Shown here: positions 1 to 64,000 of the stretch, one piece after another
Layout of the letters: every line of letters begins with the position of its first letter
How positions within the stretch are numbered: the stretch's first letter is position 1
NCBI GenBank assembly: GCA_027307195.1
Contig: DAHUXL010000080.1
Coordinates: 17,466-81,465 of the forward strand
Direction: 5' to 3'
Source: Rhodanobacter sp.
GTDB lineage: Bacteria > Pseudomonadota > Gammaproteobacteria > Xanthomonadales > Rhodanobacteraceae
DNA: 64,000 nt
Notes under the pieces: generated by a model
Told to the model about the DNA's origin: nothing
The model's input: the letters and a program-made list of their open reading frames with translations, nothing else
The model's database searches: none
Program-made: the position numbers and the translations under genes

Positions 1-819
1 CAGCACCACCAGCTGCGCCAGCAATACGGCCAGCACCAGGCCACCCACGCCAAGCGCCGGGGTATGCATACGGCCCACGCCAAGCGCCAACGCGATCGCA
101 TAGCCGACCAGGCTGATCAGCAGATAGCACAGCAAGGTGCTGAAAGGCCGGCGCAACAGCTGCATGAAACCGCGACCGAAGGCGCGCGTGGCCGAACGCA
201 GGCCGTTGTCGGCGATGAACGCGGCACGGCCCGATTCCACGATCGCCTGCGCCAGCACGAACAGCAGCACCGCCACCCCGATGGTGATATGCGATGCGCG
301 ATCCACCTGCGACTCCAGCACCGCCTTGCTGTCGATCCGATCCAGCGCATGGAACGCAAAACCGATCAGCGCCGCCATCACTGCATACGGCAGGATCGAC
401 CACAGCATCAGACGGAACATGCGGCCATATTCGACGATGCCGCATTGGAGCAGGTGACTGAAGCCCAGCACGCGTCCGGCACGTCCGCTGCCGATCATCA
501 TGCCGTTGAGAAACGGCGACAGCAGCACGGTCAGCAACAGGCCGAGCATCGCCACGCCATTGAACCAGCCGGCACTGTCGCCCAGCGCCGACATGGTATC
601 GCCGAACATCAACGGGCTGAACTGCGCGGCCCACGCCGGCGCATGCACCGAATGGTCGAGCAAGCCGCTCAGTGCGCGCCACAACGGCAGGCTGACCACA
701 GCCGTCGGCAGCAGCAGAAACAGTACCCACAGCAGCAACAGGCGCCATTGCATCGCCATCAACGGCGCCCGTGCAGCAGCGCCGATATTCACTCGGCGGG
801 AAGCATGTTTATTGATCAT
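1..819 (-). CDS. Polytopic membrane protein of unknown function (3' end runs off window; absent from ORF track)
   Basis: ATG at 819-817 overlaps the TGA of the M1 peptidase; my hand translation (MINKHASRRVNIGAAARAPLMAMQWRLLLLWVLFLLLP...) showed no stop to base 1 and has several hydrophobic helices. Confidence 0.75.
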   Translation of the reverse strand, partial: MINKHASRRVNIGAAARAPLMAMQWRLLLLWVLFLLLPTAVVSLPLWRALSGLLDHSVHAPAWAAQFSPLMFGDTMSALGDSAGWFNGVAMLGLLLTVLLSPFLNGMMIGSGRAGRVLGFSHLLQCGIVEYGRMFRLMLWSILPYAVMAALIGFAFHALDRIDSKAVLESQVDRASHITIGVAVLLFVLAQAIVESGRAAFIADNGLRSATRAFGRGFMQLLRRPFSTLLCYLLISLVGYAIALALGVGRMHTPALGVGGLVLAVLLAQLVVL

Positions 820-3071
820 CACAGTGACCCCACCAAGGCGTAGAAGGCTTGCAGCAAAGCGGCGACATCCGCGCTCCAGCGGCGCGAGGCGGTGCCGTCG
901 CCCTTGGTGGTCAGGCTGTCGTTGAGCTTGTTCGCATCCAGATAGATCTTCTGTTCCGGATCGAGGGTGGCCGAGACCACCTTGGACGGCCGGGTGAAAT
1001 CGAATCGGGCCCAGCGCCGGCCGTCATTCCAGCGCACATCCTCGCTGCTGCCATCGGCGAACTTCACCCGCAGCAGCTGCGGCACCTGGGCGCCGTCGCG
1101 CGACACGGTCACCGTACTGTTCCATGGGAATGGTCCGCTGCCCGGTTTCGCTTTCGGATGGGCCTTGGCCCAGTCCTTGCGCTGCTTGTCGATCTGCTTG
1201 TCGAGCTCGGTGCCGTCGATCTCGGTGCGCTTGCCGTCCTTCAGCACGCTGCCGACCTGCGGCAGCACTTCGGCGGTGTCGATGCTGGCGACGCGGTCGT
1301 CGATGCGCGCGGTGCCGTACACATACTGGTCGAATATCTCGTTGACCGTCTTCGCGTCGCCGGAGACATCGATCAGAGCGGCGCGCAGATCGGCCGCGGA
1401 AGGATGACGAAAGCGCCAACGCTTGTAGTACTCGCGGAAGGCTCTCTCGGTGACACCTTTACCCAGGCGCTCTTCCAGATCGTGCATCGCGGTGGCGGTG
1501 CGCGAATACACCGTGCCGTAGCTGCTGCTGGAAAAACGATCCCATGCATTCTCTCCGAGCGGATCGGCCGGCTGCTTCAGGCCAGCGGCCATGCGCTCCA
1601 TCGCGAAACCGGTGAACGAGGGCGCAAACCCCAGCCGCCGCAGCATTGGCGTGGTGAGGACGATATTCTGCCCGCGCTCGCGCAGCATGCGCTGATCCCA
1701 GTATTCGTTGAGGCCTTCATCGAGCATTGGCTCCTCGAACTCGTTCGAGGCGAGGATGCCGTAGAAATAACCGTGGCCGAATTCGTGGATGGTGACGAAG
1801 TCGGAGGCGTACTGATTGAGCGTGCCCGGCTCCACCTTGGTGTAGCCCTCGGTGGTATAGAACGTCGGGTACTCCATGCCACCCGCCTCGTCGGCGTTGT
1901 ACGGCGGCACCACCACTGTCAGTGTGCGGTACGGGTACGCGCCCAAGGTATCGGAGAAATAGCTCAGTGAATCGGTGCTCGCCTTCAACTGGGTCTGTGC
2001 GCTGCCGACGTACTCGGGCGGATACAGCACCTTCAACGCCACCTTCGGGCTACCCGGTCCCTGCCAGCTGCCGCCCAGCACCTTGTAGCCCTTGGCCGCG
2101 ACCCAGGCGAAGTCGTGCACGTCACCCTGCACGAAGTGATAGGTGGTCTTGCCGCTTGCCGTCTGCGGCTCACCCTGCTGCTCGCCGACCGCACCGACGG
2201 TGTAGTCGCTGGGTACGGTCAGGCGCACGTCGTACAGGCCGAAGTCGGCAAAGAACTCGCTGTTGAAATGAAACTCGTGCACGTTCCAGCGCGGCGCTGT
2301 AGCGCCGCGTTCGCCGGCCAGCTCCAGCACGCCGATCTTCGGGAACCACTGGCCAACCAGGTTGAAGTCACCAAACCAGCCGGTGCGTTCGACCACCCGC
2401 GGCAACTGGCTGAGGAAGTCGATGTCCAGGGTCAGGGTCGCGCCCGCCGCGACCGGTTCGGCCAGATCGATGCGCACCACGGTCTGGTCGGTGGCCGGGC
2501 CGCCATCGGGCTGCACGAAAGTCCACTTCAGCGCGGCGTCGCCCTGCTTGACCTGCTGCAGGTCGATCCAGCCCCATTCGCCCTTCTTCAACGCGGCCGC
2601 GCCACGCGAACGGCCATGCGCAGTCAGCACCTTGCGTTCGGTGAACCAGGTGCTGCCTTCGTTCTGGAATCCGTTGAGGTACAGATGGAAATAGACGTGG
2701 CTGACCGGGCGATCGCTGCGGTTGCGCCAGGTCATGTGCTCCTTGCCGGTTACCGCATGCTTCGCGGCATCCAGTTCGGCATCGATCTGGTAGCTCACCA
2801 CGCGATCGGACAAGGTCGCTTCACTGCCCGTACGCTCGCCGCCCCACGCATCAGCGGCGCTGGGCGCCAGCGGGGCAGCTGCGCTGGCGGCGGCAAACGG
2901 AATGTCGGCGAGCAACGTCGTACTCGAACTGGCTGGCGCCGGTGCCGTAGCGGGCGGCACGCCGGCCGTGCCGGTCGCGACGGCCTGCTGCGCCAACACC
3001 GTCAACGGACAGACCGCAACCGACACGGTCACGGCACACAGGTATCCCCACTTGCGTATAGCTGGCCGCAT
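819..3071 (-). CDS. Secreted M1-family zinc aminopeptidase
   Basis: HEFGH-x18-E zinc motif, GGMEYP exopeptidase motif, signal-like N-terminus from MRPAIRKWG (start re-picked at 3071). Confidence 0.9.
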   Translation of the reverse strand: MRPAIRKWGYLCAVTVSVAVCPLTVLAQQAVATGTAGVPPATAPAPASSSTTLLADIPFAAASAAAPLAPSAADAWGGERTGSEATLSDRVVSYQIDAELDAAKHAVTGKEHMTWRNRSDRPVSHVYFHLYLNGFQNEGSTWFTERKVLTAHGRSRGAAALKKGEWGWIDLQQVKQGDAALKWTFVQPDGGPATDQTVVRIDLAEPVAAGATLTLDIDFLSQLPRVVERTGWFGDFNLVGQWFPKIGVLELAGERGATAPRWNVHEFHFNSEFFADFGLYDVRLTVPSDYTVGAVGEQQGEPQTASGKTTYHFVQGDVHDFAWVAAKGYKVLGGSWQGPGSPKVALKVLYPPEYVGSAQTQLKASTDSLSYFSDTLGAYPYRTLTVVVPPYNADEAGGMEYPTFYTTEGYTKVEPGTLNQYASDFVTIHEFGHGYFYGILASNEFEEPMLDEGLNEYWDQRMLRERGQNIVLTTPMLRRLGFAPSFTGFAMERMAAGLKQPADPLGENAWDRFSSSSYGTVYSRTATAMHDLEERLGKGVTERAFREYYKRWRFRHPSAADLRAALIDVSGDAKTVNEIFDQYVYGTARIDDRVASIDTAEVLPQVGSVLKDGKRTEIDGTELDKQIDKQRKDWAKAHPKAKPGSGPFPWNSTVTVSRDGAQVPQLLRVKFADGSSEDVRWNDGRRWARFDFTRPSKVVSATLDPEQKIYLDANKLNDSLTTKGDGTASRRWSADVAALLQAFYALVGSL

Positions 3072-3377
3072 GCTTGCTACTCCCCCGGGCAATCCGCGCA
3101 GAGTGCACGCAACCGACACATGCGGCATAGGCCAGAGGTCATGCCGGTGCGGGATGGCCGCATGTCGACGGTCCACGCCGATGCCAGCTGCGGATGCATC
3201 GCGCAAATGCCGCACTGCGGGAACTGCCACAGATGTGAATGGTCTGCAAATGCACGGGAGCCGATGATTCCGACTACGCTGACCGTACACATCGAGCCAC
3301 CCACTAGAATCCATCCCGGCCAGAACCCCTTGCCGGCTGCGGCGGCAACCTCATTCACGCGGAGCCAGGAATCCACG

Positions 3378-4067
3378 ATGCGCATCTTGCTGGCCGAAGA
3401 CGACCCTTCCATTGCCGGGGCGATTTGCGCATCGCTGCGGCATGGCGGTCACGCGGTGGATCATGTGGCCAGCGGCAATCTGGCCGACGCGGCCCTGCGC
3501 GATCACGACTACGACCTGCTGGTGCTGGACCTTGGGCTGCCCGCGCTTGACGGCAGCGAGGTATTGCGCCGTTTGCGCAGCCGCGGCACGGTCATGCCGG
3601 TGCTGGTGGTGACCGCCCGCGACGGCCTGCCCGAACGCATCCGCGTGCTTGATCTGGGCGCCGACGATTATCTGGTGAAGCCGTTCGCCCTTGCCGAGTT
3701 CGAGGCGCGCGTGCGTGCGCTGTTGCGACGGGCCAGCAGCCAGGGCAAGCCGGAACTGCAGTTGGGCCGGTTGCGGCTGGATCTGCCCGGACACCGCGCG
3801 TGGATCGATCAGCTGCCGCTGGAGCTGACCGCCCGCGAGTTCAGTCTGCTGGAAGCGCTGGCATTGCGGGCCGACCGCGTCACCAGCCGTGCCCAGCTGA
3901 TCGAGGCACTGTGCGACTGGGATCAGGAATTGACCGACAACGGCCTGGACATCGCGATCCATCGCCTGCGCCGCAAGCTGCATGGCAGCGGCACCGGCGT
4001 GCGCACGATCCGCGGCCTCGGCTATCTGCTGGAAGAAGTGACGGAATCCGCGAGCGATCCTGCATGA
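3378..4067 (+). CDS. OmpR-family response regulator (TctD-like)
   Basis: MRILLAEDD, LDLGLP, GADDYLVKPF, wHTH end TIRGLGY. Confidence 0.93.
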   Translation: MRILLAEDDPSIAGAICASLRHGGHAVDHVASGNLADAALRDHDYDLLVLDLGLPALDGSEVLRRLRSRGTVMPVLVVTARDGLPERIRVLDLGADDYLVKPFALAEFEARVRALLRRASSQGKPELQLGRLRLDLPGHRAWIDQLPLELTAREFSLLEALALRADRVTSRAQLIEALCDWDQELTDNGLDIAIHRLRRKLHGSGTGVRTIRGLGYLLEEVTESASDPA

Positions 4068-5467
4068 GCCGCCTGCGCCCCAGCCTGCGTCGCCGCCTGC
4101 TGGTCTTCCTGCTGATTCCGATGGCTGCCCTGCTGCTGCTGGACGCGCTGCTGACTTATGGCGTGGCGCTGACCTATGCCAACAGGGTGCACGACCGCGA
4201 TCTGAGCGACGATGCGCTGACATTGGCGAAGATGCTTGGCAACGACCAGCTCGGCAGCCAGCTGACGCCGCAGGCACGGTTTCTGCTCGAATACGATCCG
4301 GGTGGCCGCAGTTACTTCAGCATAAGCAGCGCCCGACACGGCCTGCTGGCAGGCAACGGGCAGCTGCCGCAGCTGGCGCAGGCACCTCCACTCGACGCCG
4401 CACCGACGCTGTACGACACCAAGCTCGACAAGCACAGCCTGCGTGTGGCGACGGTCCACACGGCGGCGCCCCACGATCCCGGTGACAGCCTGATCATCAC
4501 CGTCGCCGAGACCCTGCGCGATCGGCACGAACAGGCGCGGGAAATCCTACTGCTGGCGATCCTGATGCAGACGTTGCTGATCGTCTGCGTGTTGTCGCTG
4601 GTCTGGTTCGGGGTCAGCCGCGGCCTGCGCGTACTGGATCCGCTGACCGCCCGACTGGCAGCCCGTTCGCATGAACTGACCCCGATCGACGGCGCCGACG
4701 TGCCGCAGGAAATCCAGCCGCTGACGCGCACCATCGACGCGCTGTTCGGTCGCCTGCGCAGCATGCTGGCCCTGCATGACCGTTTCATCGCCGATGCCGC
4801 GCATCAGCTGCGCACGCCGCTGACCGGGTTGAGTCTGCATGTCGATCGTGCGCTGGCCGATCCCAGGCCGGAAACGATGATCGATGCGCTCACCCATATC
4901 CAGCGGCTGACCCAGCGCGCCGCGCGCACGTCGTCACAGCTGCTGGCACTGACCCGGGCGCAGGCGGCACCGCTGGACAATGAAGAGCGCGGCCTGCTCG
5001 ATCTGGGCCGGATGATCCCCGATGCGGTAGCGCAGCGCATCCACGAGGCGATCCGCGCCGGTGTCGACCTGGGCTATGAAGGCGTCAGGCAGCCGCTGTA
5101 CATCGATGGCGACGCAGCCAGCGTCCTGGATCTGCTGGACAACCTGATCGACAACGCCATGCGTTACGCCGGCCGGGGCAGCACAGTCACTGTCAGCCTG
5201 CAGGCGCATGCCGATGGGAGCGTCAGCCTCAGCGTCGAGGACAACGGGCCCGGCGTGCCGCCGGAACTCCTGCCACGACTGCGAGAGCGTTTTTTTCGCG
5301 CCGCAGAGAACGGCGAGGAAGGCAGCGGGCTGGGGCTGGCGATCGTCCAGCGGATTGCCGAGCGGCATCACGCCGAGGTGATCTACCGACTAGCCGAGGA
5401 GCATGGCCTGAGCGTCGAAGTGCGCTTCCCGCCGCCGGCAATCTCGCCCGCGAACCGTCCGGCATGA
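4064..5467 (+). CDS. Sensor histidine kinase (TctE-like)
   Basis: ATGA overlap with regulator; two TM segments, H-box DAAHQLRTP, N-box NLIDNA, G boxes DNGPG and GSGLGL. Confidence 0.92.
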   Translation: MSRLRPSLRRRLLVFLLIPMAALLLLDALLTYGVALTYANRVHDRDLSDDALTLAKMLGNDQLGSQLTPQARFLLEYDPGGRSYFSISSARHGLLAGNGQLPQLAQAPPLDAAPTLYDTKLDKHSLRVATVHTAAPHDPGDSLIITVAETLRDRHEQAREILLLAILMQTLLIVCVLSLVWFGVSRGLRVLDPLTARLAARSHELTPIDGADVPQEIQPLTRTIDALFGRLRSMLALHDRFIADAAHQLRTPLTGLSLHVDRALADPRPETMIDALTHIQRLTQRAARTSSQLLALTRAQAAPLDNEERGLLDLGRMIPDAVAQRIHEAIRAGVDLGYEGVRQPLYIDGDAASVLDLLDNLIDNAMRYAGRGSTVTVSLQAHADGSVSLSVEDNGPGVPPELLPRLRERFFRAAENGEEGSGLGLAIVQRIAERHHAEVIYRLAEEHGLSVEVRFPPPAISPANRPA

Positions 5468-5638
5468 GCGCGATGGGCGCATGCTTCGCTGCATATCGCC
5501 TGTACGCCTGACTGGTCGGGTTTTGCGATCTCGCCCGATGCCCTCAGAATAAGCAGGTACCGAACCATGATCGTGACGCAGGACAACCGTCATCGAGAGC
5601 CGACGGGTATACCTGCGTCAAAGCATCACCATGGAAAA

Positions 5639-7108
5639 ATGCACACCGTGTCATTTCGACTGAGCAAGGCAACTCCCGGCGACCGGCTGCGCGCATGCGT
5701 GCTGGGCGCCGTGCTGTGCGGGTTGGCCGGTTGTGCCGCGCCACTGCCCAAGCTGACATCCCCCGTGCCGACCCAATGGCAGCATGCGATGGCCTCGGAT
5801 CCGGCCAAGCCGACCGATCTGCATGGCTGGTGGCATGCCTTCGGCGATTCCGACCTCGATGCACTGGTCGACCGTGCGCTGGCCAACAATCTTGATGTGG
5901 CGCAGGCAGTCGAAAGGTTGCGTGCCGTGCGCGCGCTGCACGACCGCTCCCAGGCACGCTACCTGCCGTCGCTGCGCGCGAGCACCAACGATGTGGTCGA
6001 ACCGAGCGCAAGTGCTTCCTACCTGCTGGTCGGCTTCGACGCCAGCTGGGAGTTTGGCCTGTTTGGCCGGGCCGAGGGCAGCCGGCGAGAAGCCCAGGGG
6101 GCGCTGGACGCCGGCATCGCCGACCTGCGCAGTGCGCAGGTCTCGCTGGTCGCCGAAGTCGTGCGTGAGTGGATCGAGCTGCGCAGCGCCCAGCAGCAGG
6201 AAAAACTGCTGTTGGGGATCAACCAGACCCGCGAGCACGAATGGCAATTGCAGCAGGTACGCCAGCGTCTGCAACTGGCAGCACCCGGTACAGTCGATCA
6301 GGCCCAAGCCGCATTCGCGCAATCCACGGCTGCCCTGGCGGCACCCCGGCAGGCCATCACGGCCAGCGCCCAGCGACTGGCCATGCTGCTCGGCCAGAAC
6401 CAGCCCGACGCCGCCTGGCTGCAACCGGGCACACCCCCCGAACTGGGCGCATGGCAACTCGCCAGTGCCCCAGCCGACCTGGTGCGCACGCGCCCGGAGA
6501 TTGCCCGTGCCGAAGCAGACGTGCTGCAGGCCGCCGGCGCACTGGCGCTGGCCCATGCCGATCTGTTTCCCAGCATCGGTCTTGGCGGGTCGATCGACTG
6601 GTCGACCGATATCGACAACAACCACAGGTTCGCCAACACGCCAAATTCGATCGTCTCGGTGGGACCGGAGCTCAATATTCCCTTGTTCGACTGGGGTATC
6701 CGACTGGCCGCCAAGCACGCGAAGGATCACGAATTGAAAGCCAGCGTGCTGGCTTACCGGCAAGCGGTGCTGCAAGGTGTGGCCGAGGTGGAAACCGCAT
6801 TGGGTGCCGTGCAGCAGCAGCAGCAGCGTGAACAGCACAGTCTGCTTGCATGGCAGGCGCTGCAGCGCGTCGATCAAGCCGCGCGGACGCGGGTGAGCCT
6901 GCGACTGGGCAGTCCGCTCGATCTTGCCGAGAGCCGCATAGCCGCCGATCAGGCCGCGATCGAACTGACCGATGCCCGCGCCGGGCACAACCTGGCCTAT
7001 GTGGCACTGTTCAAGGCACTCGGCGGCGCACCATTGCCGTCGGCTGACCAGATCGATGCGTCGCCGCAAGCACCATCCGGCTCCTCCCACAACGAGGCAC
7101 ACCGCTGA
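5639..7108 (+). CDS. TolC/NodT-family outer-membrane efflux lipoprotein (start 5567 or 5639)
   Basis: Lipobox LAGC, ALANNLDVAQA, RPEIARAE, YVALFKALGG typical of OMF proteins. Confidence 0.9.
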   Translation: MHTVSFRLSKATPGDRLRACVLGAVLCGLAGCAAPLPKLTSPVPTQWQHAMASDPAKPTDLHGWWHAFGDSDLDALVDRALANNLDVAQAVERLRAVRALHDRSQARYLPSLRASTNDVVEPSASASYLLVGFDASWEFGLFGRAEGSRREAQGALDAGIADLRSAQVSLVAEVVREWIELRSAQQQEKLLLGINQTREHEWQLQQVRQRLQLAAPGTVDQAQAAFAQSTAALAAPRQAITASAQRLAMLLGQNQPDAAWLQPGTPPELGAWQLASAPADLVRTRPEIARAEADVLQAAGALALAHADLFPSIGLGGSIDWSTDIDNNHRFANTPNSIVSVGPELNIPLFDWGIRLAAKHAKDHELKASVLAYRQAVLQGVAEVETALGAVQQQQQREQHSLLAWQALQRVDQAARTRVSLRLGSPLDLAESRIAADQAAIELTDARAGHNLAYVALFKALGGAPLPSADQIDASPQAPSGSSHNEAHR

Positions 7109-8238
7109 TGGTGGCCCTCGCGCGCAAGACGCTGATCTATGAGTGGCGGCGCTTTCTGCCGGCGATGCTGGCGGTCGGCTTCGCCGGCCTGCTGCAACTG
7201 CTGCAGATCGCCCTGGTGCTGGGCATCTTCGGTAGCACCAGCCTGTACATCACCGGTTCGTCGGCGGATGTGTGGATCGGCTATCCCGGTACGCAGAGCG
7301 TGGGTTCGGGCCGCACGATCAGTGCCGACGTGGAATCGCATGTGCTGATGGATCCGGCCGTGCAGCGGGTCGAACCGTACATCTGGGTCGATGGCGACTG
7401 GCGCGGCACCGGTGAAACCGGTGGCGTCTCGGTGTTCGTTTCCGGCATCGATCCGAGCCCCAATGGCCTGATGTTCTCCAAGGCATTGCCGGCCAGCTTG
7501 CGCGCGCGGCTGGCTGAGCCGGATGCCGTCGTCGTCGATCGTTCCGCGCTGGATCAACTTGGCGTCGCCATCGGCCAGACCGCCACCATCAACGGCCATC
7601 CGGTGCGGGTGGTCGGCATCAGCAGTGGCCTGCGAGCGCTGGGCGGCGTCAACGTGCTGTGCTCGCTGGATACCGCGCGGCGGTTGAATGACGATCCGGC
7701 CGACAGTGGCCCGACCTATCTGGTCGCCAGGCTGCACGACCCGAGCCAGGCCGATGCGGTGGCCGCGCGCCTGCGTGGTGACACCGCGTTCGGTCCTTAC
7801 ACGACCTGGAGCGCTACCGATTTCGCCCGCATCTCGGTGCTCTACTGGCTGTTCGATACCGGTGCCGGTGCCGGCGTACTGTTCCTGGCCGGCATCGTGT
7901 TTCTGGTCGGCGCGGTGATCACCAGCCAGACCCTGATCGCCGCGGTCAACGGCTCCGTGCGCGAATACGCCACCCTCAACGCACTCGGTGTGGGTGTGGC
8001 GGCCTTGCGCAGAGTGGTGCTGGAACAGGCGTTCTGGGTCGGCGCGCTGGGCCTGCTCGGCGCCAGCGTCCTCGGCATCGTACTGATGATGCTGGCGCGC
8101 AGTCAGGACGTGCCGGTGGTGCTGAACGTGCCCGCGGCGCTGGCCTGCATCGTCCTGGTGATGGGTCTCGCCGCCGTCTCCGGACTGGCCGCGATGCGCA
8201 GCCTGCGTCGCGCCGATCCCGCCACCTTGCTGAGATAA
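7108..8238 (+). CDS. ABC exporter permease, FtsX/MacB-like (DevC-type)
   Basis: TM1, periplasmic domain, three C-terminal TMs; REYATLNALG motif; TGATG coupling to upstream gene. Confidence 0.87.
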   Translation: MVALARKTLIYEWRRFLPAMLAVGFAGLLQLLQIALVLGIFGSTSLYITGSSADVWIGYPGTQSVGSGRTISADVESHVLMDPAVQRVEPYIWVDGDWRGTGETGGVSVFVSGIDPSPNGLMFSKALPASLRARLAEPDAVVVDRSALDQLGVAIGQTATINGHPVRVVGISSGLRALGGVNVLCSLDTARRLNDDPADSGPTYLVARLHDPSQADAVAARLRGDTAFGPYTTWSATDFARISVLYWLFDTGAGAGVLFLAGIVFLVGAVITSQTLIAAVNGSVREYATLNALGVGVAALRRVVLEQAFWVGALGLLGASVLGIVLMMLARSQDVPVVLNVPAALACIVLVMGLAAVSGLAAMRSLRRADPATLLR

Positions 8239-8240
8239 TC

Positions 8241-8996
8241 GTGATGCATCCCGCCACCGCCAGCGAACCCGTGCGCACGCCCGCCCTGCAGGCCGAAGGC
8301 ATCTGCAAGGCATTCGTTTCCGGCCAACAGCGCACACAGGTGCTGGATGGTCTGACGCTGAGTATCGAAGCCGGTGAACTGACCCTGATCTCCGGCCCGT
8401 CCGGCTGCGGCAAGAGTACCCTGCTGGCCGTGCTCAGCGGGCTGCAGAAGGTCGACAGCGGCCGCGTGCAGGCACTCGGCAGCGAACTGGGCCAGCTCGA
8501 TCTGCGTGCGCTGGAGCGCTTCCGCCTTCAGCACACCGGTTTCGTGTTCCAGGGTTTCAACCTGTTCCCCGCGCTGAGCGCGTTCGAGCAGGTCGAGTTG
8601 CCGCTGAATCACATGGGGCTGTCGCGCGATGAAGCCCGCCGACGCGCCCGCAGCTCGCTGGAAGAAGTCGGCCTGGGCCACCGCATGCGCTTGCGGCCGT
8701 CCGAGCTGTCCGGCGGCGAGAAGCAGCGTGTGGCGATCGCCCGTGCACTGGCCAAGGAACCGGAGCTGCTGTTCGCCGACGAGCCGACCAGCGCACTGGA
8801 CGCAGCCAACGGCCAGATGATCATCGACATCCTGCACCGGATCGCGCACACCCACGGAACCACCGTGCTGTGTGTCAGCCACGATCCACGTCTGGTCGTT
8901 CACGCCGACCGCGTGCTGGCGATGGAAGATGGCCGCATCTTGAGCGACCGGCGTACCCACGCGCCGCTCATCGACAACCAAGGAACTCCGTCATGA
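8241..8996 (+). CDS. ABC ATP-binding protein (LolD/DevA-like)
   Basis: Walker A GPSGCGKS, LSGGEKQRVAIARAL, Walker B LFADEPT, SHD switch. Confidence 0.95.
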   Translation: MMHPATASEPVRTPALQAEGICKAFVSGQQRTQVLDGLTLSIEAGELTLISGPSGCGKSTLLAVLSGLQKVDSGRVQALGSELGQLDLRALERFRLQHTGFVFQGFNLFPALSAFEQVELPLNHMGLSRDEARRRARSSLEEVGLGHRMRLRPSELSGGEKQRVAIARALAKEPELLFADEPTSALDAANGQMIIDILHRIAHTHGTTVLCVSHDPRLVVHADRVLAMEDGRILSDRRTHAPLIDNQGTPS

Positions 8997-9967
8997 AGCC
9001 GTCCCTCATGAAGCCACCCGCTGCCCGTCCGTCGCGGTACTTGCCCGGCATGCAGATCTGCCTCGCACTGACGCTGGCTTGTCTGCTGGCCGCCTGCTCC
9101 CGATCCACCGATGCGCCAACCAACGCCACTGCACAACCTGTCACCACCTACGCCGCGGTGGCACGCGGCAAAGTCGACATCGAAGGCGGTCTGCTGACGC
9201 TGTCGATGCCGCGCGAAGGCACGCTTGCCAGGGTTGCCGTGCATGAAGGCGATCGCGTCAGGCAAGGTCAGCTGCTCGCCGAACTGGATACCCAGCCGGC
9301 CACGCTGGCGGTCGACGCCGCCCAGGCGCAACTGGAGCAGGCACAGGCGCAGATGAAATTGCTCGCTGTCAAACAGACGGCGGCGAAGCAGCGCGCCGAG
9401 CGACTGGTCGCCGCCGTTGCCGCGGGCGCCGGGGACGGCCAGAGCGCCGACGACGCGCGCGAAGCGGCTGCCCAGCTTGATGCCGAACAGTTGAGCGACC
9501 GCGCAGCGCTGAGCATGGCCAGCCAGAAGCTGGACGAGGCCCGCTACGAGCTGAAGCAGCGCAGCCTGCTCGCCCCGTTCGACGCCGAGGTGGTGCAGGT
9601 GTCAGCGCAACCCGGCGCCAGCGTATCGCCCACGTCCGGTCCGTTGTTCACCCTGCTGCCGCAGAAACCGCGGATCATCCGCGCCGAACTCAACGACAGT
9701 TTCGTCGGGGTGATCCGACCCGGCATGTCCGCCGAGGTGGTGCCCGACAACGGTCGCGACGGCGCCCACTGGAACGCGCATGTGCTGCGCATTGGCCAGG
9801 TGTATGGTCCGGCCACGCTGGAAAACGACCCGCAGGTGCGCGCCAACGCGCGCACGGTGGAATGCGTGCTGGCATTCGACGAACCGCAGGATCTGCGCAT
9901 CGGACAGCGCGTGATGGTGCGTTTTGGCGCCACTTCGACACCTGTCCATGCCGCCCCGAAAGGCTGA
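8993..9967 (+). CDS. HlyD-family periplasmic adaptor (DevB-like)
   Basis: ATGA overlap, lipobox LAAC, lipoyl half-motifs VHEGDRVRQGQLL and APFDAEV around a coiled coil. Confidence 0.88.
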   Translation: MKPSLMKPPAARPSRYLPGMQICLALTLACLLAACSRSTDAPTNATAQPVTTYAAVARGKVDIEGGLLTLSMPREGTLARVAVHEGDRVRQGQLLAELDTQPATLAVDAAQAQLEQAQAQMKLLAVKQTAAKQRAERLVAAVAAGAGDGQSADDAREAAAQLDAEQLSDRAALSMASQKLDEARYELKQRSLLAPFDAEVVQVSAQPGASVSPTSGPLFTLLPQKPRIIRAELNDSFVGVIRPGMSAEVVPDNGRDGAHWNAHVLRIGQVYGPATLENDPQVRANARTVECVLAFDEPQDLRIGQRVMVRFGATSTPVHAAPKG

Positions 9968-10048
9968 AGAAACCGCACTCTGCGAACCTCATACCCTATG
10001 TAGAACCGCGGCCAGCGACCGGCCGCGGCTCACCCACAGGGCTATCGC

Positions 10049-10885
10049 GTGATCCAGCAAACTGATTTCTTCTTCGAGGGCGGGCGCAGCGGCGTACTGC
10101 TGATCCACGGCCTGACCGGCACGCCGATGGAAATGCGGCTGCTCGGCAAGGGCCTGAACCGCGCCGGCTTCACCGTGCACGGCATGCAGCTGGCCGGCCA
10201 CTGCGGCAACGCCGAAGACCTGCTCGCCACCGGCTGGCGCGACTGGTACGCCAGCGTCGAAAAAGCCGCCGACGAGATGCTCGAAAAAGTCGACCACCTG
10301 TTCGTCGGGGGTCTGTCGATGGGCGCGCTGCTGGCGTTGAAACTGGCCGCGGACCGGCCGCAGCAGGTCGCCGGCGTCGGCGTGTACGGCGCCACCTTCC
10401 GCTATGACGGCTGGAGCATTCCGTGGCTGGCGCGACTGTCGTTCCTGCTGCCGCTGCTGAAGAAACTCGGCATCGGTCGCAACCGCAGCTTCATGGAGCA
10501 ACCGCCCTACGGCATCCGCGACGAGCGCCTGCGCGCGCAGGTCAGCACCGCCATGCTCAGCGGCGACAGCGCCGCTGCCGGCCTGCCCGGCAACCCGTGG
10601 TATTCGCTGGCCGAGATGTATGGCCTCGCCGCCGAAGTGCGCAGCCAGCTTTCTCAAGTGACCGCACCCTGCCTGGTCGCGCACGCCAGCGAGGACGACG
10701 TCGCCAGCCTGAAGAATGCGGAACTGGTGATGCGCGAAGTCAGCGCACCGGCCGAGCTGCTGCTGCTCAAGGACAGCTACCACATGATCACCATCGACAA
10801 GGAACGGCGCACCCTGATCGATCGCTCGGCCGCGTTCTTCGACGACATCGCCGCGTCGAACGGCACGCAGCGCGTCGCGGCCTGA
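10049..10885 (+). CDS. Alpha/beta-hydrolase, carboxylesterase/monoacylglycerol-lipase-like
   Basis: HGLTG oxyanion loop, GLSMG nucleophile, EDDV Asp, SYH His. Confidence 0.88.
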   Translation: MIQQTDFFFEGGRSGVLLIHGLTGTPMEMRLLGKGLNRAGFTVHGMQLAGHCGNAEDLLATGWRDWYASVEKAADEMLEKVDHLFVGGLSMGALLALKLAADRPQQVAGVGVYGATFRYDGWSIPWLARLSFLLPLLKKLGIGRNRSFMEQPPYGIRDERLRAQVSTAMLSGDSAAAGLPGNPWYSLAEMYGLAAEVRSQLSQVTAPCLVAHASEDDVASLKNAELVMREVSAPAELLLLKDSYHMITIDKERRTLIDRSAAFFDDIAASNGTQRVAA

Positions 10886-11265
10886 TGATGTCGGTGGCGG
10901 GTTCCATTTCTCCGCTGGTGGCGGGCCTGTGGTTGCTCAACATCGTGCTCGACACCGGCGGCCAGCTGGCGTTCAAGGCCGCTGCGGGAGACGAGGCGGC
11001 CGGTGACGGTCTGGCACGCTGGAAGCACATGGCATCACGGCCATGGCTGTGGCTCGGCGTCGCCAGCTATGTGGTCGAGTTCCTGGTGTGGATCGCGTTC
11101 CTGTCGCTGATCCCGCTGTCCGAAGGCGTGCTGCTGGGTTCGATCAACATCGTCGCGATCATGGTCGCCGGACGCTTCCTGTTCGGCGAGAAACTGACCC
11201 GGCTGCGCGTTGCCGGCATCCTGCTGGTGACGCTCGGCGTGGTGATCGTGGGGGTCGGCGGATGA
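10885..11265 (+). CDS. Small 4-TM EamA/SMR-type protein (ArnE/ArnF-like flippase subunit)
   Basis: 126 aa, GQLAFK, four hydrophobic helices, FGEKLT...GILLV motif. Confidence 0.8.
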   Translation: MMSVAGSISPLVAGLWLLNIVLDTGGQLAFKAAAGDEAAGDGLARWKHMASRPWLWLGVASYVVEFLVWIAFLSLIPLSEGVLLGSINIVAIMVAGRFLFGEKLTRLRVAGILLVTLGVVIVGVGG

Positions 11266-11657
11266 AACGCTTCTATCTGTTCGGCTTCCTGCTGTTGATG
11301 GGTTTCGACACCCTCGCGCAGATCAGTTTCAAATACGCCGGCACCCAGGCGCTGCCGGTCGCGGCCAGCATCGAATGGGTGTTGCGCGTGTTCGGTCAGC
11401 CATGGGTCTACGGCGCGGTGATCGGTTACGTCGGCGCGTTCTTCACCTGGATGGCCCTGCTCAAGCACGCACCGATCGGCCCCGCGTTCGCCGCCTCGCA
11501 TCTGGAAGTGGTGTCGGTGATGCTGCTGTCGATCTGGCTGTTCGAGGAGCACCTCAACACGGCCCGCGTGCTGGGTGCGATCGCGATCATCGCCGGGATC
11601 GTCTGCCTGGGCATGGCCGAAAGTCGCGAGCACGTGCCCGAACCTGCCGAAGCCTGA
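11262..11657 (+). CDS. Second small 4-TM EamA/SMR-type protein (ArnE/ArnF-like)
   Basis: ATGA overlap; 131 aa, AQISFK, LFEEHL...LGAIAII; paralog of the upstream gene. Confidence 0.8.
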   Translation: MKRFYLFGFLLLMGFDTLAQISFKYAGTQALPVAASIEWVLRVFGQPWVYGAVIGYVGAFFTWMALLKHAPIGPAFAASHLEVVSVMLLSIWLFEEHLNTARVLGAIAIIAGIVCLGMAESREHVPEPAEA

Positions 11658-11677
11658 GCACCGGCTAAGCTGCGCGC

Positions 11678-12883
11678 ATGCTGCCTCGCCGCCCCCACGA
11701 ACTGCCGCCCACCGCCGGCCTGCCGCTAAGGTTCGCCGACCTGCGCCCGGGCGCGCCGACCCTGGCTGCCGACCTCGCCGTGCAACTGGGCACGCCGCCG
11801 CTGCAACTGGAATGCTCCGGCACCGCGTCATTGCTGATCGCGTTGACCGCGCTGCATGAACGGCAGCCGCGACGTCGGCGTGTCGTGGTACCTGCCTACA
11901 CCTGTCCGCTGGTGGCGATCGCCGTGCGGCAGGCCGGGCTCGAATTGCAACTGTGCGATCTGCGGGCCGGTCACTACGACATGGATCCGGCTGCATTGCG
12001 TGCCGCCTGTGACGAACGCACGCTGGCGATCATCCCCACCCATCTGGCCGGCCGCGTCGCCGATGTCGCGGACGCGCTTGCCGTGGCACGCAGCGTCGGC
12101 GCCTACGTGATCGAGGATGCCGCGCAGGCGCTCGGCGCGCGTCGCAACGGCATCAGCGTGGGGCTCGCTGGCGACATCGGCTTTTTCAGTCTCGCTGCCG
12201 GCAAGGGGCTGTCAATCTACGAAGGTGGCCTGCTGCTGGCACGCGATCCCGCACTGCGCGAGCACCTCGCACGCACCGCCGCGCGCATCGTGCCGCACAG
12301 TATCGGCTGGGAATGGAAACGCAGCATCGAACTGCTCGGCTACACCGCGCTGTACCGACCACGCGGCCTGCGGCTGGCGTACGGCAATCCCCTCCGCCGC
12401 GCCCTGCGCCACGGCGATCCGGTGGCTGCGGTGGGCGACGATTTTCCGTTGACGATACCGCTGTACCGCGTCGGTCGCTGGCGCCAGGCGGTGGGCGCGC
12501 ATGCCGCCACGCGCATGCCCGCTTTTCTCGATCAACTGTCGGCACAGGCGCAACGCCGCCTGCCGCGACTGCGCCGGATCGACGGCGTCGAGGTACTCGA
12601 TGATCCTGCCGGTGCACAAGGTACCTGGCCGTTCCTGCTGCTGCTGCTACCCGACCAGCAACGTCGCGATACGGCGCTGACGCAGCTGTGGCCATCCGGC
12701 CTCGGCGTCAGCCGTCTGTTCATCCACGCCCTGCCCGATTACGCCTATCTCGCCGGCGTGGTGCCATCCCAGGACGTGCCGAACGCACGCGATTTCGCTG
12801 CACGCAGCCTGAGCATCAGCAACAGTCCATGGGTGACTGACGACGACCTCGAGACGATCTGCGGCGTACTCGAACGCGGCTGA
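11678..12883 (+). CDS. DegT/DnrJ/EryC1/StrS-family PLP sugar aminotransferase
   Basis: SGTASL, VPAYTC, IEDAAQA (PLP Asp), FSLAAGKG (Schiff-base Lys), EGG. Confidence 0.88.
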   Translation: MLPRRPHELPPTAGLPLRFADLRPGAPTLAADLAVQLGTPPLQLECSGTASLLIALTALHERQPRRRRVVVPAYTCPLVAIAVRQAGLELQLCDLRAGHYDMDPAALRAACDERTLAIIPTHLAGRVADVADALAVARSVGAYVIEDAAQALGARRNGISVGLAGDIGFFSLAAGKGLSIYEGGLLLARDPALREHLARTAARIVPHSIGWEWKRSIELLGYTALYRPRGLRLAYGNPLRRALRHGDPVAAVGDDFPLTIPLYRVGRWRQAVGAHAATRMPAFLDQLSAQAQRRLPRLRRIDGVEVLDDPAGAQGTWPFLLLLLPDQQRRDTALTQLWPSGLGVSRLFIHALPDYAYLAGVVPSQDVPNARDFAARSLSISNSPWVTDDDLETICGVLERG

Positions 12884-13043
12884 GTCATCCGTCCGGCCCG
12901 TGACGACAAGCACGCCGGATTAACAAACTCGCAACCTTCTGCACGCAAGAATGCCGCGGGTCTGGTCGCATGCATCCATCGCTTGATCACGCTTCCTGCC
13001 ACCGGTCACCGCGGATGGAATCCGCGCAATCGCCGAGTTCCGC

Positions 13044-14684
13044 ATGACGACATCGCACCTGGCCAATCGCATCACGAGCCAGCTCGCCGGGAACCGGCGA
13101 CTGCACTGGATGGCGGCATTCTTCCTGCTGCTGCCGCCGGTGTTCTTTCTGTTTCCCGTGCCGATCGACGAGACGCGTTATCTGGCGGTTGCATGGAACA
13201 TGCGCTGGAGCGGGCAATGGCTGGTGCCGTGGCTCGACGGTGCGCCGTATTCGGACAAGGCTCCGCTGCTGTTCTGGCTGATCAACCTGGCTTGGTCGGT
13301 GACTGGCGTGCATGCCTGGGCTGTGCGGTTGCTGGAATTGCTGATCGCGCTGGCGACCGTGCCCCTGCTCGCCTCGCTGGGTCGCCGGTTGGGCGCCAGC
13401 GAGGACGCCGTGGAAAACGCACAGTGGCTCTGGCTGGGTTGCGCCGCACTGGCCTTCTACGCGGACGTCGTGATGTTCGATCTGCTGCTCACGTTCTGCA
13501 CGCTGGCGGCATGGCGCGCCACACCGGCGCTCGTGGGACGACACTGGCCAGGCGAGAGCCTGCTGATGGTGCTGGCTCTGGGGGCCGGCGTTCTCGTCAA
13601 GGGGCCGGTCGCGCTCCTGGTGGGCGGCATGCCGGCCCTGTTCGCGCCGTACTGGATGCCGGCGCTGCGTGTGCAACCGCTGGTGTTCTATCTGCGACTG
13701 CTCGGCATCATGGCCGTCGCCATCCTGCTGGTGCTGGCGTGGGCGATTCCCGCCGCGCGCGCAGGCGGTCCCCACTATGCAGACGCCATCTTCCTGCACC
13801 AGACCATGGGCCGCGTGGTGCACAGCTTCGCCCACGCCCGTCCCTGGTGGTGGTATCTGCCCATCCTGCCCCTGATGACACTGCCGTGGACGCTCTGCCT
13901 TGGACGCAACGCAACGGCAACCACTTCTTCATTGCGCCATCCCAGTGCGCCGGATCGCTTCGTGGCTGCAACGTTCATCCCGTGTTTCGTGGTCTTCAGC
14001 CTGATCAGCGGCAAGCAGCCGCACTATCTGCTGCCCCTGCTGCCGGCCTTGGCCCTGTTCGCAGGCGGACGCCTCGCGGCAGGCCGCTGGCGCCTATCGC
14101 CCTGGCGAGCGGGTGTGGCTCCGATGGCGCTCGGCCTGCTCGTGGCGCTGGGCCTGGGCTGGTGGGAAGCGCCAGGCTCTGGCCCGTGGGCCTGGGTGTG
14201 CGGTGGGCTCATCATGCTCATGGGCGTGCTGTATCCGCTGCGGCGTACGCATGCACTGTCGGGCAGCACCGTTGCACTCGGCATGCTGACAGCGATCATG
14301 TTGTGCAAGCTCGCCTTCGTGCTGAGCATCGGGCCACGCTACGACGTGCACACGATGGCGCAACGCATCGCGGCCGCTCAGCGCGCCGGTACCCCGCTGC
14401 TGTACGCCGGCTCGGAGTACGGTCTGTTCACGTTCGCTGGCCGCCTGACGGCCCCGATCCCCAGCGCCCATGATCCGGCCCAGGTTGCCGCCTGGGCCCA
14501 CGCACACCCCGACGGCTGGATCATCAGCAGCAATGAAGTCTGTCGGCAACCGGACAGTTCGCCGCTGTACCGGCAAGCCTACCTTGGGCGCAGCCTGGGG
14601 ATCTGGCAGGCCGGCGCGATCGATACCCAGGCTTGCAACGGCAATGAAACTGCCGTGCCCCGGCGCGATCCTGGCCATGCCTGA
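13044..14684 (+). CDS. ArnT/GT83-like GT-C membrane glycosyltransferase
   Basis: DETRYLAVA, DKAPLLFW, KGPVALL, HARPWWWYL, SGKQPHYLLP; many TMs. Confidence 0.85.
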   Translation: MTTSHLANRITSQLAGNRRLHWMAAFFLLLPPVFFLFPVPIDETRYLAVAWNMRWSGQWLVPWLDGAPYSDKAPLLFWLINLAWSVTGVHAWAVRLLELLIALATVPLLASLGRRLGASEDAVENAQWLWLGCAALAFYADVVMFDLLLTFCTLAAWRATPALVGRHWPGESLLMVLALGAGVLVKGPVALLVGGMPALFAPYWMPALRVQPLVFYLRLLGIMAVAILLVLAWAIPAARAGGPHYADAIFLHQTMGRVVHSFAHARPWWWYLPILPLMTLPWTLCLGRNATATTSSLRHPSAPDRFVAATFIPCFVVFSLISGKQPHYLLPLLPALALFAGGRLAAGRWRLSPWRAGVAPMALGLLVALGLGWWEAPGSGPWAWVCGGLIMLMGVLYPLRRTHALSGSTVALGMLTAIMLCKLAFVLSIGPRYDVHTMAQRIAAAQRAGTPLLYAGSEYGLFTFAGRLTAPIPSAHDPAQVAAWAHAHPDGWIISSNEVCRQPDSSPLYRQAYLGRSLGIWQAGAIDTQACNGNETAVPRRDPGHA

Positions 14685-14780
14685 CCGCGTCGGGGCACCT
14701 CCGATCTCCTGCATGGGATCGCGGCCCGGACCGCCTGCAAAATTTCGAGTCTCAGCGTATGCCGATGCGTCGACCAGCCC

Positions 14781-14875
14781 TGTCGATCGACAGGCAGCTC
14801 GGCGCCGTCTGCATGCGCCCCCGCTTCGACGAACGCGTCGCCCCTGGCTGCGGGCGTGTCGAAGCAGCGGAACGC
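14781..14875 (-). pseudogene. Decayed, frameshifted partial copy of the arginase-like gene (copy of 15182-15275)
   Basis: Hand alignment gives about 76 of 95 nt identical, with a 1-nt insertion; encodes AFRCFDTP...DAFVEA versus AFRGFDTP...DAFVEA. Confidence 0.75.
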
Positions 14876-14903
14876 CTTTTCGCCCAACCACATCACCAGC
14901 ACT

Positions 14904-15782
14904 TCACGATCGCACAGCGATCGCCTGCAGCAGCTGCAGGTTCAACGCATGCTGCTGCGCCTGCCAGCCGGCCAGCTGTGCCGGATCGATCTCGGGCTGC
15001 TCGTCCATTGCCGACAGCCGGCGTTTCCACCAGCTCCGGTAGCGGTAATGCGAGACCTCGCCGTTGATGTCGCTGCCGACCAGGCCATTGCGCAAACTGC
15101 CGATCAGCGCCACCGCGTGATCGGTCAACAGCAGGCCCTGATCCCAGTTGGTATGCGCCACTTCGGGTGAGAACGCATCCTTGTCGATCGACAGGTAGCT
15201 CGGCATCGTCTGCGTGCGTTGCGCTTCGACGAACGCATCGACCATTGACTCGGGCGTGTCGAAACCACGGAATGCATGCGCCAGCCCGAGCCGGCGCGAC
15301 CAGCCGGTATCCACGCCGATGCTCCAGTAGCTCAGCTTGCCGCGGCGCAGCGGGCTCAGGTAGTTCTCCCACGCATGACCAGCGCCGATATCAGCCGAGG
15401 TGATGCCAAGCACATGCACATGGCTGACCTGCGGCAACATCGCCACGCGACGCACCCACGAACCGCAATGCACGCCGAACGGAAAGCGCATGTTGTCCGG
15501 ATGGTTGTCCAGCACCACCACCTGGAAGGGTGTGCCCGACTGCAGGCGCGCGATCAGCGGCCAGCTCAGGTGATGGAAGTCGCCGCTGCCCATGAACACG
15601 GTGCCGTATTCGGCCGGCAGCAATTCGTCGAGCATCGTGCCGAAGCGCCGCATCGTCGCCAGCGAGCAGCCGAAGCGGATCGATTCCTGCCAGTGTGCCA
15701 GCGGCAATACCAGCCGGTCCGCCAGCGGCCCCACCGACTGGTCGATGTCGAGCACGACGGGTCGGTTCGCCAGGTTATTCAT
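14904..15782 (-). CDS. Arginase/ureohydrolase-fold metallohydrolase of unknown substrate
   Basis: GSGDFHH, LDNHPD, SIDKDAFSP correspond to arginase metal-binding motifs; start re-picked at MNNLANR. Confidence 0.75.
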   Translation of the reverse strand: MNNLANRPVVLDIDQSVGPLADRLVLPLAHWQESIRFGCSLATMRRFGTMLDELLPAEYGTVFMGSGDFHHLSWPLIARLQSGTPFQVVVLDNHPDNMRFPFGVHCGSWVRRVAMLPQVSHVHVLGITSADIGAGHAWENYLSPLRRGKLSYWSIGVDTGWSRRLGLAHAFRGFDTPESMVDAFVEAQRTQTMPSYLSIDKDAFSPEVAHTNWDQGLLLTDHAVALIGSLRNGLVGSDINGEVSHYRYRSWWKRRLSAMDEQPEIDPAQLAGWQAQQHALNLQLLQAIAVRS

Positions 15783-16845
15783 CAGTAGCCTCCGTGGCCG
15801 CCTGCCAGCTGCGATCACTTTCGAAATGACTGCCGAGTCGACGCAGTAATGCGCGCAGCAGTGGATTGCGGGCATATACCGCATGACGGGTGAAGGTCAT
15901 GCGCGCACCCAGGAAGGATTTGACCTCGGGGTCGGTCCAGCCGGCCACGTAATGACTCAGGCCTTGCTGGCGCGCGTAGTCGAGATTGTGCATCCAGCTG
16001 ACGAAGTACAGGTTGTGCTCGCGTGCCTGCGGATAGGCGAAGCCGACATATTTGTCGATCAGCTTGCCGCCATGCTCGTAGCAGAGATTCCAGCCGATCA
16101 TCTGCCCGGCATGCCGATAGACGAAGACCACGCCACCACTGCCGGCATCCTGCAGCACCTCGCGGAAGAACGCCGCGCTCAGCCGGTCGAAATGGACCTC
16201 GCTCTGCGCGTACACGTTGTCGAACAGCGCATAGAACTCGGCCAGCGTCGCCGCGTCGTCGAAGCGTGCGTCACCGGTGCTCACCGCCTCGATTTCCAGA
16301 TCGGCGCGCGAACGCAACTTGCGCCGGATGTTCTTCCGCCGACCGGACGACAGTCGCGCGAGATACTCGTCGCCCGAGGCGAAATCGATCGGCACCCACG
16401 CCAGTGCCTGCCCTTCCAGCAGCACATAGCCTTCGCGTTCGCAGGCAGCGGCGAATTCACGCGCATACGCATTGTCGGCATCGCTGAGCAGGGGCGAATC
16501 CTGCGCGATGTCCTTGACGATCATCAGCCTGCATTCACGCCCATAGGCCGCCTTCAGCCCCTGCGCCAGCACAGCGGGTGTCACGTCCGACGGTAACGGC
16601 GCGTACTCGGACACGGTGGTGCCGGCAAAGCGCGTGCGCCAGCGCAGCAGGCGCCCCCACCAGCGATACAGCGGCAGGTGTGTCACGCGACGGCGCAGCG
16701 CATCGTCCGCCGTGGTCAGCAGATCGAACGGCGCCACGAAGCTTGGCATGCCTTGCGGCGACAGTTGTACCAAGAATCCGATCGGCGGCTGCGCCATGAA
16801 GTGCGCCAGGAGTGCGTCCGGCTCCAATTGCGAAATGAAAGGCAT
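15775..16845 (-). CDS. FemAB-like / Acetyltransf_6 GNAT-fold acyltransferase
   Basis: FASGDEYLARLSSGRRKNIRRKLR and NLYF...YARQQGL..Y.AG motifs. Confidence 0.8.
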   Translation of the reverse strand: MPFISQLEPDALLAHFMAQPPIGFLVQLSPQGMPSFVAPFDLLTTADDALRRRVTHLPLYRWWGRLLRWRTRFAGTTVSEYAPLPSDVTPAVLAQGLKAAYGRECRLMIVKDIAQDSPLLSDADNAYAREFAAACEREGYVLLEGQALAWVPIDFASGDEYLARLSSGRRKNIRRKLRSRADLEIEAVSTGDARFDDAATLAEFYALFDNVYAQSEVHFDRLSAAFFREVLQDAGSGGVVFVYRHAGQMIGWNLCYEHGGKLIDKYVGFAYPQAREHNLYFVSWMHNLDYARQQGLSHYVAGWTDPEVKSFLGARMTFTRHAVYARNPLLRALLRRLGSHFESDRSWQAATEATDE

Positions 16846-16913
16846 GAGTAAGCCAATTTGCCTAGACTGGTGTGTATGTAAAACTGTCGCGTGCAGCCAG
16901 GAGCCTACTCGTC

Positions 16914-17186
16914 ATGACCGATACGACCCAGCAACAGGTTTTCGACATCATCGCCAAGCAGGCCAAGATCGACGTGACCACGATCAAGCCCGAGTCCACC
17001 TTGAAGGATCTGGGCATCGCCTCGCTGGAGGCGATCGAGCTGATCTTCGACATCGAGGAACACTTCAACATCACCTTCCCCGACCAGCAAGGCGCGAACT
17101 TCGACACCGACACGACGCAGAGCCTGGTCGATGCCGTGCAGAAGGCGCTGGACGAAAAAGCCGCTGCGGGCGAAGGATCGAAGTAA
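16914..17186 (+). CDS. Acyl carrier protein (NodF-like, atypical GIASLE motif)
   Basis: 90 aa acidic protein, LKDLGIASLEAIELIFDIEEHF; AGGAG RBS at 16899-16903. Confidence 0.9.
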   Translation: MTDTTQQQVFDIIAKQAKIDVTTIKPESTLKDLGIASLEAIELIFDIEEHFNITFPDQQGANFDTDTTQSLVDAVQKALDEKAAAGEGSK

Positions 17187-18418
17187 TGTCGACCGTTTCC
17201 ATGCGTCGCGTGGTGGTTACCGGCATGGGCGCGATCAGCCCGCTCGGCGTCGGTGCAGAAGCGCTGTGGCAGGGCCTGCGCGAAGGTCGCAGTGCCATTG
17301 GCCCGCTGCAGCATCCCGATGCCGGGCGCCTGCGCGTGAAGATCGCGGCGCAGGTACCGGCGAGTTTCGATCCTACCGCAAATATCGACGAACGCACCCT
17401 GATCATGCTCGACCGAACCTCGGAATTTGCGCTGCATGCCGCGCGCGAGGCGGTTACGCAATCCGGACTGGACTTCAGTCAAGGCCAAACCGGCGCGCGT
17501 ACCGCCGTGGTCGTCGGCACGGGTGTCGGCGGCGAAACCACCCAGGACGAACAGAGCAAGCGGCTGTACGGCGAGAATTCCCAGCGCGCGCATCCGCTTT
17601 CCATCGTGCGGGTGATGACGAATGCATCGGCCAGCCAGATCAGCATTGCCTACGGTCTGCGCGGCCCCACCTTTGCCGTCGCCAGCGCCTGCGCCTCGGC
17701 GAACCACGCCATCATCCAGGCGGCGCAGATGATCCGCTACGGACTGGCCGACGTCGCCGTTACCGGCGGCACCGAAGCTTGTCTGACCTACGGCGCGTTG
17801 CGCGCATGGGAAGCGATGCGCGTACTGGCCGACGATACCTGTCGACCGTTCAGCATCAATCGCCGCGGGCTGGTGCTCGGCGAGGGCGCCGGCATCTTCG
17901 TGCTGGAATCGATGGAACATGCACAGGCGCGCGGCGCGGTGATCCTGGCCGAACTGGCCGGTGTCGGCATGACTGCAGACGCTACCGATATCGTAATGCC
18001 GAGCGCGAATGGCTCTTCTGCGGCGATGAGCCAGGCGCTGGCCGACGCCGGCCTCGCCCCGCAGGACGTCGACTACATCAATGCCCACGGCACCGGCACG
18101 CTTGCCAACGATGTCACCGAGAGCCGGGCGATCCGCCTCGCGTTCGGCGCCCACGCCGATCGCCTTGCAGTGTCCTCGACCAAGTCGATGCACGGCCACG
18201 CACTGGGCGCATCCGGTGCGCTGGAACTGGTGGCCGTGGTCGGCGCCCTGCGCGACAGCGTGGTGCCGCCCACCGCGAACCTGGACCAGGCCGACCCGGC
18301 CTGCGATCTGGACTACGTGCCGAACATCGCCCGCGAGATGCCGGTGCGTGCGGCGCTGAGCAATTCGTTCGCGTTCGGTGGGCTCAACGCGGTGCTGGCA
18401 CTCAAGCGCGCGCCGTAA
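17186..18418 (+). CDS. Beta-ketoacyl-ACP synthase, FabF family, NodE-like subgroup
   Basis: Cys SACAS, His NAHGTGT, KSMHGH; short loop WEAMRVLADDTCRPFS and DIVMPS resemble recalled rhizobial NodE; TAATG coupling to ACP. Confidence 0.92.
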   Translation: MSTVSMRRVVVTGMGAISPLGVGAEALWQGLREGRSAIGPLQHPDAGRLRVKIAAQVPASFDPTANIDERTLIMLDRTSEFALHAAREAVTQSGLDFSQGQTGARTAVVVGTGVGGETTQDEQSKRLYGENSQRAHPLSIVRVMTNASASQISIAYGLRGPTFAVASACASANHAIIQAAQMIRYGLADVAVTGGTEACLTYGALRAWEAMRVLADDTCRPFSINRRGLVLGEGAGIFVLESMEHAQARGAVILAELAGVGMTADATDIVMPSANGSSAAMSQALADAGLAPQDVDYINAHGTGTLANDVTESRAIRLAFGAHADRLAVSSTKSMHGHALGASGALELVAVVGALRDSVVPPTANLDQADPACDLDYVPNIAREMPVRAALSNSFAFGGLNAVLALKRAP

Positions 18419-18457
18419 CGACCTGCTCCAAAACGAGGTTTCACCTGGCGACAAACC

Positions 18458-18490
18458 AAAGAACCCGGCGACAAGTCGCCGGGTTCTTTT
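18458..18490. terminator. Bidirectional intrinsic terminator between convergent KAS and aminotransferase genes
   Basis: AAAGAACCCGGCGAC-aa-GTCGCCGGGTTCTTT perfect inverted repeat with A/T tails. Confidence 0.85.
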
Positions 18491-18516
18491 TGGGCGCGAT
18501 CCATGCGCGGCCGACA

Positions 18517-19917
18517 TCAGCCCTTCTTGGCTTTGGTCAGCAGTTGATCGAGCAGCGACATCGCCAGATCGATTTCTTCGTGACCGATGTCCAGTGACGG
18601 CGCGAACGTGATCACGTTCTTGTACCAGCCGCCCACGTCCAGCACGAGACCGATCTTCTTGCCGTTGTGCTCGAGATCGCCGGCCAGGCCAATGTCGACC
18701 ATCTTGTCGAGCAGTTCCTTGTTCGGCGTGAAGCCGTCATCGGTGCAGATTTCGGCGCGCAGCGCGAGGCCGAGGCCGTCGACGTCGCCGATTTCCTTGT
18801 GCTTCTTCTGCAGGTCGCGCAGGCCTTCGAGGAAATGCGCGCCCTTCTTCGGCACCGTGGTCTCGTAGTCCAGCTCGTAACCCATCTTGATCACTTCCAG
18901 ACCCAGCGCGGTACCGAGCGGGTTGGAGTTGAAGGTGGAATGGGTCGAGCCCGGCGGGAAGATCGTCGGATTGATCAGCTCTTCGCGCGCCCACAGACCG
19001 GACAGCGGGTTCAGGCCGTTGGTCAGCGCCTTGCCGAACACCACGATGTCCGGCGTCACGCCGAAATTCTCGATCGACCACAGCTTGCCGGTGCGCCAGA
19101 AGCCCATCTGGATTTCATCGGACACCATCAGGATGCCGTACTTGTCGAGCACCTTCTTCAAGCCCTTGAAGAAGCCCGGCGGCGGGATCACGTAACCACC
19201 GGTGCCCTGGATCGGCTCGACGTAGAACGCGGCGTATTCGCACTGGTTCGTCTTCGGATCCCACACGCCGTTGTATTCGGTCTCGAACAGGCGCTCGAAC
19301 TGGCGCACGCAGCTATCGGAATACTCTTCCGCCGTCATGCCCTTCGGGCGACGGAACGGATACGGGAACGGCAGGAACATCGCGCGCTCGCCGAAGTGGC
19401 CGAAGCGGCGGCGGTAGCGGTAGCTCGACGTGATCGAGGAGGCACCGAGCGTGCGGCCATGGTAGCCGCCCTCGAACGCGAACATCAGACTCTTGCCGTT
19501 GCAGGCGTTGCGCACGATCTTCAGCGAATCCTCGATCGCCTGCGCGCCACCCACGTTGAAGTGCACGCGGCCATCCAGACCGAACTTCTTCTTCGCATCC
19601 AGCGCCACCGTCTTGGCCAGCTCGATGCGGGTCTGGTGCAGGTACTGGCTGGCTACCTGCGGCAGGCGGTCGATCTGATCCTTGAGCACGTTGTTGAGGC
19701 GCTTGTTGCCGTAACCGAAGTTCACGGCCGAGTACCACATCTGCAGGTCGAGGAACGGCGTGCCGGCGGTGTCGAACATGTAGCTGCCTTCGCCGTGACG
19801 GAAGATCTTCGGCGGGTCCACGTAATGCACGGTGTCACCGAACGAGCTGTACTTCGCTTCGTCGGCGAGCAGCTGCGCGTCGTCGATGAAGCCGGCGGCG
19901 GTCTTGTCGATTTTCAT
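18517..19917 (-). CDS. Class-III PLP aminotransferase (GabT/EctB-like fold, substrate unknown)
   Basis: GGYHGRT, YVEPIQGTGG, SDEIQMG, VFGKAL; start re-picked at MKIDKT. Confidence 0.9.
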   Translation of the reverse strand: MKIDKTAAGFIDDAQLLADEAKYSSFGDTVHYVDPPKIFRHGEGSYMFDTAGTPFLDLQMWYSAVNFGYGNKRLNNVLKDQIDRLPQVASQYLHQTRIELAKTVALDAKKKFGLDGRVHFNVGGAQAIEDSLKIVRNACNGKSLMFAFEGGYHGRTLGASSITSSYRYRRRFGHFGERAMFLPFPYPFRRPKGMTAEEYSDSCVRQFERLFETEYNGVWDPKTNQCEYAAFYVEPIQGTGGYVIPPPGFFKGLKKVLDKYGILMVSDEIQMGFWRTGKLWSIENFGVTPDIVVFGKALTNGLNPLSGLWAREELINPTIFPPGSTHSTFNSNPLGTALGLEVIKMGYELDYETTVPKKGAHFLEGLRDLQKKHKEIGDVDGLGLALRAEICTDDGFTPNKELLDKMVDIGLAGDLEHNGKKIGLVLDVGGWYKNVITFAPSLDIGHEEIDLAMSLLDQLLTKAKKG

Positions 19918-19972
19918 GGGGAATGATCCGGAATGATTCGGGGAATTCGGAGGAGAAAAATGCGCCGCGCAA

Positions 19973-20704
19973 TCAGGACAGCGCGTGCGCAGGCTCGTGA
20001 TGCCCGTGCCGATGACGCGCATGCTCGTGATGCGCATGGCTGACCAGGCTGCCGTCAAGCAGCTTCGGCAGGAACTCCAGCGCGTCCTCGAAGCCGGTGA
20101 TCGGCACGTAGTCGATGCCGGTCGCGCGGCAATGCTCGATCAGGCGATGCTTGGCGAACACGAAGTCGACGCGGTCGGCGGCACAGAAATCCGAGGCGCC
20201 GTCGCCGATCAGCAGGGTCTTCGCGCCGGTCGTGCGGGCCTGCGCCACGCAGGCGCACTTGCAGGTGCCACTGCGGCAACCGTCGGCCTGGAACGGCGAG
20301 GTCAGCTGCCATTGCTTCGGCGGCTCGGCCGGCGACAGGTGGTTCGCCGCCAGCGGCAGCGTGTCCAGGCCATAGCGGCCGAGAATCTTGTGGATCGCGT
20401 AGTCGAGACCGTCGCTGACCACGCGGATCGGCACGTTCAGTTCACGCGCCTTCGCCACGAACCCCGGAAACGCGTGGTCGATCCACAGCTCGCCCAGATG
20501 CGCGTCGAGTTCCGCGCGGGTCATCTGCAGCAGGTCGACCTGGCCGGACATGCACTCGCGCGAGCCGATGCGGCCGGCACGCCAGTCCTGCTCCAGCACT
20601 TCCCAGCCGGGACGGCCGAAACGGTCGAGCAGGGAGTCGATCACGTCTTCGACGGAAATGGTGCCGTCGAAATCACACAGAATGGTCCAGCCGGATTCGG
20701 ACAT
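19973..20704 (-). CDS. HAD-IB phosphatase (MtnX-like) with His-rich C-terminal tail
   Basis: CDFDGT, VSDG, IGDGASD motifs; tail HAHHEHARHRHGHHEPAH. Confidence 0.88.
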   Translation of the reverse strand: MSESGWTILCDFDGTISVEDVIDSLLDRFGRPGWEVLEQDWRAGRIGSRECMSGQVDLLQMTRAELDAHLGELWIDHAFPGFVAKARELNVPIRVVSDGLDYAIHKILGRYGLDTLPLAANHLSPAEPPKQWQLTSPFQADGCRSGTCKCACVAQARTTGAKTLLIGDGASDFCAADRVDFVFAKHRLIEHCRATGIDYVPITGFEDALEFLPKLLDGSLVSHAHHEHARHRHGHHEPAHALS

Positions 20705-20815
20705 CGGAAGCTCACGCCAATAACGATACTGCACAGGGTAGAAACGCTGCCTTTCGGCGTCCTTTCCCGCACCCGGCAAGTTCATCCTTCCGTACAGCCG
20801 ACTGTCGCCACCGTT

Positions 20816-20848
20816 GGTAAGCAAACCGAAAGCTGGGCGGGGTAGCTT
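20816..20848 (+). promoter_or_regulatory. Candidate PmrA/QseB-type box (weak) plus -10 for the PAP2 gene
   Basis: GGTAAG-N5-CGAAAG followed 10 nt later by TAGCTT. Confidence 0.45.
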
Positions 20849-20894
20849 TCAAGGGCGAAGACAGGCCCGCGCCTGCCACGTGGGGAGACATGAC

Positions 20895-21518
20895 ATGCCC
20901 GCATTGCGATCCTGGGTGTTCAGCGTCGCCATTCTGGCTTCAGGGAGTGCCTGTGCCGCCGGCGGCCCGTTGGGCATCGACCACCGTCTTCATTACGACA
21001 ACAGCGGCATCTGGAAGCGCACGAACCAGAATGTGCTGATGTACGGCACCCTCTTCACGGTCGCCGGAGGCGCCCTGGCCTTCGGTGATCAGGACAAGCT
21101 GGGCGACACTTTCTGGCGTTCCGTGGATGCACTGGTCATCACCAGCATCGGTACCGAGGCGATGAAACTCACGTTCCAGCGCGAACGCCCTTCACAGACC
21201 AGCAATCCCGATCGCTTCTTTGCCGGATCGCATGCGCAGAGTTTCCCGAGTGGCGAAGTGGCAGCCATCTCGGCGGCGGTCACGCCATTCATTGCCAACT
21301 ACGGCGAGGATCATCCCGCCGTCTATGCGCTGGCCCTGCTGCCGGTCTACGACGCGGTGGCCCGCATGAAGGTTCGCGGCCATTGGCAGAGCGACGTGCT
21401 GGTCGGTGCCGCCATCGGCACCGGTGTCGGACTATGGGCGTCTCATCGCAATTCACCGCTGATCATCGGCTGGCTGCCCGGCGGTTTCCAGGTCGGCTTC
21501 ATCCATCACTTCAAGTGA
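20895..21518 (+). CDS. PAP2-family phosphatase with PSGE variant motif
   Basis: KLTFQRERP, FPSGE, ARMKVRGHWQSD; signal-like N-terminus. Confidence 0.85.
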   Translation: MPALRSWVFSVAILASGSACAAGGPLGIDHRLHYDNSGIWKRTNQNVLMYGTLFTVAGGALAFGDQDKLGDTFWRSVDALVITSIGTEAMKLTFQRERPSQTSNPDRFFAGSHAQSFPSGEVAAISAAVTPFIANYGEDHPAVYALALLPVYDAVARMKVRGHWQSDVLVGAAIGTGVGLWASHRNSPLIIGWLPGGFQVGFIHHFK

Positions 21519-21561
21519 TGCCTGCGCACATCACGCGGGGCATGCAGCGCTGATCGGTATT

Positions 21562-21595
21562 CTTAAGAGAAAACTAAGCAGCCCGCCATCAAAAT
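21562..21595 (+). promoter_or_regulatory. Candidate PmrA/QseB-type box plus -10 for the RND operon
   Basis: CTTAAG-N5-ACTAAG followed 11 nt later by CAAAAT. Confidence 0.6.
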
Positions 21596-21600
21596 GGCTC

Positions 21601-23046
21601 ATGCACCAAGCCCGACAGCAGCGACACCTCCGTGCCATGCCGCCTCGTCCTCTCTCGCGTTGGTGCCCACCCCGCGCATCTCTCCTGATGCTGGGCATCG
21701 GCGTGGGGCTGATCTTGACCGGTTGCGCCACGTACGCGCCCCTTCCACTCGGCAGTGGTCAAGGCGCGCCAAGCGTGATGCAACTGACCGCACCGGTGGC
21801 GTCGATGCCGGCGCTGGCGCTGCCGGATCATCGCTTCGATCCCTCGGACGGGCTCGATGCCACCGAAGTGGCGATGCTGGCGGTAGTCAACAGTCCGGCC
21901 CTGAAGGTCAAGCGCGACGAGCTTGGCATCGCCCGCGCGCAAGCGTTCGCAGCAGGCCTGCTGCCTGATCCGCAGCTGAGTTTCAGCGAGGATTTCCCCG
22001 GTCACACCGACGCCGGCACAAGCAGCGCGTACAGCCTCGGTCTCAGCGAGGACATCACCGCGTTGCTGACCCGCTCGTCACGCCGTGCAGCAGCGCGCAG
22101 CCAGGCCGCACAGGTGAATCTCGATCTGTTGTGGGCGGAATGGCAGAGCGTGGCACAGGCACGATTGCTGTTTGATCAGGTGCTGACCTTGCGCGCGCAA
22201 CAGGCTCGGCTCACCACCGAGCAGGCCGCGCTGACCCCGCTCGAACCGTCCATCAACGCGGCCCTGCGCGCCGGCAATCTCACTTACGACAGTGCCAGCG
22301 TCGGTTTCAATGCCGGCGCGGATTTGCGCAAGCGGCTGGCCGACTCGGCGATCGCGCTGCATCAGGCGGAAACGGATCTGCGCGTCCTGCTCGGACTCGC
22401 ACCCGGCGCGCCGCTGGATCTGGTCGGCGCACCATATCAGGCCAGTCCGACGCCGGAGCAGGTGCAGCAGGCGCTGGCCGACCTGCCCCGACGGCGGCCC
22501 GATCTGCTCGCGCTGCAGGCCGGCTACCAATCGCAGGAGGCGAAGTTGCGCGCGGCCGTGCTCGCCCAGTTTCCGGCGTTGAGCATCGGCTTCAATACCG
22601 CGCGCGATACCAGCAACGTGACCACCCACGGCTTCAGCATCGGCATCACGCTACCGCTGTTCGACCGCAATCGCGGCAATATCGCGATCGAAAAGGCCAC
22701 CCGGCAGCAGCTGAAGGACGACTACGAGGCACGCATGCTGGAGACCCGCAGCGACATGCAGCGGCTCGTCGCCGATCTCGCCACGCTGGCGCAACAACGC
22801 GTGACGCTGACCGCCCATGCACAGCAGCTGGACGCGGCGCGTCGTGCCGCCGAAACGGCGTGGCAGCAACACCTGCTCGACTGGCCGACCTACCTCGCCA
22901 TCCGCGGCAATGCCCTGAGTGCCGACCTCGATCTGCTCGATCTGCAACAGCAGCAGGCCACCCAGGCGATAGCGCTGGAAGCCCTGCTCGGCAACACCGA
23001 TCTCGCCACCGCCCATCCCGTCTCCGTCAAAGCAGCCACGCCATGA
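21601..23046 (+). CDS. TolC-family outer-membrane factor (start 21601 or 21637)
   Basis: Lipobox LTGC, NSPAL, RRPDL, LPLFDRNRGNI. Confidence 0.9.
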   Translation: MHQARQQRHLRAMPPRPLSRWCPPRASLLMLGIGVGLILTGCATYAPLPLGSGQGAPSVMQLTAPVASMPALALPDHRFDPSDGLDATEVAMLAVVNSPALKVKRDELGIARAQAFAAGLLPDPQLSFSEDFPGHTDAGTSSAYSLGLSEDITALLTRSSRRAAARSQAAQVNLDLLWAEWQSVAQARLLFDQVLTLRAQQARLTTEQAALTPLEPSINAALRAGNLTYDSASVGFNAGADLRKRLADSAIALHQAETDLRVLLGLAPGAPLDLVGAPYQASPTPEQVQQALADLPRRRPDLLALQAGYQSQEAKLRAAVLAQFPALSIGFNTARDTSNVTTHGFSIGITLPLFDRNRGNIAIEKATRQQLKDDYEARMLETRSDMQRLVADLATLAQQRVTLTAHAQQLDAARRAAETAWQQHLLDWPTYLAIRGNALSADLDLLDLQQQQATQAIALEALLGNTDLATAHPVSVKAATP

Positions 23047-24107
23047 ACCGTTCCGTCCTCTTGCAGAATCTGTGCGCACTGTTGCTGGCCGGGTTGCTGG
23101 CCGGCTGCGGTCATGGCGCGGCGGATGACGAAGACGCCGCCGCTCCGGCGGGCCAGGTTGCGGTGACCACGGCGACACCGGTGCAGCAGACCTTCCACGA
23201 CACCGTCGAGGCCTGGGGCAGCGCGACCGGCGATCCGCAGCACGCACGCACGATCAGTCTCGCGCACGGCGGCCAGGTGATTGCGGTGAATGTGACCGCC
23301 GGCCAGACCGTCAAGCGCGGCCAACCACTGCTGACGGTCACGCCCGATCCGGCGGCGCGCAACACCTACCAGCAGGCGCAGAGTGCGCTGACCCTGGCCA
23401 GCGGCGAGCTCAAGCGCACCGAACAACTGGCCGCACAACGGCTGGCCACGCAGTCGCAACTGGCCGCTGCACACAAGGTGCTGACTGACGCACAGACTGC
23501 ACTCGATGCGCAGCATGCGCTCGGCGGCGGCACGGCCGAGGAAGCCCTCACGGCACCCGCCGATGGTGTGGTCACGACGCTCAGCGTGGGACTGGGCGAT
23601 CGCTTTGCGGCGAATGCCCCGCTGCTCGGCTTCACGCCCGCACACGCGCTGGTCGCCCAGCTCGGCGTGCAACCGGAGGATGCGGCGAAGCTGCATGCGG
23701 GCATGCCGGTGCAACTGCGCAACGTGTATGGCGCGACCGGATTTGCCGGCACGCTGCGCATGATCGGGCAGTCGGTGGATCCGCAGAGTCACCTGCTGAG
23801 CGCCCAGGTCGAGCTTCCCGCCGAAGCCAGTGCGACGCTGATGGCCGGCACCGCCCTCGATGCGCAGATCCGCACGGCCGATTTTACTGCATGGGCCGTC
23901 CCGCGCGCCGCGGTGCTGCATGACGGACACGGCGATTATCTGTTCCGGGTCGAACACGGCCACGCCAAACGCATTGGTGTGACGCTGCGCAGCCCCGATG
24001 GCGACACCGTCGGCGTGCAGGGTGCGCTCGATGCGCAGACCAGAGTGATCGTGCTCGGCGCCTACGAGCTCGCCGATGGCGATGCGGTGCGGGAGTCCGC
24101 CAAGTGA
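23043..24107 (+). CDS. RND membrane-fusion (periplasmic adaptor) protein
   Basis: ATGA overlap, lipobox LAGC, GQTVKRGQPLL, APADGVV, VPRAAV. Confidence 0.9.
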   Translation: MNRSVLLQNLCALLLAGLLAGCGHGAADDEDAAAPAGQVAVTTATPVQQTFHDTVEAWGSATGDPQHARTISLAHGGQVIAVNVTAGQTVKRGQPLLTVTPDPAARNTYQQAQSALTLASGELKRTEQLAAQRLATQSQLAAAHKVLTDAQTALDAQHALGGGTAEEALTAPADGVVTTLSVGLGDRFAANAPLLGFTPAHALVAQLGVQPEDAAKLHAGMPVQLRNVYGATGFAGTLRMIGQSVDPQSHLLSAQVELPAEASATLMAGTALDAQIRTADFTAWAVPRAAVLHDGHGDYLFRVEHGHAKRIGVTLRSPDGDTVGVQGALDAQTRVIVLGAYELADGDAVRESAK

Positions 24108-27100
24108 GCATCACCGCATGGATGCAACGACATCGTCGCTCGCTGCTGTTTCTCGCCTTGATGCTGACGATCGGCGGTATCGCCAGCGCGCTGTGGATGC
24201 CGGTGGCGCTGTTTCCGAACGTGGCGTTCCCGCGCGTGCAGGTCACCCTGGATGCAGGCGACCGCCTGGCCGACCAGATGGCGATCGAGGTGACCACCCC
24301 GGTTGAAGAGGCGGTCCGCCGCGTGCGGGGCGTACGCGACGTGCGTTCCACCACCAGCCGCGGCAGTGCCGATATCGCGGTGACGTTCGACTGGGGTGCG
24401 GACATGAGCGCGGCACTGCAGGAGGTCAACGCCGCGGCCGGACAGGTGTTGCCTCAGCTGCCTGCCGGCACCCAGTTGTCCACCCGGCGGATGGATCCCA
24501 CCACGTTCCCGGTGCTGGCCTACAGCCTGCGCTCGCACACACTGTCGCCGAGCGCGATGCACGACCTGGCCGAATATCAGCTGCGCCCATTGCTGAGTGG
24601 CATCAATGGTGTCGCCAGCGTCAACGTGCAGGGCGGCGAAGTGGCCGAGTTCCATGCCGATGTCGATCCCGGCAAGCTGCGCGCGTTGAACCTGAGCCTG
24701 GGCGATGTCGCCGGTGCAGTCGGTCATGCGGCGACGATCGAGGCGATGGGTCGCGTTTCCGATCACTACAAGCTGTATCTGTTGCTGGCGAACAACCAGC
24801 CGACCACCGTCGCCGCGCTGCGCAACGTCGTGGTGCGTGCCGGCCCCGCCGGAGTGGTTCGGCTGGCTGATGTGGCGACGGTCAGCCTCGACCATGTGCC
24901 GCAGTGGATCCGCGTCAATGCGGATGGCCAGAATGCCGTGCTGTTGCAGGTCTATCAGCAGCCCGACGGCAACAGCGTGCAGATCGCCAACGATGTGAAG
25001 CAACGGCTGGCCGACTACGCAGCGCAGATGCCGGCTGGCGTACAGATCGCCAACTGGTACGACCAGACCCAGCTGGTGACCGGTGCGGCCGCCAGCGTGC
25101 GCGACGCGATCCTGATCGGCATCGTGCTGGCCGGACTGGTGCTGTTCGTGTTCCTGCGCAACACGCGGGTGATCCTGGTCGCGATGATCGTGGTGCCGGC
25201 GGTGCTGGCGATCACCGTGCTGCTGCTGTCCGTGCTGGGCATGAGCTTCAACATGATGACGCTCGGCGGCATGGCCGCGGCGGTCGGCCTGATCATCGAC
25301 GACGTCATCGTGATGCTCGAACACATCATGCGCCGGCTCAATCAGGGCGAAGGCGAAGTGCACGAACGCATTGCCGGCGCCGCGTGGGAGTTCACCCGGC
25401 CCCTGACCGGTTCCAGCGCGGCCACCGTGGTGATCTTCCTGCCGCTGGCGTTCCTGACCGGTGTCACCGGCGCGTTCTTCAAGGCGCTGTCGCTGACCAT
25501 GGCCAGCGCGCTGATCATTTCCTATCTGCTGACCTGGATCGCAGTGCCGCTGCTGGCCGAACGCTTCCTCGACAAGCGTCACTTGGTCGAACATCCGCAA
25601 GGTCGTTTTACCAAGGGCATGATGGAGCGCTATCAGAGCGTGCTGCAGCGCTGGCTGAAGCGGCCTTTGCTGGTGTTGTTGCTGGTCGTGCCGTTGCTGC
25701 TGCTGGGCGGCGTGGCCTATACGCAGGTTGGCACCGGCTTCATGCCGAAAATGGATGAGGGCGGCTTCATCCTCGATTACCTGTCCAAGCCCGGCACCTC
25801 GCTGGAGGAAACCGACCGCCTGCTTCGGCAGGTCGAGACGATCATCCGCGCGAACCCGAATGTCGATACCTATTCGCGGCGCACCGGTCTGCAACTGGGC
25901 GGCGGCCTCACCGAGGCGAATCAGGGCGACTTCTTCGTGCGCCTGAAAAACGGCTCGCGTCCCTCCACCGAAGAGGTGATGACGCAGGTGCGCACCGAGG
26001 TCGAGCAGAAAGTGCCGGGGCTGGACATCGAGTTGTCGCAGTTGATGGAGGATCTGATCGGCGACCTGGTGGCGGTGCCGCAGCCGATCGAGATCCAGCT
26101 GTACAGCGATGATCCGGTGGAGTTGAACGCCGCCGCCAGCAAGGTCGCCGACGCGATCAGCAAGATCACCGGCGTGGTCGGCGTGCGCAACGGCATCAAT
26201 CCCGCCGGCGATGCGCTGACCGTGCATGTCGATCCGGCCAAGGCCGCGCTGGAAGGGCTAGATCCGACCAGCGTCACCGATCAGGTCGCAGCGGCAATCG
26301 ATGGCACGGTGGCTGCCCAATTGCCCGAAGGCAGCAAGGTGGTCGGTGTACGCGTGCGTCTGCCGGAGAACTCGCATCAGCGGCTGGAACAGGTCGCCGC
26401 GTTGCCGATACGCGCGGCCGACGGCCACCTGCTGCCGCTGTCGCGAGTGGCCACGCTGCAGCAGGTGCAGGGCCAGCCGGAAATCACCCGCGACAATCTC
26501 AAGCGGATGGTCGCGGTCATCGGCCTGATCAGCGGGCGCAGCCTCGGCTCCACCATCGTCGACGTCAAGAAGGTACTGGCCCAGCCGGGCTTGTTGCCGA
26601 AAGGCATGTTCGTCCAGCTCGGCGGCCTGTACCAGCAACAGCAGCAGGCATTCCGCGGGTTGACCATCGTGATGCTGGCGGCGATCGCACTGGTGTTCAC
26701 CCTGCTGCTGTTCCTGTATGAGAGTTTCCGCGTCGCGCTGACGATTCTGGCGATGCCGCTGCTGGCGATCCCGGCGGTGTTCACCGGGCTGTGGCTGACC
26801 GGCATCGAACTCAACATCTCGGCGATGATGGGCATGACGATGATCGTCGGCATCGTCACCGAAGTGGCGATCTTCTATTTCTCCGAGCTGGAGGAGGCCG
26901 CCGCCGATGCGCCGCTGCATGACGCCTTGCACGAGGCCGGCCAGCACCGCACGCGGCCGATCCTGATGTCCACGCTGGCGGCGATCCTCACCCTGCTGCC
27001 GCTGGCGCTCGCGCTCGGCCAGGGTTCGCAGATGCAGCAGCCACTGGCGGTGGCGATCATCGCCGGCCTGCTGGTGCAGGTGCCGCTGGTGCTGCTGGTG

Positions 27101-27154
27101 ATGCCGGTGCTGTATTCGCTGTTGCGGCGTCGTGATACGGCAAAGGCCAGCTAA
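24104..27154 (+). CDS. RND efflux permease (AcrB/CusA superfamily)
   Basis: 1016 aa, two large periplasmic loops, TM4 GLIIDDVIV, TM11 RTRPILMS. Confidence 0.95.
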   Translation: MSITAWMQRHRRSLLFLALMLTIGGIASALWMPVALFPNVAFPRVQVTLDAGDRLADQMAIEVTTPVEEAVRRVRGVRDVRSTTSRGSADIAVTFDWGADMSAALQEVNAAAGQVLPQLPAGTQLSTRRMDPTTFPVLAYSLRSHTLSPSAMHDLAEYQLRPLLSGINGVASVNVQGGEVAEFHADVDPGKLRALNLSLGDVAGAVGHAATIEAMGRVSDHYKLYLLLANNQPTTVAALRNVVVRAGPAGVVRLADVATVSLDHVPQWIRVNADGQNAVLLQVYQQPDGNSVQIANDVKQRLADYAAQMPAGVQIANWYDQTQLVTGAAASVRDAILIGIVLAGLVLFVFLRNTRVILVAMIVVPAVLAITVLLLSVLGMSFNMMTLGGMAAAVGLIIDDVIVMLEHIMRRLNQGEGEVHERIAGAAWEFTRPLTGSSAATVVIFLPLAFLTGVTGAFFKALSLTMASALIISYLLTWIAVPLLAERFLDKRHLVEHPQGRFTKGMMERYQSVLQRWLKRPLLVLLLVVPLLLLGGVAYTQVGTGFMPKMDEGGFILDYLSKPGTSLEETDRLLRQVETIIRANPNVDTYSRRTGLQLGGGLTEANQGDFFVRLKNGSRPSTEEVMTQVRTEVEQKVPGLDIELSQLMEDLIGDLVAVPQPIEIQLYSDDPVELNAAASKVADAISKITGVVGVRNGINPAGDALTVHVDPAKAALEGLDPTSVTDQVAAAIDGTVAAQLPEGSKVVGVRVRLPENSHQRLEQVAALPIRAADGHLLPLSRVATLQQVQGQPEITRDNLKRMVAVIGLISGRSLGSTIVDVKKVLAQPGLLPKGMFVQLGGLYQQQQQAFRGLTIVMLAAIALVFTLLLFLYESFRVALTILAMPLLAIPAVFTGLWLTGIELNISAMMGMTMIVGIVTEVAIFYFSELEEAAADAPLHDALHEAGQHRTRPILMSTLAAILTLLPLALALGQGSQMQQPLAVAIIAGLLVQVPLVLLVMPVLYSLLRRRDTAKAS

Positions 27155-27182
27155 GGCGCGCATAAGCCGGTGCCGGCATGCT
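27150..27182 (+). promoter_or_regulatory. Candidate PmrA/QseB-type box plus -10 for the YncE-like gene
   Basis: GCTAAG-N5-CATAAG followed 10 nt later by CATGCT. Confidence 0.5.
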
Positions 27183-27240
27183 GCGACGACCATACCCGCC
27201 CCTTCATGCTCATCGAACCACGCTCATTCGAGGTGCCACC

Positions 27241-28275
27241 ATGCGACTACGGCCAAGCATTTTCATCCCGGCGCTGCTCGCACTGGCCTGTCTCCCGCAA
27301 GCCGCCGCGGCGGCTACGCCGAGCGCAATGACCTACCAGGTACTTTCCAAGCTGAAACTGGGCGGAGCCGGCGGCTGGGATTACCTCAGTTTCGACGCGC
27401 CACGGCATCATCTCTTCGTCAGCCGCGGCGACCGCGTGCTGGTGATCGATGTCGACCAGCACAAGCAGGTCGGCACGATTGCCGACACCCAGGGCGTGCA
27501 TGGCATCGCGATTGCCGCGGATCTGCATCACGGCTTCACCAGCAATGGCAAAAACGCCTCGGTAACGGTGTTCGATCTGGATTCGCTGAAGACCGTCGCC
27601 ACCATCACCGGCACGGGCGAGAAGCCCGACGCGATCCTGTACGACAGCGCTTCGCACCACGTACTGACCTTCAACGGCAAGAGCGGCAACGCCAGCGTGA
27701 TCGACCCTGCGAAGAACGCGGTGATCGCCACGATTGCGCTGCCCGGCAAGCCCGAGTTCGCGGTGTCTGATGGCGCCGGCCGCGTCTACGCGAACATCGA
27801 GGACAAGTCCGAGCTGGTGCAGATCGACTCGACCAGCAACAAGCTGCTGCAGACCTGGCCGCTGGCACCGTGCGAATCCCCCAGCGGACTGGCCATCGAC
27901 GCGAAGCATCACCGGCTGTTCTCGGTGTGCGACAACCAGAAGATGGCCGTGGTCGATGCGGACAATGGCCACCTCGTGACCACGGTGGCGATTGGGGACG
28001 GGCCCGATGCGGTAGTGTTCGACGATGCCACCTCGATGGTCTACAGCTCCAACGGCGCAAGCGGCACGATCACCGCCGTGCACGAAGACGCTCCGGATCA
28101 CTACCGCGTGACTGCGAATATTCCCACCCAGCCCAGCGCACGCACGCTGGCACTCGACCCGCGCACGCACCGGCTGTATCTCTCGGCCGCGCAATGGAGT
28201 GCCACCAAACAGGCGAATGGCCGTCCATCCATGGTGCCGGACAGCTTCAGCATCCTCACGGTGGGGCAGCACTAA
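27241..28275 (+). CDS. Secreted YncE/YVTN beta-propeller protein
   Basis: Signal peptide, repeated V.VID....V.TI blades. Confidence 0.85.
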   Translation: MRLRPSIFIPALLALACLPQAAAAATPSAMTYQVLSKLKLGGAGGWDYLSFDAPRHHLFVSRGDRVLVIDVDQHKQVGTIADTQGVHGIAIAADLHHGFTSNGKNASVTVFDLDSLKTVATITGTGEKPDAILYDSASHHVLTFNGKSGNASVIDPAKNAVIATIALPGKPEFAVSDGAGRVYANIEDKSELVQIDSTSNKLLQTWPLAPCESPSGLAIDAKHHRLFSVCDNQKMAVVDADNGHLVTTVAIGDGPDAVVFDDATSMVYSSNGASGTITAVHEDAPDHYRVTANIPTQPSARTLALDPRTHRLYLSAAQWSATKQANGRPSMVPDSFSILTVGQH

Positions 28276-28321
28276 GCACAGTTTTACCAACGCCACCGGC
28301 ACTCTTCGAGATGCCGGTGAC

Positions 28322-29719
28322 TCAGGCCTGCCGCAACGGAATCACCACGCGCACCCGCAAGCCGTTGCCGAACGGTGAGTCGAGCAGCTCGATCGTTGCG
28401 CCGTGCAATTGTGCCGCCCGTTGCACGATGGAAAGCCCCAGTCCGTAACCTTCGCCGCGACTGCTGGCTTCGCGATGAAAGCGCGCGAAGACCTGTGCGC
28501 GGTGTTCCGCCGGAATGCCGGGACCATCGTCGATCACGTTCAGCACCACGTCCCGCACGCCCTGCTCGATGGAAAGCTGCACCTGCCCGCCTGCCGGCAC
28601 ATGCCGCATCGCGTTCTCGACCAGGTTGCGCAGCAAGGCCGCCAGTGCCGCCTCGTAACCTTGCACGATCACCCGCTCGCCGGATCGCGCGAAGCCGAGT
28701 TCCACCCCGCCTTCCGCAATCATCGGCGCCAGTTCCTCGATCACGTCGACCGCGATCGCGACCAGGTCGACCGCGGCATACTGGCCCGATGCCGCGCCCG
28801 ACTCCAGCCGGGCCAGCGCCAGCAATTGCTCGATCCGCCGGGCGAGTCCGGCTACCACATGCTGGGCACTGGTCAGACTGGCAGCGGCTTCCGCCGGATC
28901 GGTCGTGGCCTGCGCGCTTTCAAGATTGATCATCGTCGATGCCAGCGGCGTGCGCAGCTCGTGCGCCACGTCGGCACTGAATCGCCGCTCGCGCTCCAGC
29001 GCATCGGCCAGACGTTCCAGCCGATCGTTGAGTGCATCGAGTACCGGCTGCAGCTCCTGCGGTGTCTGTTCAAGCGCGATCGGCGTGCGGCTGCCCAGAT
29101 CGCGCGAGGCCAGCGCCCGGGTCAGCGCTTCCAGCGGGCGCAGTCCCCGCTTCACCGCCCAGCCGACCAGCAGCGCCAGCAACGGCAGGCCGAGCAACAA
29201 CGACAGGCCGTGATCGAACCACAGCGCCTGCGTGATTTCCTGGCGGCTGTCGTAACGCTCACCGGTCCGGATCACCACCCCATCGGCCTGATCGGCCAGC
29301 GTGAAAACGCGCCAGCGGTAACCACCCTGTTGCACATCGCGGAAATCCGCATCGACCGGTTGCGGTGGCGGCAAGACGGCGAGATTGGCGGTCGCCAGCA
29401 CCACGCGTCCCGCCTTGTCGAAAACCTGAAAGCCCACCTCGGGTTCGTAGGTATAGCCGTGCCGTCTCATCGACGGCGCATGCGCCGACTCGATCGGCAC
29501 CCGAATGCCCGGCCCGGCGTCGCCCCGCAGCGGATCGATGCCGGCATGTTCGATGAGCGCTTGCAGCGTTCGCGCGGACTGCGCCAGACGACCGTCCAGC
29601 AGCTCGTCCACCTCGCGGATGGTCCGCTGAAAACTCAGCAGCCCCAGCGGCAGCAACACCGCGACCAGCACCAGCACGATCAGCCAGCGCAGCCGGGCGC
29701 GCAGGCTCGACAGCATCAT
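28322..29719 (-). CDS. Sensor histidine kinase (QseC-like)
   Basis: DVAHELRTP, NLVENAMRH, DDGPGI, GYGLGL; two TMs. Confidence 0.92.
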   Translation of the reverse strand: MMLSSLRARLRWLIVLVLVAVLLPLGLLSFQRTIREVDELLDGRLAQSARTLQALIEHAGIDPLRGDAGPGIRVPIESAHAPSMRRHGYTYEPEVGFQVFDKAGRVVLATANLAVLPPPQPVDADFRDVQQGGYRWRVFTLADQADGVVIRTGERYDSRQEITQALWFDHGLSLLLGLPLLALLVGWAVKRGLRPLEALTRALASRDLGSRTPIALEQTPQELQPVLDALNDRLERLADALERERRFSADVAHELRTPLASTMINLESAQATTDPAEAAASLTSAQHVVAGLARRIEQLLALARLESGAASGQYAAVDLVAIAVDVIEELAPMIAEGGVELGFARSGERVIVQGYEAALAALLRNLVENAMRHVPAGGQVQLSIEQGVRDVVLNVIDDGPGIPAEHRAQVFARFHREASSRGEGYGLGLSIVQRAAQLHGATIELLDSPFGNGLRVRVVIPLRQA

Positions 29720-30381
29720 TTAGGCTCCCGCGGAATCATGTAACCGAAGCCACGCACGGTATGGATCGTCTCGAAACTCAGCTTTCGACGCAGCGTATGC
29801 ACTAGCACCTCCAGCGCACTGTTCCCCACGATGGTGTCCAGACCGTACAGCGAATTGATCAGACTTTCGCGGCGCACCAGCCGGCCGGCGCGCTCCATCA
29901 GTATCTGCAACAGCGAAAACTCGCGCCGGGTCAGCTCGACATGCTCGCCGCGGAAGATTACCTGCGACGTGCCCAGATCGAGGACCAGCGCACCGGCCTC
30001 GATCCGGTTCACGGCGAGCCCCTGCGCACGCCGGCTCAGCGAACGGATCCGTGCGCCCAGCTCGTCCAGGTGAAACGGCTTGATCAGATAGTCGTCAGCG
30101 CCGGCATCCAAACCATGCACTCGCGCCTCCAGCCCGTCCCGCGCCGTCATCACGATCACCGGCGTCTTGACATGCGCGTTGCGCGCCTCGACCAGCACAT
30201 CGATCCCGTCCATGCCTGGCAGTCCGAGATCGAGCAGCACCAGGTCCGCCGTCTGGTCGCGCAAGGCCATCAGCGCCTCGCGCCCGTTGCGCAGCCAGCT
30301 GACGGTGTAGCCAAGACGCTCCAGCGCACGTTCGATGGCGGCGCCGAGTTGCTGGTCGTCTTCCACCAGGATGATGTGCAC
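29716..30381 (-). CDS. OmpR-family response regulator (QseB/PmrA-like)
   Basis: GTG start with AAGGAG RBS; ILVEDD, LDLGLP, GADDYLIKPF, TVRGFGY. Confidence 0.93.
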   Translation of the reverse strand: MHIILVEDDQQLGAAIERALERLGYTVSWLRNGREALMALRDQTADLVLLDLGLPGMDGIDVLVEARNAHVKTPVIVMTARDGLEARVHGLDAGADDYLIKPFHLDELGARIRSLSRRAQGLAVNRIEAGALVLDLGTSQVIFRGEHVELTRREFSLLQILMERAGRLVRRESLINSLYGLDTIVGNSALEVLVHTLRRKLSFETIHTVRGFGYMIPREPK

Positions 30382-30439
30382 AGACAGCTCCTTCGCTTGG
30401 CGGTGTCGCCCATGATGGACGCGGCACTACCTGCCGACG

Positions 30440-30472
30440 ATTGTCCTGCAGATCGCTTACGAAGCGCTTAAG
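30440..30472 (-). promoter_or_regulatory. Candidate autoregulatory PmrA/QseB-type box plus -10
   Basis: Minus strand CTTAAG-N5-CGTAAG followed 10 nt later by GACAAT, 75 nt upstream of the regulator start. Confidence 0.6.
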
Positions 30473-31236
30473 GATGCTCCGATCGTGCGAGGCGCGCGTG
30501 ACTTCGGCAGGCACAGCACCATCAGCAATATCAGCAGATGCATGCCGATGGAAAGCCCCGCTGCCGTTTGAGCATCCTGCAAGGTGACCGGCATCATGAT
30601 GTCAACCAGGCCGTTGCCGAGGTTCCAACCGCAGTGCAGCCCCAGCGCTGCCCAAAGGCTGCCGCTGCGCCAAAGGGCCGCAGCATAGGCAAGCCCGAAA
30701 CAGAACAGCACCAGCCATTCCAGCGGCCCGTTGCCCAGACGATAGATGTGGTTGAGTACATAGATGGTGCTGGACGCCAGTACGAACACCATGCCGTTGC
30801 GCCAGCGCAGCCCGGCAGCGCGATACCAGAAGCCGCGGGTGAGGATGTCCTCGGCCAGCGACGCCACCAGGGTGGACAGCAACAGCAGCGGCAGCGCCGA
30901 CAGCACGAGCATGAGTCCGGCCGCGGAAGCTTCATGATCGGCCGCATAGGCACCCGATCGCAAACCGATCCAGACGGCAATGAATTTCGCCAATACGGCC
31001 AGCAGCAGACCGCCGGGAAACCACCAGCGCAAGCCGTTTCCACCAACCAGCGCATACGCCGCATAGCCGCGATAGCCAAGCCAGCGCGACAGCGGCCACG
31101 CCAGCACCACACAGGCCGACATCAATCCGGCCTGCACCGGATAACTATGCAACCAGCGCGCACCCACGCCTTCGGCCGCCTGATACAGCAGCCACAAAAT
31201 CACGAACGCCAGCGGCACCCGCCATCGATGTTCCAT
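30457..31236 (-). CDS. CPBP/CAAX-family intramembrane glutamic endopeptidase
   Basis: EDILTRG, LNH, LHCGWN motifs; multiple TMs; start re-picked at MEHRWR. Confidence 0.85.
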   Translation of the reverse strand: MEHRWRVPLAFVILWLLYQAAEGVGARWLHSYPVQAGLMSACVVLAWPLSRWLGYRGYAAYALVGGNGLRWWFPGGLLLAVLAKFIAVWIGLRSGAYAADHEASAAGLMLVLSALPLLLLSTLVASLAEDILTRGFWYRAAGLRWRNGMVFVLASSTIYVLNHIYRLGNGPLEWLVLFCFGLAYAAALWRSGSLWAALGLHCGWNLGNGLVDIMMPVTLQDAQTAAGLSIGMHLLILLMVLCLPKSRAPRTIGASLSAS

Positions 31237-31286
31237 TCCGCCCCCTTTTTGCTGTCGATTCAGTCCGCCGACACACCCGGCGGACA

Positions 31287-31601
31287 TTAACGATCGTCGC
31301 GAGTCCAGATCGCGCCAGCTTCTTCGCGCACCGGAAAACTGGCGATCGGCTCGTACGCCGGCGGCTTCGTCACCGCGCCCGTGCGCAGATCGAAGCGCGC
31401 ACCATGCCGCGGGCACTCCACCTCGAATCCGAATACCTCGCCACCGGCCAGATCGCCGCCGTCATGCGTGCAGGTGTCTTCGACCGCGTACAGCGCGCCG
31501 TCGATGTTGTAGACCGCGATCGGCGTGTCGCCGTCCCACACCACCTTGAATTCGCCCGGAAGCAGTTCGCTGCGCGTGCCGACTTTCACCCAGCCGTTCA
31601 T
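31287..31601 (-). CDS. Rieske [2Fe-2S] ferredoxin
   Basis: CTH...CPRH ligand motifs, GARFDLRTG. Confidence 0.92.
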   Translation of the reverse strand: MNGWVKVGTRSELLPGEFKVVWDGDTPIAVYNIDGALYAVEDTCTHDGGDLAGGEVFGFEVECPRHGARFDLRTGAVTKPPAYEPIASFPVREEAGAIWTRDDR

Positions 31602-32146
31602 GCCGAAGGCTCGACGAAGTTCTTGAGCAGCACTTCGAAGCGCAGATCGTCGCGGCGCGGAATGCCGAAGCGTTCGTCGCCATACGGAAACGGCTGGTAC
31701 TCGCCGGTGCGGCGATAGCCGCGGCGCTCGTACCAGGCGATCAGTTCGGCGCGCTGCTCGATCACCGTCATGCGCATTGCGCGGCACTGCCACTGCTCGT
31801 GCGCGATGCGTTCGGCTTCGGCCAGCACCGCTTTGCCAAGTCCACCGCCCTGCCGGTCGGGATCGACTGCGAACATGCCGAAATAGCCGGAGTCACCCTG
31901 CCGCTCCACATGGGCACTGGCGATCAACTGGCCGTCGCGCTCAGCCAGCAGGATGCAGCTGCCGGCACGGCTGACCAGTTCACCGACCGCTTGCGCATCG
32001 GTGCGCCGGCCATCGAGCAGCTCCGACTCGGTGGTCCAGCCGCGCCGGCCCGAATCACCGCGATAGGCGGATTCGACCAGCGCCACGATGGCGGGGATAT
32101 CGGCAGCCCCGGCTGCACGGAATACGGGGGAAGTCGGATCACTCAT
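31598..32146 (-). CDS. GNAT-family N-acetyltransferase
   Basis: FAVDPDRQGGGLGK acetyl-CoA motif, WYERRGY. Confidence 0.9.
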   Translation of the reverse strand: MSDPTSPVFRAAGAADIPAIVALVESAYRGDSGRRGWTTESELLDGRRTDAQAVGELVSRAGSCILLAERDGQLIASAHVERQGDSGYFGMFAVDPDRQGGGLGKAVLAEAERIAHEQWQCRAMRMTVIEQRAELIAWYERRGYRRTGEYQPFPYGDERFGIPRRDDLRFEVLLKNFVEPSA

Positions 32147-32320
32147 GGATTGATGATAATGCCCGCACCCTCTGCGCCACCATGATCTGCAGCAATTCCC
32201 GGCGACGGCCGCCCGTGACCTTAGACACTGTCTGGAAGCATGCTTCACTGCCTACGGTGCAGGGTCTGTCTGCCCGCCAATGGGCAACACCTGCGCGATC
32301 GCGCGAACCAGGGAGAACCC

Positions 32321-34357
32321 ATGAAACATCGACTCGTGAAACCGCTGGCCTTTGCCACAGGCGTCGCCTTGTGCACCGGTGCCTTCGCTGCGCCCTCCAG
32401 CGTGTTCAACGTGCAGGAGATCGACAGCACGATCAACGCCTGCAGCGACTTCAACGGCTTCGTCAACGCGAAGTGGATCGCGGCGAATCCGATTCCCGCT
32501 GACCGCACGCGCTGGGGCTCGTTCGACGCACTGCGCGAGGCCAGCCTCAACGTGCAGCACAAGATCGTCGAGGACGCCGCCAGCCACGCTGCCAAGGCCG
32601 CGCCCGGCTCGATCGAGCAGAAGGTCGGTTACCTGTATGCCTCCGGCATGGATGAAGCGGCCATCAACAAGACCGGCTTCGATCCGATCAAGCCGCAGCT
32701 GGCCGACATCGGCGCGCTGAAGAACATAGCGGATATCGTCGGCTATATCCGCGCCAGCTACGCCCACGGCGAGCCGGTGCTGTTCCGTTTCGGCGGCAAT
32801 GCCGACTTCAGGAATTCCAACAACGAGATCGCCTACGCCGGCCAGGGCGGACTCGGCCTGCCGACTACCGATTACTACAGCAAGCCGGAATTCGAGAAAA
32901 TCCGCACAGCCTACGTGGCGCACATCGCCAAGCTGCTTGAACTCACCGGCGTCAGCGCCGCCGATGCGCAGCAGCAGGCCAGATCCGTGCTGGCGTTCGA
33001 GACGCGGCTTGCCGCGGCGTCGCTGCCGCGGGTGGAAATGCGAAAACCGGAGAACCGCTACAACCTCGTCAGCATCGCCGATGCCGACAAGGTGACGCCG
33101 AGCTTCGACTGGGCCACCTTCTTCAAGGCGCAGGGCGCCGATGTGAAGGACAGTTTCTCGTTCTCGCAGCCGAAGTTCTTCGCCGAAGTGCAGAAGATGT
33201 TCGGCGACGTGCCGCTCGCCGAATGGCAGGCCTATTTCCGCTATCACGCGATCGCCAACGCGGCGCCTTACCTGTCCGCGCCATTCCAGCAGGAGGACTT
33301 CGCATTCGCGCAGCAGACGCTGAACGGGCAGAAGGAAATGCAGCCGCGCTGGAAGCGCGTGCTGGCCACCACCAACGACGGCATCGGCATGGCACTGGGC
33401 CAGCTGTATGTGGCGCACAACTTCCCGGCCGCTTCCAAGCAGCGTGCCCAGGAGCTGGTCGACAACCTGCGCGCTGCCTACAAGACGCGCATCGAGAACC
33501 TGCCGTGGATGAGCGACGCGACCAAGCAGAAGGCGCTGGAGAAGTGGGCCAGCTTCGTGCCGAAGATCGGCTACCCGGACAAGTGGCGCGACTGGAGCGG
33601 CCTTGCGCTGACGCCGCACAATTACTTCGCGAACGTGCGTGCGGCCGACAAGTTCAACTACGACTATGAAGTTGCCAAGATCGGCAAGCCGGTGGATCGC
33701 AGCGAATGGGGCATGACGCCGCAGACGGTGAACGCCTACTACAACGCGCAGCAGAACGAGATCGTGTTTCCCGCCGCGATCCTGCAGCCGCCGTTCTTCG
33801 ACGCCAAGGCGGATGACGCGATCAACTACGGCGGCATCGGCGCGGTGATCGGCCACGAGATGGGCCACGGCTACGACGACCAGGGCAGCAAGTTCGACGC
33901 CCAGGGCAACAACGTCAACTGGTGGACGGAAGCCGACCGCAAGGCGTTCGAGGCGCGCACCGCGAAACTCGGTGCGCAGTTCGATGGTTACGAGCCGCTG
34001 CCCGGCAAGCACGTCAACGGCCAGCTCACCATGGGCGAGAACATCGGCGATCTTGGTGGCCTGAATGCGGCCTACACCGCGCTGCAGGTGGCGCTGTCGA
34101 AAAACCCGGCCGAGGCGATCCGGAAGATCGACGGCTACACCCAGGACCAGCGTTTTTTCCTCAACTGGGCACGCGTGTGGCGCGGCAGCATCCGTCCCGA
34201 GGCGCAGCTCACCCTGCTCAACACCGATCCGCATGCACCTGCGCAGTTCCGCGCGATCGGTGCACCGTCGAACATGCCGGAGTTCGCCCAAGCGTTCCAG
34301 TGCAAGCCCGGCGACGCGATGGTGCGTTCGCCCGAAAAGCAGGTGAAGATCTGGTAA
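32321..34357 (+). CDS. M13-family (neprilysin/PepO-like) secreted metallopeptidase
   Basis: VNAYY, GHEMGH, GENIGD; signal peptide; GGAGA RBS. Confidence 0.95.
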   Translation: MKHRLVKPLAFATGVALCTGAFAAPSSVFNVQEIDSTINACSDFNGFVNAKWIAANPIPADRTRWGSFDALREASLNVQHKIVEDAASHAAKAAPGSIEQKVGYLYASGMDEAAINKTGFDPIKPQLADIGALKNIADIVGYIRASYAHGEPVLFRFGGNADFRNSNNEIAYAGQGGLGLPTTDYYSKPEFEKIRTAYVAHIAKLLELTGVSAADAQQQARSVLAFETRLAAASLPRVEMRKPENRYNLVSIADADKVTPSFDWATFFKAQGADVKDSFSFSQPKFFAEVQKMFGDVPLAEWQAYFRYHAIANAAPYLSAPFQQEDFAFAQQTLNGQKEMQPRWKRVLATTNDGIGMALGQLYVAHNFPAASKQRAQELVDNLRAAYKTRIENLPWMSDATKQKALEKWASFVPKIGYPDKWRDWSGLALTPHNYFANVRAADKFNYDYEVAKIGKPVDRSEWGMTPQTVNAYYNAQQNEIVFPAAILQPPFFDAKADDAINYGGIGAVIGHEMGHGYDDQGSKFDAQGNNVNWWTEADRKAFEARTAKLGAQFDGYEPLPGKHVNGQLTMGENIGDLGGLNAAYTALQVALSKNPAEAIRKIDGYTQDQRFFLNWARVWRGSIRPEAQLTLLNTDPHAPAQFRAIGAPSNMPEFAQAFQCKPGDAMVRSPEKQVKIW

Positions 34358-34380
34358 GCGACCACCACTGAGTCACCCGG

Positions 34381-34410
34381 AAAAGCCGCGGCCATCAAGC
34401 CGCGGCTTTT
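34381..34410. terminator. Bidirectional intrinsic terminator
   Basis: AAAAGCCGCGGC-catcaa-GCCGCGGCTTTT. Confidence 0.85.
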
Positions 34411-34447
34411 CTGTAGAAGTCAGCAGTGTCGAGAGATGCCCACGCCA

Positions 34448-35383
34448 TCAGACCAACGGCGTGTTTGCCCTGCCCGCCTCGTAGACCTTCAGATGTGCGT
34501 AGACCACGGCGAGCAGCGAGTGTTCGTCGGCTTGCCGGTCGGCGCGCGCCAGCATGTCGCCGATCACGTGATCGGCCTCGATCGCATGGCCGTGCTGCAG
34601 GTCACGCAGCATCGACGCGGTCAGGCCCGAACCCGCCTCGGTCAGCACGCTGCGGGCGCGCTGCATGGTCGCCTCGCCTGGCGCATGGCCGGAACGTTCC
34701 GCCACGACCCGACATTCTTCAAGCAGGGCGATTGCAGCGGCGCGACCACCGGGCGCAGCAACGATGTCGCCGACCGATCCGCGCAGCAGGCAGGTGATGC
34801 CGGCCAGCGACGCCAGGAACACCCATTTGTCCCACATGTCCTGCAGGATCGTGTTGCTGGGTCGTGAATCGAAACCGGCATCCGCCAGACTCTCGGTGAT
34901 CCGCCGCATGCGTTCGGACGTGCTGCCGTCGCGCTCGCCGAAGGTGAGGCTGTGCGACAGGTTGAGATGCTGTACGGCGCCCTGCGCATCCAGCGTGGCG
35001 GCGATCACGCACTGCCCGCCGAGCACACGCTGCGCGCCGAATCGCGCATCCAGCAGGTCCAGCTGGCGCATGCCGTTGAGCAGCGGCAGGATCGCCGTAT
35101 CCGCTCCCACCGCCGGTGCGATGTCGGCCATCGCCTGTTCGAGACCGTAGGCCTTGCAGCTCAGCAGGATGAGGTCGTACGGCGCACGCAGATCGGCCGC
35201 CAGTACAGTGGGCGGTGCCGGCAGATCCGCATCGCCGGTCGCGCTGCGGATCGTCAGGCCGTGGCGCGCCAGCTGCGCCGCGCGTCGCTCGCGCACCAGA
35301 AACGTCACGTCACGCCCGTGCTGCAGCAGACGTCCGCCGAAATAACCGCCGGTGGCGCCTGCGCCAACGATCAGGATGCGCAT
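34448..35383 (-). CDS. panE: 2-dehydropantoate 2-reductase family (PanE/ApbA)
   Basis: GAGATGG Rossmann motif, SCKAY, LLNG, WDKW, ASMLRD, IEAD. Confidence 0.85.
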   Translation of the reverse strand: MRILIVGAGATGGYFGGRLLQHGRDVTFLVRERRAAQLARHGLTIRSATGDADLPAPPTVLAADLRAPYDLILLSCKAYGLEQAMADIAPAVGADTAILPLLNGMRQLDLLDARFGAQRVLGGQCVIAATLDAQGAVQHLNLSHSLTFGERDGSTSERMRRITESLADAGFDSRPSNTILQDMWDKWVFLASLAGITCLLRGSVGDIVAAPGGRAAAIALLEECRVVAERSGHAPGEATMQRARSVLTEAGSGLTASMLRDLQHGHAIEADHVIGDMLARADRQADEHSLLAVVYAHLKVYEAGRANTPLV

Positions 35384-35386
35384 GGA

Positions 35387-36301
35387 TCAATCTCCTTTCG
35401 GTGCGGGGTTCGTCGCCGCATGCATGCGTGCCGCCTGAGCATCCTTTTCGCTCCACAGCGTGTTCACCCACCGTTTGATGCGCCCGCGAAACGCCGCGTC
35501 GTCGTCGTAACTACCGGTCAATCCGGCCTCGATCGGAAGCTCGCGCACATGCACGCGAATATCGTGCACGCGCCCGGCAATCAGATCCATCATCGTGCAC
35601 GGACCTTCCGGATAGACGATGGTGACGTCGAGAATCGCATGCAGCGCATCGCCCATCGCGTCCAGCACGAACGCCACGCCGCCAGCCTTGGGCCGCAGCA
35701 GATACCGGAAAGGCGAAGACTGCGCATCATGCTTGGCCGGCGTGAAACGGGTGCCTTCGGCAAAATTCATCACCGACACCGGCATGTGCCGAAATTTCTC
35801 GCAGGCAAGCCGGGTCGCCTCCCGGTCCTTGCCCTGCAGCTCGGGATGCCTGATCAGGGTTTCCCGCGAATAGCGTTTCATGAACGGGAAATCCAGCGCC
35901 CACCATGCCGGCCCCAGCAACGGCACCCAGATCAGCTGGCTCTTGAGGAAGAAACGCAGGAACGGGATGCGCCGATTGAAGATCTTCTGCAACACCGGGA
36001 TATCCACCCAGCTCTGGTGATTGCACAACACCAGGTAATTGCCATCGCGACGCAGGCCATCGAGCCCATCGACCTGCCAGCGTATGCGGGTAAATACATC
36101 GAACAGCGTGCTGTTGACGGCGATCCAGCTCTCCGCAATGACGATCAGCACGCGCGAGCACGCCAGCCTGATCCCGCGTATCGGCAGCACCACCTTGACC
36201 AGCGTGAAGGCGAACAGCGGCAGCACATGCAGCACGATGTTGATCGTGAGCAGCAGCATCGCCAGTGGTATGCGGATGAATCCGGGGAGTGAGGTCAGCA
36301 T
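35387..36301 (-). CDS. PlsC/YihG-like acyltransferase
   Basis: NHQSWVD (HX4D), FAEGTRF, LLRPKAGG. Confidence 0.88.
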   Translation of the reverse strand: MLTSLPGFIRIPLAMLLLTINIVLHVLPLFAFTLVKVVLPIRGIRLACSRVLIVIAESWIAVNSTLFDVFTRIRWQVDGLDGLRRDGNYLVLCNHQSWVDIPVLQKIFNRRIPFLRFFLKSQLIWVPLLGPAWWALDFPFMKRYSRETLIRHPELQGKDREATRLACEKFRHMPVSVMNFAEGTRFTPAKHDAQSSPFRYLLRPKAGGVAFVLDAMGDALHAILDVTIVYPEGPCTMMDLIAGRVHDIRVHVRELPIEAGLTGSYDDDAAFRGRIKRWVNTLWSEKDAQAARMHAATNPAPKGD

Positions 36302-36417
36302 CAGGGTCAGTAAAGATCAGGGCGCGCCAAGGAATGGCCGGTCAATCATCGCATGCGTACGGTAACCGGCAGTACTGCCATGCCGCAGCTTGCGCGCAGG
36401 CAGGCGCCAGGCAGCCA

Positions 36418-37626
36418 TCACAGCTGATCGCGCAGATGCACCGGCATTTCTGATACGCCATCTGAGCGTTGCACCTGGAAGCGTACATTTTCGACGGCGG
36501 GATCGCGCAATCGGTCGCGCAGCTGCCACAGCCGCCACTGCTTCACATTCTTGCCGTCGACAGCGATCAAGCGGTCGCCCGGATGCAGGCCAGCTTCGGC
36601 GGCAGGTGAGCACGCCACCACCTCGCGCACATCAATGTCCTGCAGATCCTGGCCCGCGCTCACTAGGAACAGGCCGCTGCGATCAAAGCCCTGCGTCGGC
36701 TCATCGGCGAAGGGTTCGAGGATCATCTGCCGGTGCGCGTAGTCGAAGGTGACGCGATAGCGGGTCAGGAAGGCCGCACCCAGCAAGCCGTCATGCCAGC
36801 GGGATCGCAACGTGCCCTCGACCGATAGCCCGATCACTGGTCGATCCAGTCCGATCGACGGCGCTGCCGCCAGCGCGATATGCGTGCCACGTGCAAACGC
36901 ATAGTGCGTATCGCCACCCATACCGGCGCCAAGCCCCATGGTCACCGTGTGCGGAAACACCTGACGCAATTGATATCGATCGATGAAGGGCTCGGGCACC
37001 AGGAAAGTCGATTTCGCGCCGAGATCGAGCGCGGCGTGCGCCGCGATGTGCCGTCCATCCGGCAGCGTCAAGCTCACCTCGGCCATCGGCACGCCATACT
37101 TGAAGGTGATCGGAATCCGCGTGCCGTTGCCGGCATAGCGCCAGGTAGCCGGATCATGCAGCGTGATGCGTCGCTGCTCGACATCAATCGTGACGACATG
37201 CTCAATGAAAAACTGCGAGCCGATGATGCCGTCGACCCTGCGCCCACTGGTGGCAGCGAGCAGTGCGTCATAGGGCGAAACATTCACGCTGGCAACGTTG
37301 AGCACGGCAGCACCGACATGCAGGGACAACGGGCCGGTCGAGCCGACGCGCGTCGTTCCGGCACCGGCGCCAGTCGTCATGCCAGCTTCGTTGACAGCGA
37401 ATCCGCGTTTGCGGGCAAGTGCATCATCGATACCTGTCGGCACCGCGCCGGTATCGAGAATGAACGTGTACGACGCTGGATCGCTGCCTATCGTCACCGG
37501 CACATAGAGGCGCGCATCGGTATAGTCGAGCGGTAGCGTGATGGTATCCGCCGCCGACATACCGGCATGCGCGTGACCGGCGAACAGGCACAAAACAAAC
37601 ACTAGCGAACCGGCAAGACTCCGCAT
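36418..37626 (-). CDS. Secreted aspartyl protease (two retropepsin-like domains) with C-terminal PDZ
   Basis: ILDTGA and ALDLGA motifs, SPAAEAGLHPGDRLIAVDG PDZ; signal peptide from MRSLAG. Confidence 0.82.
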   Translation of the reverse strand: MRSLAGSLVFVLCLFAGHAHAGMSAADTITLPLDYTDARLYVPVTIGSDPASYTFILDTGAVPTGIDDALARKRGFAVNEAGMTTGAGAGTTRVGSTGPLSLHVGAAVLNVASVNVSPYDALLAATSGRRVDGIIGSQFFIEHVVTIDVEQRRITLHDPATWRYAGNGTRIPITFKYGVPMAEVSLTLPDGRHIAAHAALDLGAKSTFLVPEPFIDRYQLRQVFPHTVTMGLGAGMGGDTHYAFARGTHIALAAAPSIGLDRPVIGLSVEGTLRSRWHDGLLGAAFLTRYRVTFDYAHRQMILEPFADEPTQGFDRSGLFLVSAGQDLQDIDVREVVACSPAAEAGLHPGDRLIAVDGKNVKQWRLWQLRDRLRDPAVENVRFQVQRSDGVSEMPVHLRDQL

Positions 37627-37701
37627 GCTGTTGCCTCCACTTGCCGCATGTTCACGGCACAACCGGCATTCTGCACCTGTGCAAACGCACATCGTGCACC
37701 G

Positions 37702-38949
37702 TTACATCAGCAGCTTGCGCACCTTGAGCAAGGCGACGATGAACGCGTCGATCTCCTCGCGCGTGTTGTAGAACGCCAGCGAGGCGCGCAGCGTGGCTGG
37801 CACGCCATAGAACTGCATCAAGGGATGCGCGCAATGGTGACCGGAGCGCACGGCGATGCCCTGCAGGTCGAGCAGGGTGGCCATGTCGGTGGCCTGTGCA
37901 CCCTCCAGCAGGAACGAGATCACCGGCTCCTTCTCCTTCGCTTCGCCAATGATGCGCAGGCCGGGAATCTCGCGCAGGCGCTCGGTGGCATAGGCGAGCA
38001 GGTTTTGCTCCCACGCGTGGATCGCCTCGAAACCCACCGATTCGTAATAGTCGATCGCCGCCGCCAGGCCGACGAAGCCGGCGATGTTCGGCGTGCCGGC
38101 CTCGAACTTGTGCGGTGGCGCGGCGAACGTGGTGCCGCTGAAACGCACCGCGCGGATCATCTCGCCGCCACCGAAGAATGGCGGCATCGCCTCCAGATGC
38201 TCACGCTTCGCCCACAGCGCACCGGTACCGGTCGGGCCGAGCATCTTGTGCCCGGTGATCGCGTAGAAATCGCAGCCCAGCGCCTGCACGTCGACCGGCC
38301 GATGCGGTACCGCCTGCGAGCCGTCGACCAGCAGCGCGATGCCTCGTTTCCTGCATTCGCGGGCGATCTCGCGCACCGGATTGACCGTGCCCAGCACGTT
38401 GGAGACATGGGTGACGCAGGCCAGCTTCACTTCCGGCGTCAGCATCTCGATGTACTTCTCCACGATCAGCTCGCCGCGCTGGTCGATCGGCGCCGCCTTG
38501 ACCGTGGCGCCGCTGCGCGCGGCGACCAGCTGCCACGGCACGATGTTCGCGTGGTGCTCCATCACCGTGGTCAGGATCGCATCGCCGGGCTGCAGCCGCG
38601 GCAACGCATAACTGTAGGCGACCAGGTTGATCGACTGGGTAGTGCCGGAGGTTAGGATCAGTTCATTGCGCGAGGTCCCGTTGATGAAACGCGCCAGCTT
38701 GTCGCGCGAGCCTTCATAGGCCGCCGTGGCTTCCTCGCCAAGCTGATGCACCGCACGCGACACGTTTGCGTTGTGCTCGCGATAGTGCGTGTTCACTGCC
38801 TCGATCACCGACATCGGCTTCTGACTGGTGTTGGCATTGTCGAGATACACCAACGGCTTGCCATGCACGCTACGTGCGAGCAGCGGGAAATCCGCGCGGA
38901 TGCGCTGGACGTCGAAGACGGTGGGCGTTACGACTTGTGGTGCGATCAT
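37702..38949 (-). CDS. sufS: Cysteine desulfurase SufS
   Basis: YLDNANTSQKP, TGHKM, RSGHHCA group-II signature. Confidence 0.95.
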   Translation of the reverse strand: MIAPQVVTPTVFDVQRIRADFPLLARSVHGKPLVYLDNANTSQKPMSVIEAVNTHYREHNANVSRAVHQLGEEATAAYEGSRDKLARFINGTSRNELILTSGTTQSINLVAYSYALPRLQPGDAILTTVMEHHANIVPWQLVAARSGATVKAAPIDQRGELIVEKYIEMLTPEVKLACVTHVSNVLGTVNPVREIARECRKRGIALLVDGSQAVPHRPVDVQALGCDFYAITGHKMLGPTGTGALWAKREHLEAMPPFFGGGEMIRAVRFSGTTFAAPPHKFEAGTPNIAGFVGLAAAIDYYESVGFEAIHAWEQNLLAYATERLREIPGLRIIGEAKEKEPVISFLLEGAQATDMATLLDLQGIAVRSGHHCAHPLMQFYGVPATLRASLAFYNTREEIDAFIVALLKVRKLLM

Positions 38950-38969
38950 CTTCGACGCTTCCTATTTGG

Positions 38970-38997
38970 CTCCCTCCCCGGCTTCCAGGGGGAGGAG
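38970..38997. repeat. Small REP-like imperfect palindrome between sufD and sufS
   Basis: CTCCCTCCCC-ggcttcca-GGGGGAGGAG. Confidence 0.35.
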
Positions 38998-39001
38998 AGA
39001 A

Positions 39002-40321
39002 TCATGCAGGCAATTGCGCGACCAGAAGCCCCGACAGATGCTCGCGCAATGCCTCGCTCGGCAGATCATCCAGTACCGCGCGGCAGAACGCGGCCGTCAG
39101 CAACGCACGTGCTTCCGCCAGCGGAATGCCACGCGAACGCAGGTAGAACAGCGAGCGCTCGTCGAGCTGGCCGACGGTGGCGCCGTGCGCGGCCTTCACC
39201 TCGTCGGCATAGATTTCAAGCTCCGGCTTGGTGTCGATCTCGGCGCCGGGCGACAGCAGCAGGTTCTTGTTGCTGAGGCTGGCATCACTGCCGTCGGCAC
39301 CGGGCGCCACCACGATCGCGCCGCGGAACACACCACGCGCGCGATCATTCGCCACTCCGCGCCAAGTCGACGTGGACGTGGTGTTCAGCGCCTGATGGCG
39401 GATCGCCAGCTGCGTGTCGATATGCTGGCGCCCGTGCGGCATGAACAAGCCGCGCGTATCGAAGCGTGCGCCGTCGCCAACCAGTTCGGCGCGAAGATCG
39501 TGACGCACCAGTGCGCCACCGAGCTCCAGCACATGCAGCGTCGCGTGGGCACGTGCGTGCAGGCGCACACTGCTGCGGCGAATCAGGCTGGTGGCAACCG
39601 CGACGTTCTGCAGCACGGTGTGCTGCAACCGCGCGCCTTCGCGCAGTTCGATGTCGCTCACCACGGTGGCCAGCTGCGCCGGCGCGGCGTCGGAAACGTG
39701 CTGCTCGATCAGGTTCAGCTCGGCGCCTTCGCCCAGCTCGATCACGTTGCGCAGGTGCCAGGCGAGTTCGACATCGGCCGCCGCGCCGACAAACACCAGT
39801 TGTACCGGCGCTGCGAGCTTCATGCCGGCGGCAACACGCAGCATCACGCCGTCGACGGCACTGGCCGCGTTGATCCGGGTAAACGCGTCGCCCGCTTCGC
39901 GGGCATCATCGATCAAGGCCGGTCGCGACAGCACGAAGCGCAATGGCTCGGCGTCATCGTGCAACGCCTGCGACAACGGCTGCAGGGTCAATCCGGCCGG
40001 CAGCACATCAAGTGCCGACAGGTCGGCCCGGAACACGCCGTTGACGAAGACCAGTCGCGGCCCATCGACACCGGGCAACGCGAACGTCGACGCAGCTATC
40101 GCGCGCGATGCCGCAGCAGCATCGCCACGGGCAAAGTGGCGCTGGCCAAGTGCGCGCAATGCGGTGTATTTCCACGCTTCCACCCGCGTATCGGGCAGGC
40201 CGGCGGCGGCAAACGCCGCGCGGCTCTCATGCCGCGCCGCATCCAGCCACGCAATGCCGCTGGCCGGCAGCGGCACATCGAGCAGAGACTCGACCAACGG
40301 CAGTGGTGCCGGCTGGCTCAT
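39002..40321 (-). CDS. sufD: Fe-S cluster assembly protein SufD
   Basis: EAWKYT, KPELEIYADEVKAAHGATVG, FYLRSRGI. Confidence 0.95.
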   Translation of the reverse strand: MSQPAPLPLVESLLDVPLPASGIAWLDAARHESRAAFAAAGLPDTRVEAWKYTALRALGQRHFARGDAAAASRAIAASTFALPGVDGPRLVFVNGVFRADLSALDVLPAGLTLQPLSQALHDDAEPLRFVLSRPALIDDAREAGDAFTRINAASAVDGVMLRVAAGMKLAAPVQLVFVGAAADVELAWHLRNVIELGEGAELNLIEQHVSDAAPAQLATVVSDIELREGARLQHTVLQNVAVATSLIRRSSVRLHARAHATLHVLELGGALVRHDLRAELVGDGARFDTRGLFMPHGRQHIDTQLAIRHQALNTTSTSTWRGVANDRARGVFRGAIVVAPGADGSDASLSNKNLLLSPGAEIDTKPELEIYADEVKAAHGATVGQLDERSLFYLRSRGIPLAEARALLTAAFCRAVLDDLPSEALREHLSGLLVAQLPA

Positions 40322-41076
40322 GCCGCAACTCCCTCGCCGAGGCCGGCATAGCCGTGCTCTTCCAGCTTCAAGGCCAGCGACTTGTCGCCGCTCTCGACGA
40401 TGCGGCCATCGGCCAGCACGTGCACGAAATCCGGCACCACGTAATCGAGCAGGCGCTGGTAGTGGGTGATCATCAGGAACGCGCGCTCGGGCGAGCGCAG
40501 TGCATTGACGCCATCGGCGACATGCTTGAGCGCGTCGATGTCCAGCCCCGAATCGGTCTCGTCGAGGATCGCCAGCTGCGGCTCCAGCACCGCCATCTGG
40601 AAGATTTCGTTGCGCTTCTTCTCGCCACCGGAGAAGCCTTCGTTGACTGCGCGGTGCAGCAGCTCGTCGGAGATCTGCATCACCTTCAGCTTCTCGCGCA
40701 CCAGCTTGAGGAACTGCATCGAATCGAATTCCTTTTCGCCACGCGCCTTGCGCTGCGCATTGAAGGCCGCGCGCAGGAAGTAGGTGTTGTTGACGCCGGG
40801 AATCTCCACCGGATACTGGAACGCCAGGAACACGCCGGCGGCGGCGCGCGCTTCCGGCTCCAGTGCCAGCAGGTCGATGCCGTTGTAGGTCACCGTGCCG
40901 GCGGTCACTTCATAACCGTCGCGACCGGACAGCACGTTGCCCAGTGTCGACTTGCCGGCCCCGTTCGGCCCCATGATCGCGTGCACTTCGCCCGCGTTCA
41001 CGCTGAGGCTGAGCCCCTTGAGGATTTCCTTGCCCTCGACGCGGGCGTGCAGGTTTTCGATTTTCAGCATGTTCAT
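40318..41076 (-). CDS. sufC: Fe-S cluster assembly ATPase SufC
   Basis: MGPNGAGKST, FQYPVEIPGV, GFSGGEKKRNE, ILDETDSGLD. Confidence 0.96.
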   Translation of the reverse strand: MNMLKIENLHARVEGKEILKGLSLSVNAGEVHAIMGPNGAGKSTLGNVLSGRDGYEVTAGTVTYNGIDLLALEPEARAAAGVFLAFQYPVEIPGVNNTYFLRAAFNAQRKARGEKEFDSMQFLKLVREKLKVMQISDELLHRAVNEGFSGGEKKRNEIFQMAVLEPQLAILDETDSGLDIDALKHVADGVNALRSPERAFLMITHYQRLLDYVVPDFVHVLADGRIVESGDKSLALKLEEHGYAGLGEGVAA

Positions 41077-41575
41077 TTCTTCGATTCCACCGCCAACGTG
41101 CACGGCCCGTTGCCTACCAGAGATTTGTAGCCCTCGATGACACTGGATTTGCTTGCTGCATTCAAATCACACGTGGCAACGATGGGGACGCTCAATACTT
41201 CGCCGAACAAGGTGGGATCCGACAGCCAGCCGGCCCGAAAGGACTGGCCATCCGTCGACAGCCGCAGTCCCCACGGCACGGTGTTTTGGGTGACGGTCAG
41301 CACCGGTACGTGGGCGCTCCAGGCGAACCGGCGAATCGGCCCCACCGTGAAATGCCCTTGCGCATCGGTGACGACTTCCTGTTTCCTTGCGGTGGACGCC
41401 ATCTGGCCGGATTCATCCATCACATCGGCCAGTTGGATGCGCGCACCCGCCACCGGCTGGCCTGCCTTGACGACCGTGCCGGTAATCCGCGGTGCGGTCA
41501 GGTAGTGATGCGGCCACGGCACGCAGCCGGCGAGCCCTGCGAACATGACGCACATGCACAGTCGATGGGACGTCC

Positions 41576-41579
<4 letters not shown>
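41073..41579 (-). CDS. Hypothetical 168-aa lipoprotein inserted between sufB and sufC
   Basis: Tail of track ORF 41073-42869; [19 protein letters not shown] lipobox; ATGA overlaps with both sufB stop and sufC start. Confidence 0.75.
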
Positions 41580-43050
<1,471 letters not shown>

Positions 43051-43054
<4 letters not shown>

Positions 43055-43539
43055 TCGGTGGTGGCCTCGCCGGTTTTCACGGTGACCGCAATCTTTCGGC
43101 CCTGACTCGATGCGGCCTGACTCAATGAGGTTTGCGGCAACGGCTTGAGCATGTCGGCCAGGCTGACCGCGCGCAGAGTCTGATCCAGCACGCTGTTGAT
43201 CCGCTGCCAGCTGCCGCGCACACCGCACTGCGATTCGCGATCGCACTGGCCTTCGCCTGCGCTGCACTCGGTCATGCCGATCGGGCCTTCCAGCGCCTCG
43301 ACGATCTCGGCCAGCGAAATCTCGCTGGCCGGCTTGGCGAGCCGGTATCCGCCGTTGACGCCGCGGAACGACTCGACCAGCGCAGCGTGCCCAAGCGCCT
43401 TCAGCAGCTTGCTCACCGTCGGCAATTCCAGGCGCGTCTCATCGGCGATCTGCACCGTACTGAGCACGTCATCCGGATGTGCGGCGATGCAGGTCATCAC
43501 CACGGTGGCGTAATCGGTGAGTCGGCTGACGCGAAGCAT
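43051..43539 (-). CDS. Rrf2-family SUF system transcriptional regulator
   Basis: [25 protein letters not shown]...C...C three-Cys motif; heads the suf operon. Confidence 0.92.
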
Positions 43540-43565
43540 GAATGCGCTCGGGCCTGGGCGGCTTG

Positions 43566-43607
43566 AATCGGTACTAAAATGGTACTGATTTGATGCGGCG
43601 CGGTCAA
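43566..43607 (-). promoter_or_regulatory. sigma70 promoter of suf with overlapping candidate Rrf2 operator
   Basis: Minus strand TTGACC-17nt-TACCAT; inverted repeat AATCGGTAC-N7-GTACTGATT (43566-43590) covers the -10. Confidence 0.65.
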
Positions 43608-43617
43608 TCCGGCCATA

Positions 43618-43666
43618 TGCACCATGATGGTGCATTACCCATTATTGATTGCCCGTAAACCGTGCA
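43618..43666. promoter_or_regulatory. Two NtrC enhancer sites
   Basis: Perfect TGCACCA-N3-TGGTGCA at 43618-43634 and weaker TGCCCGT-N3-CCGTGCA at 43650-43666, 32 bp apart. Confidence 0.85.
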
Positions 43667-43727
43667 CTCAATAGCCGCTGATGTGGCACCTGTCGGCAAA
43701 AGTCCCGCCAAGCCTTGCGTTGCGGCG

Positions 43728-43744
43728 CTGGCATGCATCGTGCT
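43728..43744 (+). promoter_or_regulatory. sigma54 -24/-12 promoter of glnK-amtB
   Basis: CTGGCATGCATCGTGCT with GG-N10-GC spacing, about 100 bp downstream of the main NtrC site. Confidence 0.75.
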
Positions 43745-43756
43745 GCATCGCAATAA

Positions 43757-45431
<1,675 letters not shown>

Positions 45432-45505
45432 TGAGTACGCCAATCGACGGTGCGTTCGGCGCGTGCAGGCTCTAAGCTGTTCGTGTTTATCCAGCGACTT
45501 ACTTC

Positions 45506-47220
<1,715 letters not shown>

Positions 47221-47246
47221 CGCGGGCGCACCACACACCCACCAAC

Positions 47247-47273
47247 GAAAACGGCCCGGTACAAACCGGGCCG
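47247..47273 (-). terminator. Intrinsic terminator downstream of secF
   Basis: CGGCCCGGT-acaa-ACCGGGCCG followed by TTTTC on the minus strand. Confidence 0.7.
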
Positions 47274-47290
47274 CCAAGTTTCGTGAGCTA

Positions 47291-47332
47291 CCCCTCTGCC
47301 CTTCGGGCCTCTCCCTGCAGGCAGGAGAGAGA
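47291..47332. repeat. Degenerate REP-like double hairpin
   Basis: GCCC-TTCG-GGC followed by CTCTCCCTGC-ag-GCAGGAGAG. Confidence 0.4.
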
Positions 47333-47367
47333 GCATCAGAATCGCCCGCTTTGCGGGCGATGGTTAC

Positions 47368-48330
47368 TCAGGGACGCCGAGCCAGTTCCGGGTTTTCCTT
47401 GGTCACCGGCATCAGGTCCTTCTTCGATACACCCAGCCACAGCAGGATCGGGCTGGCGACGAAGATCGACGACAGCGTGCCGACCACGATGCCGATCAGC
47501 ATCGTCACGGCGAAACCGTGCACGGCAGGACCGCCGAAGAAATACAGCGCACCCATCGTGATCGCCGTGAACAGCGAGGTGATGATGGTTCGCGACAGCG
47601 TGTTGTTGATCGAGCGGTTGAGGATCTCCTCCGGCTCGGCCTTGCGCGCCAAACGGAACAGCTCGCGGATACGATCGAACACCACCACCTTGTCGTTGAT
47701 CGAGTAACCGATCACGGCCAGCACCGAGGCCAGCACGGTCATGTCGAACTCGCGCTGGACCAAGGCCAAGATGCCCAGCGTCACCAGCACGTCATGCACT
47801 TCCGTGGCCACCGCGGCGATCGCGAAACGTCGTTCGAAGCGGATCCAAAGGTAGGCCATGATGCCGAGGATCACGAACACTGCGGCCACGGTGCCATCAC
47901 TGCGCAACTCCGCGCCGACTTCCGCAGTAACCAGTTCACGGTTCTTCAATTTGGCGTCCGGACGCGAAACGTGCAGCGCCTTGAGAACGTCGGCAGCGAT
48001 CAGATCGAGGTTGACTTTGCCATTCGCGTCGACCGCCTTCTGGTCGTCCTTCGGCTGCATGCGGATCGACACCTCACGGGTTCCGCCCAGACTTTGCACC
48101 AGGGCATGCTCGAAACCACCCTTTTCCAGCGTCGCACGTACGTCAGCGATTTCCACCGACTGATCGTAGTCGACCACCATCGAGACGCCACCGGTGAAGT
48201 CCAGCGCGTAATTGAGGCCTTTCGTCGCGATCAGCCCGATTGAGGCAACCATCAGGAACAACGCGATGGCGATGCTGTACTTGCGCATGCCAAGGAACGG
48301 GATGTTGCTGTCGTGATTGAAAATTTCCAT
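47368..48330 (-). CDS. secF: Protein translocase subunit SecF
   Basis: ALDFTGG, GYSINDKVVVFDRIRE, TLSRTIIT. Confidence 0.96.
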   Translation of the reverse strand: MEIFNHDSNIPFLGMRKYSIAIALFLMVASIGLIATKGLNYALDFTGGVSMVVDYDQSVEIADVRATLEKGGFEHALVQSLGGTREVSIRMQPKDDQKAVDANGKVNLDLIAADVLKALHVSRPDAKLKNRELVTAEVGAELRSDGTVAAVFVILGIMAYLWIRFERRFAIAAVATEVHDVLVTLGILALVQREFDMTVLASVLAVIGYSINDKVVVFDRIRELFRLARKAEPEEILNRSINNTLSRTIITSLFTAITMGALYFFGGPAVHGFAVTMLIGIVVGTLSSIFVASPILLWLGVSKKDLMPVTKENPELARRP

Positions 48331-48339
48331 GGTGGTTCC

Positions 48340-50223
48340 TTAGACCGACAGCGTCTTGAGCTTGCGGTGGCCGTGGATCAGCGCGGTGAACGCGTGAGTC
48401 AGCGTCACCGAGGTGAACAGCGAGGTCAGGATGCCGATCATCAGCGTCACGCCGAAGCCCTTGATCGCGCCGGTACCCATCGTGGTCAGCGCCAGTGCGG
48501 CGATCAGATGGGTGACATTGGCGTCCAGAATGGTCGACCAGGCTTTCTCGTAACCGGCGCGGATCGCCGCATGCGGCGTCGAGCCGTTGCGCAGTTCCTC
48601 ACGCACGCGTTCGCAGATCAGCACGTTCGCATCGATCGCCATGCCGAGGGTCAGCACGATACCGGCAACGCCCGGCATGGTCAGGGTGACGCCGATCAGC
48701 GACATCACCGCCAGCAGGATCACCAAGTTGAAGAACAGCGCAATATCCGCGACCAGACCGAACAGTTTGTAGTAGATCGCCGCCGCCAGCAGCACCAGCG
48801 CCAGACCCAGCATCACCGCCTTGAAGCCCTTGTCGATGTTGTCCTGACCGAGGCTGGCGCCAATCACGCCTTCCTCGACGATATCCATCGGTGCGGCCAG
48901 CGCGCCGCCCTTGAGCAGCAGGGCGAGGTCAGAAGCTTCCTTCGGGCTGCCCAGACCGGTGGTCTGGAACTGCTTGCTGAAGGGGCTGGCGATCGAGGCG
49001 TCGTTGATCACCGTCTCGGTAACCTTCGGCACGCGTACCTCCTTGCCGTCGACGACCTTGGTCTCGTAGACCTGCTCCACATACACCACCGCCATCGGCT
49101 TGCCGACGTTGGCGTTGGTGAAATCGCCCATCTTCTTGGCGCCGGCCGCGTTCAGGGTGACGTCGACCTTCGGCGTGCCGCTCTGCTGGTCGATGCCCGA
49201 CGAGGCGTCCACCAGCTGGTTGCCGGTCACGATGATCTGCTTGCTCACCAGCACCGGCAGATTGCTGCCGCGCATGCGATAGAGGTTGGCGTCCGGCGGG
49301 ATGTTGCCGGTCCGCGCCGCTTCCTGTGCCTGCGCATCGCCGGCCTGGCCGATACCGGGGCGGTATTGCAGCGTGGCTACTGCACCGATCAGCTTCTTCG
49401 CCTCGGTCGGATCCTGCACGCCAGCCAGCTCAACCACGATGCGGCTGTCGCCCTGCTGCTGGATCAGCGGCTCGGATACGCCCAGCGCATTGATGCGGTT
49501 GCGCAGCGTGCCCAGGTTCTGGGTGATCGCACTGCGTGACAGATCACGCAACTTCTCCGGCTTGATCACCACATTCAGTACGTAGCGATCGCCGGTGTTG
49601 GCGCCGTTCGCCACGTTGAGGTCGGTGTATTCGTTGGCGATCGCGTCGGCGGCCGTGGAACGATCCTCGGCCGAACGCAAGATCACCGCGATGCCCTGCT
49701 CACGCACGGTATTGCGGGTCACCGACTCATAGCGGATGTTCTTCTGTCGCAGCAAGGTGCGGATATCGTCGGCGTAGCTGTTTTCCTGCTTGTCGATCGC
49801 ATCGTTCTGATCGACCTGCATCAGGAAGTGCACGCCGCCCTGCAGATCAAGGCCCAGCGGCATCGAACGCGCACCGATCGCGCGCAGCCAGCCGGGCACA
49901 TTCGACTGCAGCTTGAACGCCACCGTGTAGCCGTCGCCCAGTGCCGCCTTGATGGCATCGGCGCCGCTCTTCTGCACGTCCGAATTGATGAAGGTGGCAA
50001 GCAGATGATCGCCGTCCACCACCACATCAGTGACTGCGATCTTCTTGCCGGTCAGCGCGGCCTGCACCTTCTGCTGCAGGGACTGATCGATCGGCGGTGC
50101 ATCGCGGTTGGCGGTGACCTGCACCGCCGGCAACGGGACAAATGCATTCGGCAACGCGTAGATGACGCCGAACAGCATCACCAGCGCGACCAGCGCGTAC
50201 TTCCAGCGGGGAAAATCACTCAT
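48340..50223 (-). CDS. secD: Protein translocase subunit SecD
   Basis: LGLDLQGGVHF, RINALGVSEP, GMAIDANVLICERVREE. Confidence 0.96.
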   Translation of the reverse strand: MSDFPRWKYALVALVMLFGVIYALPNAFVPLPAVQVTANRDAPPIDQSLQQKVQAALTGKKIAVTDVVVDGDHLLATFINSDVQKSGADAIKAALGDGYTVAFKLQSNVPGWLRAIGARSMPLGLDLQGGVHFLMQVDQNDAIDKQENSYADDIRTLLRQKNIRYESVTRNTVREQGIAVILRSAEDRSTAADAIANEYTDLNVANGANTGDRYVLNVVIKPEKLRDLSRSAITQNLGTLRNRINALGVSEPLIQQQGDSRIVVELAGVQDPTEAKKLIGAVATLQYRPGIGQAGDAQAQEAARTGNIPPDANLYRMRGSNLPVLVSKQIIVTGNQLVDASSGIDQQSGTPKVDVTLNAAGAKKMGDFTNANVGKPMAVVYVEQVYETKVVDGKEVRVPKVTETVINDASIASPFSKQFQTTGLGSPKEASDLALLLKGGALAAPMDIVEEGVIGASLGQDNIDKGFKAVMLGLALVLLAAAIYYKLFGLVADIALFFNLVILLAVMSLIGVTLTMPGVAGIVLTLGMAIDANVLICERVREELRNGSTPHAAIRAGYEKAWSTILDANVTHLIAALALTTMGTGAIKGFGVTLMIGILTSLFTSVTLTHAFTALIHGHRKLKTLSV

Positions 50224-50326
50224 GCCCTGAATCCATCAAGGCCGCGGCAACGGCCCGCGGCGGTAGCAACAAACGAGGAATAATCGCGTGACAGGCAGCC
50301 GCCGGGCGGCGCCTCGAAGCCGTCGA

Positions 50327-50659
50327 TCAGACGGACTTCAGCGAGCCCTTGGGCAGCACTTGCTGGACCGCGCCCTTCTGCACCTTGACCTTCACGTTGG
50401 CCGCGATCTCGACGGTGATGAAGGTCTCGCCCACTTCTTCCACCCGTCCGGCGATGCCGCCGTTGGTGACCACTTCGTCGCCCTTGGCCAGGCCGGAGAT
50501 CAGCGCACGGTGCTCTTTCTGGCGCTTCATCTGCGGACGAATCATCATGAAATACATCAGGCCGAACAGCACCACCATCATGATGATCATGGACATGCCG
50601 CCACCGGCGGGCTGCGCTGCAGCGGCCTGGGCGATCACGGGGGAGATCGGAAAACTCAT
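50327..50659 (-). CDS. yajC: Preprotein translocase subunit YajC
   Basis: IRPQMKRQKEH, KGDEVVTNGG. Confidence 0.95.
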   Translation of the reverse strand: MSFPISPVIAQAAAAQPAGGGMSMIIMMVVLFGLMYFMMIRPQMKRQKEHRALISGLAKGDEVVTNGGIAGRVEEVGETFITVEIAANVKVKVQKGAVQQVLPKGSLKSV

Positions 50660-50867
50660 CGGTTTGTCTCGCAAGTTATGGCGCAGCCAAGGATTTCAGC
50701 TGAACGCCTGATAAAAGATCGTTGATTATGCCATGCACCCCCAAGCCGTGCACGGCACCGCATGGCCCCGCTGACCGGGCAGCAGATCACTACTGAGGGC
50801 TGTGGTTGCCGGTTGCAAGCCCGACTGCGATATGGTGCCGAATGCGGCGGCGGCCGCACCGTGCGCG

Positions 50868-52019
<1,152 letters not shown>

Positions 52020-52036
52020 TTAACCGCTGCCACCGC

Positions 52037-53083
52037 TCAGCTGCCGCACGCAGGATCAAGCTGGGGCAGGATCAACATCGCGTCGCCATAGGAGAAAAAC
52101 CGGTAACCCTGCTCGACCGCATGGCGATAGGCGTCGAGCATGAACTCGCGCCCGGCCAGCGCCGACACCAGCATCAATAGAGTCGACTGCGGCAGATGGA
52201 AGTTGGTCAGCAGGCCGTCGATGCTGCTGAAGCGGTAGCCGGGGAAGATGAAGATCTGCGTCTCGCCGGCGAACGGATGCAGCTCGCCGTCCTTGCTGGC
52301 GCTTTCCAGCGCGCGCACTACCGTGGTGCCCACCGCGATGACACGACCACCGTTGGCGCGCGTGCGACGGATCTGGCCGATCAGATGGGCACCGACGTTG
52401 AGCCACTCGCGATGCATCTGATGATCCTTCAGATCGTCCGCCCGCACTGGCTGGAATGTGCCGGCGCCCACATGCAGCGTGATGTAACCGAACTCGACGC
52501 CGCGCTCGCGCAACGTCGCCAGCATCGCCTCGTCGAAATGCAGACCGGCGGTAGGCGCTGCAACCGCGCCAGGCTCGCGCGCGAACACGGTCTGGTAGCG
52601 CTCCAGGTCGCTGGCGTCGGCATGCCTCTCGATATACGGCGGCAGCGGCATCTCGCCCAGCTTGAGCAACAGCTTTTCCAGCGGCTCGGGCGCCTCGAAA
52701 TGCAGCCGAAAGAACCCTTCGTCGCGGCCCAGCACCACCGCATGGCTACCGTCGGCCAGCTCGATTCGACCACCTTCCTTCGGCTTCTTGCTGACGCCGA
52801 GTTGCACGGTCGCCTCGTGCGCGCCGGTGACCCGCTCGATCAGGATCTCCACTGCACCGCCGCTGATCTTGCGTCCGTACAGACGCGCCGGCAGCACGCG
52901 AGTGTCGTTGAACACCAGCAGATCGCCCGGCCGCAGGAAGTCGGGCAGCTCGCGGAACATGCGGTCCTGCCGCGACCGTGCCGGCACATCCAGCAGCAGC
53001 ATGCGGCTGGCCGAACGCTCGGGCAGCGGCGCCTGCGCGATCAGCTCGGGCGGCAGTTCAAAATCGAAATCGGACTTCTTCAA
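52037..53083 (-). CDS. queA: S-adenosylmethionine:tRNA ribosyltransferase-isomerase
   Basis: Probable TTG start (MKKSDFDF), [23 protein letters not shown]. Confidence 0.96.
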
Positions 53084-53149
53084 GAGACACACGGCCAGCA
53101 GGTGAAAGCGGGACATTATCCCGCACTGAGCCAACCCTTGCGCGACGAG

Positions 53150-53752
<603 letters not shown>

Positions 53753-53827
53753 GTGCTGGCTTCCTGGTGTCCACAGCGGCGAAAGGATGGTGTCATGGCT
53801 TGTGCGGCCGTGGGTGCGTGGATGGAC

Positions 53828-55057
53828 TCACGCGACAGGTTGACCCGGAATCGTGTGCGCCAGCGGATTGGCAGGTGTCGGCTCCAGCGATGGTCGGGAT
53901 GTTTCAACCAGGCGCATGAGCGGCAGCGGCACCACCACCCGCAGACGCGATCCCTGACCGCGCGGCGACTCGAAGGTCAGCGTGCCGCCGAGCGCACGCA
54001 CCCGCTCACGCATACCGCACAGGCCATTGCCGTCCATCTCGATGCCACCGCGGCCATTGTCGCTGATCTGCATGCAGACGCTGGCCCGCTCGCGCGCCAT
54101 CTCGATCCGGGCCTGGCTGGCATCAGCATGGCGCGCAATATTGGTCACCGCCTCGCGCAAGATCAGCGACAGGCCTCGCTCGACGTCACCCGGCAGGTCG
54201 ACGGGCAGCGTGCCGTAATCCAGATGGACACGGGAAGATTCCAGCAGCAGTCGCGCCGAGGCCAGTTCGGCAGCGAGGTCGGTGGCGCGGATGCCGGTGA
54301 CCGCGCTGCGCACTTCGGCCAACGCGTGACGTGCCACCTTTTCCGCCTCCTCGACCTCGCGCTTGGCGGCGTCGACATCGCGGTCGAACAGCTTGCGCGA
54401 GAGTTCGAGCTTGAGCGTGATCAGCGACAGCGTATGGCCGAGCAAGTCGTGCAGGTCGCGTCCGATCCGTTCACGCTCCGCCGTGGCGGCGAGCCGGCGC
54501 ACCTCGTCGTGCGAAAGACTGAGGGCGACATCCTTTTCCTTGTGGATCTGTTCGACCATGACAATGGTGCAGATGACGAAGATCGTGACCGGCATGATCA
54601 CCAGCAGCGACGGCGGATAGCCGATCCGCCAGGCCAGTCCCACGTAGATGGCGTTGATCAGCAACACCTGGGCCACATAGCTGCGTAAGTGCCGCCTGTC
54701 GCAGTGACTCAGCATCACGCAGGCGTATACGTAATAACTGAGGCCGCTGTAATACCAGGGCAGCAAGCCGAAACACAGCAGCGCCATGCCCCACGCGTAG
54801 AGATACGCAATCCGCCGGGGAGCCAGCTGCGTCATGGCGAACAGCAGCAGAAACAGCGGATACGAACCCAGCGTGCACAGCAGCCACGTCAGGGTATAAC
54901 CATGCAGGCCGCGATCGAACAGCGGCGTGATGAAGATCCACAACGACCACAGCAAATGCACGCTGTCGGCCCATGGCGATTTGCCGCGGCGAAGGTCCTC
55001 TGCCGCCGCGGAATCCGGCGCCGGCGTGAACCATCGGGCAATGGAGGCTGGGATCAT
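53828..55057 (-). CDS. HisKA_3 sensor kinase (DesK-like)
   Basis: ERERIGRDLHDLLGHTLS, EAVTNIARH, DNGRG; N-terminal TMs. Confidence 0.92.
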   Translation of the reverse strand: MIPASIARWFTPAPDSAAAEDLRRGKSPWADSVHLLWSLWIFITPLFDRGLHGYTLTWLLCTLGSYPLFLLLFAMTQLAPRRIAYLYAWGMALLCFGLLPWYYSGLSYYVYACVMLSHCDRRHLRSYVAQVLLINAIYVGLAWRIGYPPSLLVIMPVTIFVICTIVMVEQIHKEKDVALSLSHDEVRRLAATAERERIGRDLHDLLGHTLSLITLKLELSRKLFDRDVDAAKREVEEAEKVARHALAEVRSAVTGIRATDLAAELASARLLLESSRVHLDYGTLPVDLPGDVERGLSLILREAVTNIARHADASQARIEMARERASVCMQISDNGRGGIEMDGNGLCGMRERVRALGGTLTFESPRGQGSRLRVVVPLPLMRLVETSRPSLEPTPANPLAHTIPGQPVA

Positions 55058-55101
55058 GGCAAGGCTTTCCGCGAGCGGCTCGGACTGAACGACATGCTAC
55101 T

Positions 55102-55890
55102 TCAACCGTTCCGCCGCAGGCGTCGCGCCGCCAGCAGCAGAAAGCCGACGGCAAAGCCGAGCAGCACCAGCACATGCGTCAGGATCGCCTCCTTGTTGAG
55201 GCCCACCGCCGCCATGGCCACCATGTCGAGGTGATAGCTCGGCCAGATTGGCGCGATCTGCTGCAGGAACTTCGGCAGCATCGGCAACGGCATCCACAGG
55301 CCGGACATGAACGACATCGGCAGGTAGATCAGTTGCAACATGCCGGGCGCGCCCTGCCCCTTGATCAAGGTGCCGACGAACATGCCCAGCGCGCAGAACG
55401 GCAGCACGCCAAGCATCCCGGTGAGCAGCAACGCGCCGGCCTGCAGCGGATTCAGGGTCACGTGCCCCAGCGATACCGCCATGGTCAGCAGCAACAGGAT
55501 GACCACCCCGGCAGCCACCATCGCCATCAGCATCTTGCCCAGCAGATAGGCACCCGGCGGCATCGGCAACGCCCGCTTGAACGTCAGCAGGCCGCCGTCA
55601 CGCTCCAGCGCCAGCGATACGCCGAAGCCGAACAGGCCCGGACTCATCACGCCGAACACGCCGTAGCTGGCCAGCAGGTAGCGCGCCGCATCGGCACCCT
55701 CGGACTTCGCCATCAGCACGCCGAACAGCAGGTAGAACATCGCCGGGAACAGCATGATCGGCAACATGAAACCCGGCGCGCGCATGTAGCGCAGGCACTC
55801 GCTGCGCGCTTCTTCCAGATAGGCGCCGATGACGCGGCTGCGTGGCATCACGGGTGCGATCGATTCGTTGACAGACATGACGGTTTCCAT
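55102..55890 (-). CDS. ABC-2 type permease (YvfS-like)
   Basis: Six TMs, ALERDGGLL, YLPMSFMSGLWMP, PSYH. Confidence 0.88.
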   Translation of the reverse strand: METVMSVNESIAPVMPRSRVIGAYLEEARSECLRYMRAPGFMLPIMLFPAMFYLLFGVLMAKSEGADAARYLLASYGVFGVMSPGLFGFGVSLALERDGGLLTFKRALPMPPGAYLLGKMLMAMVAAGVVILLLLTMAVSLGHVTLNPLQAGALLLTGMLGVLPFCALGMFVGTLIKGQGAPGMLQLIYLPMSFMSGLWMPLPMLPKFLQQIAPIWPSYHLDMVAMAAVGLNKEAILTHVLVLLGFAVGFLLLAARRLRRNG

Positions 55891-55891
55891 C

Positions 55892-56836
55892 TCAGGCAGC
55901 CTCGCGCTGGTCGGTGTCGGATACCTCGTCGGCATCGCGGGTGAGTTCGGTGAAGGCCTCGGCCAGGCCGGCGCGCTGCACTTCCAGTTCGCGCAGGTGC
56001 AGGTCGGCGGCAAGCAGGCGGCGCACCACGACTTCGGCTTCGGTCGCGGTGATGTGCAGGCGTTCGTTCTCCCGGCGCACTTCGTTGACCTCGGGCCAGC
56101 TGCGCACGGTGTCGACCGACAATGCACTCAGGCAGCGGATGCGCTTGAGTGCGACCCGCGCACGCAGCTCTTCTACAGTGCCTTCATGGATCATGCGGCC
56201 GTGCGTCATCACACAGACGCGATCGGCGAGTGCCTCGGCCTCCTCCAGATAGTGCGTGGTCAGCAGCACCGAACAGCCCTCGGCGAGCAGCTGGCGGATC
56301 GCCGCCCACAGCTTCTGCCGCGCCTCGATATCCATGCCTACGGTAGGTTCGTCCAGGAACAGCAGCTCGGGGCGACCGCACAACGCCAGTGCGAATTGCA
56401 CGCGCCGCTGCTGGCCACCGGAGAGTTTCGCGTAGGGGCGCTTGAGCAGATCGCTGACGCCGGCCAGTTCCGCGGTTTCCGCCAGGGTGCGCGGGGCCGG
56501 GTAGTAGCTGGCGGTCAGCCGCAACAGCTCGCCCACCCGCAGCGTCGGCGGCAGCTCGGCGTTCTGTAGCATCACGCCGATGCGCCGGCGCGCCTCGATC
56601 CGCTGCGGATCCTGGCCGAACAGTTCGACCGTGCCGGCATCGGCACGGATCAGCCCCAGCAACAGGGCAATCGCCGTGGTCTTGCCGGCGCCGTTGGGGC
56701 CAAGCAGGGCCAGCAGTTCGCCGCGCTGCAATTGCAGATCGGCACCGTCGAGCGCGGTGAGCTGGCCGTAGCGTTTGACGGCGCCGCCGAGGCGGGCAAT
56801 CGGGTCACGGATAATGGGATCAGGGGCATGTGGCAT
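55892..56836 (-). CDS. ABC ATP-binding protein (YvfR-like)
   Basis: GPNGAGKTT, LSGGQQRRV, LFLDEPT, TTHYLEEA. Confidence 0.93.
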   Translation of the reverse strand: MPHAPDPIIRDPIARLGGAVKRYGQLTALDGADLQLQRGELLALLGPNGAGKTTAIALLLGLIRADAGTVELFGQDPQRIEARRRIGVMLQNAELPPTLRVGELLRLTASYYPAPRTLAETAELAGVSDLLKRPYAKLSGGQQRRVQFALALCGRPELLFLDEPTVGMDIEARQKLWAAIRQLLAEGCSVLLTTHYLEEAEALADRVCVMTHGRMIHEGTVEELRARVALKRIRCLSALSVDTVRSWPEVNEVRRENERLHITATEAEVVVRRLLAADLHLRELEVQRAGLAEAFTELTRDADEVSDTDQREAA

Positions 56837-56899
56837 GGGTAGTCCTCCAGTGCCGCCCATCCTCCACGTGACGGGATTCTGCAGGCAGTAGCCGGCGTC

Positions 56900-56929
56900 A
56901 GTCATCGTGGGTGACAGCCGTCACCCACG
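56900..56929. promoter_or_regulatory. Candidate operator for the DesR-like regulator
   Basis: Perfect inverted repeat CGTGGGTGAC-agcc-GTCACCCACG (56906-56929) plus adjacent ATGACT half-site on the minus strand, about 70 nt upstream of the ABC operon. Confidence 0.55.
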
Positions 56930-57126
56930 GTCCGGGCACGGGGTTACGGCGGCCGGCGCCGCAAGGTATCCTGTGAGGGATAAAACCGCCCAATCGGCTC
57001 TGCGATGGGGCGTGAAACGACTGAAAACATTGAGGAAGCGCCCGTTCGCCTGCGCCTCCCGCCACGCATTAACTAATGTCCGTCTCCGGCCTGGCAGCCG
57101 ACTGGCGGAGCTACGGAGGATTCATC

Positions 57127-58623
57127 ATGGGTGTGATCAACCAGCTGCGCGAACTGCGCGAATTCGGCGGCAAGCCGCGGACCACCGGTCTGGACGATGC
57201 CAGCATCGAGCGCATGGCGGCGAACGATCCCATGCTGGGTCAGGCGATTGCCGCCGCGGTGGCGCGCCATCATGAATTGCGTGCCGACCTGGCCGACTTC
57301 CTTAAATTGGACGAAGCGGAGCAGGTCGCCCAGGTGCAGGCCGGCTTCGTCAATTTCTACCCGGACGACGCAATCAGCCCGTACCTGCCCGCCGCCGCGC
57401 GCGGCCCGTGGATCGTTACGCTGAAAGGCGCCGTCGTGCACGACAACGGCGGCTACGGCATGCTCGGCTTCGGCCACAACGACCCGGCGATCCTCGAAGC
57501 ACTGAGCCGCCCGCAGGTGATGGCCAACGTGATGGCACCCAGCGTGGCGCAACTGCGCTTCACCGCGGCGCTCAACAAGGAGCTCGGCCGCAATCGCGAC
57601 AGCAATCCGTATGCGCGTTACATGTGCCTCAACTCCGGTTCCGAGTCGGTCTCGCTGGCCTGCCGCATCGCCGATGTCAATGCCAAGCTGATGACCGATG
57701 CCGGTGGCCGCTATGCCGGCCGCACGATCAAGCGGCTCGCGGTGAAGGGCGCGTTCCACGGCCGCACCGACAAACCGGCGCTGTATTCCGATTCCAGCCG
57801 CAAGACCTATCAGCAGCACCTCGCCAGCTACCGCCACGAGGACAGCGTGCTCACCATTGCTCCGTATGACGTGGCGCAGCTGGAAGCCGCGTTCGCCGAT
57901 GCCGACAGGCACGGCTGGTTCATCGAGGCGATGTTCCTGGAACCGGTGATGGGCGAAGGCGACCCGGGCCGCGCGGTGACGCCGGAGTTCTACAAGGCGG
58001 CGCGCGCGCTGACCGAAGCCCACGGCACCCTGCTGCTGATCGACTCGATCCAGGCCGGCCTGCGCGCACACGGCGTGCTGTCCATCACCGACTACCCGGG
58101 CTTCGAGAAGCTGCCGGCGCCGGACATGGAAACCTTCTCCAAGGCACTGAACGCCGGCCAGTATCCGCTGTCGGTGCTGGCAGTTACCGAGCGTACTGCC
58201 GGCCTGTATCGCAAGGGCATCTACGGCAACACCATGACCGCGAACCCGCGCGCGCTGGACGTGGCGCTGGCCACTCTGGGTGAGCTGAGCGACGCGGTGC
58301 GCAACAACATCCGCGAGCGCGGCAAGGAATTCGTCGACAAGCTAAACGCGCTGAAGAACGAGCTGGGCGGTCTGATCACCAAGGTGCAGGGCACCGGCTT
58401 GCTGTTCTCCTGCGAGCTGGCCCCGGAATACAAGTGCTATGGTGCCGGCTCGACCGAGGAATACATGCGCGAGCACGGCGTCGGCGTGATCCACGGCGGT
58501 GTCAACTCGTTGCGTTTCACCCCGCACTTCAACGTCACCAGCGCCGAGATCGACCTGGTCGTGGCGCATGTGCGCAAGGCGCTGCTGGAAGGTCCACGCA
58601 AGGCCAAGGCCGAGGCGGCCTGA
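57127..58623 (+). CDS. lat: L-lysine 6-aminotransferase-like class-III aminotransferase
   Basis: GFVNFY, MCLNSGSE, FHGRTD, EPVMGEGDPGR, IDSIQAG, FSKALN, YKCYGAGSTEE closely match my recollection of the Flavobacterium lutescens LAT sequence. Confidence 0.8.
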   Translation: MGVINQLRELREFGGKPRTTGLDDASIERMAANDPMLGQAIAAAVARHHELRADLADFLKLDEAEQVAQVQAGFVNFYPDDAISPYLPAAARGPWIVTLKGAVVHDNGGYGMLGFGHNDPAILEALSRPQVMANVMAPSVAQLRFTAALNKELGRNRDSNPYARYMCLNSGSESVSLACRIADVNAKLMTDAGGRYAGRTIKRLAVKGAFHGRTDKPALYSDSSRKTYQQHLASYRHEDSVLTIAPYDVAQLEAAFADADRHGWFIEAMFLEPVMGEGDPGRAVTPEFYKAARALTEAHGTLLLIDSIQAGLRAHGVLSITDYPGFEKLPAPDMETFSKALNAGQYPLSVLAVTERTAGLYRKGIYGNTMTANPRALDVALATLGELSDAVRNNIRERGKEFVDKLNALKNELGGLITKVQGTGLLFSCELAPEYKCYGAGSTEEYMREHGVGVIHGGVNSLRFTPHFNVTSAEIDLVVAHVRKALLEGPRKAKAEAA

Positions 58624-58835
58624 CTTTTCCTGTCGTCAACATGACCCTGTCGTCAGCCTGGGAAACCTGAGCTGACGCTTTGCTCGAGCGCCATCCACGA
58701 CAACGCAGTCAGGCAGCGTTGTCGTAGATGAATGCCGCTTGCACTAAAATTTTCGTTAGCTCGCACGGCGCTCCCCGACCGGCTATAGACTGGCACCGCC
58801 GGCAACTGCCGGTCACCTTAGGGAGGGCCCACTGC

Positions 58836-59231
58836 ATGTCCATCAATCTTCGTATCGTTCTTGCTGCCGCCTTGGCGTTGTCCAGCGCTGCCGCCTTCGC
58901 CACCCCGGCGGCCAGCAAGACGGCTGACACCACCACCGCGGCTCCGGCTGCCAAGAAAGCGCTCACTCCGCAGCAGCAGCGCATGTCCGATTGCAGCAAG
59001 CAGTCTGCCGGCAAGAAGGGCGACGAGCGCAAGATGGCCATGAGCAGCTGCTTGAAGGGTGAAAGTGCCGCCCCAGCCGCGGCAGCGCCGACCGCCAAAC
59101 AGACGCAGCAGGAAAAGATGAAAGCCTGCAATGCGGACGCCAAGGTCAAGGCACCCAAGGGCGAGGCACACAAGGCCTTCATGAGCAGCTGTCTGAAGGG
59201 TGACGCCGCAGCAGCACCGGCCGCGCACTAA
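58836..59231 (+). CDS. psiF: PsiF-repeat secreted protein
   Basis: Signal peptide plus two repeats Q(Q/E)(R/K)M..C.......KG...K..MSSCLKG; GGAGG RBS. Confidence 0.85.
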
Positions 59232-59245
59232 GCTTCCACCGCTTG

Positions 59246-59284
59246 AAGGGCGCCGCCATGTTGTTGGCGGCGCCCTTTTCTTTT
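59246..59284 (+). terminator. Intrinsic terminator after psiF
   Basis: AAGGGCGCCGCCA-tgttgt-TGGCGGCGCCCTT followed by a T-tract. Confidence 0.85.
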
Positions 59285-59335
59285 GCGACCATGCTGTCGC
59301 ATGCTCGTCCCAGTATGCCCGCACGCAGGTCACTC

Positions 59336-59980
59336 ATGAAGATCGTCGAAGTCCCTCATCCGCTGATCCAGCACAAGCTCGGCCTGATGCGGCGTGCCGG
59401 CATCAGTACCAAGGAATTCCGCGAACTGGCCTCCGAGGTCGCCGCGCTGCTCACCTACGAAGCCACCAAGGATCTGGAAACCGTCGAGGAACAGATTCAC
59501 GGCTGGGCCGGCCCGCTGCAGGTGCACCGGATCAAGGGCAAGAAGATCACCATCGTGCCGATCCTGCGCGCGGGCCTGGGCATGTTGCCGGGCGTACTCG
59601 ACATGATTCCCTCGGCCAAGGTCAGCCTGGTCGGCGTGCAGCGCGACGAGCACACCCTGCAGCCGTTGGCCTACTACGAAAAACTCAGCGGTCGCATGGA
59701 CGAACGCATCGCGCTGATCGTCGACCCGATGCTGGCTACCGCCGGCACCCTGATCGCCGCCGTCGACATGCTGAAGGCCGCCGGCTGCAAACGCATCAAG
59801 GGGCTGTTCCTGGTTGCCGCACCGGAAGGCCTCAAACGCATCGAGGCCGCACACCCGGATATCGAGATCTACACCGCTTCGATCGATGAACGCCTGAACG
59901 AGCACGGCTACATCCTGCCCGGCCTCGGCGACGCCGGCGACAAGATTTTCGGCACCAAGCAGTTGCCGGCAACCGACTGA
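59336..59980 (+). CDS. upp: Uracil phosphoribosyltransferase
   Basis: [43 protein letters not shown]. Confidence 0.96.
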
Positions 59981-60019
59981 ACGTCCGTCGTCGGCCTGCC
60001 CGGCAAACCAGCAAAGAAC

Positions 60020-60976
60020 TCAGCGACCGAAGCGGTCGGTCGCCTCCAGCAACTCATGCATGTTGCCCGGCTCGAACGCGGAATGGCCGGCGTCCTGCAC
60101 GATGCGCAGATCGGCCTCGGGCCAGGCGCGATGCAGATCCCACGCACTACGCAGCGGGCAGACCACGTCGTAGCGGCCCTGCACGATCACTGTGGGGATG
60201 TTGCGGATGCGGTCCACGTTGCGCAGCAGCTGGTCGTCGTGTTCGAAGAAGCCACCATTGACGAAGTAGTGGCATTCGATGCGTGCGAATGCCAGCGCGA
60301 ACTCGTCCTCGGCGCTGGATTCGATGTGCGACTTGTCCTGCCACAGGTAGCTGGTGGCACCTTCCCATACCGACCAGGCACGAGCGGCATCGACACGCGT
60401 CTTTGCGTCAGTGCTGGTCAGTCGGCGATGGTAGGCGCTCATCAGGTCGCCACGCTCGACTTCGGGAATGGCGTTGAGATAGGCCTCCCAGGCATCCGGA
60501 TACAGCGCGTCGCAGCCCTTCTGGTAGAACCACTCCAGCTCCCAGCGACGCAGCATGAAGATGCCGCGCAACACCAGCTCGGTGACCTTGTCCGGATGTG
60601 TCTGCGCATACGCCAGCGCCAGCGTGGAACCCCACGAGCCGCCGAACACCTGCCAGCGATCGATCGCCAGATGCTCGCGCAGGCGCTCGATGTCGGCAAC
60701 CAGATCCCAGGTGGTGTTGTCAGTCAGCTCCGCATGCGGCGTGGACTTGCCGCAGCCACGCTGATCGAACAGCACGATGCGGTAAATCGCCGGATCGAAG
60801 AAGCGCCGGCACTTCGGATTGGCGCCGCCACCCGGCCCACCATGCAGGAACACCACCGGCTTGCCGCTCGGGTTGCCGCTCTGCTCGTAGTACAGCGTGT
60901 GCAGCGCGGACACCTTGAGAAACCCGCTGTCGAAGGGCTCGATCTCGGGATACAGCGAACGAAGCGGGGGCGACAT
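60020..60976 (-). CDS. pip: Proline iminopeptidase
   Basis: HGGPGGG, DQRGCGKS, GGSWGS, QGRYD, AGHSAFE. Confidence 0.95.
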   Translation of the reverse strand: MSPPLRSLYPEIEPFDSGFLKVSALHTLYYEQSGNPSGKPVVFLHGGPGGGANPKCRRFFDPAIYRIVLFDQRGCGKSTPHAELTDNTTWDLVADIERLREHLAIDRWQVFGGSWGSTLALAYAQTHPDKVTELVLRGIFMLRRWELEWFYQKGCDALYPDAWEAYLNAIPEVERGDLMSAYHRRLTSTDAKTRVDAARAWSVWEGATSYLWQDKSHIESSAEDEFALAFARIECHYFVNGGFFEHDDQLLRNVDRIRNIPTVIVQGRYDVVCPLRSAWDLHRAWPEADLRIVQDAGHSAFEPGNMHELLEATDRFGR

Positions 60977-61038
60977 AACGGCTCCTCAAAGCGGACGAAC
61001 AAGCCATCAAGACTAACATGCAGGCGGCTTTGGAGCCC

Positions 61039-62430
61039 TCAGCTGCCCACGAACAGCTTGCCCGGATTGAGGACGCCGTTCGGATCAAACACCTTGCGCA
61101 CGCCTTGCATCAGCGCGATCTCCTCCGCACCGCGGGTGCTCTCCAGGTAAGCCCGCTTGACCAGCCCGATGCCATGCTCGGCCGAGATGCTGCCACCGTG
61201 ACGCTGCAGTGTTGACGCCAGCAGCTTGGTGACGTGTTCGCACTGGGCGATGAACGCCTCCTCGGCCAGATCGTCCGGACGCAGCACGTTGATGTGCAGA
61301 TTGCCGTCACCGATATGGCCGAACCAGATCACCTCGATCTGCGGATATTCATGCGCCAGCAGTGCCTGCATATCATGCAGGAACGCCGGCACCGCGCTGA
61401 TCCGCACCGACACGTCGTTCTTGTACGGTCGCCGCGACGCCAGACTCTCGGTGATGCCTTCGCGCAGCCGCCACAGCGCGGCCGCCTGCGCCTCGCTTTG
61501 TGCAATCACGCCATCGCTGACCCAGCCCTGTTCCAGCGCGTGCTCGAATGCCGCCAAGGCGGCGTCCCGTGCCGGCTCGTCGACGGCATCGAACTCGGTC
61601 ACCACGTAGTACGGATAATCGCCGTCGATGGCGCGCTGTGCGCCATGCGCGAGCACGTGCGCCAGCGCGTGATCGGTGAAAAACTCGAACGCCTGCAGCT
61701 GCAGGCGTTCGCGGAATAGCTCAAACACCTGCATCAACGCATCCATGTCCGGCAACGCCAGCAGCATCACCTGTGATGGCGGCGGCGGATCGGTGAGTTT
61801 CAGGGTCGCTTCCACCACGATGCCCAGCGTACCCTCCGACCCGATCATCAGCTGCCGGAAATCGTAGCCGCTGGAGTTCTTGATCAGGCCGCGATTGAGT
61901 TCGAGCAGCTCGCCGTTGCCGGTCACCACTTTCAGCGCAGCGATCCACTCGCGCGTATTGCCGTAACGGATCACCCGGATGCCACCGGCATTGGTGGCGA
62001 TGTTGCCGCCGATCGAGCACGAACCACGAGCGGCGAAATCGACCGGATAGATCAGGCCGTGGCTACGGGCCGCTTCATGCACGGTCTGCAGGATGATGCC
62101 TGGCTGCACGGTAAGCGTGCGATCGACCGCATTGAAATCCAGCACGCGGTCCATCCGCTCCAGGCTCAGCACCAGCTCGCCGTTGGCTGCCACTGCCCCG
62201 CCGGACAAGCCGGTGCGACCGCCGGACGGCACGATCGCGACCTGCTGTTCGTTGGCCCAGCGCACGATGACCTGCACTTCCTCGACACTCGCCGGCAACG
62301 CGATCGCCAGCGGCGCCGGCGTCCAGCGGCGGGTCCAGTCGCGGCCGTAATGCTCCAGATCGCCCGGCGCGGTGAGCAGGCGCAGATCGGGCAGTCGACG
62401 GGACAATTCGGCAAGACGTGGATCGGGCAT
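61039..62430 (-). CDS. FAD-linked oxidase, D-2-hydroxyglutarate dehydrogenase-like
   Basis: PSGGRTGLSGG, GGNIATNAGG, GSEGTLG, GHIGDGNLH, AEHGIG; start re-picked at MPDPRL. Confidence 0.88.
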   Translation of the reverse strand: MPDPRLAELSRRLPDLRLLTAPGDLEHYGRDWTRRWTPAPLAIALPASVEEVQVIVRWANEQQVAIVPSGGRTGLSGGAVAANGELVLSLERMDRVLDFNAVDRTLTVQPGIILQTVHEAARSHGLIYPVDFAARGSCSIGGNIATNAGGIRVIRYGNTREWIAALKVVTGNGELLELNRGLIKNSSGYDFRQLMIGSEGTLGIVVEATLKLTDPPPPSQVMLLALPDMDALMQVFELFRERLQLQAFEFFTDHALAHVLAHGAQRAIDGDYPYYVVTEFDAVDEPARDAALAAFEHALEQGWVSDGVIAQSEAQAAALWRLREGITESLASRRPYKNDVSVRISAVPAFLHDMQALLAHEYPQIEVIWFGHIGDGNLHINVLRPDDLAEEAFIAQCEHVTKLLASTLQRHGGSISAEHGIGLVKRAYLESTRGAEEIALMQGVRKVFDPNGVLNPGKLFVGS

Positions 62431-62550
62431 GCTGGGCTCCGGAGTATTCCTGCAGCGTGCCAGCCGCATCGCCTCGCGTCCAGTGTTGCAGCGCCGCAAA
62501 TCGTCTCCGGCTCTGGCATAGTAGGGACTCTTTCCTGCACGGACCGACGC

Positions 62551-63783
62551 ATGCAAACCTCCTATCCCCGCCAAGACATCAAGGTGTTGCTGCTGGAGGG
62601 CGTCAGCGCCAGTGCGGTCGAGAACTTCAAGCGCGCCGGCTACAGCCAGGTCGAGCTGCACGCGAAATCGCTGCCGGAAACCGAGCTGAAGGCACGCATC
62701 GCCGACGCGCACATCGTCGGCATCCGCTCCCGCACCCAGCTCAGCGAGGATGTGCTGGCACAGGCCAAACGCCTGATCGCGGTCGGCTGCTTCTGCATCG
62801 GGACCAACCAGGTCGATCTGAATGCCGCGCGAAAACTAGGCGTGCCGGTGTTCAACGCGCCCTACTCCAACACGCGCAGCGTGGCCGAGCTGGTGATCGC
62901 CGAGGCGATCATGCTGTTGCGCGGAATCCCGCAGAAGAACGCGCTGTGCCACCGCGGCGGCTGGACCAAGTCCGCCGCCGGCAGTTACGAGACACGCGAC
63001 AAGGTGCTCGGCATCGTCGGCTATGGACACATCGGCACCCAGGTCGGCGTGCTGGCCGAGAGCCTGGGTATGCGGGTGATCTTCCACGACATCGAAACCA
63101 AGTTGTCGCTGGGCAATGCGCGCGCGGTTTCCAGCCTGGACGAGCTTCTCGAACGTGCCGATGTGGTCACCCTGCACGTACCGGAAACCCCCGCCACGCA
63201 GCTGATGATCCGGCGCGAGCAACTGGCGAAGATGCGCACCGGCGCGATGTTGATCAATGCCTCACGCGGGAGTGTGGTGGACATCGACGCCCTCGCCGCA
63301 GCACTGCGTGACGGCCATCTGGCCGGCGCTGCTGTGGATGTCTTCCCGCTCGAACCGAAAGGCAACGATGATGCCTTCGTCTCGCCCCTGATCGGCATGG
63401 ACAACGTGATCCTGACCCCGCACATCGGCGGCAGCACGCTGGAGGCACAGGACAATATTGGCATCGAGGTCGCCAGCAAGCTGATCCGCTACAGCGACAA
63501 CGGCTCGACGCTGTCGGCGGTGAACTTCCCCGAAGTGACCCTGCCCGAACATCCCAACAGCCGCCGCCTGCTTCACATCCACCGCAACGTGCCTGGCATG
63601 CTGTCGCGCGTCAACGAACTGTTCTCGGCCGGCAACATCAACATCGACGCGCAGTTCCTGCAGACCGACAGCGAAGTCGGTTACGTGGTGATCGATGTCA
63701 GTGCCGATGCACAGCAGGCCAATATCTTGAAGGACCAGCTGGCGGCGATTCCCGGCACCTTGCGCAGCCGCGTGCTGTACTGA
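62551..63783 (+). CDS. serA: D-3-phosphoglycerate dehydrogenase
   Basis: GCFCIGTNQVD, GYGHIG, TPHIGGST, C-terminal ACT domain HRNVPG. Confidence 0.96.
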   Translation: MQTSYPRQDIKVLLLEGVSASAVENFKRAGYSQVELHAKSLPETELKARIADAHIVGIRSRTQLSEDVLAQAKRLIAVGCFCIGTNQVDLNAARKLGVPVFNAPYSNTRSVAELVIAEAIMLLRGIPQKNALCHRGGWTKSAAGSYETRDKVLGIVGYGHIGTQVGVLAESLGMRVIFHDIETKLSLGNARAVSSLDELLERADVVTLHVPETPATQLMIRREQLAKMRTGAMLINASRGSVVDIDALAAALRDGHLAGAAVDVFPLEPKGNDDAFVSPLIGMDNVILTPHIGGSTLEAQDNIGIEVASKLIRYSDNGSTLSAVNFPEVTLPEHPNSRRLLHIHRNVPGMLSRVNELFSAGNINIDAQFLQTDSEVGYVVIDVSADAQQANILKDQLAAIPGTLRSRVLY

Positions 63784-63792
63784 GGATGAGAA

Positions 63793-63824
63793 CGAAAAAA
63801 GCGCCCCGCGGGGCGCTTTTTTCG
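63793..63824. terminator. Bidirectional terminator between serA and tRNA-Pro
   Basis: CGAAAAAAGCGCCCC-gc-GGGGCGCTTTTTTCG. Confidence 0.85.
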
Positions 63825-63840
63825 TATCCAGTTGCCGAAT

Positions 63841-63917
63841 TGGTCGGGGCGGCCGGATTTGAACCGACGACCCTCTGCCCCCCAGGCAGATGCGCTACCA
63901 GGCTGCGCTACGCCCCG
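63841..63917 (-). tRNA. tRNA-Pro (GGG)
   Basis: CGGGGCGTAGCGCAGCCTGGTAGC...TCTGC-CT-GGG-GG-GCAGA...GGTTCAAATCC...CCCCGACCA; 77 nt with encoded CCA. Confidence 0.97.
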
Positions 63918-64000
63918 ACTGTTCGGCAAGACCACTAGTCTAACAGCTCACCGGGCCATGCCGGAAGCCATGGATGAACGCGTTGATCTCAGCGACGCAG

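What the first reader, a model, noticed from the sequence alone, without database searches (positions are those of the whole stretch)
16845..18418. NodF/NodE-like ACP-ketosynthase pair in a non-rhizobial genome, divergent from the GNAT across only 68 bp
Seen: the KAS has the shortened loop WEAMRVLADDTCRPFS and DIVMPS, the ACP has GIASLE rather than GxDSLD, and the two genes are TAATG-coupled and share a 68-bp divergent promoter region with the GNAT. Known: rhizobial NodFE make alpha,beta-polyunsaturated acyl chains that NodA transfers to an amino sugar. Inference: the resemblance is recalled, not aligned; a special acyl chain is made on a dedicated ACP and transferred by the GNAT to an amino group, loosely paralleling Nod-factor logic.
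Basis: partly seen in the sequence, partly recalled or inferred. Interest (0 to 1): 0.65.

Follow-up and report, generated by a model that had tools for sequence, protein, structure and literature searches.

The report
NodE-family ACP–ketosynthase pair in Rhodanobacter
A soil bacterium (Rhodanobacter) carries a private acyl carrier protein and chain-extending enzyme of the same family as the rhizobial nodulation protein NodE. The pair is an optional part of a widely conserved, still uncharacterised gene cluster that probably builds and exports an amino-lipid.

Summary
A 90-aa ACP (16914-17186) and a 410-aa KAS II (17186-18418) overlap as TAATG. They lie 68 bp from a divergent FemAB-like tandem-GNAT gene.

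The KAS is not the housekeeping FabF, which sits in a normal fab operon elsewhere (43% identity). It falls in a well-supported clade with genuine NodE (52% identity). It shares a 7-residue loop deletion and other motifs with that clade. Grouping with FabF is rejected (AU p = 5e-7).

It is not a NodE orthologue:
- It lacks NodE-only substitutions.
- Its ACP is not NodF-like.
- The genome has no NodA.
- Such pairs occur in about 11% of sampled Pseudomonadota.

In the order sample, 33 of 41 genomes with the GNAT also have the KAS, usually within 1 kb. Eight keep the cluster without it. In another class, ACP-KAS forms an operon with only the HAD phosphatase, class III aminotransferase and esterase.

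The GNAT's nearest folds are aminoacyl-tRNA-dependent transferases, so acyl transfer by the GNAT is unsupported.

Best reading: the pair is an optional lipid-tail supply module of an undescribed amino-lipid pathway. The product is unknown and no paper was found. Other first-reader notes in this scan report similar modules on other genomes.

The parts
16914..17186 (+). Dedicated acyl carrier protein (90 aa), phosphopantetheine serine in LGIASLE
   Evidence: Pfam PP-binding 6.7e-10. All NCBIfam ACP models score below cut-off (best 44.7 against 71). AGGAG lies about 10 nt upstream of the ATG. The serine is conserved in all orthologues.
17186..18418 (+). NodE-family beta-ketoacyl-ACP synthase II (410 aa), Cys-His-His triad intact, start overlaps the ACP stop (TAATG)
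   Evidence: (TIGR03150 FabF 454 bits, cut-off 493.75).
16846..16913 (.). 68-bp divergent intergenic region with a conserved block GTAAGC-N5-TGCCTAGACT (16848-16868) next to the GNAT start
   Evidence: Alignment of 78 related loci; the block is conserved at 90% or more. No sigma-70 consensus was found.
18462..18491 (+). GC-rich hairpin (AACCCGGCGAC/GTCGCCGGGTT) followed by CTTTTT, a likely terminator of the ACP-KAS unit
   Evidence: Read directly from the sequence. The consensus scan did not list it, probably because of its 2-nt loop.
15775..16845 (-). FemAB-like tandem-GNAT transferase (356 aa), divergent neighbour
   Evidence: PF04339 7.7e-13. AF2 model pLDDT 81. Best folds are Sbb17/Sba18, FemX and the MprF C-domain.
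14904..15782 (-). Ureohydrolase (arginase)-fold protein, start overlaps the GNAT stop by 8 nt
   Evidence: Pfam Arginase 5.2e-6. AF2 model pLDDT 74. Best folds are proclavaminate amidinohydrolase, agmatinase and guanidinopropionase.
18517..19917 (-). Class III PLP aminotransferase (likely start at Met48 of the long ORF), convergent with the KAS
   Evidence: PF00202 5.1e-70. Orthologues are 63-91% identical across classes.
19973..20704 (-). MtnX-like HAD-IB phosphatase (DFDGT and GDGASD motifs), always next to the aminotransferase
   Evidence: TIGR01489 84.3 bits, above cut-off. PDB 2fea 1.4e-16. Motifs.
10049..10885 (+). Alpha/beta hydrolase of the monoacylglycerol-lipase / Est30 type (GLSMG nucleophile)
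   Evidence: Pfam Hydrolase_4 2.8e-21. PDB 5xks 9.7e-33.
10885..12883 (+). Small EamA-type transporter genes (boundaries not refined) followed by a DegT-family aminotransferase
   Evidence: The X. sacchari orthologous region is annotated as two EamA genes plus DegT.
5468..9967 (+). TolC-like, MacB/FtsX permease, ABC ATPase and HlyD adaptor: a tripartite exporter that travels with the cluster
   Evidence: Conserved next to the cluster in other genera.
13044..14684 (+). ArnT-like GT-C glycosyltransferase, a variable insert rather than part of the conserved set
   Evidence: Found in only about 8 of 80 related loci and absent in X. sacchari.

Best explanation
The pair is a dedicated ACP plus a NodE-family KAS II. 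It acts as an optional lipid-tail supply module of a conserved, uncharacterised cluster.

The constant core of that cluster is a HAD phosphatase plus a class III aminotransferase. The core is joined in varying combinations by four other elements:
- a FemAB-like transferase with a ureohydrolase;
- a monoacylglycerol-lipase-type esterase;
- an EamA pair with DegT;
- a MacB-TolC exporter.

Inferred mechanism:
1. Housekeeping FabD loads malonate on the private ACP.
2. The KAS condenses it with an acyl primer from the general pool. This gives an acyl (possibly 3-oxo or otherwise unusual) chain held on its own carrier, apart from bulk fatty-acid synthesis.
3. That chain becomes the tail of a small amine or amino-alcohol head group made by the aminotransferase and phosphatase.
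4. The FemAB-like enzyme more probably adds an amino acid from aminoacyl-tRNA, and the ureohydrolase then trims it.

What is shown: the gene structure, the family placement and the gene linkage. What is inferred: every chemical step and the product.
For: The KAS is an intact condensing enzyme of the NodE-family clade and is not the housekeeping FabF.

It is always preceded by its own ACP, here with a TAATG overlap.

Order sample of 301 genomes:
- 33 have both the KAS and the GNAT, 8 have the GNAT only, and 3 have the KAS only.
- In 29 of the 33 the two genes lie within 1 kb.
- 22 of these are divergent, 6 are co-directional with 17-42 bp gaps, and 1 is convergent.

Gene order is shuffled between genera but the gene set persists.

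Five genomes of another class carry a stand-alone ACP>KAS>HAD>aminotransferase>esterase operon, flanked by unrelated genes.

The HAD has intact catalytic motifs and is always next to the aminotransferase. This points to a phosphorylated keto substrate rather than an acyl-ACP.

The esterase is nearest to monoacylglycerol lipases.

The GNAT fold is nearest to aminoacyl-tRNA transferases, and the arginase-fold protein is nearest to ureohydrolases.
Against: - No product is known and no paper was found.
- The cluster contains no acyl-ACP-specific transferase of a proven kind.
- Co-occurrence counts come from related genomes and are not independent.
- Fold matches have TM scores of only about 0.5. 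Acyl-CoA-using tandem GNATs also match (TM about 0.45), so the donor of the GNAT is open.
- 16 of 25 genomes with the aminotransferase lack any NodE-family KAS. One orthologue carries an in-frame stop. The pair is therefore dispensable for the core function.
Confidence: 0.55

Rival explanations
1. Nod-factor-like logic. The ACP-KAS pair makes a special (for example unsaturated) chain. The divergent FemAB-like GNAT transfers it directly from the ACP to an amino group. The neighbouring arginase-fold enzyme plays a NodB-like unmasking role.
For: - KAS and GNAT are tightly adjacent in 29 of 33 genomes, including co-directional KAS>GNAT with 17-42 bp gaps in at least four genera.
- The divergent spacer is conserved at 68 bp.
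- The KAS is in the NodE family.
- In Rhodobacterales a sister-type pair sits beside an LpxD-paralogue N-acyltransferase, so such pairs do partner with N-acyltransferases.
Against: - The GNAT's best structural matches are aminoacyl-tRNA-dependent enzymes.
- The arginase-fold protein resembles ureohydrolases, not deacetylases.
- Eight of 41 genomes have the GNAT without ACP-KAS.
- Five genomes of another class have ACP-KAS with no linked GNAT.
- The genome has no NodA.
- The KAS lacks the NodE-only gating-residue change.
Confidence: 0.2
2. Beta-amino acyl route. The KAS performs one condensation. The resulting 3-oxoacyl-ACP, shielded from FabG on the private carrier, is the direct substrate of the class III aminotransferase. 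This gives a 3-aminoacyl chain, or an alkylamine after hydrolysis and decarboxylation by the esterase. The free-standing genes would parallel the KS-aminotransferase step of iturin/mycosubtilin synthetases.
For: - The cluster has no reductase, dehydratase or enoyl reductase.
- KAS and aminotransferase are linked in two classes, with the KAS abutting the HAD-aminotransferase-esterase genes.
- Class III enzymes include amine transaminases (established knowledge).
Against: - The aminotransferase is always paired with an intact HAD phosphatase, which this route does not explain.
- 16 of 25 genomes with the aminotransferase have no NodE-family KAS.
- NodE itself works with housekeeping reductases (established knowledge).
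Confidence: 0.15
3. An ordinary spare FabF isozyme with a spare ACP. It contributes to bulk fatty-acid synthesis under some conditions, and its position in the cluster is incidental.
For: - Overall FabF-like sequence with an intact triad and gating Phe.
- Many NodE-family pairs elsewhere are orphans next to housekeeping genes.
Against: - The pair forms a clade separate from FabF with its own indel.
- It scores below the FabF equivalog cut-off.
- It has a private ACP.
- Linkage to the same gene set persists through many rearrangements and in two classes.
Confidence: 0.07

Closest known systems
Rhizobial NodF/NodE (dedicated ACP plus KAS II that make the polyunsaturated acyl chain of Nod factors)
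   Same: - An ACP gene sits immediately upstream of, and is coupled to, a KAS II.
- The KAS is 51-55% identical to genuine NodE and lies in the same starred clade.
- Both share the 7-residue loop deletion and the WEA, CRPF, HGTGT, D-I-V and SMH motifs.
- Neither locus has reductase or dehydratase genes.
   Different: - The KAS is not inside the NodE clade, and exclusive sisterhood is not favoured (AU p = 0.063).
- It keeps the gating Phe (AFGG) where NodE has Met (AMGG), and it lacks HAHC.
- The ACP lacks the NodF insertion.
- The genome has no NodA, and no NodD match at E <= 1e-5.
- The partners are a HAD phosphatase, a class III aminotransferase, a FemAB-like transferase and a ureohydrolase.
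Housekeeping FabF with AcpP (fabH-fabD-fabG-acpP-fabF operon)
   Same: Same fold and catalytic triad. Identity is 41-43%. The nearest solved structures are all FabF.
   Different: - The genome has a canonical fab operon elsewhere.
- The window KAS scores below the FabF equivalog cut-off, whereas that copy passes.
- A FabF grouping is rejected.
Rhodobacterales LpxD-paralogue / ACP / NodE-family KAS locus (Paracoccus, Pseudorhodobacter; uncharacterised)
   Same: An ACP-KAS pair of the same clade (KAS 53-54% identical, ACP 38% identical). It sits beside an N-acyltransferase of envelope-lipid metabolism.
   Different: The partner is an LpxD-type left-handed beta-helix acyltransferase. There is no HAD, aminotransferase or FemAB-like gene. 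The function there is also unproven.
MprF / FemX / Sbb17-type aminoacyl-tRNA-dependent transferases (for the neighbouring GNAT)
   Same: Tandem-GNAT fold. These are the best Foldseek matches, with E about 1e-12.
   Different: TM score is only about 0.5, with 11-18% identity. There is no membrane flippase domain. The donor and acceptor are untested.

Membership tests
NodE (nodulation KAS II) | KAS II with a Cys-His-His triad that groups with NodE rather than FabF | tested here: met
   The triad is present. The KAS shares a starred clade (100/98) with NodE, apart from FabF. A FabF grouping is rejected (p = 5e-7).
NodE (nodulation KAS II) | Falls inside, or is the exclusive sister of, the clade of genuine NodE | tested here: not met
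   NodE is its own 100/100 clade. In the wider tree it groups with chromosomal rhizobial paralogues, while the window clade sits with other lineages. Forced sisterhood costs 18.4 lnL (p-AU 0.063).
NodE (nodulation KAS II) | NodE-specific residues (Met at the gating Phe position, AMGG; HAHC after the second His) | tested here: not met
   The window has AFGG and HGHA.
NodE (nodulation KAS II) | Partnered with a NodF-type ACP and lying in a nod gene context (nodABC, nodD) | tested here: not met
   The ACP is 30% identical to NodF over 37 aa and lacks the NodF insertion. The genome has no NodA or NodD match at E <= 1e-5; only generic NodB- and NodC-like genes lie on another contig.
NodE (nodulation KAS II) | Makes trans-polyunsaturated C16-C18 chains | not testable with these tools
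   Needs acyl-ACP or lipid analysis.
Housekeeping FabF (TIGR03150 equivalog) | Scores above the curated equivalog cut-off and lies in the fab operon after acpP | tested here: not met
   It scores 454 bits against a cut-off of 493.75. The copy on contig C130 scores 654 bits and follows fabH-fabD-fabG-acpP.
Dedicated (non-AcpP) acyl carrier protein | PP-binding domain with a conserved serine, below the AcpP equivalog scores, encoded with its own condensing enzyme | tested here: met
FemAB/MprF-type aminoacyl-tRNA-dependent transferase (neighbouring 'GNAT') | Tandem-GNAT fold | tested here: met
   PF04339 hit. The AF2 model matches Sbb17, FemX and MprF.
FemAB/MprF-type aminoacyl-tRNA-dependent transferase (neighbouring 'GNAT') | Uses aminoacyl-tRNA as donor | not testable with these tools
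   Acyl-CoA tandem GNATs also match at slightly lower scores. A biochemical assay is needed.

The most novel reading that the evidence does not exclude
The cluster encodes an undescribed cationic amino-lipid pathway built from exchangeable modules.
- Tail: a NodE-family ACP-KAS makes a special, perhaps 3-oxo, chain.
- Head group: the class III aminotransferase and the HAD phosphatase make an amino-alcohol.
- Decoration: a FemAB-like enzyme adds arginine from Arg-tRNA, and a ureohydrolase trims it to ornithine. This would be a tRNA-dependent route to an ornithyl lipid, for which no tRNA exists.
- Delivery: the product is flipped or exported by the EamA pair and the MacB-TolC pump, to remodel the envelope against cationic peptides.
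Probability: 0.2. Interest if true: 0.8.

Novelty: new variant of a known kind. Interest (0 to 1): 0.5.

Why it matters
Dedicated ACP-ketosynthase pairs are how bacteria make unusual acyl chains for signalling and envelope lipids. NodFE is the textbook case.

This work shows that the NodE family is a broad proteobacterial family of portable two-gene modules. The modules dock onto different partner enzymes:
- NodA in rhizobia;
- an LpxD paralogue in Rhodobacterales;
- a HAD / aminotransferase / FemAB-like / ureohydrolase cluster in Xanthomonadales and one other class.

This last cluster is found in most sampled Rhodanobacteraceae and in some plant-associated Xanthomonas. It sits among efflux pumps, two-component systems and lipid A-modifying genes. 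No function has been published for it.

Identifying its product could reveal a new membrane or secreted amino-lipid. It could also reveal a new use of tRNA-dependent transferases.

Tried and rejected
Literature. Five searches found nothing on this cluster. They covered DUF482/PF04339/COG3146, bacterial ceramide synthase, nodE with Xanthomonas, Rhodanobacter lipids, and 3-oxotetradecanoate.

Sequence search of the PDB. It gave no homologue for the GNAT or the arginase-fold protein. Fold search was used instead.

The search for related loci returned only near relatives (all Rhodanobacter-like). Diversity had to come from the genome search.

The representative search was swamped by giant multi-KS polyketide synthases. 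Only 18 single-domain representatives were usable.

Metagenome contigs for two representatives were too short to be informative.

The promoter/terminator consensus scan found nothing in the spacer or after the KAS.

Considered and rejected:
- The GIASLE (Asp to Ala) change is not meaningful, because that residue varies freely.
- The arginase-fold protein is not a deacetylase, because its fold matches are ureohydrolases.
- The ArnT-like gene is not part of the conserved system, because it is absent from most related loci.
- A link to bacterial ceramide synthase could not be tested. PF04339 does hit in Caulobacter, but the identity of that gene was not established.
Full report
**What is there.** The window comes from a Rhodanobacter genome. 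The KAS and the neighbouring GNAT have 86-96% identical orthologues in named Rhodanobacter genomes, and the best match of the GNAT is R. panaciterrae. The sequence gives these features:
- a 90-aa ACP at 16914-17186;
- a 410-aa KAS at 17186-18418, whose ATG overlaps the ACP stop as TAATG;
- an AGGAG upstream of the ACP start;
- a GC-rich hairpin plus T-run after the KAS (18462-18491);
- a divergent gene starting at 16845, which leaves a 68-nt spacer.

Pfam and NCBIfam identify a PP-binding ACP below all AcpP cut-offs. The KAS II scores 454 bits on the FabF equivalog model, below the cut-off of 493.75. The divergent gene is a FemAB_like (PF04339) protein.

**Surroundings**.
- Upstream: a sensor kinase, a TolC-MacB-ABC-HlyD exporter, an alpha/beta hydrolase, small EamA transporters, a DegT aminotransferase and an ArnT-like GT-C.
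- Next, on the minus strand: a ureohydrolase-fold gene whose start overlaps the stop of the FemAB-like gene.
- Downstream, convergent with the KAS: a class III aminotransferase and an MtnX-like HAD-IB phosphatase.
- Further downstream: a PAP2 phosphatase, an RND pump and a two-component system.

**Is the KAS NodE-like?** Yes, at the family level.
- The genome has a canonical fabH-fabD-fabG-acpP-fabF operon on another contig. That FabF passes the equivalog cut-off (654 bits) and is only 43% identical to the window KAS.
- tblastn against plasmids gave 51-55% identity to KAS genes on symbiosis plasmids.
- In R. leguminosarum bv. trifolii the matching gene sits in nodD-nodF-nodE-nodL-nodM. In Mesorhizobium and R. 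tropici it follows nodA and an ACP, so these are genuine NodE.
- In a 58-sequence maximum-likelihood tree rooted on FabB, housekeeping FabF from four gamma- and one alpha-proteobacterium forms one starred clade.
- A separate starred clade (100/98) holds the window KAS with its Xanthomonadales orthologues (98/98), NodE (100/100), a Rhodobacterales group and 18 database representatives.
- Forcing the window clade together with FabF costs 158 lnL (p-AU 5e-7).
- The clade has shared derived characters: a 7-residue deletion (WEAMRVLADDT-CRPFS against FabF ALSTRNDNPQAASRPWD), HGTGT for HGTST, D-I-V for H-M-T, and SMHGH for SMTGH.

**Is it NodE?** No.
- Relations inside the clade are a polytomy.
- In a 73-sequence tree, NodE groups with chromosomal rhizobial paralogues. 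The window clade sits nearer other lineages.
- Exclusive sisterhood with NodE is not favoured (p-AU 0.063).
- NodE alone has Met at the gating Phe position (AMGG) and HAHC. The window keeps AFGG and HGHA.
- The ACP is 30% identical to NodF over 37 residues, lacks the NodF insertion, and is about as close to E. coli AcpP (27% over 73 residues). It is 38% identical to the Paracoccus ACP.
- The Asp-to-Ala change in GIASLE is not conserved among orthologues.
- The genome has no NodA.
- NodE-family KAS genes occur in 44 of 401 sampled Pseudomonadota genomes. Every one that I placed in the tree fell inside the clade. Many are orphan ACP-KAS pairs beside unrelated genes. A NodE-like pair outside rhizobia is therefore not rare in itself. 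JGI already labels these proteins 'nodulation protein E'.

**Linkage within the order.** In 80 Rhodanobacter-like loci the block ureohydrolase / GNAT / ACP / KAS / aminotransferase / HAD is conserved. The ArnT-like gene is present in only about 8 of the 80. The order-level sample of 301 genomes gave these counts:

| Class | Genomes |
|---|---|
| GNAT orthologue present | 41 |
| KAS orthologue (at least 62% identical) present | 36 |
| Both | 33 |
| GNAT only | 8 |
| KAS only | 3 |

- In 29 of the 33 with both, the two genes lie within 1 kb: 22 divergent, 6 co-directional with gaps of 17-42 bp, and 1 convergent.
- Two of the three 'KAS only' genomes carry divergent paralogues of the GNAT and the ureohydrolase nearby.
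- Gene order differs widely between genera, but the same set recurs.
- The minimal form is HAD / aminotransferase / GNAT / ureohydrolase. Genomes with the cluster but no ACP-KAS have only FabF-level KAS genes anywhere in the genome.
- These counts come from related genomes and are not independent events.

**Linkage across classes.** Five genomes of one genus in another class carry ACP>KAS>HAD>aminotransferase>esterase as a compact unit.
- In one contig the KAS stop abuts the HAD start, and the aminotransferase overlaps the esterase by 4 nt.
- The unit is flanked by unrelated genes.
- Only a distant, unlinked FemAB_like paralogue is present.
- Aminotransferase orthologues (63-87% identical) occur in 25 of 401 genomes of the phylum sample, and 16 of those lack a NodE-family KAS.

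The HAD-aminotransferase pair is therefore the constant core. ACP-KAS is an add-on that has joined it in at least two lineages.

**What the partners look like.**
- The GNAT model (pLDDT 81) best matches the aminoacyl-tRNA-dependent peptide synthases Sbb17/Sba18, FemX and the MprF synthase domain. Acyl-CoA tandem GNATs rank lower, and TM scores are about 0.5.
- The arginase-fold model (pLDDT 74) best matches proclavaminate amidinohydrolase, agmatinase and guanidinopropionase, not deacetylases.
- The HAD has intact DxDGT and GDGxxD motifs, and its only PDB relative is MtnX.
- The esterase is nearest to bacterial monoacylglycerol lipase and Est30.
- The aminotransferase is nearest to archaeal ornithine/GABA-type enzymes, without a specific assignment.

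**Interpretation.** The gene structure, family placement and linkage are shown. The chemistry is inferred.

I read the pair as a private tail-making module. By analogy with NodFE (established knowledge), FabD would load malonate on the private ACP. The KAS would extend a primer from the general pool, with housekeeping enzymes doing any reductions.

The constant HAD next to the aminotransferase argues for a phosphorylated keto substrate, and so for a small amino-alcohol-type head group. That makes the acyl chain a substituent rather than the aminotransferase's substrate.

The GNAT more likely adds an amino acid. The tightly coupled ureohydrolase suggests arginine trimmed to ornithine.

The alternative in which 3-oxoacyl-ACP is aminated directly remains possible, but it does not explain the phosphatase.

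In Rhodobacterales the same kind of pair sits beside an LpxD paralogue. From memory, lipid A of Rhodobacter and Paracoccus carries amide-linked 3-oxo-14:0. That would fit a KAS product kept from reduction on a private ACP. This is a lead, not a result.

**Limits.** No literature on the cluster was found. The donor and acceptor of every enzyme are untested. Other first-reader notes in this scan describe similar ACP-KAS and GNAT-ureohydrolase modules on other genomes. None of those notes carries a checked identification.

**Verdict.** The pair is a new variant of the NodFE kind of module, in an uncharacterised and widely conserved cluster. It is of moderate interest by itself and of higher interest as an entry point to the cluster.

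Noticed in passing
window 14904-16845 (minus strand): The FemAB-like transferase is translationally coupled (8-nt overlap) to a ureohydrolase-fold protein. Fold matches are aminoacyl-tRNA transferases for the first and amidinohydrolases for the second. This suggests arginyl transfer followed by urea removal, giving an ornithyl group.
   Followed up: partly
L109:7461-10209, L160, L161 (Paracoccus and other Rhodobacterales): An LpxD paralogue, a dedicated ACP and a NodE-family KAS form a conserved trio. It may be the source of the amide-linked 3-oxo-14:0 reported in Rhodobacter and Paracoccus lipid A (recalled from memory, not checked).
   Followed up: partly
window 16848-16868: The block GTAAGC-N5-TGCCTAGACT abuts the GNAT start codon and is at least 90% conserved across 78 related loci. 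It may be a regulator site or an unusual translation-initiation region. No Shine-Dalgarno is evident for the GNAT gene.
   Followed up: partly
window 13044-14684: The ArnT-like GT-C gene is present in only about 8 of 80 related loci and is absent in X. sacchari. It is a variable insert, not part of the conserved cluster.
   Followed up: partly
window 19973-20058 and 20704-20824: The longest ORFs of the aminotransferase and the HAD overrun their likely starts (Met48 and Met41). With the shorter starts the two genes no longer overlap. The HAD ends in a His-rich tail (HAHHEHARHRHGHHEPAH).
   Followed up: no
own genome contig C18:19928-21430: A NodB-like deacetylase (39% identical) and a NodC-like GT2 (33% identical) lie side by side. 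The genome has no NodA. They are probably a generic polysaccharide synthase and deacetylase pair.
   Followed up: no
L155:8507-10076, L156 (6-7 Mb genomes of a family that also carries NodE): A chromosomal NodF-like ACP (60-62% identical to NodF) and a KAS form the sister group of plasmid NodE. They lie between unrelated genes (ureD, GST) and have no nod context.
   Followed up: partly
own genome contigs C82:3-953 and C18:2-283: A second, canonical PF04339 FemAB_like gene (402 bits) is split across two contig ends. The cluster copy is a distant member of the family (49 bits).
   Followed up: no
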